Shown here piece after piece: positions 1 to 64,000 of a DNA stretch of 64,000 bases; position 1 is the stretch's first letter; every line of letters begins with the position of its first letter. Where the stretch lies: NCBI GenBank assembly GCA_964016885.1, contig OZ024760.1:11966001-12030000 (forward strand), read 5' to 3'. The position numbers and the translations under genes are program-made. The notes below the pieces were generated by a model. The model did no database searches. It was given only the letters and a program-made list of their open reading frames with translations, and had not been told where the DNA came from. This DNA comes from Eledone cirrhosa (Eukaryota).

Positions 1-134
1 CATCTGAGGAAGAGAGAGAAGCCGGAGGAAATAATATATTTTTAGCATCGTCTGCATTATAAATGGAGGAGAAGGGGGAAAAACGAGCTAGGGCAGCAGA
101 TTTTAAAACATTACTCAGTAAACCATTTCTTTGT

Positions 135-167
<33 letters not shown>

Positions 168-172
168 TATAC

Positions 173-303
173 ACGATATTAATAAATGGAAACTATATTT
201 ATAAAACCATATTTATTTCATTATACATATTTCAGTATCCCTGAAATATGTATAATGAAATAAATATGGTTTTATAAATATAGTTTCCATTTATTAATAT
301 CGT
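173..303. repeat. Perfect inverted repeat, 63-bp arms, 5-nt loop, beside (TA)n
   Basis: 173-235 is the exact reverse complement of 241-303. Confidence 0.95.
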
Positions 304-399
304 ATATCTACTCCAAATACTTGTCGAGTGCTTTATCTCAGTTATAAAAATATTTACTTGTTGTATCCCAACAATTTTAAATAGAACTTTTGCATATAA

Positions 400-556
400 G
401 GAATTGTGGTAAGGAACCAGATGGACCATAACGCACCAGAGTACTCAATACTTAGGGTAGTAGAGTGGGAATAGGAAAAAGTATGACCCCGACGTGACTA
501 GTCCAAAAATAGCCGTCGAAACGGCTTGAGCTCTGCCGTCGGGGTCATACTTTTTC

Positions 557-557
<1 letters not shown>
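400..557. mobile_element. (TA)n-embedded short repeat with terminal hairpin; related copies at ~1410-1495 and ~2578-2716
   Basis: Shared GGACCATAA..TACTCAATACTTAGGGTAGTAGAGTGGG(T)AATAGGAAAA; hairpin GAAAAAGTATGACCCCGACG/CGTCGGGGTCATACTTTTTC. Confidence 0.7.
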
Positions 558-627
<70 letters not shown>

Positions 628-899
628 CATAAACGGAGAAAGCTATTAGCGATACTCCGACACCAATTTCCATCTCACTCAACAAACACTAGGAAATACT
701 GGAGTATATTCCCAATTAAACGTTTGGGCACTAACTATATTGTATTGTGTGGATAATCGGCTGTATTATATATATGTAGTACGTTATTCCGGGTTGAATC
801 GGAGGTAACCACAGTAAGTAAGGTACTCAATACATTGCAGAGTATATGATTTCTAAAGAATGAAACAGTTCTAGTCCTGTAGAATCTCATCTATATTAA

Positions 900-930
<31 letters not shown>

Positions 931-1371
931 ACTATACATTAACGGAGCCATAGATTCTCGCCATTCTCTGTAAATAATGTGTTCAAAGGAGAGGAAATCC
1001 TAGGCACTTTAAAATACAATATGTTGAAAAGGTAACGCACTAGAGAGAGATACAGTGCGCCATCAATAACACAGGGAAAAACTACCAGTGTATGGAATCT
1101 ATAACCTATGAAGGGCAGACTATAGACACGATAATTAAAAAATATATATATATATATATATATTTGTTTAATATCGTATATTTATTTATATATATACCCA
1201 GAAAAAAACACGATTTCTTATCAAAAATTAAAAAAAATCTGCAAAACAAATACGTCGCCGATATATATATATGTATATATATACTTTATTTTGGCAGTCT
1301 CTTGACAAACTGATAACCTTACGGTCCCAAGTGTATTTTAGCTGCATTCTGGCAGCGTACTAATCGCCGAA

Positions 1372-1408
<37 letters not shown>

Positions 1409-1574
1409 AACGAAAGAAGTGTGAACCATAATACACCAGAGTACTCAATACTAAGAGTAGTAGAGTGGGTAATAGGAAAAGAATCTTTTCCTATATATAT
1501 ATATATATGTACATACACAGTCGGGACTTTAAAAGGAAAAATTAGGTATATTTTTGTCTATTATAATTGTTACA

Positions 1575-1727
1575 CAGTGCCGGGTTTATGATTATGCTTA
1601 GGTGTACTTAAACACTGGTCCCGTTGGCCAGGGGAGGGGCCTATCTTCCAGCCCCAAAAGATTTTTACGAGTAGAAGCTTCATAACTAAACTAGCACAGG
1701 GCCTCATTTGTCCTAAATCCGACACTG
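1575..1727. mobile_element. Short hAT-like MITE
   Basis: Imperfect TIRs CAGTGCCGGGTTTA / TAAATCCGACACTG; TSD not clear. Confidence 0.5.
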
Positions 1728-2208
1728 GTTAGATATATCACTTAAATCTCTCACAGACCTTAATTTGATAATAAAAAAACGAAAGCAGGCAGGTATTTTC
1801 CAGGTAGTAATTTGGCCACAAAAAAGATAAACTATAAAATCAAATCTGAAAAGTAATTAGTTTTACTTTGATAATTAAAAAATAAAAGCAGGTATTTTCC
1901 TCGAATTAATTTGGCCACGCACACACAAAAAAATGTTAAACTATGTAATCAGGTAATTTTTACTTTGATAATTAAAAAGCGAAAGCAAGTAGGTATTTTC
2001 CAGGTAGTAATTTGGCACACAAAATGAATCAAATCTGAAAAGCAATTTTTTTAAACTTTGATAATTGAAAAAAAAACAAAAAAAAAAAAAAAAAACGACG
2101 GTAGTTATATTCCTGCCAAAAAAAAAAAATGGTTAAATTCTTTAGAATCTAGAGTGGAAAGTATTTTTTCGGAGAAAGATAAGACAAGAAGAAAAATGAA
2201 TAACTTAC

Positions 2209-2214
2209 GGCCAT
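2209..2214 (-). CDS. Probable micro first coding exon (ATG GCC) of an unidentified gene continuing off the left edge
   Basis: Minus strand CAAAATGGCC|GTAAGT (good start context plus consensus donor); strong acceptor CTTCTCTCTCTTCCTCAG|ATG ends at position 4. Confidence 0.45.
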
Positions 2215-3160
2215 TTTGTGGGTAGTGGCAGAGAAAAAATCAAAGTGGGTTGGACTGAATATTGTTAGAGAATGCAAAGTTTGGGCAAGTTGACAAATGT
2301 TTTATTAACTGTTGAAGTCATATGACTTGAAATCGACCAATTGTGGGTTGTAGACTGAAATAACTGTTGATGTATAATACTAACATAAATACACACACAT
2401 GTATATGTATACATACATACATACATACATATATGTGTGTGTATACATATATATATGTGTGTATATATACATATATATATGTGTATATATACATATATGT
2501 GTATGTGTATATATACATATATATGTGTATATATATATATATATATACACACATATATATATATACATATACACACAGAGGAAGTGTGGTAAGGAAGCAG
2601 GTGGACCATAACTTGATACTTAGGGTAGTAGAGTGGGTAATAGGAAAAGAGTCAGGACCTCAACAGCTGTCAAAACGGCCAGAGCTCAGCCTATTGGGGT
2701 CGTGACTCTTTTCCTATATATACACATATATGTGTGTATATGTATGTATGTATATATATATTGTTATACTTTGGGAGGGTCATGTTGCCAATAAAAACAC
2801 ATGCACCTGTTGCTTTTCACTTCAATTTATTATAAATTTCCGGTTGATCGGCTCAATAACCAGATGGTTGTTTATATATTGTCAAAGCCTTTTTGTCACA
2901 TATTCTGTGACCTCTTCAGTGACTAGATTTTTATTTTGTGTCTCTCCTTTGTTGTCCTACACCATCCTGATGCCAAACTGTATCTGCCATTACTTTTCCC
3001 TTGCACATCGGTGGCGAGGAGAGGGGAGACTGGTATATATGGGTGACTACTGGTCTTCCACAAACAACCATCCCCGGACTTGTGCCTCGGAGAGGAACTT
3101 TCTAGGTGAAAACCCCATGGTCATTTGTGATCAAAGGGGGTCTTTAATCTTCAAGTAGGT

Positions 3161-3377
3161 TTAACCTGTTAGCATTCACATTAATCTATAAATACTATTA
3201 TATTTTCATGGTAAAGGCTTTAACTCGCATAATTATCTCACATAATATCGAATCTATGAGATTTTGAAAGTATTTATTTTGAGAACAATACCTTAACATT
3301 AGTATGAGTAGCCAGTTACAGCCAGTTTCATAAGGAAGAGGTAGAGAATTTTGACCGGTTTGAGGGTTAAAGGTTAA
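3161..3377. mobile_element. ~200-bp TTAA-flanked (piggyBac-like) MITE; further copies ~24400-24625, 28178-28583, 29086-29240, 33976-34195, 34192-34376, 46178-46383, 62660-62862, 63067-63237
   Basis: Family termini TTAACCCTTTAGCATT...AATGCTAAAGGGTTAA (degenerate in this copy); shared core ATTTTGAGAACAATACCTTAACATCAGTATGAG. Confidence 0.8.
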
Positions 3378-3755
3378 TGAGTATTTTCTAAAAGACACAC
3401 ACAGGGCTCTCACCCCCCTGATATACTCTAACTATAGACTGAACACACAAAAACATCAGCTGAGTGTGTGAACCATTTAAATAGCTTTTAATTATGTTTG
3501 ATTAATTAATACTGAGCACAAAAAAGGGAATTACAACCCACTTCAAAAGATACCATATAATAGAAATATATATATATATATATATATACAAACATACCTA
3601 TATATCCATACAAACATATATATATATATACATATATACAAACATACCTATATATCCATACAAACATATATATATATATACATATATACAAACATACCTA
3701 TATATCCATACAAACATATATATATATATATACACACATATATATCCATACAAAC

Positions 3756-3788
<33 letters not shown>

Positions 3789-3948
3789 TATCCAAATCAC
3801 ATGAAGGAACCTACTATAGATGTAAATGAAGAGTTGTGAGTTCAAATCCAGGCACAAGTCCAGCAATTTGAAGGGGAGGGGAGAGAAAGTTGATTAAATC
3901 AACCCCAGTACATTACTGGTACTATACTTTATCGACCCCCACCCCCGT

Positions 3949-6386
3949 AAAGATGAAAGGCAAAGTTAACCTCGGACACCAGTGCATTACTGGTACTTTA
4001 TTTTAAAGATGGCAGGCAAAGTTAACCTCGGACACCAGTGCATTACTGGTAGTTTATTTTAAAGATGAAAGGCAAAGTTAACCTCAGACACCAGTGCATT
4101 ACTGGTAGTTTATTTTAAAGATGAAAGGCAAAGTTAACCTCAGACACCAGTGCATTACTGGTACTTTATTTTAAAGATGGCAGGCAAAGTTAACCTCGGA
4201 CACCAGTGCATTACTGGTAGTTTATTTTAAAGATGGCAGGCAAAGTTAACCTCGGACACCAGTGCATTACTGGTAGTTTATTTTAAAGATGAAAGGCAAA
4301 GTTAACCTCAGACACCAGTGCATTACTGGTAGTTTATTTTAAAGATGACAGGCAAAGTTAACCTCGGACACCAGTGCATTACTGGTAGTTTATTTTAAAG
4401 ATGAAAGGCAAAGTTAACCTCAGACACCAGTGCATTACTGGTAGTTTATTTTAAAGATGACAGGCAAAGTTAACCTCGGACACCAGTGCATTACTGGTAG
4501 TTTATTTTAAAGATGAAAGGCAAAGTTAACCTCGGACACCAGTGCATTACTGGTAGTTTATTTTAAAGATGAAAGGCAAAGTTAACCTCGGACACCAGTG
4601 CATTACTGGTACTTTATTTTAAAGATGACAGGCAAAGTTAACCTCGGACACCAGTGCATTACTGGTAGTTTATTTTAAAGATGAAAGGCAAAGTTAACCT
4701 CAGACACCAGTGCATTACTGGTAGTTTATTTTAAAGATGGCAGGCAAAGTTAACCTCGGACACCAGTGCATTACTGGTAGTTTATTTTAAAGATGAAAGG
4801 CAAAGTTAACCTCGGACACCAGTGCATTACTGGTAGTTTATTTTATAGATGACAGGCAAAGTTAACCTCGGACACCAGTGCATTACTGGTAGTTTATTTT
4901 AAAGATGAAAGGCAAAGTTAACCTCGGACACCAGTGCATTACTGGTAGTTTATTTTAAAGATGGCAGGCAAAGTTAACCTCAGACACCAGTGCATTACTG
5001 GTAGTTTATTTTAAAGATGAAAGGCAAAGTTAACCTCGGACACCAGTGCATTACTGGTAGTTTATTTTAAAGATGGCAGGCAAAGTTAACCTCGGACACC
5101 AGTGCATTACTGGTACTTTATTTTATAGATGGCAGGCAAAGTTAACCTCGGACACCAGTGCATTACTGGTACTTTATTTTAAAGATGACAGGCAAAGTTA
5201 ACCTCGGACACCAGTGCATTACTGGTAGTTTATTTTAAAGATGGCAGGCAAAGTTAACCTCGGACACCAGTGCATTACTGGTAGTTTATTTTATAGATGA
5301 CAGGCAAAGTTAACCTCGGACACCAGTGCATTACTGGTACTTTATTTTATAGATGACAGGCAAAGTTAACCTCGGACACCAGTGCATTACTGGTACTTTA
5401 TTTTATAGATGGCAGGCAAAGTTAACCTCGGACACCAGTGCATTACTGGTACTTTATTTTATAGATGGCAGGCAAAGTTAACCTCGGACACCAGTGCATT
5501 ACTGGTACTTTATTTTAAAGATGGCAGGCAAAGTTAACCTCGGACACCAGTGCATTACTGGTACTTTATTTTATAGATGGCAGGCAAAGTTAACCTCGGA
5601 CACCAGTGCATTACTGGTACTTTATTTTATAGATGACAGGCAAAGTTAACCTCGGACACCAGTGCATTACTGGTACTTTATTTTATAGATGACAGGCAAA
5701 GTTAACCTCGGACACCAGTGCATTACTGGTACTTTATTTTATAGATGGCAGGCAAAGTTAACCTCGGACACCAGTGCATTACTGGTAGTTTATTTTAAAG
5801 ATGGCAGGCAAAGTTAACCTCGGACACCAGTGCATTACTGGTACTTTATTTTATAGATGACAGGCAAAGTTAACCTCGGACACCAGTGCATTACTGGTAC
5901 TTTATTTTATAGATGACAGGCAAAGTTAACCTCGGACACCAGTGCATTACTGGTACTTTATTTTATAGATGGCAGGCAAAGTTAACCTCGGACACCAGTG
6001 CATTACTGGTAGTTTATTTTAAAGATGGCAGGCAAAGTTAACCTCGGACACCAGTGCATTACTGGTACTTTATTTTAAAGATGGCAGGCAAAGTTAACCT
6101 CGGACACCAGTGCATTACTGGTACTTTATTTTATAGATGACAGGCAAAGTTAACCTCGGACACCAGTGCATTACTGGTAGTTTATTTATAAGGATGACAG
6201 GCAAAGCTAATCTCGGACACCAGTGCATTACTGGTAGTTTATTTATAAGGATGACAGGCAAAGCTAATCTCGGACACCAGTGCATTACTGGTAGTTTATT
6301 TATAAGGATGACAGGCAAAGCTAATCTCGGACACCAGTGCATTACTGGTAGTTTATTTATAAGGATGACAGTCAAAGCTAATCTCT
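3949..6386. repeat. 56-bp minisatellite (~43 copies; last copies 57 bp) expanded inside a tRNA-derived SINE
   Basis: Unit GTTAACCTCGGACACCAGTGCATTACTGGTASTTTATTTTAAAGATGRMAGGCAAA; SINE tail to the left (3850-3950) and SINE head to the right (6390-6460). Confidence 0.95.
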
Positions 6387-6989
6387 GCAGGATTTGAACC
6401 CGGAACATAACTCAATGCCACAAAGCATGCTGCCCGACGCTCTACCAATTCTTCTGCCAATAATACAATAATGGTAATTCTTCATCCAACTCAGAAATTC
6501 AAAGACAAAACAATTTCAATAACTATAAAACATCTTTATTTGTTTTCTTTACATAAATAAAACTCCAAGAAAAGAAAGAGAGAAAAAAAATAATATTCAG
6601 GTAAAAAATATATGGGGGGAGGGGGTTATGTGGAAGGGGGTGAGTAAATGGGAGAGGGGGGGGGGGGCATAGATGAGTAAGTGGGAGAGAAGAGAGGTGA
6701 GGGGGCAGAACTTATGTGAGAGAGAGAAGGGGGAGAAAGAGAGAGCGAGGAGAGAAGATGAAAGAGAGAGAGAGAAGGGAGGGTGAGAGAGAAGGAAGGG
6801 AGAAAGAGAGAGAGAGGGAAGGGAGAAAGAGAGGAGATGAAGGTTGGTATTTTATTGTCAGTGTAAAATATAATGAAATGGAGATCATCAAAGATTTGGG
6901 AAAGAATGGTCAATGTTATTGGACATTTCTTTTATTGTTATTATTATTGTTGTTAACTCTTTCATACGCACACTACATACACAGCCTTC

Positions 6990-8095
<1,106 letters not shown>

Positions 8096-8199
8096 AACTG
8101 GATTATGTTTCAGCTTTAGTGGAAGAGTTGAAGGTAGAAACATGTGAATCAATGCTCTGGTTCTATTATTCTCTGGTATTCCATCATTCTGGTATTCCA

Positions 8200-8213
8200 T
8201 TATTCCAAAGCTC
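8200..8213 (-). CDS. POLE4: POLE4 terminal coding exon (GALE*)
   Basis: Pyrimidine tract TTTTCTCTTTTCTCTAG then GA GCT TTG GAA TAA, completing AFLDGALE*. Confidence 0.75.
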
Positions 8214-11200
8214 CTAGAGAAAAGAGAAAAATACAGAATAAAGAATCAGTAATTTTTACTAAAAATGGGAAACGGTGATTAAAACTTTGGTAATAAATAA
8301 AATGTAATCAACAAACTTATGTGGCCTAATCGTTAGAGACACTGGGATTACAATAATTGTTTCTACATTTATCCCAGTACATTACTGGTACTTTATTTTA
8401 TCGACCCTGAAAGGATGAAAGGCAAAGTTAACCTCGGTGGGATTTGAACTCAGACCATAAAGGCACGTAACTCTTTGCTGCAAAGCATGGCGTCAGACCC
8501 TCTACCGATACAGAGATGTTGGGTTTCTTTTTCTCCTTTGCCCACTTATTCCTGAGAGGGTCGTGGAGGGCAGAGTCCTCAACCACCCCTCCCAGCAGGC
8601 CCTGTCAGAAGCAACCGTCTCCAACTGATCCGGCTGGATTCCCCAGAGTGAGACCCCCAAGCTCATGGATGTTATACAACCATCTTGCTCAAGATAATGT
8701 AGATGTATTGGGCTTACAATCATAATTTGGGTTCGAACCAGTGAGGCCACAGTCTAATGACTGAAACCAGTAAAACAGTACAGGGGTTGATATACTCAAC
8801 TAAATCCCTTCCTAGTGTGGCCACAGTCTAATGACTGAAACCAGTAAAAGAGTACAGGGGTTGATATACTCAACTAAATCCCTTCCTAGTGTGGCCACAG
8901 TCTAATGACTGAAACCAGTAAAAGAGTACAGGGGTTGATATACTCAACTAAATCCCTTCCTAGTGAGGCCACAGTCTAATGACTGAAACCAGTAAAAGAG
9001 TACAGGGGTTGATATACTCAACTAAATCCCTTCCTAGTGTGGCCACAGTCTAATGACTGAAACCAGTAAAAGAGTACAGGGGTTGATATACTCAACTAAA
9101 TCCCTTCCTAGTGAGGCCACAGTCTAATGACTGAAACCAGTAAAAGAGTACAGGGGTTGATATACTCAACTAAATCCCTTCCTAGTGTGGCCACAGTCTA
9201 ATGACTGAAACCAGTAAAAGAGTACAGGGGTTGATATACTCAACTAAATCCCTTCCTAGTGAGGCCACAGTCTAATGACTGAAACCAGTAAAAGAGTACA
9301 GGGGTTGATATACTCAACTAAATCCCTTCCTAGTGTGGCCACAGTCTAATGACTGAAACCAGTAAAAGAGTACAGGGGTTGATATACTCAACTAAATCCC
9401 TTCCTAGTGAGGCCACAGTCTAATGACTGAAACCAGTAAAAGAGTACAGGGGTTGATATACTCAACTAAATCCCTTCCTAGTGTGGCCACAGTCTAATGA
9501 CTGAAACCAGTAAAAGAGTACAGGGGTTGATATACTCAACTAAATCCCTTCCTAGTGAGGCCACAGTCTAATGACTGAAACCAGTAAAAGAGTACAGGGG
9601 TTGATATACTCAACTAAATCCCTTCCTAGTGTGGCCACAGTCTAATGACTGAAACCAGTAAAAGAGTACAGGGGTTGATATACTCAACTAAATCCCTTCC
9701 TAGTGAGGCCACAGTCTAATGACTGAAACCAGTAAAAGAGTACAGGGGTTGATATACTCAACTAAATCCCTTCCTAGTGTGGCCACAGTCTAATGACTGA
9801 AACCAGTAAAAGAGTACAGGGGTTGATATACTCAACTAAATCCCTTCCTAGTGTGGCCACAGTCTAATGACTGAAACCAGTAAAAGAGTACAGGGGTTGA
9901 TATACTCAACTAAATCCCTTCCTAGTGTGGCCACAGTCTAATGACTGAAACCAGTAAAAGAGTACAGGGGTTGATATACTCAACTAAATCCCTTCCTAGT
10001 GTGGCTACAGTCTAATAATTGAAACCAGTAAAAGAGTACAGGGGTTGATATACTCAACTAAATCCCTTCCTAGTGTGGCCACAGTCTAATGACTGAAACC
10101 AGTAAAAGAGTACAGGGGTCAATATGATCAACTAAATCCCTTTGATACAGTGCCCCAGTGTGGCCACAGTCTAATTAATGACCCCAACCAATGAAAAAGA
10201 ATGAACGACTAATGGAATGAGAAAATAAAAGAATCTCTCCATTGAGAACAATCGACTACCAATTATATTTGACATTATTTTGAATACATAATTGATGAGA
10301 ATCAGTTGAAACTTTCAAGTATTTTTACTTTATTCTGCTCAGATTTGTCCTCCTTTTTCACCAACATTCTAAAGGTCACTCATTTTCTCTCTCAGAGATA
10401 GAATATAGAGAGAATAACAATTGGTATGGCTTCTTCCACATTTTAGTTATCACCAAAGTAGTTTTAAAAGGTCAATTCTGCTTAACACTTCTGATACCAA
10501 ACTACCCTTGGTTCCATGATAGCAAGCAGTTTATATTTACATAAAACCTTTGATAACCCTTTTTTTTTTATACCAAACTGCTTAAAAACCACCCTTGGTT
10601 CAATGTTAAATTAACCTAAAAACCTTTGACAATAATTCTGTGAAGACCTTTTTTAATAAATTTAATACCTAACTGTCCCTTCCATGATACAAAGTTGTTT
10701 ATTATTGAAAAACTGTCCATCATTATTCTCTGTAAGAACTTTCCATGATACAAAGCTGTTTCTTTGAAATGTTTATATTTCTCTATATAAAACCTTCCAC
10801 TATAATTCTGTGAATTATTTTAAAGTGTTTATATTTATCTAAAAAAAACCTTCCACTATAATTCTATGTAAGAACCTTTGTTAACTCAAACTGCCTCTGG
10901 ATTCCATGATACAAAGTCATAGTTTTAAGTGTTCATATTTATCTAAAAATTCAGTGATGTTATTAAAAATAAAATACTTTAAAGTTAAACCAACTATGTG
11001 TAGGTTACAACGTGGCTACAAAAGATGCAATTTTATTGTTTTTCCCTTTTACATTTTAATAACAAACTTATTTATACAATTATAATAAGAATGTCATCTT
11101 TTGTTTTTCAACCATTTTATTCTGACTGTTAAAATAAACAGTGTGTAGTAGTAACAGAGAAATGTGTATTTTGATAACAAGATCTGATGTTAGATATTAT

Positions 11201-12376
11201 TTTTGGTGTTGTTTCTTCATTTCTGTCCTATTTAAACTTTTTGTGGTTGTATTTCTAAAGAAACACTTTATTTTAATTAATTTCTGAATGTGGTTAGAAT
11301 ATCTCAGGAAAGAATCACTGGACAGATTTGAGAGATAATAGCTCTCATATTATGGACATGTGGTTAGAATATCTTAGGAAAAAATCACTGGACATATTTG
11401 AGAGATAATAGCTCTCATATTATGGACATGTGGTTAGAATATCTTAGGGAAAAATCACTGGACATATTTGAGAGATATTAGCTCTCATATTATGGACATG
11501 TGGTTAGAATATCTTAGGAAAAAATCACTGGACATATTTGAGAGATAATAGCTCTCATATTATGGACATGTGGTTAGAATATCTTGGGAAAAAATCACTG
11601 GACATATTTGAGAGATAATAGCTCTCATATTATGGACATGTGGTTAGAATATCTTATGAAAAAATCATTGGACATATTTGAGAGATTACAGCTCCGATAC
11701 TATGGACACATGGTTAGAATGTCTCTGGAAAGAATCACTGTATAGATTTTATGGGCAAAACCAACAGGCAAGAGACCCAGAACAAGATGGTTGGATAACA
11801 TTCATGAGCTTGGCTGGTCTTCCTTGGGGATCGAGCCAGATCAATTGGAGATGGTTACTTTTGACAGGAGCCACTGGAAGGAATGTTTAAGGACTCTGCC
11901 TCAGGAATAAGTGGGCACAGAAGGCATTGGTGGTGGTTGTAGGAGTTAAAAGGGAAACGCCTTCTCCACTCTGTCTGCTGGGGCTGTGCAGAGGCCAGCA
12001 CGTGGGACCCCATTTGCTCACCATAAGGAGAGATGGGAAGGGCGAGAGAGATAGAGGCGATGACAGTGGGAGTTCGGTTGTTCTTTCATGTTTGCTTAGG
12101 TTACAATTGTGATAGAAGCTGTGATAAGAAGAGTTGAAATTAATGCACATCGAAGTCTCTAAACAGAGAAACAAAAAATGAAATAGATTTTTTATTGTGA
12201 AAAATAAGCAAAGCCAAGTGTAATAGTTATAGTTTGTAGGTGTGTAAAGTGTAGGAGTTATAAATGATGTGTCTAAGGTAGGAGTTTACAGGTGGCAATT
12301 GTAATATTATTTTGCTCACTGCCAACCATCCAAAACCACCACCACCACCACCACCACTACAACGACCACCAGCACC

Positions 12377-12407
<31 letters not shown>

Positions 12408-12971
12408 CCGGTACCCACACCACCACCACCACCGGTACCCACACCACCACCACCACCACCCTCTTACAAAAGGTCAAGAGCTGAAATGAATATCTTAGGG
12501 TGACATATTTATTCAGTAGATCAATATTAGCTGGATTTAACCTCTTTAAGTCAATAAAGAAATAGGAATCCTTTGTGAAGATAGACAGTTATCAACAGAC
12601 TGTGCTGTCACGGTTGAGTGCACATGGTGTAGAAAGAAATACCCAGTCATGCCAGAAATACATATTCTGCTAACAATCTTGCTTTGTAAAATGTTTACAA
12701 CCCTACCCCAGGTCCAGACCCCATCACTTTCTTCCCTTCCCCCTCCATTTCTTCTGTGGCCCAAGAGTCCTATACATACCAGTCACACACCCCCGCACAT
12801 CACTAATGTTATATATATATATATATGATGATTTCTCCCGAATGAAACAGTTCTAGTCCTGTAGAAGCCATTTCTATATTAAATATATATACTCTGCTAT
12901 GTATTGAGTACCTTACTTACTGTGGTTACCCCCGATTGAACCCAGGATAAACATATATATATAAAAAGTAA

Positions 12972-13002
<31 letters not shown>

Positions 13003-13760
13003 GATAACAAACCCGTCTAACCCATGCTAGCATGGAAGATGGCCGTTAATCGATGATGATGATGATGATCCGTGGTACAAATACATATATTAATATATAT
13101 ATATATATATTTTAATTTCATTTGTACCGTTTCCTCTCACCCCCTTTTTTCTATATGTCTCTCCACCACTCCCCTACACACCCTTGGAACTCTCTTCCAA
13201 CACACTTTTCACCTGAAGAAGGGCTTATGCCCGAAACGTCGTTCCCCACCACCACCCCACTCTCAAGAGCGTGAAGCTAATAAACCTTTATTCGTACTGC
13301 CTCTCTGTTTTGTTCCCCCGTTCAATTTTTCCCTATACATATATATATATATGGTGGCTGCCAACTCGTTTTCGAGTACGGCCACTACTTTATATCCATG
13401 TAGGAGAACCCCTACCGAAGCGCTGAACGAGTGTGACCTTTTAGTCCAGCCAGCGACTTGAAAACTCTGGTACAAACACTACACTTGTGACAATTACTGA
13501 CACACGGTGCTGGGCCCATGGTACCATGTGACGACAAGTGCAGAGAGATCTCCAGATATAAAGCAATGCCTGTGCCGTGAAGCTTTTATAGTGAGCAAAG
13601 GCACTGCACAAAGCCAGTCCCACTCTCTTAACCAAGATGATATTTACCAAAAAGAAGAACAAGTCAACATCATTGGATACCATCAAGGTTGCAGGTGTTA
13701 TATCAGAGTTTTCCTTCTCCTAGAATTCTGCCTTGACAAAGGCTAAGGGGTCATCTCTCC

Positions 13761-13833
<73 letters not shown>

Positions 13834-16800
13834 AAAGAAAGTATATCTATTTACTTTACTCCTACAAACTTTTGTGTGAATAAATTTATTAATAAAGAAG
13901 TGAAGAAAGAATGTTATGAGAAAGAGAAGAAGAAGAGAGAGACTGATAGAAGAAGAAGAAGAGAGACTGATATAAGGAAAAGAAGAAGAAGAAGAAGAAA
14001 AAGAAGGTGGATGTCCTACTGAACTAGATTAGTCACTGGAGATGAAATAAGTCTATCAGGTATGTCATGGGATTGGCAATGTAAAGGAGATATTCTGAAT
14101 TTAAACTGTTACCACACACAACACTTTACACACACACACATCACCCACAACACTTTACACACACACAGAGGACTTCAGACACACACACATACATACACAG
14201 ACGACTCCACAGACACACACACATGACTTCGCACCCACATGATTCCAGACATGCCCACACGACTCCACATGACTTCGCCCACGATTTCAGACACACACAC
14301 AACTTCACACATATACACACACACACAACGTCACCCCTCCCCCCATACACACACTGACTGACTATGGAAGAAACTATTTAGTCTCTCCTCAGAAAAACAA
14401 TACAACAACCAAACCCTGTGAGTCAGACCCAAGTTTTGTTCCAGCTAAATATACCAGTTGGTCAATTGGTCAGTTAGTGAATATACAAGTACCTTCAAGA
14501 CCTATATATATGACCTGCTAGGCTAAACACACCTTACTACATATAACTCTTACCCTAAACCATTGGTTCCCAAAGTGGGTTCTGCAGAAGAAAAGGTGAA
14601 AAAAGGTAGAGGAATATATTTATATTACGACCATATAACAGTATTAGACTTTGGGGTTCCCTCAAAAGTATCTGAACCAAAAAGGGTTCTACGTTTAAAA
14701 AAGTTTGGAAACCCTGTCCTAAACAAACCCTACCACATATAACTCCTACCCTAAATATGCCTGCAACCTATAACTCTTACCCTCAACACACCTACCACCT
14801 TACAACCAAAAGCTCCCACACTAAACACAGCTATTCTTATATAGCTCCTAGATCAAACACATTGAGTGTATCATTTGTATCACTTGAAAAAATAAAGTCT
14901 TTATTTTAAAGCTACAAATTTTCACAACAATCTGTCCAGTAGTAAAGATTCTATAAACATTTGAATTTGCGTAACCTGATTTTTAGATATTTTCTGCTAA
15001 CTCATTAAAGGATGTTAAGAGTTAAGTAATAGATATGTATCAGCAGCATGAGGCACCATTTTACCATTTCACACGTTGTAGGGGGGCAGAAGACTAATAT
15101 GGGTCAGTAACTAATCAGTACCAAAATATTCTCTGACCAAAAGGGAGCGGGAGAGGAAGAATTCTTGCATTAGGATTCAGTTTTGGCAAAGTTATAGATA
15201 GATAAATGCTTTAGGGTGAATGGGAACTTATATACGTAATTAGTATTTATAGAAGAATGACTATTTTAAGATGTGTGCTGTAGGGAAGGCATAGCATGTT
15301 TCCTGTCCTAAAAATTACATTTACCCTTTCAATACCATCCTGTCTGTCTGAGACAGTTCATGGTATTAGATTGTGGCCCATGCTGGAGCATTGCCTCGAA
15401 GAGATGGGACATAAACAGAAACAGATATTGTCACCACCACAAAAAAGGAACAGAGTCCCGTGTCATTTTTCGTCACTACCTCCCCATGCTGGAAGTGGGT
15501 AATTTGTGCGCCTGCTGCCTTCCTTGGATGTGGTAGCTGTTTCGCATGCTCCCTCTCTGGAATTCCCTGTTACCCGTGGCCACCACGGTCAGCCCTATGA
15601 GCCTGTCATTGAACACAGCCAATATCTTCCATAGCAGGGGACAAAGTGACATGTTGCTCCAGTCCACTCAGCTGAAAAAGAATGCCAGGAGCAACTGGGA
15701 ACTAACCCTATGATGGACTGGTATCCTGTCCAGGGGAAGAGTCTTCTACTCTCAGTCACTTAATACTTTAAAAGAACATATACCCTACACATACACCCCT
15801 CACAAACCCCCGCCACACCCTCACCTCACCACCACCTTTTTTGTCTTGCATTTGTGACCTCTGGCGTCACACAGTAAAACAGAAGACCCGACTTCCCACA
15901 GGTACAAGCTGAAGCTGAAGCATATAGACAATATGCCCCCACCCCCTCCCACTGCAAAGTGGTTGTGGAGGTGCCACGACAAAAAAGCACCCAGTCCACA
16001 CTGTAGAGGGACCGTGTAGGCGCCACGGAATAAAAGCACCCAACACTCACTGTAAATGAGGTTGGTGTTAGGGAGGGCATCCAGCTGTAGAAATCAAGCC
16101 AACCTGACACTGCCCACAACAGGACAACCCGTCTAACCCATGCCAGCATGAAAGAACGGACGTAAAACGGTGATGATGATGATGATGATGGATTTGTGAT
16201 TTATGAATCCTACACATCAAAGTATCTGTGTGACAGAGTGACAGACGGACAAAAAGGATGTACAGTTATTATAATACAGTAGACTTTTCGACCTGAGAGA
16301 GACATGTGCATGTACTTAACTCCTCTTATAAAACAGGACACAATAATACAATACTATAAGTTGTATTGAAGTAGTCAATACATGTTGAGAATGTGAAGTA
16401 TGTTCTGTTATGAAGCAATACAATAGTTGTGGCCAGTCCTCTAATAAACTCTCAAAATATATCTCATTAGTTATTATATATACACATATCTGATACTATC
16501 GGACCTACTGGTGATGGTGGTGGTGGTGGTGGTGGTGGTGGTGGTGGTGGTGTGGTGGTGGTGGTTGTGGTGGTGGTCGTGGTGGTGATGGTGATGGTGG
16601 TGGTGGTGGTGTGATGGTGATGGTGGTGGTCGTGGTGATGGTGTGGTGGTGGTCGTGGTTGTTGTGGTGATGGTGATGGTGAGGCGGGGTGATGGTGGTT
16701 GTTGTGGTGGTGATGGTGTGATGGTGATGGTGAGGTGGGGTGATGGTCGTTGTTGTGGTGGTGGTGGTGATGATGATAGTTCCATACCATCCAACCTATG

Positions 16801-19175
16801 TTAAATAATAATAATAGTTCATTCCTTTAAGAAAACAAAGAGGAACCAGATATTTAGGAGAGAGAGAGAGAGAGAGACAGAGAGAGAGAGAGACAAACAG
16901 ACAGAGAGAGCGTGAGAGAGACAGACAGACAGAGAGAGAGCGAGAGACAGACAGAGAGAGAGAGAGCGAGAGAGAGAGAGAGTGAGACAAAGAGAGAGAG
17001 AGAGAGAGACAGAGAGAGAGAGTGAGACAAACAGACAGACAGAGAGAGAGCGAGAGAGAGACAGAGACAAAGAGAGACAAACAGACAGAGAGAGAGTGAG
17101 ACAAACAGACAGAGAGAGAGTGAGACAAACAGACAGAGAGAGAGCGAGAGAGAGCAAGAGAGACAGAGAGAGAGTGTGAGACAAACAGATAGAGAGAGAG
17201 CGAGAGAGAGCGAGAGAGAGCAAGAGAGACAAACAGACAGAGAGAGAGCGAGAGAGAGACAGACAGAGAGAGCGAGAGAGAGCAAGAGAGACAAACAGAC
17301 AGAGAGAGAGCGAGAGAGAGACAGACAGAGAGAGAGAGAGAGAGAGAGAGAAAATCATATTTTTATGGAATGTAAGAAGACTGAATTCCATTGAATTCCA
17401 CTTTGGGCTAATAATTGGTGTTTCAGCAGCTAAATATGTTTGTAGAATTTTAGTGACATCAAAAATAACCACCAGTTGCTATTGGAAACAGACTAAAGCT
17501 AGCAGTGAATATAGGTTAGACTATGACAGCTTAGAAAGTACTACATCATCATCATCATCATCATCATCATCCTCCTCACCATCATCAACATCATCACCAT
17601 CATCATTGTCACCGTCACCATCAACATCATCAACCTCATGCTCACCACCACCATCATCACCGTCACCATCAACACTGTCACCATCAACATCATCACCATC
17701 ACCGTCACCGTCACCATCAACACCGTCACCATCACCATCAACACCATCACCGTCATCATCATCATCATCACCATCATCACCGTCAACAACCACCACCACC
17801 ACCACCACCACCCACAATGTTTCTACATTAGGTTTTAAAGGTAAAAACATGAAAGAAGGGACTTACCATCAAGGAATGCCAGAGTATCAGTTCTTTCAAC
17901 AGCATTGTCTGAAAAATAATAAAAGAAGTCTTTGGTTAAAACAGAAACAAGAAAACTTGATGCAGGCATGACTTGGCTTTTTAGTTCCATTATCAGAAAA
18001 TCTGAAACATGATGCTTCAAAATTCTCTAAATTTTTCTCTCAAAATATCAACATTTGCTTATAAAAATCACTAAATGAGACAAACTGAAATAACTGAAAT
18101 ATTATTAATTCTTTCGTTAACCATATTTCTTGTGAATGACAAGAATTTAGAGGGATTTAGTAATATAACTTTCTCATTATTGAGTCAGTGTTTGCAAGTA
18201 TCTTACATAAAATTATGATGGAAGGATTTTAGATAAATATAAATATAAGAGCATCCAGCCGTAGAAAACTTGTCAGAGAGACTTCTGTACAAGTGAGACA
18301 CAGTCTCCCGACCAACCCCGCATTAAATGGAACAAAACCGTCTAACCCATGCTAATGTGGAAGATGGACGTTAAACGATGATGATGATGATAAACATTCT
18401 AACCCTTTCGTTACCATATTTCTAATGAAAGGTACTGTCTACAGTTTTTAAATAAATTTTTAAATAATCAATAATTTGTAGTGATTTAGTAATATATCAG
18501 ACTTTTTCATTATTAAGCTGGTGTTTGAAATATAACTTTATTTGCATTGAATCGGCTTACTTATCACCAAAATACTTTACGCACCCAGTACATGCTGTAA
18601 ATTGGTTGATGATAGGAACAGCATCCAGCCATAGAAAGCCTGCCAAAACAAAGGCTTGTGAGGACCTCTCAGTTGTGTCAAGGACATGACAACCTCCCTG
18701 GTGTTTGGTGACCTACACAATAAACACACCCAGTACATACTGTAAAGTAGTTGGCGATAGGAAGGGCAGGCTTGGAAGGACCCTTTAGTTGTGTCAAAGA
18801 CATGATAACCTCTCCTGTACACTCAATAGAACATAAGACGACACATAAGACAGATGAAGAAGGCATGTATTTGAGGTCCGTAGACCTGCTTCAGTACTGA
18901 TTGGTCAATGTAGATCTGTCCAACCCTTGCTAGCAGGGAAAGCAAACATTAAATGATGATAAAGATGATTGAACAAGTTTTCCCAATATATACTCAGTTC
19001 AATATATATTATAGGAAGATTTGAACAGATAAATCAATTCCCATTTGTCATATAACAATTGTAAGTTATCCTGGATATGATAAAAGATCTGATTTTTACT
19101 TTAGCTGATTGATATATCTACTTAAGCAGAACTAACCAAGGTTACTAAACAATAACTTTAACAACCTGTTTTACT

Positions 19176-19266
<91 letters not shown>

Positions 19267-19366
19267 CATATATATATATATATATATACACATATATGTA
19301 TTTAAAATATAAACAGAAATAACACAATCGGTACAGTATATGGAAGGAATATACATATATATACAC

Positions 19367-19409
<43 letters not shown>

Positions 19410-22400
19410 AGGTTATTTTGTCTGACAAATGAACTGGTGAGAATCATCTAATTTCTTGAAAGCTTCGGTAATGAAATAATTATATTGTGTTGTTTGTTGT
19501 TTGTTATGTAATTATATATATATATATATATAAACACCCCTATATGAGTGAGACATGGTCACCTGACACAACTTGCCTCTAAATGGGACCCGTCTAACCC
19601 ATGCTAGCGTGGAAGATGGACGCTAATTGATGATGATGATGATGATATACATTATAAAGAGTGTTTAAATTTGGTGGTTCACTACAATAAACACCTGATG
19701 ATGTCACCAGATTTATACGTAACCTGGCCACTGAAATGTGTATAGTGTTTGAAGGAATTCAACTTGTCTAGTCTCCTGTCATTTTACTCTATAATATAAT
19801 AGAATAGAATACAATATAATATATATAAAACTAAAATTGTGTACATAGTAAGCCAGCACTTTATTTAATTTTAAAATGAGGCCAGTGTGTAAGAAGAAAC
19901 CAGGAACAGTCAGCTGTCAAATAATCCTAAAACATGTGCATTAACGCTAGTTTTCGACATATTTCTAACTATAAACACACAGTAAATCTGTTGGCATTAG
20001 ATTTTTAAAAAACATACATTAAAATTTGAAGGAATTTAATAAAATAATTAACTTTCCCATCATAAAGTTAAGTTGGTGTTGTTTGAAACATAAAATTATT
20101 TGGAATTATTTTATTCAACAAATTTCAAAAAGATTTCATATTGTTTGCATGTTACAAAAAAAAAAGAAAAAAACACAAAAAAGATAGAAAAAGAGGAAAA
20201 AAATGTTATTTTTAAAATTGAGTAAAAGAATGGAGACCAAGGACAGCAGACACTAGACTCCGGTCTGGGGAGGAATTCACTTCTCTCAATTATGTTGGAA
20301 AGTTTGGATTTAAATATGAACATTTTAAATTGAGAAAGGTTTTTTTGGTGGTTTTTAAAAAAAATTTTTGTTTAATTTTCTTCAATTTTTTTTTAAAACT
20401 TTGAAAATAGAATGAAGAATCAGCCAAATTTGATAGCACAGTATGCTATAGGTCAACCTCTGGAGTTTATGTATTTATGTATCTATTTACAGCAGCTACA
20501 GATTAGTCTCTTTATTTTTCTTTTGGTTTTTAATGGGGTTAAATTTGAGAACTAAAATAGCTTCTTGACATGTAAGCTTGGCATTAATCAGCTCCAGCTA
20601 CAAGAAAGGTTGATTAATGTGACATAGCTTATAGTGATTTTAAAGTTGTTGTGATATCAAGATTATCATGACATAGGTTGTTGTGATACTAAGGTTGTGG
20701 TGATATCAAGGTTGTTATAATACTAGGGTTGTTGTGATATCAAGGTTGTTATGATACTAAGGGTGTGGTGATATCAAGGTTGTTATAATACTAGGGTTGT
20801 TGTGATATCAAGGTTGTTATGATACTAAGGGTGTGGTGATATCAAGGTTGTTATAATACTAGGGTTGTTGTGATATCAAGGTTGTTATGATACTAAGGGT
20901 GTGGTGATATCAAGTTTGTGGTCATACTAAGGTTGTTATGACATCAAGGTTATCGTGACATAGGTTGTTGTGATATCAAGGTTATCATGCAATAGGTTAT
21001 CGTGATATCAAGGTGAGATTCAATGAAATAAAAATACATAGTAACAGTAAAATGCAAGTTTATAGGTGTAGTACATATATATCAGTAGACATAACACTAA
21101 TGTATCAGTAGATATTACAGTAATGTATTGGTAGTCATATATATAGAGATTATAAGACCTTGTCCCACCCTTGCAAGCAGGGAAAAGCAGACGTAAAATG
21201 ACGATGTTGATATATATATCATCATCATCGTCATCATCAAGGTTTAGCGTCCGTGTTCCACGCTTACATGGGTTTGGACGGGGGTTTTCCCACTTGAGGC
21301 AAGAGTGGTTGTCTTGCTCGCATAGGACTGTCTGGCGGGTTTTCTACGGCTGGATGCCCTTCCTAACACCAACCACATTTACAGTGTGGGGCTGGGAGGT
21401 TTTTACCGTGTTGCCTACACGGCCACATTTACAGCGTGGACTACTGTGTGTTTTTGTCGTGACACCTACACTATATATATATATATATAGTAATATATAG
21501 TGATAATAAATGTGAAGACTAAAATCCGATCCGAAGAGGGCTCAATAAGGATTATATATATGTATATATATATATATAAAAACCCTTAACAGGATCTTCT
21601 GAAGATCTCGTTAAGGGTGAAAGCAGGGAGTCTTTACTTAAACTTTAATCTGTTCTTATAATAAATATTTTCTCTACGGGTTTTATATATATACATATAT
21701 AGAAACGAAGCCTGCATGCTCCGATGGATGTGTAACAGTAATATACGCGAACGACAAAGCATAAATGAATTGAGAGAGAGACTGAGCATAAGAGGAATCA
21801 AATGCTGCGTGCAGGAGAGGCGGTTACGCTGGTATGGACATGTGATGCGTATGAAGGATGACAGCTGCATAAAAAGGTGCAGAGCACTAGAAGTTGATGG
21901 AAACCGCGGAGTGGGGAGACCCAAGATGACTTGGGATGAGGTGATAAAAGCCGACCTTACCCAACTACACCTCTCAAAGTCAATGACACACGACCGTGAC
22001 TTCTGGCGTCACGCAGTAATACAGGGTACCCGACCTCCCATGGGTACATGCTGAAGCATATAAACAATATGCCCCCCCCCCCCCACCGCAAGGTGGTCGT
22101 GGAGGTGCCACGGCAAAAAAAGCACCCAGCCCACACTGTAAAGTGGACGTGTAGGCGCCACGAAAAAGCACCCAGCACTCACTGTAAATGAGGTTGGTGT
22201 TAGGAAGGGCATCCAGCTGTAGAAATCAAGCCAGATCAGTTCCTGTATGAGCAAGGCATGGTCAGCCGACCAGACACTGCCCACAACAGGACAACCCGTC
22301 TAACCCATGCTAGCGTGGAAGAACGGACGTAAAACGGTGATGATGATGATGATGATGATGATGACATATATATAATCCTTATTGAGCCCTCTTCAGATTT

Positions 22401-22891
22401 TAGTCTTCACATTTATTATTACTATATATATATAGGGGTCCCTATCATTCCACTGCAAAGTGGTCGTGGAGGTTCCACGGCAAAAAACCACCCAGCACTC
22501 ACTGTAAATGAGGTTGGTGTTAGCATTCAGCTGTAGAAATCAAGCCAGAATCAGTTCCCGTCCCACCCTTGCAAGCAGGGAAAAAGCGGACGTAAAATGA
22601 AATGATGATGATGATGATGAAATGATGTATATATATATAATCATCATTTTACGTCCGCTTTTCCCTTCTTGAAGGCAAGGGTGGGACGGGTCTTATAATA
22701 TATATATATCTTCGTGTGATGGAGATGTATGAACACATTTGGTAAATAAATGCTTTTTCTATATAATTGATTCTGATGATTTCTCAACAGAGGTATTGAG
22801 TGCTACATCCTTTATAGTAGAATGAAACATGTGTAAATCAAAAAAATAATGTATTAATTGCTAAACCTTGGTGATCCTTTATATTATATAT

Positions 22892-22943
<52 letters not shown>

Positions 22944-25630
22944 ATGTATGTATGTATGTAAAAGGTAAACAGAAATAATAACACAATCAGTTCAGTATAT
23001 GGAAGGGATATATTAGGTTAACGCTTGATATAGCAGGAAGAGGGTCTTAACGTTTCAGATGCTAGTCCTTGATCAGAAGAAAGTATGACAAATAAGATAG
23101 ATTGAGGGCGGGTTGGAATTGGAAAAAATGTATTTGGATAAAAATAACAGGTCCATTCATGTTGACATCTCTTTAGGGTAGGGAACAAATGCAAGTAGAG
23201 TTTTTACATAAAGGGAAATAACAAGGATTAAGACCAAATAGAATAATATACATATTAAATGAATTAAAATCCCATACAATGCCACAAAGAATAAAAAAGT
23301 TTTATTTCTTAATATGCAATATATGGGCTTTTAATTTATTTGATAAGTTTTATAATATTGTCACAATGTTTTTGAAACTGTCTCCAAACTCAACTATAAG
23401 GTACTTTTGGTTGTTTTGATGCACCAATTTTGTACACCTCATGTGAACTCACTGTCTACCCTGTAAGCTGGTTGTACTGGTACCAAAACAAAAAACACCC
23501 AGTCTACCCTATAAATGTTTGGAGAGGTGTTATGACAAAAAGCACCCATACTCTCTCTCTCTCTCTCTAATATCAACACCACCAACAAACACGTATTTTA
23601 AAAGTCCCTACAAAAGCAGGGCCCTTTATAGATTTTATACTCATCATGAGGTCCTTTTTGAAGCAATGTTTTATAGTCAGATGCCCTTTCTGGTGCCAAT
23701 CTTTTTAGCTGTTTCTGATAATATGCAGAGATACAATGTACCACGCTCTGTATGTTGCGTAATGTTACTGACTGTTTGTACAAATGAGTTAAGGGGGGAA
23801 ACTAAGCATAATCAAAATCTGATGTAGTGTGCCAGAGGGAAGATTGCACTGATATGGATATATTATGTCAAAAAAGCCAGTCAAACTCACGCTACACTTC
23901 ACAAGCAGGTATCCCCACTTTGCTCAGGAAAAAAACCTCTTCAAGGGCTGATAGATGTAGTAACTCACTGAAAGTTTTATTTTATCCTGAGCAACCATTT
24001 ACTACAGTAAATGGTAGCTCAGGAGAGCTGGACAGCAGGTCTTCGGAGAAGAAACTCAGGAGAGCTGGACAGCAGGTCTTGAAAAAAGAAACTCTCAGGA
24101 GAGCTGGACAGCAGGTCTTGAAAAAAGAAACTCTCAGGAGAGCTGGACAGCAGGTCTTGAGAAAAGAAACTCTCAGGAAAGCTGGACAGCAGGTCTTCAG
24201 AGAGGAAACCCTCCTCAAACGAGTGTTTCAGCCTTTAACTTCTTACACTCTAAGGGGGCTGGGCCTCATCCAGGCCATGACTCCTGCTGACATTTAGCCA
24301 TTCGGAATTCGGAGACTTGCTGTGTATTTAAACCATATGGAGGTTGTTGACAGGATCTAGCTGGAATCCTCTTCATTGCTTCTGCTTTCAAACTTATATT
24401 TAACCCTTTAGCATTTAAACCAACCAATAAACGGCCAGAATTCTCTCACTTCTTTCTGTTCAAACCAGCCATAACTGGCTACTTGTACTTACATTAAGGT
24501 ATTGTTCTCAAAACATATATCAAAATCTTGTAGATTCGATATTATGTGGGATAACTATGAGAGATAAAGTGTCTACTGAGAAAATACAATAGTAAATATA
24601 GAGTAATGTAAATGCTAAAGGTTTAAAAGCTTACATGAATTAAAAAATAACATTATTATCTATGACAAAAAACCTTACCTAAATCTTTCCGTTGTAAAGT
24701 TTTCCTTTTCCCCTGGAATGTATAAATAGCAGCTTCACGTGACAGGTATTGGACAAATAATTCCTAAAAGAGAACCAATACATTTGTCATTAATTTACTT
24801 GTTTTAAAATATATTTCAACTCTACATTGTTGTGACTCTTTACGGGAAGTGGATTAGCAGTAGAATCGGTAGAGCGTCGGACAACATGCTTTGTGGCTTA
24901 GAGTTACGTCCCTTTACGTTCTGAGTGCAAACCTCACCAAGGTTAACTTTGCCTTTCATCCTTACAGGGGTCGATAAAATAAAGTACCAGTTACGCACTG
25001 GGATCGATTTAATCGACTTTCTCCTCCCCCCAAATTGCTGGCCTTGTGCCTAAAGTAGAAACCATTAGTGTTGTCTCTTTACAATACACAAAGTGGTTGT
25101 ACTGTTGCCATGACAAAAAGTACCCAGTCCACCCTATAAGGTGGTTGTACTGGTGCCATGACAAAAAGTACCCAGTCCACCCTATAAGGTGGTTGTACTG
25201 GTGCCATGACAAAAAGTACCCAGTCCATTCTATAAGGTGGTTGTACTGTTGCCATGACAAAAAGTACCCAGTCCACCCTATAAGGTGGTTGTACTGGTGC
25301 CATGACAAAAAGTACCCAGTCCACCCTATAAGGTGGTTGTACTGGTGCCATGACAAAAAGCACCCAGTCCACCCTATAAGGTGGTTGTACTGGTGCCATG
25401 ACAAAAAGTACCCTGTCTATTCTGTAAGGTGGTTGTACTGGTGCCTTGACAAAAAGTACCCAGTCCACCCTATAAGGTGGTTGTACTGGTGCCATGACAA
25501 AAAGTACCCTGTCTATTCTGTAAGGTGGTAATACTCATAGCATTTCAAAAAGCTGTCTTCCCTGTAAGGTGGTTGTACAGGTGCCATGACAAAAAGTACC
25601 AGTCTACGTTGTAAAGCTGTCGTATTGGCT

Positions 25631-25674
<44 letters not shown>

Positions 25675-27335
25675 CTTCCAACTTAATCAATGTTAAAAAT
25701 GAAAATCAACAAACTCGGTTACGTTTACAGAGATGTCTGTGAATTAAGACTTATTATCTGTGTCTAAATATTTGGATTACCGATTAAAGAAATAACATTA
25801 AGACTAAAGTAGTCTACACTTTATAAGATAATCTTGGGGAGTTTACACTTTATAAGATAATCTCGAGGTAGTCTACACTTTATAAGATAATCTTGAGGTA
25901 GTTTACACTTTATAAGATAATCTTGAGGTAGTCTACACTTTATAAGATAATGTTGAGGTAGTTTACACTTTATAAGATAATCTCGAGGTAGTCTACACTT
26001 TATAAGATAATCTCGAGGTAGTCTACACTTTATAAGATAATCTCGAGGTAGTCTACACTTTATAAGATAATCCTGGGGTAGTTTACACTTTATAAGATAA
26101 TCTTGAGGTAGTTTACACTTTATAAGATAATCTTGAGGTAGTCTACACTTTATAAGATAATCCTGGGGTAGTCTACACTTTATAAGATAATCCTGGGGTA
26201 GTTTACACTTTATAAGATAATCTTGAGGTAGTTTACACTTTATAAGATAATCTCGAGGTAGTCTACACTTTATAAGATAATCTCGAGGTAGTCTACACTT
26301 TATAAGATAATCTCGAGGTAGTCTACACTTTATAAGATAATCCTGGGGTAGTTTACACTTTATAAGATAATCCTGGGGTAGTTTACACTTTATAAGATAA
26401 TCTTGAGGTAGTTTACACTTTATAAGATAATCCTGGGGTAGTTTACACTTTATAAGATAATCTCGAGGTAGTCTACACTTTATAAGATAATCTCGAGGTA
26501 GTCTACACTTTATAAGATAATCTTGAGGTAGTCTACACTTTATAAGATAATCTCGAGGTAGTCTACACTTTATAAGATAATCTTGAGGTAGTCTACACTT
26601 TATAAGATAATCTTGAGGTAGTCTACACTTTATAAGATAATCCTGGGGTAGTTTACACTTTATAAGATAATCCTGGGGTAGTTTACACTTTATAAGATAA
26701 TCTTGAGGTAGTCTACACTTTATAAGATAATCTCGAGGTAGTCTACACTTTATAAGATAATCCTGGGGTAGTTTACACTTTATAAGATAATCCTGGGGTA
26801 GTTTACACTTTATAAGATAATCTTGAGGTAGTTTACACTTTATAAGATAATCTCGAGGTAGTCTACACTTTATAAGATAATCCTGGGGTAGTTTACACTT
26901 TATAAGATAATCCTGGGGTAGTTTACACTTTATAAGATAATCTTGAGGTAGTTTACACTTTATAAGATAATCCTGGGGTAGTTTACACTTTATAAGATAA
27001 TCCTGGGGTAGTCTACACTTTATAAGATAATCTTGGGGTAGTCTACACTTTATAAGATAATCTTGGCAGAAGAGTAGAGGAAACTTTAGACAGAACATAA
27101 ATAAACATTTGGTTTCATAATTTACCGTAGCTTTCGATAACGCAACCATCGCTTCTTGAGTAGCAAGTGAAACGTCTGGATCTAATTTGATAATTTTACG
27201 TATCCTGCTAATTGGTAATTTTACTAATTTATCTGAAGTAACAGCAATAGTCTCTTTTTGTTCGTTCTCATCTTTCTTTGCTTCTTTTTCGCTTATTTCG
27301 TCTACATTCGTATCGTCAGGTGTTTCTCCCGCCAT
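8200..27335 (-). CDS. POLE4: DNA polymerase epsilon subunit 4 (H2A-like histone-fold protein), whole spliced CDS: 27335-27126, 24763-24679, 17908-17867, 8213-8200; 116 aa
   Basis: Spliced translation ...[32 protein letters not shown]|[28 protein letters not shown]|[14 protein letters not shown]|GALE* matches the POLE4/Dpb3 histone fold and its AFLEGxL C-terminus; all junctions GT-AG with consistent phases (0,1,1); 351 nt total. Confidence 0.92.
8739..10153. repeat. 74-bp minisatellite (~19 copies) derived from a SINE 3' region
   Basis: Period 74 (8745, 8819, 8893...); preceded by a B-box-like GGTTCGAACC; ends in SINE-type GTGCCCCAGTGTGGCCACAGTC. Confidence 0.95.
11291..11925 (+). repeat. 70-bp tandem repeat (~6.5 copies, to ~11750) of an RTE LINE segment, continuing into the RTE 3' end
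   Basis: TGGTTAGAAT every 70 bp; the unit is a degenerate ERSQLRYYGHVVRMSQE-coding segment seen in other copies (e.g. 57984-58214). Confidence 0.85.
12335..12460. repeat. (CAC)n microsatellite
   Basis: Direct. Confidence 0.9.
13211..13242 (+). ncRNA. Minimal type I hammerhead ribozyme core in a (TA)n-flanked Penelope-like fragment (~13105-13340)
   Basis: CTGAAGA-AGGGC-TTAT-GCCC-GAAA-C-GTC; stem I only 2 bp; AATAAA at 13279. Confidence 0.55.
15850..16190 (+). mobile_element. Composite RTE-3'-end/SINE-like element with (GAT)n tail
   Basis: Same sequence as 21980-22365 and 56360-56697; ends CCCGTCTAACCCATGC..GGACGTAAAACGG(TGA)n. Confidence 0.8.
16510..17812. repeat. Cluster of (TGG)n, (AG/AGAC)n and (CAT/CAC)n microsatellites
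   Basis: 16510-16775, 16858-17350 and 17545-17812 seen directly. Confidence 0.9.
17867..17908 (-). CDS. POLE4: POLE4 coding exon 3 ([14 protein letters not shown])
   Basis: TTTTTCAG acceptor, GTAAGT donor, 42 nt, phase 1-1. Confidence 0.9.
19689..19750 (+). ncRNA. Putative type I hammerhead ribozyme (Penelope-like)
   Basis: Stem I AAACAC/GTGTTT flanks CTGATGA...GAAA-TGTGT-ATA; stem II imperfect (CCAG/CTGG). Confidence 0.45.
20620..21013. repeat. 17-bp minisatellite with a 68-bp (4-mer) higher-order repeat
   Basis: AAGGTTGTTRTGATATC-type units; equivalent phase at 20701, 20769, 20837. Confidence 0.85.
21705..22365 (+). mobile_element. RTE-clade LINE 3' fragment fused to a SINE-like module and (GAT)n tail
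   Basis: ORF MLRWMC...[13 protein letters not shown]...[10 protein letters not shown]...DRDFWR, typical of the RTE post-RT C-terminus. Confidence 0.9.
22767..22841 (+). ncRNA. Putative type I hammerhead ribozyme
   Basis: Stem I TTGATT/AATCAA; CTGATGA 22773-22779; stem II TTCT/AGAA with long loop; GAAA 22824; stem III CA..TG; GUA triplet ending 22835. Confidence 0.55.
24015..24212. repeat. 39-bp minisatellite (~5 copies)
   Basis: CTCAGGAGAGCTGGACAGCAGGTCTTGAAAAAAGAAACT. Confidence 0.85.
24679..24763 (-). CDS. POLE4: POLE4 coding exon 2 ([28 protein letters not shown])
   Basis: CTTTTAG acceptor, GTAAGG donor, conserved [14 protein letters not shown] motif. Confidence 0.92.
24845..25065 (+). 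mobile_element. tRNA-derived SINE (near full-length). Other copies ~8370-8510(-), 28378-28556(-), 36965-37175(-), 39345-39480, 48880-49220, 61860-62000, 62355-62575, 62905-63067
   Basis: Family shows A-box-like TGGCAGAATCGG, B-box GAGTTCAAATC, central GCCTTTCATCCTTACGGGGTCGATAAAATAAAGTACCAGT and tail TTGCTGGCCTTGTGCCTAAAGTAGAAAC. Confidence 0.85.
25092..25610. repeat. 48-bp minisatellite (~10 copies) from the internal module of the (GAT)n-tailed SINE
   Basis: GTGGTTGTACTGGTGCCATGACAAAAAGTACCCAGTCCACCCTATAAG. Confidence 0.9.
25809..27066. repeat. 30-bp minisatellite (~42 copies) in POLE4 intron 1
   Basis: GGTAGTYTACACTTTATAAGATAATC(TCGA/TTGA/CTGG), exact 30-bp period. Confidence 0.97.
27126..27335 (-). 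CDS. POLE4: POLE4 coding exon 1 (MAGETPDD...ALSKAT)
   Basis: ATG at 27335, 70 codons, donor GTAAAT at 27125; [16 protein letters not shown] histone-fold helix 1. Confidence 0.92.
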
Positions 27336-27645
27336 TATTTTAGAAAGATATACAAAACTGGGATCGAGGATAACGAAACGAAACCAAATATTAAATGTTT
27401 TATATAAAATGTGTGAAAAGAAAGGGTTAAAATTGGGAAAGGAATTTTTTTTCTCTAAACTATTATATTTCGAAGAATTTTTTCTGCCATAAATTAATTA
27501 CTACTCTATTATTTAAAGACTTATTTAAACAAAATAAAATTGAAATTATGGATATATAAATACACATCGTCTAAACAAAATATTTTAATCATTAATGTAT
27601 GCTAACACGAAATAATTGCTATTGCTTCCATTCATTGGATGAGGG

Positions 27646-27930
27646 CAAGGCTGGATTTAGACCTTGAGGAGCTCAGGGCACTTCAGGTTCGTGGGGCCCC
27701 TCATACACAGCAAACCTCCCAATTTCACGTATCAAAGTTAGCCTAGTGCAAGTAATTGGAATTGAAAAGTTATACATCCAAGTATTAAATTAAAATTTGT
27801 CAACAATCCTAAAAAGCCCAGCTGAGGACACAAATAAATTGCTACGGCCGTCGCTAGTGGAGGGACCCGACTGCAGGGGCCCACAGCAATTGTCCCCTTT
27901 ATTCTACCCTACCCATTAAATCAGGCCCTG
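27646..27930. mobile_element. hAT-like MITE upstream of POLE4
   Basis: TIRs CAAGGCTGGATTTA / TAAATCAGGCCCTG; 8-bp TSD GATGAGGG / GATGAGTG (7/8 match). Confidence 0.7.
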
Positions 27931-29813
27931 GATGAGTGATTTTTTTCTTCTAAGGCAAGCCCATCGCTAGGCGAGGAGAGATCTGGGTCTCATCCCCCTT
28001 GCCCCTATTTTTCAATGGTGCACCTTCAGACTTTAAAAATGTCCTGAAATACGTTCCTTGTAAAAGAGTGTCCGGAATGAACGTTGTGAAGCCCCTACAA
28101 ACACCAAAACCTGGCACGGAGGGAGTGTCTTAGGGTGGTGGGTGATACGTTTATTTTCATTGTTTTATCACTCACCTTAACCCTTTGATGTTCAAACTGG
28201 CCAGAATTTTCTACCTCTTTCTGTTGAAACTGACTGTAACTGGTCACTCATACTGATGTTAAGGTATTGTTCTCAAAATAAATACTTTCAAAATCTCATA
28301 GATTCGATATTATGTGAGATAATTATGCAAGGTAAAACCTTTACCATGAAAATATAATAGTATATATAAAATAATTGTTTTTACTTTAGGCACAAGGCCA
28401 GCAATTACCCAGTGCATTACTGGTACTTTATTTTATCGACCCCGTAAGGATGAAAGGCAAAGTCAACCTCGGCGGGATTTGAACTCAGATCGTAAAGGGA
28501 CGTAACTATGCTGGAAAGCATGGCGCCCGACCCTCTAACGATACTGCCAATCCACTAAAATAATGTGAATGCTAAAGGGTTAAATAACATTAAAGAAACT
28601 TGTGGTTGCTCAACTTGCTAGAAACCGCAGCCAGATCTTAAATGACATTATACCATCTAAAGAAATCAGAAGAAAGACATCATCCTCATTTCTACGTCTG
28701 CTTTTCCATGGTAACCTGTGTTGGGCTGGTCCTTCTCAGCACAGCATCTCTCCACTAGTCACATTCCTTCGTCATCTCCTCTGCCAGTCTACATATTCAA
28801 CAATAAAACCCTGGAATCTACCCCAACCTCAGACATCAACTTATTGATGTTGAAACTGAAGATCAACAGTGTGTATCTCATCAGTATTGGAGGGCAGGAG
28901 TGTTTCAGCCCTTTACTTCTTACACTCTAAGGGGGCCAGGTCACATCCAAGTCATGACTCCTGGATGCCCTTCTCCTGATATTTAGCCATTCAGAGACTT
29001 GCTGTGTATTTAAACCATATGGAGATTCTGTTTACAGGATCTAACTGGAACTCCTTTCCATTGCTTCTGTGTTCAAATTTGTATTTAACTCTTTAGCATT
29101 TAAACCAGCCAGAATTCTCTCACTTCTTTACCAGCAATAACTGGTTACTTGTACTTATGTTAAGGTATTGTTCTCAAAATCTCGTAGATTCAATATTATG
29201 TGGGATAACTATGTGAGATAAAAGTGTTTACTGTGAAAATACAATTTTTCTTTCAAATGCTTTCTTGAATTGGAAAATAATGCTGAAAGTCATGATAACA
29301 GTCACTAACTCAACAAACCATGACTACTACTACACTAGAACCTTCTCGGGATTGGAAAAAATTTCACCACTGCTCTTACTAAACATTATACCTGTGCATC
29401 TGCCATATGCAACGTCTACCTTTTCTGATAGCCTACCTGAAATCCTCTTGTGTATCCATATTTTACATTGTATACACAAAACATATCAAACCGAGAGTCC
29501 CTTGAGGGCCACAAATGACAACTAATTGCGCACATAGCAACAAATTTTTAACTTTATATTACGAAGATAAAACATGTTCGCACTGTAAAAACCTTTGTGC
29601 TGGTTGCAGGTGTATTTTTAAAGGGCTCATGTTTGACTTGCCTGGTGTACACTGTATACAGTTCCTATCTACTCCAGTTCTTGTTGCTGTGATGTGATGT
29701 GTTGTGTTTATTTTTACTGTAATTTATAGACTATGATTCAATCTAACCATTAAATGTGAAAATGTTACAAATTCTTCTGACAAATCATACCTCTGTAGGT
29801 TTAGCAGGGATAT

Positions 29814-30316
29814 GTGTACCTATTCTAAACTAGATACACGAGGATACAGTGTACCTATTCTAAACTAGATACACGAGAATACAGTGTACCTATTCTAAAC
29901 TAGATACACGACGATACAGTGTACCTATTCTAAACTAGATACACGACGATACAGTGTACCTATTCTAAACTAGATACACGATACAGTGTACCTATTCTAA
30001 ACTAGATACACGATACAGTGTACCTATTCTAAACTAGATACACGATATAGTGTACCTATTCTAAACTAGATACACGATACAGTGTACCTATTCTAAACTA
30101 GATACACGAGGATACAGTGTACCTATTCTAAACTAGATACACGATACAGTGTACCTATTCTAAACTAGATACACGATACAGTGTACCTATTCTAAACTAG
30201 ATACACAAGGATACAGTGTACCTATTCTAAACTAGATACAGTGTACCTATTCTAAACTAGATACAGTGTACCTATTCTAAACTAGATACAGTGTACCTAT
30301 TCTAAACTAGATACAC
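29814..30316. repeat. 25-35-bp minisatellite (~15 copies) just beyond the METAP2 poly(A) signal
   Basis: GTGTACCTATTCTAAACTAGATACAC(GAG)GATACA units. Confidence 0.92.
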
Positions 30317-30357
30317 ACTTGTGGAAAAAAACAAAAAACAAAAAAACAACAAATGGT

Positions 30358-30368
30358 TTTATTTTATT
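30358..30368 (-). promoter_or_regulatory. Candidate METAP2 polyadenylation signals (tandem AATAAA)
   Basis: TTTATTTTATT on plus, ~510 nt past the stop, followed on minus by a U-rich tract. Confidence 0.5.
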
Positions 30369-30872
30369 ATATTTTAATTATTTTTGGTAAATTCATAATT
30401 GAAATTCAGGTTGAATGATTGACAGAGCTGACTAGTATCATACCATGTTAACAGCATTGAAAGAGAGGTACTATACCATTCTGTCAATATTAATAGAATG
30501 GTTCTATACCATCTCTCACAGTAGAGAAAGAGAGGTGCTATACCAACTCTTCCACTAGTGAGAAAAGTACCATACCATTCTACCAGCATTGATAGATGTA
30601 CTATACCATAACACCACCAGTACTGATAAGAGAGGTGCCATACCAATGCTAACAATACCGAGAGAGTGGTACTACACCACTGTACCAGTTTTGATAGAAA
30701 AGGTACCACACCATCCTACAAGAACTGAGGGATAGAGAGAGAGAGAGAGGTTCCATACCATTCTACTAGTATTGAAAGAGAGGTATCATACCATAACACT
30801 AACAGTACTGAGGGAAAGAGACAGAGGTACCATACAAACTCCAACCAAACCAGAAACCAGAAATATCAATCT

Positions 30873-41123
<10,251 letters not shown>

Positions 41124-43085
41124 TTTGTTTTACTCTCGACCACAATCAACAATTTCCGACGATCATTTTCTTTTTTCAAATACGAGATTAATATTTAAAA
41201 AAATTATAAATATTATTTTATTTTACTAAATTTATATCATTCAAAAAATAATAATTTGTTTTATGATACCAAAGTAATAAATTAGTTGATTGAAAATAAT
41301 TCTAGCTGGACAGAAATTCGAGAGTATAGATGCCTTAAAATACGTATAGGGACGCAAGTATGATTGAATGGCTTTAAAAAGTTCGTTTCGTTATTAAAAC
41401 GTATCGTGTTCGATTCCACTGCGCGACATCTTGAGCAAGTATTTTTTTAACCATAGACTCGAGTTGACGAAATCTATCGAAATTCTAAAGTCACTCTTAT
41501 TTTAAAATAAATAAATGATAATCTCTCTCTCTCCATATAACGGTCATTCTTCCATGCTAGCATGGGTTAGACGAGTTGCCCTGTTGTGAGAAATGCCAGG
41601 TCAGGTAACCATGTCTTCCTCAAACATAACTGATTTGGGCTTGATTTCTACGACTGGATGCCCTTCCTAATACCAACCACATTTACTGTGTGAGCTGGGT
41701 GCTTTTTGCCGTGACACCTACAAGACCATTTTACAGTGTGGGCTGGGTGATTTTTGCCGTGACACCTACACGACCACTTTACAATGTATGGGTGGTGGTA
41801 GGAGGTGTATGGAAGGAGGGAATAGTGTTTCAAGGGTACCTACTAGATGATAAAGATGATGATGATCATCATCACCATTTTGTGTCTGTCTCCCATGCTG
41901 GCATGGATTGGCCAGGATGTCACTGTCAGAGACTAGACAGGTTAGATGACCATACTTTGTTCACATGTTCCATTTTGGCATGGTTTCTATGGTTGTATGC
42001 CCTTCCTAACATAAACCGCTTTACATAGTGTACCAGCTGCACGTTATAATGATACCAACAGTACCACTTTATAGAGTGTATTTGGTGCATTTTATCATAA
42101 CATTAGCACTACCCCTTTACAGAGTATACTGCCAGCATTTCATGTGAGAGAATCGTATTTCTCCTATTGTATTTATGGTAGAGCAGACAATAGTAAAACC
42201 AAAATGGCCGCCAATCAGATCCTTTTTGTTGGTTTCTATGAATATTCTGCTTCGTTATACAACATTTCTCAATTGTTTGTTAACTATATATAAGGGAATC
42301 ATAAATATTCCATGTACATCGCTAATAAATATGGCATTCCATCTATGGCCATGCCATACTTTATAATAATCTGGCTCCCACTCTCCATCTCTCTGGCCCT
42401 CCTCATCTCTCTGTATTATGAACAGATGGGGTCCCAGGTGTTGGCCGCTCCACAGCCCCGGCGGACAGCATGCAGAATGCGTTTCCCCGGAGGATAGTAA
42501 CGCACTCTATTGAGTAACATTACTCCAAAGATCCTTCGGAGCGGGGGAGATGGAGCAATGGATGACACCTTCCAAAAACATAGGCAATCTTGCATAAAAA
42601 CATTATGCCCCTCAAAACCAGTTCACTAATGTCTCATACACTGTTCACTGTCTTGTACATTATTCTATATACTATATATGCACCTTTGATGAGTTGTAGT
42701 GCACCTGAGCATTGTACACAATCATTTTCATTAACTCCGAGTTCTTGATTATTTTCAAAATTATTGTGAGCAATTTGTAATGTTATTCATATATATATTT
42801 AAAACTTGTAAACTATTTGTAATGTTATTTATACACCTGTAAATAAAAAAATATAACCTTTAAAACAAAATTTGAAAAAAAAACGTTGGCGGTATTTTCC
42901 ATTACAAATATGGAAACAAAAGGGTTAAAAATTACTTTGGTTTTAGCTAGTATTATAACAGATTGGAATTTTAACCTGCAGTAGGGAGAAATACAGTAAC
43001 GAAACTGTAAAATATAATATAATAACTTATTAGTAACTTTATTAAACATAACAAACCATGTAGGGTTAGAGATTATCAAAATCAC

Positions 43086-43095
43086 CCGCCATTTT
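43086..43095. promoter_or_regulatory. YY1-like motif CCGCCATTTT near a possible POT1 non-coding first exon (donor AAG|GTATTT after 43163)
   Basis: Motif seen directly; a second AAAATGGCCGCC at ~42201; assignment to a TSS is inference. Confidence 0.3.
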
Positions 43096-43714
43096 TTAAG
43101 TATTATGATTTTCAACAAGGTGTGTTGTTTTCTTCCAAGACGACATTAGATATTTACATTAAGGTATTTATATATATACTTATAGTAAATATATAATATT
43201 ATTTAACTGTTTTTCTACATATTTATTAACCTCTAGAGTGAGAAAGGACCATATATTCAACAGTATACACAATATATTGGTTTAAACGGACATTTTGATG
43301 TCGGTTCTTTTAAACAGCTTACTGCGTTAGAACTAAATGTTTTGGTTACAAATACAAATACTTAAAACCTTCATATATATATATATACGAAGGTTTTAAC
43401 CGTATTTGTATATATAATATATATATATTTTTACAAATACTGTTAAAACCTTCGAAGGTTTTAACAGTATTTGTATATATATATATAACCGGTATTTTAA
43501 TGAAATTTAAGGACCTTTAATTACTATGTTATGATAATTTGGTGTCCTTCATTTTAAGTCGAAAACGATCTCTGATCGAATAATTTCATTTCATATTCAT
43601 TTAAAATTATATATATATATGTTTGGTGATTAAATACTGATTTAAGCTGTTGTATAAATAACATTGGGAGAGATGGGGTGACTGGGAGTTTGGTTCCATT
43701 GTGTTCGGGCCTGA

Positions 43715-43780
<66 letters not shown>

Positions 43781-43921
43781 CTACACCACATACATATCTT
43801 AAGTATGGTCATTTGGTACCAGGTAAGGGTACCAAATGACCATACTTAAGATATATACCAAGGTAGAGATGATCCTCTTTCTGAGTATCGAACGTCACAT
43901 GGTGTCGATACCTCGCAGATA

Positions 43922-43962
<41 letters not shown>

Positions 43963-44161
43963 TCGTTCGTCTCGCATTATAAATTGCTAACAATTCTTTC
44001 AGAATAACATTACAAATATAATGTCGTTGATTTAAACATTTTCTTTTTCTATTAACTCCTTCTAAATTTACTTGTACAAAATTCCTGCAAATATGTGAAA
44101 AAACAAAACAGAGTGATGTGTCAGACATATGATGATTCCTTTTCATTTACTAATAAATAAT

Positions 44162-44208
<47 letters not shown>

Positions 44209-44699
44209 GTTTCTACTTTAGGCACAAGGCCAGCAAATCACCGAGTGTATTACCGGTACTATATTTTATCGACATAATGTATATATATATATATATGAGC
44301 ACTCTCTATATCCACGTGTCCTACACAATTTTGTGTCATCAACGTCAGTCGGTATGGTGAATTAACTGTTGTGTAACCACATATCTATATATATATATAT
44401 AAATGAAAGGTATATATATATATGTGTATATATATATATATAAATGAAAGGTATATATATATGTGTGTGTATATATATATAGAGAGAGATAGATATGCAT
44501 ATGTATATACATGGTGCCCCCCCCCCCCAAAAAAAAATATATACACACTTTGATTACCTGTACAGGCAATATTTATTAGAATGCTGTTAAAGTGTGTATA
44601 CATTTTGTGGGGACACCATGTGTGTAGATATATATATATCATCATCATCATCATCATCGAAAAGAATAGTTAGAAATGCATATATATATATATATAATG

Positions 44700-44734
<35 letters not shown>

Positions 44735-46568
44735 TATTGAGAGAGAGAGATTATTTAATAAAATAATGAGCTTTCCCGGCGATAAATCATTCCGAATTTA
44801 TAGATAAATTATATACAATATATATTGATTATGTACCGTGAACGGTGATTGCTATCTACAAAACCTTCGAAAGAAAAGTTTCTATAATCGATATTTTAAT
44901 GACAATATTTACTTTGTTGTAATAAAAGTAATCTAAATAGATTTCCTTAACTCGTTTGTAACTCGGTATAAAAATATAACATGTTATTTAAATATCTTAA
45001 TATTGTTTCTGGTGTTGTTGAAAAGTCCTAAGAAGTTGGGGAAAATTAATTTATGAGATACATCCACAAATTTGTTAAGAATATTAGCAATACAACTAAT
45101 ATAAACAAAACATTGGCAGTGATAATTGTTTCTACTTTAGAAACTGAACTAAAATAGACGGAAAGAGTCAAAGATCTGATATTTATACTACAAACTCTGC
45201 TCTTTATCTGAATGTAAAGCCGAGGAAACCCCACATAGATAAAATAAGTCTTTTAGTTTTTTAATGACTGTCTCCGAGGACATAAATAATTGTTTGTACT
45301 ATAGGAACAAAGTCGATTAAATTGACTCCAGTGCGTGACTGGTATTGTATTTTATCGACTTCGTAAGGATGACAGGCAAAGCTGACATAAAAATGGTCTC
45401 TGATTTAAGCACAAGGCCAGCAATCCCCAATTGAGACCAGCGAAGCCCATGGATGTTATTCAACGATCTAGCTCTTGAGATATACTCATGGGTCTCCTGC
45501 CAGTTGGTTTTGGCTGTAAAATCTGTCCAGCGATTCTTTCCTGAGACATTCTAACCACATGTCCACAGTATCAGAGCTATGATCTCTCAATTCTGAGAAG
45601 TAACAGCTCTACATGGAGTGACTCTCTGATCTCTGAGCTACAAATCTGTCGTCATTCTTTCCTGAGACATTCTAACCACATGTCCACAGTATCAGAGCTG
45701 TAATCTCTCAATTCTGAGAAGTAGCAGCTCTACCTGGAGTGACTCTCTGCTCTCTGAGCTACAAATCTATCCAGTGATTCTTTCCCGAGACATTCTAACC
45801 ACATGTCCATAATATCAAAACTGTGATATTGATTTGGAGAAGTACCAATAAAACATCATTTATTATAATTTTCTGTGAGAACTTTTGTTATTTTCAAAAT
45901 ACTGACTTCATTATGAGAAACATTTTTTACTAATTCTTGTTTTCTTTATTACCTGAAAATCATAAATTGTCTTTCATTAGAAACATGGTAATGAAAGGGG
46001 TAAAGTATTTATATTTATCTAGCAACCTTCCATCATAATTTTATGCAAGAACCTTTGTTATGTTCCAGCTTCATAAAAAGAAAATTAGTTGTTTACTAAA
46101 TCCCTCCAAATTCTTGAATTTTTCATTAGGAATATAGAATTAAAAGGGCTAAAGTGTTTATATTTATCACAAAAGACTTAACCCTTTAGCATTTATATTA
46201 CTCTATATATACTATTATATTTTCATGGTAAAGGATTTACTTCACATAATATCAAATCTATTAGATTTTGATATTATTTATTTTGAGAACAATACCTTAA
46301 CATCAGTATGAGCAGCTGGTTTGAACAGAAAGAGGTGAGAGAATTCTGGCTGGATATGGCCAGTTTAAATGCTAAAGTGTTAAACTTAATATATCCTTAT
46401 TTGTATGACTGTTAACTAAATCTTTACTAATGATATGTACCAAAACTAAATGTTGAATTTTTAATCTTGACAGTTTCTATAAAGAGGAACTCTCTGGAAG
46501 CTGAATATTCCTTAACCAAATCAAGTTTTGTTAAACGAGAGGAACACTAATTTGAAATATACCAGTTT

Positions 46569-46601
46569 ATGTTGAAGCAAGACAATTTTGATTTAAAAAT
46601 G
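46569..46601 (+). CDS. POT1: POT1 first coding exon part (MLKQDNFDLKM; start may instead be the ATG at 46599)
   Basis: In-frame TAA at 46548 upstream; AAAATG|GTAAGT phase-0 donor fits the next exon; acceptor TTGACAG ends at 46473. Confidence 0.6.
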
Positions 46602-49600
46602 GTAAGTATATTTTTTTTAAATTCTTCCTAGGGATGCAGATGTATCCCCTTTAAGGAAGGAGCCCTAAGAGGTGGAATGGCTGGTATGGTGGATGTGCTG
46701 GTTGTTTTCTGTGGTAATGTTTTCACCGGCATGAGATGTCTCAGTCAGCTAAGGAAAAAGTTTTCCTCCTCCTCCTCCTATTTCTTTTTCTTTGCCCACT
46801 TTTTTTCCTGAGAGGGTCGTGAAGGCAGCCCTCTTCCTCAAACACTCCTTCCAGCTGATCCTGTCAGAAGCAACCAACTCCAACTGATCCGACTGGATCT
46901 CCAAGCAAGACCAGCCGAGTTCATGGATGTTATCCAACCATCTTGCGCTCAGGGTTTACTACTGGGTCTCCTGCCAGTTGCTTTTTACCCGTAAAGTCTG
47001 TCCAGCGATTCTTTCCTGAGACATTCTAACCACATGTCCATAGTATCAAGAGCTGTGATCTCTCAATTCGAGGAAGTAGCAGCTCTACCTGGAGTGACTC
47101 CCTGATCTCAGAGCTACACATCTTATCAAGTAACGTTACTCCAAAGACTCTTTGGAGAATCTTCCTTTCGGAAGCTTGTTTTCGTGACTGTATTCTTTTG
47201 GTCATTACCCAAGATTCACGACCATAGGTAAGGCTTGGCACAAATAAAAAGTATTTCATTAGAAATATTTATAGAACTACAAATGATGGTGTCTGTGAAG
47301 GGGAAGTAAATCTTAAAACGAAATGGAGACGGCCTGCATGGATTATTTCCCTTTGATCGTTGGTGAACTCTGTAGAAGTTAAGATCGAACGACACCAAGT
47401 CGGTCGTTCGACATAACAAAAATTTAAAAAATCAGACATATTTCTCATCTCGTTTATGATACTATAATAAAACATTGCCAATGAAAAACAACGAAGAACG
47501 AGTAAAATATAAACGTAAATATTCTCTATTTCCCTGGCAGACGATAGTTATGTGTGTGTGTGTAGGTATATGCGTTTGTATGTATGGGCTTGCTTTGCAA
47601 TGTGTGTGTGTGTGTGTGTAGGCATAAGTGTTTGTATGTATGTGAATGCTTTACCATGTGTGTGTATGTGTGGATATTTGTTTGTATATATATATATATA
47701 TATATGAACGTTTTACCATGTGTTTGTATATATGTGAAATGAAGTGTTTTGCTCAAGAACACAACACACGACCCAGTCCAGGACTCGAACCCACAACATT
47801 ATGATAGTAAGTTCAACACCCTTACCACTGAACCATGTTCCTCTGCTAGCAGAACAGGGAAGGCAGACATTGAATGTTAGTGACAATGCCCTTCCTAGAA
47901 TCAATATTCTTGGTTTCCCCTTACATCATCCAGAGATATATAATGTGTTTGATATTAAAACATTTCTTCTAGTATATTATAAATATTGCAGATTTCCATG
48001 TTGAAAATTTTCCCCTTTTTCTTTCATTTTTTTTTGTAGAGAAAAAGAATCCCAGACAACTGCTTGCGATATCCACCTTTGATTACTTTAAAACCTGACA
48101 GTATTGTTGATGTTTATGGGATTGTGAAGTTTTACAAGCTAGCAATAAAAACCAGGGGCACTGGTAAGTTGATGGTAATATTTTTCTTGTTGTTAACCCT
48201 TTCCCTACCAAACCTATGAGAAAAATAGAAAAGTTATATATTTAATTAGAAAGTGAACAACACAAAATATAACTACTCCATTACCAAAGGTTTCTGGATC
48301 CCAGACAACAATAATATACGTCTGGATTGGTCGTCAGATATGTTATGGATAAAAAAAATATGAAATGAGATTTAAAATCTGTTAAAAATTGGAAAGGAGG
48401 CTGATTCTATACATGGAGCACTCTTTTTTCCTTCGGAATTACCTAACATATATAATATATAAATGAAGTAATTCCGTCGGAAATGTCCAGGAAAAAAGAG
48501 TGCTCTATGTAGGTAACAGAGCTTAATAGTTATGTAATAAACAACATAAGGCAATTATTCCATTTACCAGTGGTTTCTTAAAAGAAACCACTGGTAAATG
48601 GAATAATTGCCTTATGTTGTTTATTACATAACTAAATATATAATATATATATATATTTAATATTGAAATGGCTTCTACAGGACTAGAACTGTTTCATTCG
48701 AGAGAAATCATCAGGAAGCCTTGAGGATTTCTCCCAAATGAAACAGTTCTAGTCCTGTAGAAGCCATTTCTATATCAAATATTTATACTCTGCTACATAT
48801 TGAGTACCTTACTTACTGTGGTTACCCCCGATTGAACCTGGGATTAACATATATGTGTGTGTGTGTGATGTCTACTCATTAGAGCTTAAATCCCGCTGAG
48901 GTTAACTTTGTCTTTCATCCTTACAAGGTTGATAAAATAAAGTACCAGTAATTTACTGGGGTCGATTTAGTCAACTTTCCCTTCCCCTTCGAATTGCTGG
49001 CCTTGTACCAAATGTAGAAACAATTATTATTATTAATCGGTGGATTGACAGTATCGTTAGGGTGTCTGACACCATGCTTTGCAGCATAGAGTCACATCCC
49101 TTTACCTTCTGAGTTCAAATCCCGCCAAGATTAGCTTTGCTTTCATCCTTACGGAATTGATAAAATAAAAGTACCAGTAATACACTGCGGTCGATTTAAT
49201 TGACTTTCCCCTTCCTCTAAATTATTGTTCCGATTCTATTCCAGATTATCTGAAGATTGTGACAATTGTTGATCGATCTCTGATTGATATTGAAAGAAAG
49301 TTAAAATGTTTAATATTCGCCCGTGACGAGGACAATTTGCCCAAGGTCCAAATTGGTAGTGTGATAAGATTCCATAGATTACGGGTAAATATTACATTTT
49401 TTTCTCTTTCATAGAACTTTTTTTTTATGCTTTATGAGTGAAATTTAGTAGACAGAAACTGTGTGGAAGTCTGTTGTGAGTGTGTGTGTGTGTGTGGATT
49501 GAGTATGCAAGCGAAAAGTGAAAAAAAAAAAAAAGAACAGCCTACCAGATATTTATACGTGGTTAAGGGAGTTATATATATACTGCTGTGAAATGCCAAG

Positions 49601-52600
49601 AAATCCCAGTAGAGGAAGACCACGAAAAACATGGGCGGAGGTGGTGAGAGCTGAACTCAGATCGCTGAAGCTCATGGCGGAGATGACAAAGGACCGTGAC
49701 AAATGGAGAGATGCTGTGCTGAATAGGACCCATCCTACCCTTGCAAGCAGGGAAAAGCGGACGTAAAATGATGATGATAATGTAAATACTAAAGGATTAA
49801 CATGTTATCAAAATTAATCTTTATTTTCTCCAGGTAAATCTACATAATGATGAGTTACAGGGAGTTAGCGGCCATGGATTCTCCTGGTTGGTTGTTGATG
49901 GCCAAATTGATGGTTGTATGGTTCCAAAAACTTCCTCTGTTAATTTTACATTTACAGATGCTGACAGAAGAAAGGTGAGTTTATCATGATTGTATTTTAC
50001 CTGCATTGGATTTTTTTTTTAAGTTGTAACTTTGGTGAAAAAAACAGGTGAAAACATAGTTTTTTCACCTGTGTAGATGGGCTGATTAACCTCATTTGTA
50101 ATTTGTATATGGAGCTGTGTAAGTTAGCTCAACTTGAAGGTAGAATTAAAATTTTAGCTCCGACATAGCTGTATACATACAAGTGAATTTCATATATCTA
50201 ATGATATATGGCATGTTTAATAAATAAATATTTGGAAAGCCCTCCAGCTACGAATATTAAAAGCTGACATCTAGCGCCGTCTACTGGATTCCAGCAGAAG
50301 CAATGGGGGACAACTGTCAATGTATATTTCAGGCTCTGGCCATCAACAGGACAGTGCTTCCCTTGCTCTCTGCTGGAACTTGAAACAGGCAAAAACATAG
50401 TTTTTTCACCTGTGTAGTTGAGCTGATTAACCTCATTTGTATATGGGGCTGTGTAAGTTGGCTCAACTTGAAAGTAGAATTAAAATTTTAGCTCCGACAT
50501 AGCTGTATCAAATGTCTTTCATTAGAAATGGAGTAATGAAGGCATTAATTAAGATAGTGCAAAAGAACATAGTTAAAGGTGTGCTTCCAACTAAGATACT
50601 GAATGTTTCTGTTCTGTAGATTGCAGAAATGCTTTGGATTGTAGCACAAAATGAAGAATTTCGGTGCGTTGATATGGTAAAATCACTGAACCAAATCCAC
50701 GAAGGAATATATTTTGATTTTATTTGCCAGGTAAGTTGGCTTCTTCATATTGGGGTATTTTTTTTAATGGAATTTACAACGAATCTTCCATGAAAGATGA
50801 TGTCATCATCATCACCACTGCCATCATAATCATCATCATCATCATCATCACTGTTTAAGGTCCATTTTCCACCTTAGCATTGGTTTGACAATCACTCAGA
50901 CTCAGGAGCTCCCGTGTCTTGCGTCGCATGAGGCAATCATAGTGTTCCATCGCGTTCGGTCAGCAGCCAGTTGAACAGTGTCCCGCCATTGTCTGTTTGT
51001 CGCTCGCAGGTCCCTCTCAACTGTCTGGCCCCAGTTAATTTTGGGTCGCCTTCTCCGTCTGCTTCCCTGCGGGCTCCATTTAAGTACTTGGTTCGCCAGT
51101 CTCTCCGGGGGAAGTCTCAAAGCGTGTCCAAACCAGCCCAGGCGTCGCTTGCAGATGGCAGAAGAGACGAGCTGATGGTTGGTGCGGTTCCTGACTTCCT
51201 GACAATACACTTGTTAAATATGAACTTATTTAACAAGTGTAAATACATTTTTATATTTCACTCTGGTGGCAAATTGGCTGAGTCATTAGAATATTTGTGA
51301 TATCTGTTCCAGCTCTCTGTGTTCTGTATTGAATTCCCACCAAAGTCAACTTTCATTCTTCCGTCATCATCATCGCTGTTTAACGTCCATTTTTCCCTGC
51401 TAGCATGGGTTAGACGAGTTGTCCCTTTGTGATACAAATCAGGTCAGATGACCATGTCTTGCTCACACAGAACTTTTTCTGGCTTGGTTTCTATGGCAGG
51501 ATGCCCTTCCTAATATCAACCACATTTACAGTGTGGGCTGGGTTCTTTCTATCATGGCAACAAGAAGACCACTTTACAGTGTGGACTGGGCACTTTTTGG
51601 CATTTCACCTACACAACCACTTTACAGTGTGGACTGGTCGTTTTTGTTGTGACACCTACATGACCACTTTACAGTGTGGACTGGTCGTTTTTGTCGTGAC
51701 ACCTACATGACCACTTTACAGTGTGGGCTGGGCACTTTTTGTCGTGACACCTACATGACCACTTTACAGTGTGGACTAGGTACTTTTTGTCGTGACACCT
51801 ACACAACCACTTTACAGTGTGGACTGGGCACTTTAACCATTGAAAGAGGCAGTCCAATTTGTGGGGCTTGTTCTTGTTGCTGTCCCAGTTGCATTAAGTA
51901 GGGAGGTGGTTCTGTATTCGGTTAATAATATTTACTTGTCAAACTATTCTATTTGACATTTCTAATGAAATATTAATTGTGATTTTTTAAACATTTTAGG
52001 TTGTGGCTGTAGCTTCTGTTGAAGAAAATATATGTTTCTTAGTTCAAGCCTGGGATGGAACTAAATCTTCTTAGTAAGTAAAACAATTGTTCTTTTATCT
52101 CTTTCATCATCATCATCATCATCATCACCCAAGCGAGACCAGCCAAGCTCATGGATGTTATCCAACCATTTTGCTCGGGGTCTACCTCTAGGTCTCTTGC
52201 CTGTTGGATTTGTCCGGTGATTCTTTCCTGAGACATTCTAAGCTCATGCCCTCCATAGTATTGGAGCAGTGATCTCTCAATTCGAAAAAGTAGCATCTCT
52301 ACCTGGAGTTACTCTCTGATCTCCAAACTGCGCACTCTATTGAGTAACGTTACTCTAAAGACCTTTCGGAGGAACCCCATTTCGGCTGCTAGTATTCAGG
52401 GACATATTCTTCCGGTCATTACCCAATATTCATGACCAGAGGTAAGGGTTGGCACAAATATCGAATTGAAGATGGTGAGTTTTGCTTTTACACCTCCCTC
52501 TCTTCTTCTGATTACAGGTAATGCAGAAAATATATGTTTTATATTTTCAGTGAACAAGGTGTACAAGATATTGTGATATCAAAATATATACGGCTCTTTT

Positions 52601-55600
52601 TATACTTTCAGTTCAATATACAGGGTGGCCACAAAAACATTCCTTGATTTCAAATACTTATAATATGAAAACTTAAATGAATATTCTTACAATATTGGTG
52701 GCTACAGTTGCATAAACGTACAAAGTTTCATGTTTGATATTATAGACACACAATGTGGGCCCTTTCTGTTGCTCGGCAAACACCAATGTGATAATGAAGC
52801 TCGGAGTGTTTTTGTGTCGGACTGTATACAGTTGATGCAGAAAATATGTTTTATATTTTCAGTGAACAAGGTGTACAAGATATTGTGGCCTCAAAAATAT
52901 ATTATGTCTGTTTTATACTTTCAGTCCAATATATGAAATAGAGGCTGAACATAAGCAGCTATTGTTGGATGCTGAGTTAAATTTAATAGAAGTAGCCAAG
53001 AATTGGTTGGTTGACATCTGTATTTTCGATGATCATTATAAAACAGCCCAAGTATTAAAGGTTCGTTGTGTGTTTTAATCCTTTTAACTTCAACATTTTA
53101 ACCAGTAAACTACATCCCTTCACAATAATTGTAACGAAAGAAGAGTTAAATAATTATTAAATATATCATCATCATCATCATTGTTGTCACTGTTTAACTT
53201 CTATTTTTCCATGCTAGCATGGGTTAGATGAGTTGCCCTTTTGCGAGACAAGCCAGGTCAGATTATGATGATATATATATATATATATATCATCATCATC
53301 ATCACCATCACTGTTTAACGTCCATTTTTCCATGCTAACATCGGTTAGACAAGTTGCAGATTATGATGATATATATATATATAGTAATAATTTATGTGAA
53401 GACTAAAATCCGAAGGAGGCTCGATAAAGATTATATATATATATATATAACAAAAAATCCAAACCCATGCAAGCTTGGAAGATGGACGTTAAACGATGAT
53501 GATGATGATGATGATAAAAACCCGTAGAGCAAATATTTATTATAAGAACAGATTAAAGTTTAAGCACTTTACAGTGTGGCCTGAGGATTTTTTGTTGTGA
53601 CACCTCCACGACCACTTTACAGTGTGGACTGAGGGATTTTGTTGTGACACCTCCACAACCATTTTACAGTGTGGACTGAGGGCTTTTGTTGTGACACCTC
53701 CACAACCATTTTACAGTGTGGCCTGAGGGCTTTTTGTTGTGACACCTCCACGACCACTTTACAGTGTGGACTGAGGGCTTTTGTTGTGACACCTCCACAA
53801 CCATTTTACAGTGTGGCCTGAGGGCTTTTTGTTGTGACACCTCCATGACCACTTTACAGTGTGGCCTGAGGGCTTTTGTTGTGACACCTCCACGACCACT
53901 TTACAGTGTGGCCTGAGGGCTTTTTGTTGTGACCCACCTCCACGACCACTTTACAGTGTGGCCTGAGGGCTTTTGTTGTGACACCTCCACAACCATTTTA
54001 CAGTGTGGCCTGAGGGCTTTTTGTTGTGACACCTCCACGACCACTTTACAGTGTGGACTGAGGGCTTTTTGTTGTGACCCACCTCTATGACGACTTTACA
54101 GTGTGGACTGAGGGCTTTTGTTGTGACACCTCCATGACCACTTTACAGTGTAGCCTGAGGGCTTTTTGTTGTGACCCACCTCCGTGACCACTTTACAGTG
54201 TGGACTGAGGGCTTTTGTCGTGTCACCTCCACGACCACTTTACAGTGTGGCCTGAGGGCTTTTTGTTGTGTCACCTCCACGACCACTTTACAGTGTGGAC
54301 TGAGGGCTTTTGTCGTGTCACCTCCACGACCACTTTACAGTGTGGCCTGAGGGCTTTTTGTTGTGACACCTCCACGACCACTTTACAGTGTGGACTGAGG
54401 GCTTTTTGTTGTGACCCACCTCTATGACGACTTTACAGTGTGGACTGAGGGCTTTTGTTGTGACACCTCCATGACCACTTTACAGTGTAGCCTGAGGGCT
54501 TTTTGTTGTGACCCACCTCCGTGACCACTTTACAGTGTGGACTGAGGGCTTTTGTCGTGTCACCTCCACGACCACTTTACAGTGTGGCCTGAGGGCTTTT
54601 TGTTGTGTCACCTCCACGACCACTTTACAGTGTGGACTGAGGGCTTTTGTCGTGTCACCTCCACGACCACTTTACAGTGTGGCCTGAGGGCTTTTTGTTG
54701 TGTCACATCTGATAAAAATCATTATTTTATTTTGCAGCCAGGAATGTTTATAAAATTTTACAATCTCCATTGCGCGGTGCACAAAATTACAGAGGATTCT
54801 TCGAGAAACCCACAATATGTTGACCAGCTGGAACTGGTTCTCCACCGAGGAACCTCGTATGGACGAGGTATTAAGATTCTTTCAGAAACAGATGAGGAAG
54901 TAGAAGGCATTAAAAAAAAACTTGAGAGGTTAGCCAAAAAGGAGAGAAATGCAGCTGCAGCTACTGCTGCATCTGCAGCTGCCACCACCACATCTGCAGC
55001 TACCGCCTCCACATCTGCAGCTACCGTCACCACATCTGCAGCTACCGCCACCACATCTAGAGCTGCCACATCTGCAGCTACCGCCTCCACACCTAAAGCT
55101 GCCACCACCACATCTGTAGCTACCGCCACCACATCTGCAGCTACCGCCACCACATCTAGAGCTACCGCCGCCACATCTGCAGCTACTGCCACCACATCTG
55201 TAGCTACCGCCACCACATCTAGAGCTACCGCCACCACATCTAGAGCTACCGCCACCACATCTAGAGCTACCGCCACCACATCTAGAGCTACTGCAGCTAC
55301 TGCCACCACATCTAGAGCTACCACCACATCTAGAGCTACCGCCACATCTGCAGCTACCGCCACCACATCTAGAGCTACCACCACATCTGTAGCTACCGCC
55401 ACCACATTTAGAGCTACCGCCTCCACACCTAAAGCCACCACATCTGCAGCTACCGCCTCCACACCTAAAGCAGCCACCACCACATCTGTAGCTACCGCCA
55501 CCACATCTAGAGCTACCGCCACCACATCTAGAGCTACCGCGACCACATCTAGAGCTACCGCCACCACATCTAGAGCTACCGCCACCACATCTAGAGCTAC

Positions 55601-58600
55601 CGCCACATCTGCAGCTACCGCCACCACATCTAGAGCTACCACCACCACATCTAGAGCTACCACCACATCTGTAGCTACCGCCACCACATTTAGAGCTACC
55701 GCCTCCACACCTAAAGCCACCACATCTGCAGCTACCGCCACCACATCTAGAGCTATCTACGCCACATCTGTAGCTGCTGCCTCCACACCTAGAGCTGCCA
55801 CCACATCTGCAGCTACCGCCACCACATCTAGAGCTACTGCCACCACATCTGCAGCTACTGCCACCACATCTAGAGCTACCGCCACATCTGCAGCTACCTC
55901 CGCCACATCTAGAGCTACCACCACATCTGTAGCTACCGCCTCCACATCTAGAGCTACCACCACATCTGCAGCTACCGCCACCACATCTAGAGCTATCTAC
56001 GCCACATCTGTAGCTGCTGCCTCCACACCTAGAGCTGCCACCACCACATCTGCAGCTACCGCCACCACATCTAGAGCTATCTACGCCACATCTGCAGCTG
56101 CTGCCTCCACACCTAGAGCCTCCACATCTAGAGCTACCTCAGCCACATCTGCAGCTACCACCACCACATCTGCAGCTACCGCCTCCACATCTGCAGCTAC
56201 CGCCTCCACATCTAGAGCTACTTCCGCCACATCTAGAACCACCGCCACATCTACAGATGCCACCACACCTGCAGCCACTGCATCTGCAAATTCAGATTCT
56301 TCACCAAATTTCACTCGGAATGGTGTTGCTGTTACAGGTACAACTTTCTTCCCTTAACGCTCTCAAGGGCGATGACACACGACCGTGACCTCTGGTGTCA
56401 CGCAGTAATACAGAGTACCCGACCTCCCATGGGTACAAGCTGAAGCATATAGACAATATGCCCCCACACCCCCCACTGTAAAGTGGACGTGGAGGTGCCA
56501 CGGAAAAAAAGCACCCAGCACTCACTGTAAATGAGGTTGGTGTTAGGAAGGGCATCCAGCTGTAGAAATCCAGCCAGAATCAGTTCCCATATGAGCAAGA
56601 CATGGTCAGCCGACCAGGCACTGCCCACAACAGGACAACCCGTCTAACCCATGCTAGCGTGGAAGAACGGACGTAAAACGGTGATGATGATGATGATAAT
56701 GTTTGAGTTGTATGATGGTGATGCTGACAGCAGTGTGTGTCATCATCATCACTGGTTTACGTCCGTCCTTCCACGCTAGCATGGGTTAGACAGGTTGTCC
56801 TGTTGTGGGCAGTGTCCAGTCGGCTGTCCTTGTCTTGCTCATACGGGAACTGATTCTGGCTTGATTTCTACAGCTGGATGCCCTTCCTAACACCAACCTC
56901 ATTTACAGTGAGTGCTGGGTGCTTTTTGCTGTGGTGCCTACACGTCCACTTTATAGTGTGGGCTGGCTGCTTTTTTGCAGTGGGAGAGGGTGGTGGCATA
57001 TTGTCTATATGCTTCAGCTTCGGCTTGTACTCATGGGAAGTCGGGTACTCTGTATTACTGCGTGACACCAGAGGTCACGGTCGTGTGTCATCGCCCTTGA
57101 GAGGTGCAATTGCGTGTATATATATATATCAGAGTTTTGTAGCTTGTTTGAAGCATTGTTGAATAGGAAACACAAATTTGAATAATTTTGAAAACCAAAC
57201 AATGCGTTAGAAAGAAAATTAAATCGCTAAGATAAGAAAAAAATCTTAACAAATTTAATGATCAGAAATATTTTCGGTTTTAAAAACCTGTTATCAAGGG
57301 AGAGACCCTGAGAGACTTAAAAGATCGATTGGAGTTGACTTGCTTGTTTGGAGAGCAGATTTAATTTTCTTTCTAACGCATTGTTTGGTTTTCAAAATTA
57401 TTTAAATATATATATATAATAGAAATAGTGGGCTTTAGAACCCTCTAAGAAATGGAAAAAGATGAGTATTGACATAGAGGGGAGTTGAACCCACATCTTT
57501 GGTTATCCCGACCACTGTACTACCATTACATCAACATATCTAAATTCCGAGAAGTTGCGGCTCTACCTGGAGTGACTCTGATCTCCGAGCTACGCACTCT
57601 ATCAAATAACGTTACTCCAAAGACCCTCGGAGAAACCCTATTTCAGCTGATCCTATTTGCGATCATATTCTTTTGGTCATTACCCGAGATTCACAACCAT
57701 AGGTAAGGGTTGGACTCTCTATTATGAACACCTTTTCCAGCACAGAGACATCCATAAATATGATGATTAGTTCTCTATATTTTATATCACAGGTGTGAAT
57801 ATAAAGACAGAAGTGGAGTGCCACGCCGATTATCAAATACATTTAGGAAACAATACCACTGAATCAGTTTTATCTGCTGCCACAGGTAATTATTTTAACG
57901 AATTTTGTGTGATCTGTGAATAAAAAAAGTTAAATACTTATTATTTTGAAGAGTTATAAATGGATGTTATCTTACCATCTTGTTCAGGGTCTGCTCCTGG
58001 GTCTCCTGCGGGTTGGTTTTGCCCGTAAAATCTGTCCAGCGATTCTTTCCTGAGACATTCTAACCACATGCCTGTAGTATCGGAGCTGTGATCTCTCGAA
58101 TCTGTCCAGCGATTCTTTCCTGAGACATTCTAACCACATGCCTGTAGTATCGGAGCTGTGATCTCTCGAATCTGTCCTGTGTTCTTTCCTGAGGCATTCT
58201 AAGGACAATTGCAATTATGAAATTTCTTAAATTGAATTGTTTTCTCTGTAATTCCAGTTATTAGAGGCCACCAGTCTATCAGTCGGTCCCAGTTGTCTGA
58301 TATTATTAACTCCAGTGTTCCAAAGAAGTTCCGTCTTTCAGCCAGAGTTCTCAACTATTGTCCAAAACTTAGCAGCGTCTCAGATTTTTTGAGTCTGTAT
58401 TGTCCCAAGTGTAATTATTTGTAAGTATTTACTTTATAATTACCTACTTATAGTTCTAATACCGAAATATCAATTGGTTTTGTGGTTAAGGTGCTGGGCT
58501 TACGATCATAATGTCGTGGGTTTGAATCCTAGGTGGCATGTTGTCTATATATTTCTATAAATAACCAGTCGTCAATATATCTCTACAAACACTGTCTATA

Positions 58601-61600
58601 TATCTCTACAAACATTATCACTGCTGTCTATATATCTCTACAAACATTATCACTGCTGTCTATATATCTCTACAAACATTATCACTGTCTATATATCTCT
58701 ACAAACATTAACACTGTCATCAATATATCTCTACAAACATTATCACTGCTGTCTATATATCTCTACAAACATTATCACTACTGTCTATATATCTCTACAA
58801 ACATTATCACTGCTGTCTCTATATCTCTACAAACATTATCACTACTGTCTATATATCTCTACAAACATTATCACTGTCGTCAATATATCTCTACAAACAT
58901 TATCACTGCTGTCTATATATCTCTACAAACATTATCACTGCTGTCTATATATCTCTACAAACATTATCACTACTGTCTATATATCTCTACAAACATTATC
59001 ACTGTCTATATATCTCTACAAACATTATCACTGTCTATATATCTCTACAAACATTATCACTGTCTATATATCTCTACAAACATTATCACTGTCTATATAT
59101 ATCTACAAATATTATCACTGCTGTCTATATATCTCTACAAACATTATCACTGTCTATATATCTCTACAAACATTATCACTGTTGTCTTTAGAACAGCAAT
59201 AAACAACTATAAAGTAGACCAGTCGTCTTTTGTTATTAAAGATTGTGTTGAATGTTACCGGTGTCCCTATTGTGCTACAAATAACAACTCTGGTGGTAAG
59301 TTATCACACATTATTAAACCTTTCGTTAACTATATTGCTAATGAATTACATGCACTACATTTTATTTAGCTCTTTACTATTTACATTACTCTATATATAC
59401 TATTGTATTTTCACAGTAAAGGCTTTACCTCATATAATATCTCACATAACATTTACATTTCTCTATATATACTATTGTATTGTCACAGTAAAGGCTTTAC
59501 CTCACATAATATCTCACATAACATTTACATTTCTCTATATATACTATTGTATTATCACAGTAAAGGCTTTACCTCATATAATATCTCACATAACATTTAC
59601 ATTACTCTATATATACTATTGTATTATCACAGTAAAGGCTTTACCTCATATAATATCTCACATAACATTTACATTACTCTATATATACTATTGTATTGTC
59701 ACAGTAAAGGCTTTACCTCACATAATATCTCACATAACATTTACATTACTCTATATATACTATTGTATTTTCACAGTAAAGGCTTTACCTCACATAATAT
59801 CTCACATAACATTTACATTACTCTATATATACTATTGTATTGTCACAGTAAAGGCTTTACCTTACATAATATCTCACATAACATTGACATTACTCTAGAT
59901 TTACTATTGTATTTTCACAGTAAAGGCTTTACCTCACATAATATCTCACATAACATTTATATTACTCTATATATACTATTGTATTGTCACAGTAAAGGCT
60001 TTACCTCACATAATATCTCACATAACATTTACATTACTCTATATATACTATTGTATTGTCACAGTAAAGGCTTTACCTCACATAATATCTCACATAACAT
60101 TGACATTACTCTAGATTTACTATTGTATTGTCACAGTAAAGGCTTTACCTCACATAATATCTCACATAACATTTACATTACTCTATATATACTATTGTAT
60201 TGTCACAGTAAAGGCTTTACCTCACATAATATCTCACATAACATTTACATTACTCTATATATACTATTGTATTGTCACAGTAAAGGCTTTATCTCACATA
60301 ACATTTACATTACTCTATATATACTATTGTATTGTCACAGTAAAGGCTTTACCTCACATAACATTTACATTACTCTATATATACTATTGTATTGTCACAG
60401 TAAAGGCTTTACCTCACATAATATCTCACATAACATTTACATTACTCTATATATACTATTGTATTGTCACAGTAAAGGCTTTACCTCACATAATATCTCA
60501 CATAACATTTACATTACTCTATATATACTATTGTATTGTCACAGTAAAGGCTTTACCTCACATAATATCTCACATAACATTTACATTACTCTATATATAC
60601 TATTGTATTGTCACAGTAAAGGCTTTACCTCACATAACATTTACATTACTCTATATATACTATTGTATTGTCACAGTAAAGGCTTTACCTCACATAATAT
60701 CTCACATAACATTTACATTACTCTATATATACTATTGTATTGTCACAGTAAAGGCTTTACCTCACATAATACCTCACATAACATTTACATTACTCTATAT
60801 ATACTATTGTATTTTCACAGTAAAGGCTTTACCTCACATAATACCTCACATAACATTTACATTACTCTATATATACTATTGTATTTTCACAGTAAAGGCT
60901 TTACCTCACATAATACCTCACATAACATCTACATTACTCTATATATACTATTGTATTTCACAGTAAAGGCTTTATCTTACATAATATCAAATCTATGAGA
61001 TTTTGATATTTATTTTGAGAACAATACCTTAACATCAGTATGAGTGGCCAGTTATATATATGTGTGTGTGTTCATATATATAGTAATATATGATAATGAT
61101 GATGATATATGTGCCTCAACGAAACCTCACAGAATATTTGTAAAAGCCTACATTGTTTTTATTTTACAGATTTTCAAGTTCTAGAATATACCTTCCTGTT
61201 GAAGTTTATACTAACTGATGGTTTACATTACATCATTGCCAACCTTTGGAGAGCTGAAGCTGTGAGTTGACTTTAGACTTTTATACTTAGATCATCTCTC
61301 TACATTGTCTTCTTGTTCAGGGAGTTAATCTACGGGGTGGGTGGCAGGCAGATGAGATATAGAAGAGATTGCGAGGAGAGCAGGGCAAAGGGCAGAGAGT
61401 CAATCCATGATGTGGGTGACAGGCTGATGAGATATAGAAGAGATTGAGAGGGTAGCAGAAAGTTAATCCATGTGATGGGTGACAGGCCAATGAAATATAG
61501 AAGGGATTGAGAGGGGAGCATCATCATCATCATCATCATCATCACCACTTTACATCTGCTTTTCCCTGCTTGCAAGGCTGGGACGGGTCCTCTTCAGCAC

Positions 61601-62296
61601 AGCATCTCTCCATTTGTCACGGTCCTTCATCATTTCCTCTTTAAGCTTCCACCCAGGGCAAGGAAAAGCATTTAGGCGCACATAAGTGACTGGAAGAAGG
61701 AAATAAAGAATGGGCTTCTTCTTTGCCCATTTAATCCTGAGAGGGTTGTAGGGGCAGAGTCCTCAAAGACTCCTTCCAGAAGGTCCTGTCAGAAGCAATT
61801 ATCTCCAACTGATCCGCCTCTACATTGTCAAATAGGATTAAATTATTATTATTATATCATTTGGCGATGGTTTGGCAGAATTGGTAGAACGTCGGACACC
61901 ATGCTTTGTGGCATGTGTTTACAGCCCTTTATGTTCTGAGTTCAAATCACACTGAGGTCAGCTTTGCCTTTCATCCTTACAGGGTCTATAAAATAAAGTT
62001 TATAACGAAATATTTTAAATATTTTAGTCTCCAGTTTATAACGAAATATTTTAAAGATTTTCTGTTTATAATAAAATATTTTAAAATTACAGGTGAAATT
62101 CTTCAACAACATAACTCCACTGGAATTTATAAAGAGTACAGCAAACATGGAAAGGGTTCAACAATGCCTGAACAAAATCCACATCTGTAATGGAGACAAC
62201 CATCACTTGCCTGTAATAGAATGTTGCATCAAGTCTTATAATGGACGTAACTCAGTCTGTTATCAGATGTTCGATACAGTTGTTAACCTGCAGTAG
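46569..62296 (+). CDS. POT1: Protection of telomeres 1 (OB-fold telomeric ssDNA-binding shelterin subunit), whole spliced CDS, 13 coding exons, ~1004 aa including a long Ala/Thr/Ser repeat
   Basis: OB1 (VDVYGIVKFYK..RGTDY; IRFHRLRV), OB2 (YFDFICQ, AWDGT, IFDDH, LHRGTSYGRGI), OB3 (KFRLSARVLNYCP, CPKC, FILTDG, IECCIKSY..CYQMFDT); all junctions GT-AG in phase (3015 nt). Confidence 0.93.
46790..47245 (-). mobile_element. RTE LINE 3' fragment; same family at ~8535-8690, 38415-38665, 45440-45830, 52125-52490, 57545-57712, 57960-58200
   Basis: PSLTYGRESWVMTKRIQSRKQASERKILQRVFGVTLLDKMCSSEIRESLQVE...ERSQL, frameshifted. Confidence 0.85.
47735..47840 (-). mobile_element. CORE-type tRNA-derived SINE fragment
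   Basis: tRNA-like head TGGTTCAGTGGTAAG...GGTTCGAGTCC followed by CORE-like TGTGTTCTTGAGCAAAACACTTCATTTCAC. Confidence 0.65.
48040..48163 (+). CDS. POT1: POT1 exon (RKRIPDNCLRYPPLITLKPDSIVDVYGIVKFYKLAIKTRGT)
   Basis: TTTTGTAG/GTAAGT; OB1 start. Confidence 0.92.
48527..48634. repeat. Perfect inverted repeat, 53-bp arms, 2-nt loop
   Basis: 48527-48579 is the exact reverse complement of 48582-48634; the arm is related to the element end at 37905-38005. Confidence 0.95.
49245..49384 (+). CDS. POT1: POT1 exon (DYLKIVTIVD...KLKCLIF...IRFHRLR)
   Basis: TTCCAG/GTAAAT; OB1. Confidence 0.93.
49834..49974 (+). CDS. POT1: POT1 exon (VNLHNDELQGVSGHGFSWLVVDG...FTFTDADRRK)
   Basis: TTCTCCAG/GTGAGT; OB1 C-terminal part. 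Confidence 0.93.
50620..50730 (+). CDS. POT1: POT1 exon (IAEMLW...GIYFDFICQ)
   Basis: TCTGTAG/GTAAGT; YFDxxCQ marks the OB2 start. Confidence 0.92.
50900..51210 (-). mobile_element. RTE-clade LINE 3' fragment (second family)
   Basis: RRLGWFGHALRLPPERLANQVLKWSPQGSRRRRRPKINW...AADRTRW. Confidence 0.88.
51500..51835. repeat. ~48-bp module amplified ~7x inside a SINE copy
   Basis: ACCACTTTACAGTGTGGACTGG..TTTTTGTCGTGACACCTAC units following GGATGCCCTTCCTAA. Confidence 0.85.
52000..52073 (+). CDS. POT1: POT1 exon (VVAVASVEENICFLVQAWDGTKSS)
   Basis: TTTTAG/GTAAGT; WDGT motif. Confidence 0.92.
52621..52824. mobile_element. Tc1/mariner-type MITE with TA target duplication
   Basis: TA|CAGGGTGGCCACAAAAACATTCC ... 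GGAGTGTTTTTGTGTCGGACTG|TA imperfect TIRs. Confidence 0.7.
52925..53060 (+). CDS. POT1: POT1 exon (PIYEIEAE...WLVDICIFDDHYKTAQVLK)
   Basis: CTTTCAG/GTTCGT; VDIxxFDDH motif. Confidence 0.92.
53565..54706. repeat. 47-50-bp minisatellite (~24 copies) from the SINE internal module
   Basis: GACCACTTTACAGTGTGGMCTGAGGGCTTTTGTTGTGACACCTCCAC; ends ~30 bp before the POT1 acceptor. Confidence 0.95.
54738..56337 (+). CDS. POT1: POT1 long exon: OB2 end (PGMFIKFYNLH...LHRGTSYGRGIKIL) followed by ~445-aa Ala/Thr/Ser/Arg repeat
   Basis: TTTGCAG acceptor; 1600-nt open frame; CAG|GTACAA donor supplies the phase 1 needed by the downstream exons. Confidence 0.8.
54951..56288 (+). repeat. Coding minisatellite (~21-bp core, A-T-A-T-T-S-R/A/V) in the POT1 exon
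   Basis: GCTACCGCCACCACATCT(AGA/GCA/GTA) units with only 3n indels. Confidence 0.95.
56360..57103. mobile_element. Two tail-to-tail inverted copies of the composite RTE/SINE element (56360-56697 +, ~56740-57103 -)
   Basis: CTCTCAAGGGCGATGACACACGACCGTGACC... and its reverse complement ending at 57103. Confidence 0.88.
57793..57885 (+). CDS. POT1: POT1 exon (GVNIKTEVECHADYQIHLGNNTTESVLSAAT)
   Basis: TCACAG/GTAATT; phase 1-1; ends in SAAT just before the OB3 start. Confidence 0.8.
58258..58420 (+). CDS. POT1: POT1 exon (VIRGHQSISRSQL...KFRLSARVLNYCP...LYCPKCNY)
   Basis: TTCCAG/GTAAGT; OB3 start with first CxxC. Confidence 0.93.
58575..59182. repeat. 29/32-bp minisatellite (~20 copies) running into the POT1 acceptor
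   Basis: CTGTCTATATATCTCTACAAACATTATCA(CTG). Confidence 0.93.
59192..59295 (+). CDS. POT1: POT1 exon (TAINNYKVDQSSFVIKDCVECYRCPYCATNNNSG)
   Basis: CTTTAG/GTAAGT; phase 2-1 links the flanking exons; second CxxC. Confidence 0.85.
59375..60985. repeat. 72-bp minisatellite (~23 copies, some 60 bp) expanded inside a TTAA-MITE
   Basis: ACATTACTCTATATATACTATTGTATTGTCACAGTAAAGGCTTTACCTCACATAATATCTCACATAACATTT; continues into the MITE core at 60985-61052. Confidence 0.95.
61170..61261 (+). CDS. POT1: POT1 exon (DFQVLEYTFLLKFILTDGLHYIIANLWRAEA)
   Basis: TTTTACAG/GTGAGT; LxYxFxxxFxLxDG OB3 motif. Confidence 0.92.
62093..62296 (+). CDS. POT1: POT1 terminal exon (VKFFNNITP...IECCIKSYNGRNSVCYQMFDTVVNLQ*)
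   Basis: TTACAG acceptor; ECxIKSY...CYQxFDT is the conserved POT1 C-terminus. Confidence 0.94.
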   Translation: MKFFNNITPLEFIKSTANMERVQQCLNKIHICNGDNHHLPVIECCIKSYNGRNSVCYQMFDTVVNLQ

Positions 62297-64000
62297 AAAT
62301 TGTCACATCTTATATAAAGGTAACCATAATAAATTCATGAAAGGTGGGGGCCGGGGTTGGAATTGGCAGAATCGGTAGAGCGTCGGATAAGTTCTCAGCT
62401 GTATTTAATTTTGGTTGTTCAGTTTCTGAGTTCAAATCCCGCTGGTGTCAGCTTTGCCTTCCATCCTTATGGAGGGGTTCGATAAAATAAAGTACCAGTC
62501 ATGTACTGGGGGGTGATATAATTAACTTTTCCCTCTAACCCCTCAATTGCTGGTCTTGTAATCCATGTTAGAAAAAAATTACAAAATTAAAGTACCATTG
62601 AAGCACTGGGGTGTTCTATAATCGACCCCCATCCTCCCCTATCCTCTCTCGCCTTGTGCTTAACCCTTTACCATTCACAGTACTCTATATATATACTATT
62701 ATATTTTCATGGTAAAAGCTTTACCACAATATCGAATCTATGAGATTTTGAAAGTATTTATTTTGAGAACAATACCATAACATCAGTATGAGTGGTTTGT
62801 TACAGCCAGTTTCAACAGAAAGAGGTAGAGAATGCTGGCCGGTTTGAACATTAAAGGGTTAAATTAGAAATCATAACTTCCTGAGGGGCGCGATGGATTC
62901 ACAGACGAGATCGTTAAAGCGTGAGACAAGATCTTAGTGCCATTCGTTCTGGATTTTAACTTTCCGAGTTGAAATCCCGCCGAGGTCAACTTTGTCTTTC
63001 GTTCTTCTCCACGGTCAATAAAATAAAGTACCAAAATTGCTGGTCCTGTGCCTATGTTAGAAACCATTAACCCTTTACCATTTACATTACTCGATATATA
63101 CTATTGTATTTCCATGGTAAACACTTTACCTCACATAATATCAAATCTATGAGATTTTTATTTTGTTTATTTTGAAAACAATACCTTAACATCAGTATGA
63201 GTGCCCGGTTAAGCCGGTTTAAATGCTAAAGGGTTAAAACTTCATGACAACTTCAACAAAGAGAACATTAATAGTTAAGGTTTCTACAAGCTATTGTACT
63301 CTTCCTTTCATTTTCTTTTTTATATCTCCATAAAACAAGGGCATTTTTTTTTTTCTGTATATATTTAAACTGGTACCTGTCATGATGGGGGCAACAGTTT
63401 TTTAATGTAAATACTATAAATAAATAAAGATCAACAAATAAAAAATTCAATTCACAAAGCCTGCATCTTGTTCAAATGATTTGTGATTGTGTATGTGTCC
63501 AAACACTGTATATATAATATTAAAAAAAAGTAACGATTTGAGAAATGGGAAATAAAAGAAATATATATTTTCCTATATCATCGTCATCATTGTTTAACGT
63601 CCATTTCTCCATGCTAGCATGGGTTAGACGTGTTGTCCAGTTGTGAGACAAGTCAAATCAGGTGACAGTGTCTTGTTTAGCTCACACAGAACTGATCCTG
63701 GCTTGGTTTCTAAAGCTGGATGTCCTTCATAACACTAACCGCATTTACAGTGAGTACTGGGTGTTTTTTGTCGTGACACCTACACAACCACTTTAAAGTG
63801 TGGACTGGGCACTTTTTGTCGTGACACCTACATGACCACTTTACAGTGTGGACTGGGCACTTTTTGTCACATCTCACAATTAATAATTTTAGTATACCCT
63901 CCAAATTCTTCATTAATTAATTAGAATGCAGAACACGCTTTAAAGTGGTTGCTTTTCGGAAGGGCATCTAGCCAGAAACTACACCAAAATAGAATGTATG

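Follow-up and report, generated by a model that had tools for sequence, protein, structure and literature searches.

The window, a stretch of 64,000 nucleotides from the genome of Eledone cirrhosa that was analysed as a whole, carries on its forward strand a POT1 locus (46599-62296), the sole one found in this genome. The gene model joins 13 coding exons, with AG/GT ends at 12/12 introns, into an uninterrupted frame of 994 aa with a predicted mass of about 104 kDa, close to the POT1 of around 1000 aa that the first-pass annotation had foreseen. The model was compared with contigs from four sequence runs (X1-X4) of one study, none of which is recorded as RNA; we infer that X1 is RNA-like from its spliced contigs alone, that is, from one run of one study. 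A retrocopy is an unlikely source of these contigs, as all genome matches fall at the POT1 locus.

Exon structure and domain content

The first coding exon (46599-46601) presumably consists of the start ATG, which closes a mostly untranslated exon and is followed directly by gtaagt, whereas exon 2 (48040-48163; OB1) was placed by its AG/GT ends, its frame and its likeness to the Octopus POT1 protein; both lie outside the listed contig pieces. A further in-frame ATG is present 10 codons upstream of this start, with a stop codon before it. OB1 continues in exon 3 (49245-49384), which gives the only genome-wide match to PF02765 (31.9 bits against a cut-off of 29, at 49244-49387), and in exon 4 (49834-49974), which keeps the frame; the corresponding pieces of X1 record 1 are 49244-49383 and 49833-49972. 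Exons 5 (50620-50730; OB1/OB2), 6 (52000-52073) and 7 (52925-53060), the latter two belonging to OB2 and bounded by AG/GT, add up to 111+74+136 nt, which is exactly the 321-nt gap between the listed pieces of this record. Exon 8 (54738-56337, 1600 nt) encodes the end of OB2, its last helix, a repeat and a Ser/Asp tail. By itself it matches the Pfam POT1PC domain (PF16686; 30.9 bits against a cut-off of 27.2) over its residues 1-67, and its ends are covered by X1 record 1 (54736-55006) and X1 record 3 (56153-56333). Exon 9 (57793-57885; 93 nt, phase 1-1, skippable in frame) encodes the C-terminal hinge. It is followed by a split OB3 with two Zn-binding CxxC pairs: the first half of the domain, with CPKC, lies in exon 10 (58258-58420; record 3 piece 58255-58420), a short insert with CPYC in exon 11 (59192-59295) and the second half in exon 12 (61170-61261), the 104+92 nt of exons 11 and 12 equalling the 196-nt gap between listed pieces of record 3. 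Exon 13 (62093-62296) runs through the stop, and its contig piece (62093-62508) continues into the 3' UTR.

An N-terminal OB-N domain, which according to the available text of PMC8653790 is found in most metazoan POT1s, is absent from the model: the first OB1 strand begins at residue 24 (25 in Octopus, 24 in Argonauta), an in-frame stop lies upstream, and 0/6 genome matches of a 776-aa ortholog, obtained with a stricter search type, fall within its first 200 residues. The cephalopod orthologs checked likewise have no space for it. As human POT1 also lacks OB-N, the POT1 assignment stands. The vertebrate HJRL insert of OB3 is also missing, with only a short insert in its place, as expected from its absence in invertebrate POT1s (PMC8653790, available text). 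The binding of telomeric ssDNA and of TPP1 is putative for the Eledone protein. A TPP1 family search was blank throughout, its controls included, and is uninformative; CTC1 has a match in the genome above the cut-off (38.3 bits).

The minisatellite of exon 8

Exon 8 comprises 533 codons without a stop, bearing out the earlier statement that its repeat stays open, and the other two forward frames run into stops. The array itself (54951-56288; 1338 nt, 446 codons for Ala/Thr/Ser/Arg, model residues 315-760) is an in-frame 21-bp minisatellite of 65 units: 48 of 21 nt, 11 of 18, 4 of 15 and one each of 30 and 42. None of the 63 anchor spacings is off-frame, in keeping with the claim that every indel is a multiple of three. 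The array, present in one assembly copy, includes duplicated blocks that are identical over as many as 98 nt. Across the 3.0-Gb genome a 28-nt core pattern matches exactly at 6 sites, each inside exon 8, and a dispersed repeat was accordingly rejected as the origin of the array. The encoded segment contains 234 Ser or Thr, 35 Arg or Lys and a single acidic residue, so that its description as basic holds in sign and is modest in degree (net +34 over 446 residues). The seven STP[K/R] sites reported earlier were recounted as 7, next to 12 RxxS/T and 0 S/T-Q sites. No signal peptide was seen by inspection, the model opening on a short basic stretch ahead of OB1. In a low-confidence single-sequence fold prediction of exon 8, 452/533 residues have a pLDDT below 50 and one helix is placed at 129-188; the 446-residue loop is predicted to be a disordered tether.

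The open frame and the triplet spacing were rejected as evidence of coding, since they amount to no more than chance for such arrays: among ten other minisatellites of the window, three lack stops from end to end or nearly so, and an intronic 72-bp array is also stop-free with 0/36 spacings off-frame. The coding case therefore rests on the spliced contigs. Two contigs of X1 match the exon model base for base: record 1 is spliced across exons 3-8 and continues 78 nt beyond a donor at 54928 into the array, and record 3 begins inside the array (56153), exits at 56337 and covers exons 10-13. The coordinates of record 3 fit only one of eight donor/exon combinations, that of donor 56337 with the 93-nt exon 9; this donor, rightly given as phase 1, is thus in use, and the exons beyond it encode OB3 as described from 58258 onward, 57793-57885 being still hinge. 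Gene model and contig ends agree on an in-frame repeat between OB2 and OB3, as the first-pass annotation had it. It is a coding minisatellite (VNTR) in a spliced exon, observed at both ends and inferred for the middle. Among the spliced contigs none bridges 55007-56152. This is to be expected, as the first break predicted from the 31-mer graph of the assembly falls at 55006, where X1 record 1 and X3 record 18 both end. X1 contains 0.51 of 119 sampled words, and the two listed pieces contain 0.33 of the distinct 31-mers, a hint that X1 has further cover of the array interior. For annotators, masking the repeat would remove part of the POT1 gene model.

Hinge length among POT1 orthologs

The nearest records are Octopus sinensis XP_029650132.1 and XP_036368409.1 and O. 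vulgaris CAI9739756.1, which share with Eledone the order OB1-OB2-hinge-split OB3 and the two CxxC pairs, with 62% identity over 309 aligned N-terminal residues and 58-61% in the C-terminal part. They differ in the OB2-OB3 hinge, which measures 516 aa in Eledone against 96 or 46 aa in Octopus, 107-113 aa in cuttlefish and other relatives and about 56 aa in human (counted from the alignment). Hinges were measured between profile anchors, leaving out 66/157 proteins without one anchor, and most of the lengths derive from gene predictions; in the 91 other POT1-like proteins the median is 65 aa, 13/91 exceed 200 aa and 9/91 exceed 300 aa. The linker is longer than in vertebrate POT1, as had been noted, but the comparison with vertebrates overstates how unusual it is. 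The hinges above 300 aa include Argonauta hians (GAB1610721.1) and seven gastropods (Aplysia, Elysia, Plakobranchus, Biomphalaria, Physella, Babylonia and Candidula), where they span 310-815 aa in the same place as in Eledone. Like the Eledone hinge, that of Argonauta (379 aa) is S/T-rich and internally repeated, with its own repeat of ~55 aa (score 211; best of 100 shuffles 72), which an off-diagonal scan detected and a plain self-BLAST of the hinge did not. A common origin of the two was rejected, 145/200 shuffles scoring as high, and with no likeness beyond composition the expansions look independent. The Argonauta and gastropod hinges, gene predictions without an RNA check, further differ in being mostly net acidic, in having no common repeat and in their ordinary complexity: long mollusc hinges have an entropy of at least 3.79 bits and an S+T fraction of at most 0.31, against 2.67 and 0.48 in the Eledone array. 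Across molluscs these predictions give POT1 a hypervariable hinge, from 46 to 815 aa long, a feature not described in the accessible parts of the POT1 literature consulted; judged from sequence, what is unique to the Eledone hinge is its apparent origin from a young, low-complexity minisatellite. The literature search, with subscription journals mostly outside its scope, found no paper on cephalopod POT1 or a repeat-expanded POT1 hinge.

Isoforms X1 and X2 of O. sinensis differ by a 50-aa cassette at the place of exon 9, which it matched weakly (71/1000 shuffles as high). The best local match between the 3' end of exon 8 and the Octopus exon end straddled the exon 8/9 junction (17/1000 shuffles as high).

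Coding minisatellite or VNTR domains are familiar from the PTS domains of mucins and from the Thr-Ala-Ala antifreeze glycoproteins, in which in-frame tandem Thr/Ala/Ser-rich units of low complexity occupy one large exon; these proteins are secreted and O-GalNAc-glycosylated, unlike the Eledone array, which lies inside a nuclear protein without a signal peptide. Within shelterin, the disordered, Ser-rich linker of TPP1 ranges from 50 to 700 aa among metazoans (PMC8653790), a spread of hundreds of residues, but it belongs to another subunit, and the available text of that paper does not mention a minisatellite origin.

Origin and possible role of the expanded hinge

With a single POT1 locus found and contigs entering a locus-specific, in-frame array from both ends, we give a probability of roughly 0.6 to a 994-aa POT1 whose predicted-disordered 446-residue loop is a tolerated, probably near-neutral expansion of the hinge. 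The array would have arisen just after the last OB2 helix by slippage and unequal crossover of units built of triplets, a structure that would itself have kept the frame. By analogy with human POT1, OB1-OB2 would bind the telomeric overhang, the split Zn-binding OB3 would bind TPP1, and the intact C-terminal hinge of exon 9 would fold back on OB3, with the repeat looping out as a longer flexible tether that leaves the core job unchanged. The variants among the units, which are mostly residue-changing, fit relaxed constraint. In the available text of PMC9351484, the DNA-binding module of human POT1 is flexibly tethered, and truncating the linker left conformational variability undiminished.

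An insert of 446 aa with a basic charge is not necessarily inert, since the hinge of human POT1 lies in a cleft of CTC1 that is basic, and phosphorylation of this hinge acts as a switch for CST binding (PMC10197580, available text). The retained array might thus be functional, a multisite Ser/Thr tether. Phosphorylation or O-GlcNAc would turn it from a basic state drawn to DNA into an acidic one drawn to CTC1, and so adjust either the recruitment of CST or the reach of POT1. We regard this as unlikely: its position in the hinge, its many candidate sites, the CTC1 match in the genome and the recurrence of long hinges among molluscs speak for it, but those hinges resemble the array in neither composition nor sequence, the close Octopus relatives make do with 46-96 aa, and the array appears to be young and to mutate freely, with no S/T-Q site. 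That an allele-variable tether of this kind amplifies the hinge switch for CST recruitment, the mollusc expansions being adaptive, is a distinctly doubtful extension; if true, a coding minisatellite would serve an octopod as a means of tuning telomere length and the processing of the overhang. Eledone POT1 is a natural experiment on the hinge. In the human CST-POT1 structure OB2, a hinge of ~45 residues and OB3 each contact CTC1, and about 450 basic low-complexity residues in the hinge of an apparently single-copy gene suggest that the hinge may loop out freely or that CST may be recruited differently.

The long form could also be one isoform among others, a large share of transcripts dropping the array through a donor at 54867, an acceptor within the array or non-canonical splicing. 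Such a share seems quite improbable, even though the array is unbridged, contigs drop rare isoforms and the O. sinensis annotation includes alternative forms of the hinge. The donor at 54928, earlier called the only good one before the repeat, is in phase 2 and runs into a stop whichever of the two next exons follows, as claimed; 54867, which had been overlooked, is a weak phase-1 donor that would keep the frame of the exons beyond. It scores 0.8, against 5.2 for 54928 and 5.8 for 56337, on a matrix made from the 12 donors of Eledone POT1 itself, 56337 included, and its use would cut the last helix of OB2. Record 1 passes both 54867 and 54928, contrary to removal of the repeat at an internal donor. 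The array leaves no room for an in-frame GT/GC-AG intron: past 55006 all 149 GT/GC before 56323 are in phase 0, for which 55007-56337 offers no AG acceptor, and the 89 array AGs lack a T-rich tract, with at most 5 T in the -20 to -4 window against 7-13 T at the 12 true acceptors.

That the array is real but collapsed, inflated or misordered in the assembly, or differs strongly between two alleles, is very unlikely: short-read contigs cannot span it, and the start of record 3 (56153) lies 20 nt upstream of where the assembly predicts a break (56173), with one differing letter in the record, so that sample S1 differs at least slightly from the assembly, but the 5' break was predicted exactly, the units are heterogeneous (978/1570 31-mers are single-copy, so long reads should resolve the array), and the depth of interior bins in X2-X4 (18.5-22.5) is similar to that of single-copy contigs, unlike flanking repeats. 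A wrong number of units would still preserve the frame.

The coding minisatellite and its frame

The coding minisatellite in the hinge of Eledone POT1, the segment between OB2 and OB3, is real and likely to be expressed. The gene model has 13 coding exons (46599-62296) with GT-AG boundaries at 12/12 introns, and predicts a protein of 994 aa whose sole stop is terminal. Exon 8 (54738-56337, + strand) is a single open frame of 533 codons that starts with the end of OB2 (match to the Pfam POT1PC profile). OB1 and the 5' DNA of exon 8 each match the 3.0 Gb genome once, at this locus, which also holds all six genome matches of a full-length ortholog query. Octopus POT1 is 62% identical to the model over 309 aligned N-terminal residues and 58-61% in the C-terminal part.

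The array (54951-56288, + strand) consists of 65 units, most of which (48) are 21 nt long. Its 446 codons specify 163 Thr, 151 Ala, 71 Ser, 31 Arg and a single acidic residue, and seven STP[K/R] sites are present. Identical stretches as long as 98 nt recur within it 240-330 nt apart, which suggests that blocks of the array were duplicated recently. As all six genome-wide occurrences of its 28-nt core pattern lie in exon 8, and three runs show a depth of about 20 in an interior bin versus thousands or more in flanking bins, the array is a local expansion, and origin from a dispersed element is ruled out.

The first-pass annotation had argued coding function from the open frame and the multiple-of-three indels. 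The array frame is indeed open and 0/63 anchor spacings are off a multiple of 3, but the argument is weak alone. It required outside support because 3/10 other minisatellites in the window also have a frame that is free of stops almost from end to end; an open frame alone does not put the exon 8 array beyond chance. The 72-bp minisatellite of intron 11 (59379-60988) is stop-free in 536/536 codons of one frame, with 0/36 spacings off-frame, yet is spliced out in record 3, a contig of sequencing run X1, making it a trap for ORF-based reading and a clean internal control.

The hinge among POT1 proteins

Measured between profile anchors (OB2 end to OB3 start), the Eledone hinge is 516 aa. The human one is about 56 aa (counted from the alignment), those of the two Octopus sinensis isoforms are 96 and 46 aa, and cuttlefish and further relatives have 107-113 aa; the hinge of Argonauta hians reaches 379 aa and carries its own ~55-aa repeat unrelated to the Eledone array. 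Among 157 non-redundant other proteins, mostly gene predictions, 91 had both anchors and 66 were dropped; the median hinge is 65 aa, 13/91 exceed 200 aa, and 2/91 exceed that of Eledone. The contrast drawn earlier was with the short vertebrate linker, but hinges above 300 aa occur in 9/91 (Argonauta, seven gastropods and one further record). Hinge entropy is 2.67 bits in Eledone versus at least 3.36 in all 91, and the S+T fraction 0.48 versus at most 0.31 in the comparison POT1s. The Eledone hinge is unique in its composition, not in its length, and the protein is a variant of a known one, less of an exception than the comparison with vertebrates implied. Parts of the literature report that the OB3 insert of invertebrate POT1 varies and that the TPP1 linker measures 50-700 aa (PMC8653790), and that shelterin linkers differ widely among organisms (PMC9351484); no description of long POT1 hinges was found in the available sections of either, and the literature search found no paper on cephalopod POT1.

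At the start of Eledone POT1 (46474-48163) and of the cephalopod orthologs P0003, P0005, P0007, P0016, P0018 and P0019, 24-61 residues come before OB1's first strand, too few to accommodate OB-N. The available part of PMC8653790 reports OB-N absent only in primates and rodents; cephalopods have possibly lost it independently. Two Haliotis records, one marked partial, likewise begin near OB1. The 365-aa Octopus bimaculoides record P0018 stops shortly past OB2, without OB3, and is probably an incomplete model or read-through isoform. The echinoderm predictions P0012 and P0013 contain apparent duplicated segments, of OB1 in Amphiura and OB2 in Anneissia.

A proposed tether between OB2 and OB3

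In human POT1, a flexible tether links the DNA-binding OB1-OB2 module to OB3/TPP1, and linker shortening does not reduce flexibility (PMC9351484, in part); the C-terminal hinge folds back onto OB3 to form the CTC1 surface, and the Ser/Asp-rich middle hinge binds CTC1 upon phosphorylation (PMC10197580, in part). By analogy, Eledone POT1 would have the same arrangement, with its DNA-binding OB1-OB2 on such a tether. The array directly follows the last helix of OB2 and can loop out, because exon 8's Ser/Asp tail and the whole of exon 9 stay beside OB3. The single-sequence fold gave low confidence in 452/533 residues, which is weakly compatible with the proposed disorder, and predicted a single helix where identical units follow one another. 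We favor a tolerated, near-neutral tether (probability roughly 0.6). That the array is instead a functional modification switch appears unlikely; a CTC1 match in the genome speaks for it. A search for the TPP1 family gave no match anywhere, the controls included.

Splicing across exon 8

Four runs of one study, none recorded as RNA, contain the stretch, and their contigs were compared over 44000-63999. Run X1 contains spliced contigs across the POT1 locus. Its record 1 joins 49244-49383, 49833-49972 and 54736-55006, the intervening 321 nt being an exact fit to exons 5-7, and continues past the rival donors 54867 and 54928 into the array, bearing out the earlier view that 54928 is not the exon end. 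Record 3 joins 56153-56333, 58255-58420 and 62093-62508; only 1 of 8 donor/exon combinations fits, donor 56337 plus the 93-nt exon, in agreement with the proposed use of 56337 after the array, and the remaining 196 nt exactly fit exons 11-12. Domain order, an intact frame and spliced entry into the array from both ends are observed. Along the expected path 54738-56337-57793, spliced contigs cover both array ends, but none among the four runs bridges 55007-56152. In the assembly 31-mer graph the first predicted break falls at 55006, the position at which X1 record 1 and record 18 of run X3 both stop.

Every GT/GC inside the array is phase 0 and there are no phase-0 AG acceptors in it, so a transcript like record 1 cannot lose a portion of the array in frame through a canonical intron; no T-rich tracts were found before the array AGs. 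Given these features, the spliced entries and the predicted break, retention of the whole exon is the simplest reading and very probable, from one run; a major array-free isoform is doubtful. An error in the assembled array length is the least probable alternative. The record 3 segment at 56153-56333 differs in one letter, and its start lies 20 nt upstream of the assembly-predicted break, which hints weakly at another allele of the array end in the sample of X1.

A high-copy repeat forms a long inverted pair at 56360-57103 (83% identity over 780 aligned nt), from about 20 nt past donor 56337; the pair could fold into a duplex in the pre-mRNA, a candidate for A-to-I editing or for an effect on exon 8-9 splicing. 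A 110-nt duplication (52512-52619 and 52826-52932, 87% identity) includes the exon 7 acceptor region and so creates a decoy acceptor, some 310 nt upstream. Exon 9 (57793-57885) is a symmetric phase 1-1 hinge exon, and Octopus sinensis isoforms differ in whether they include a 50-aa cassette at this position; splicing may therefore be a further source of variation in hinge length.
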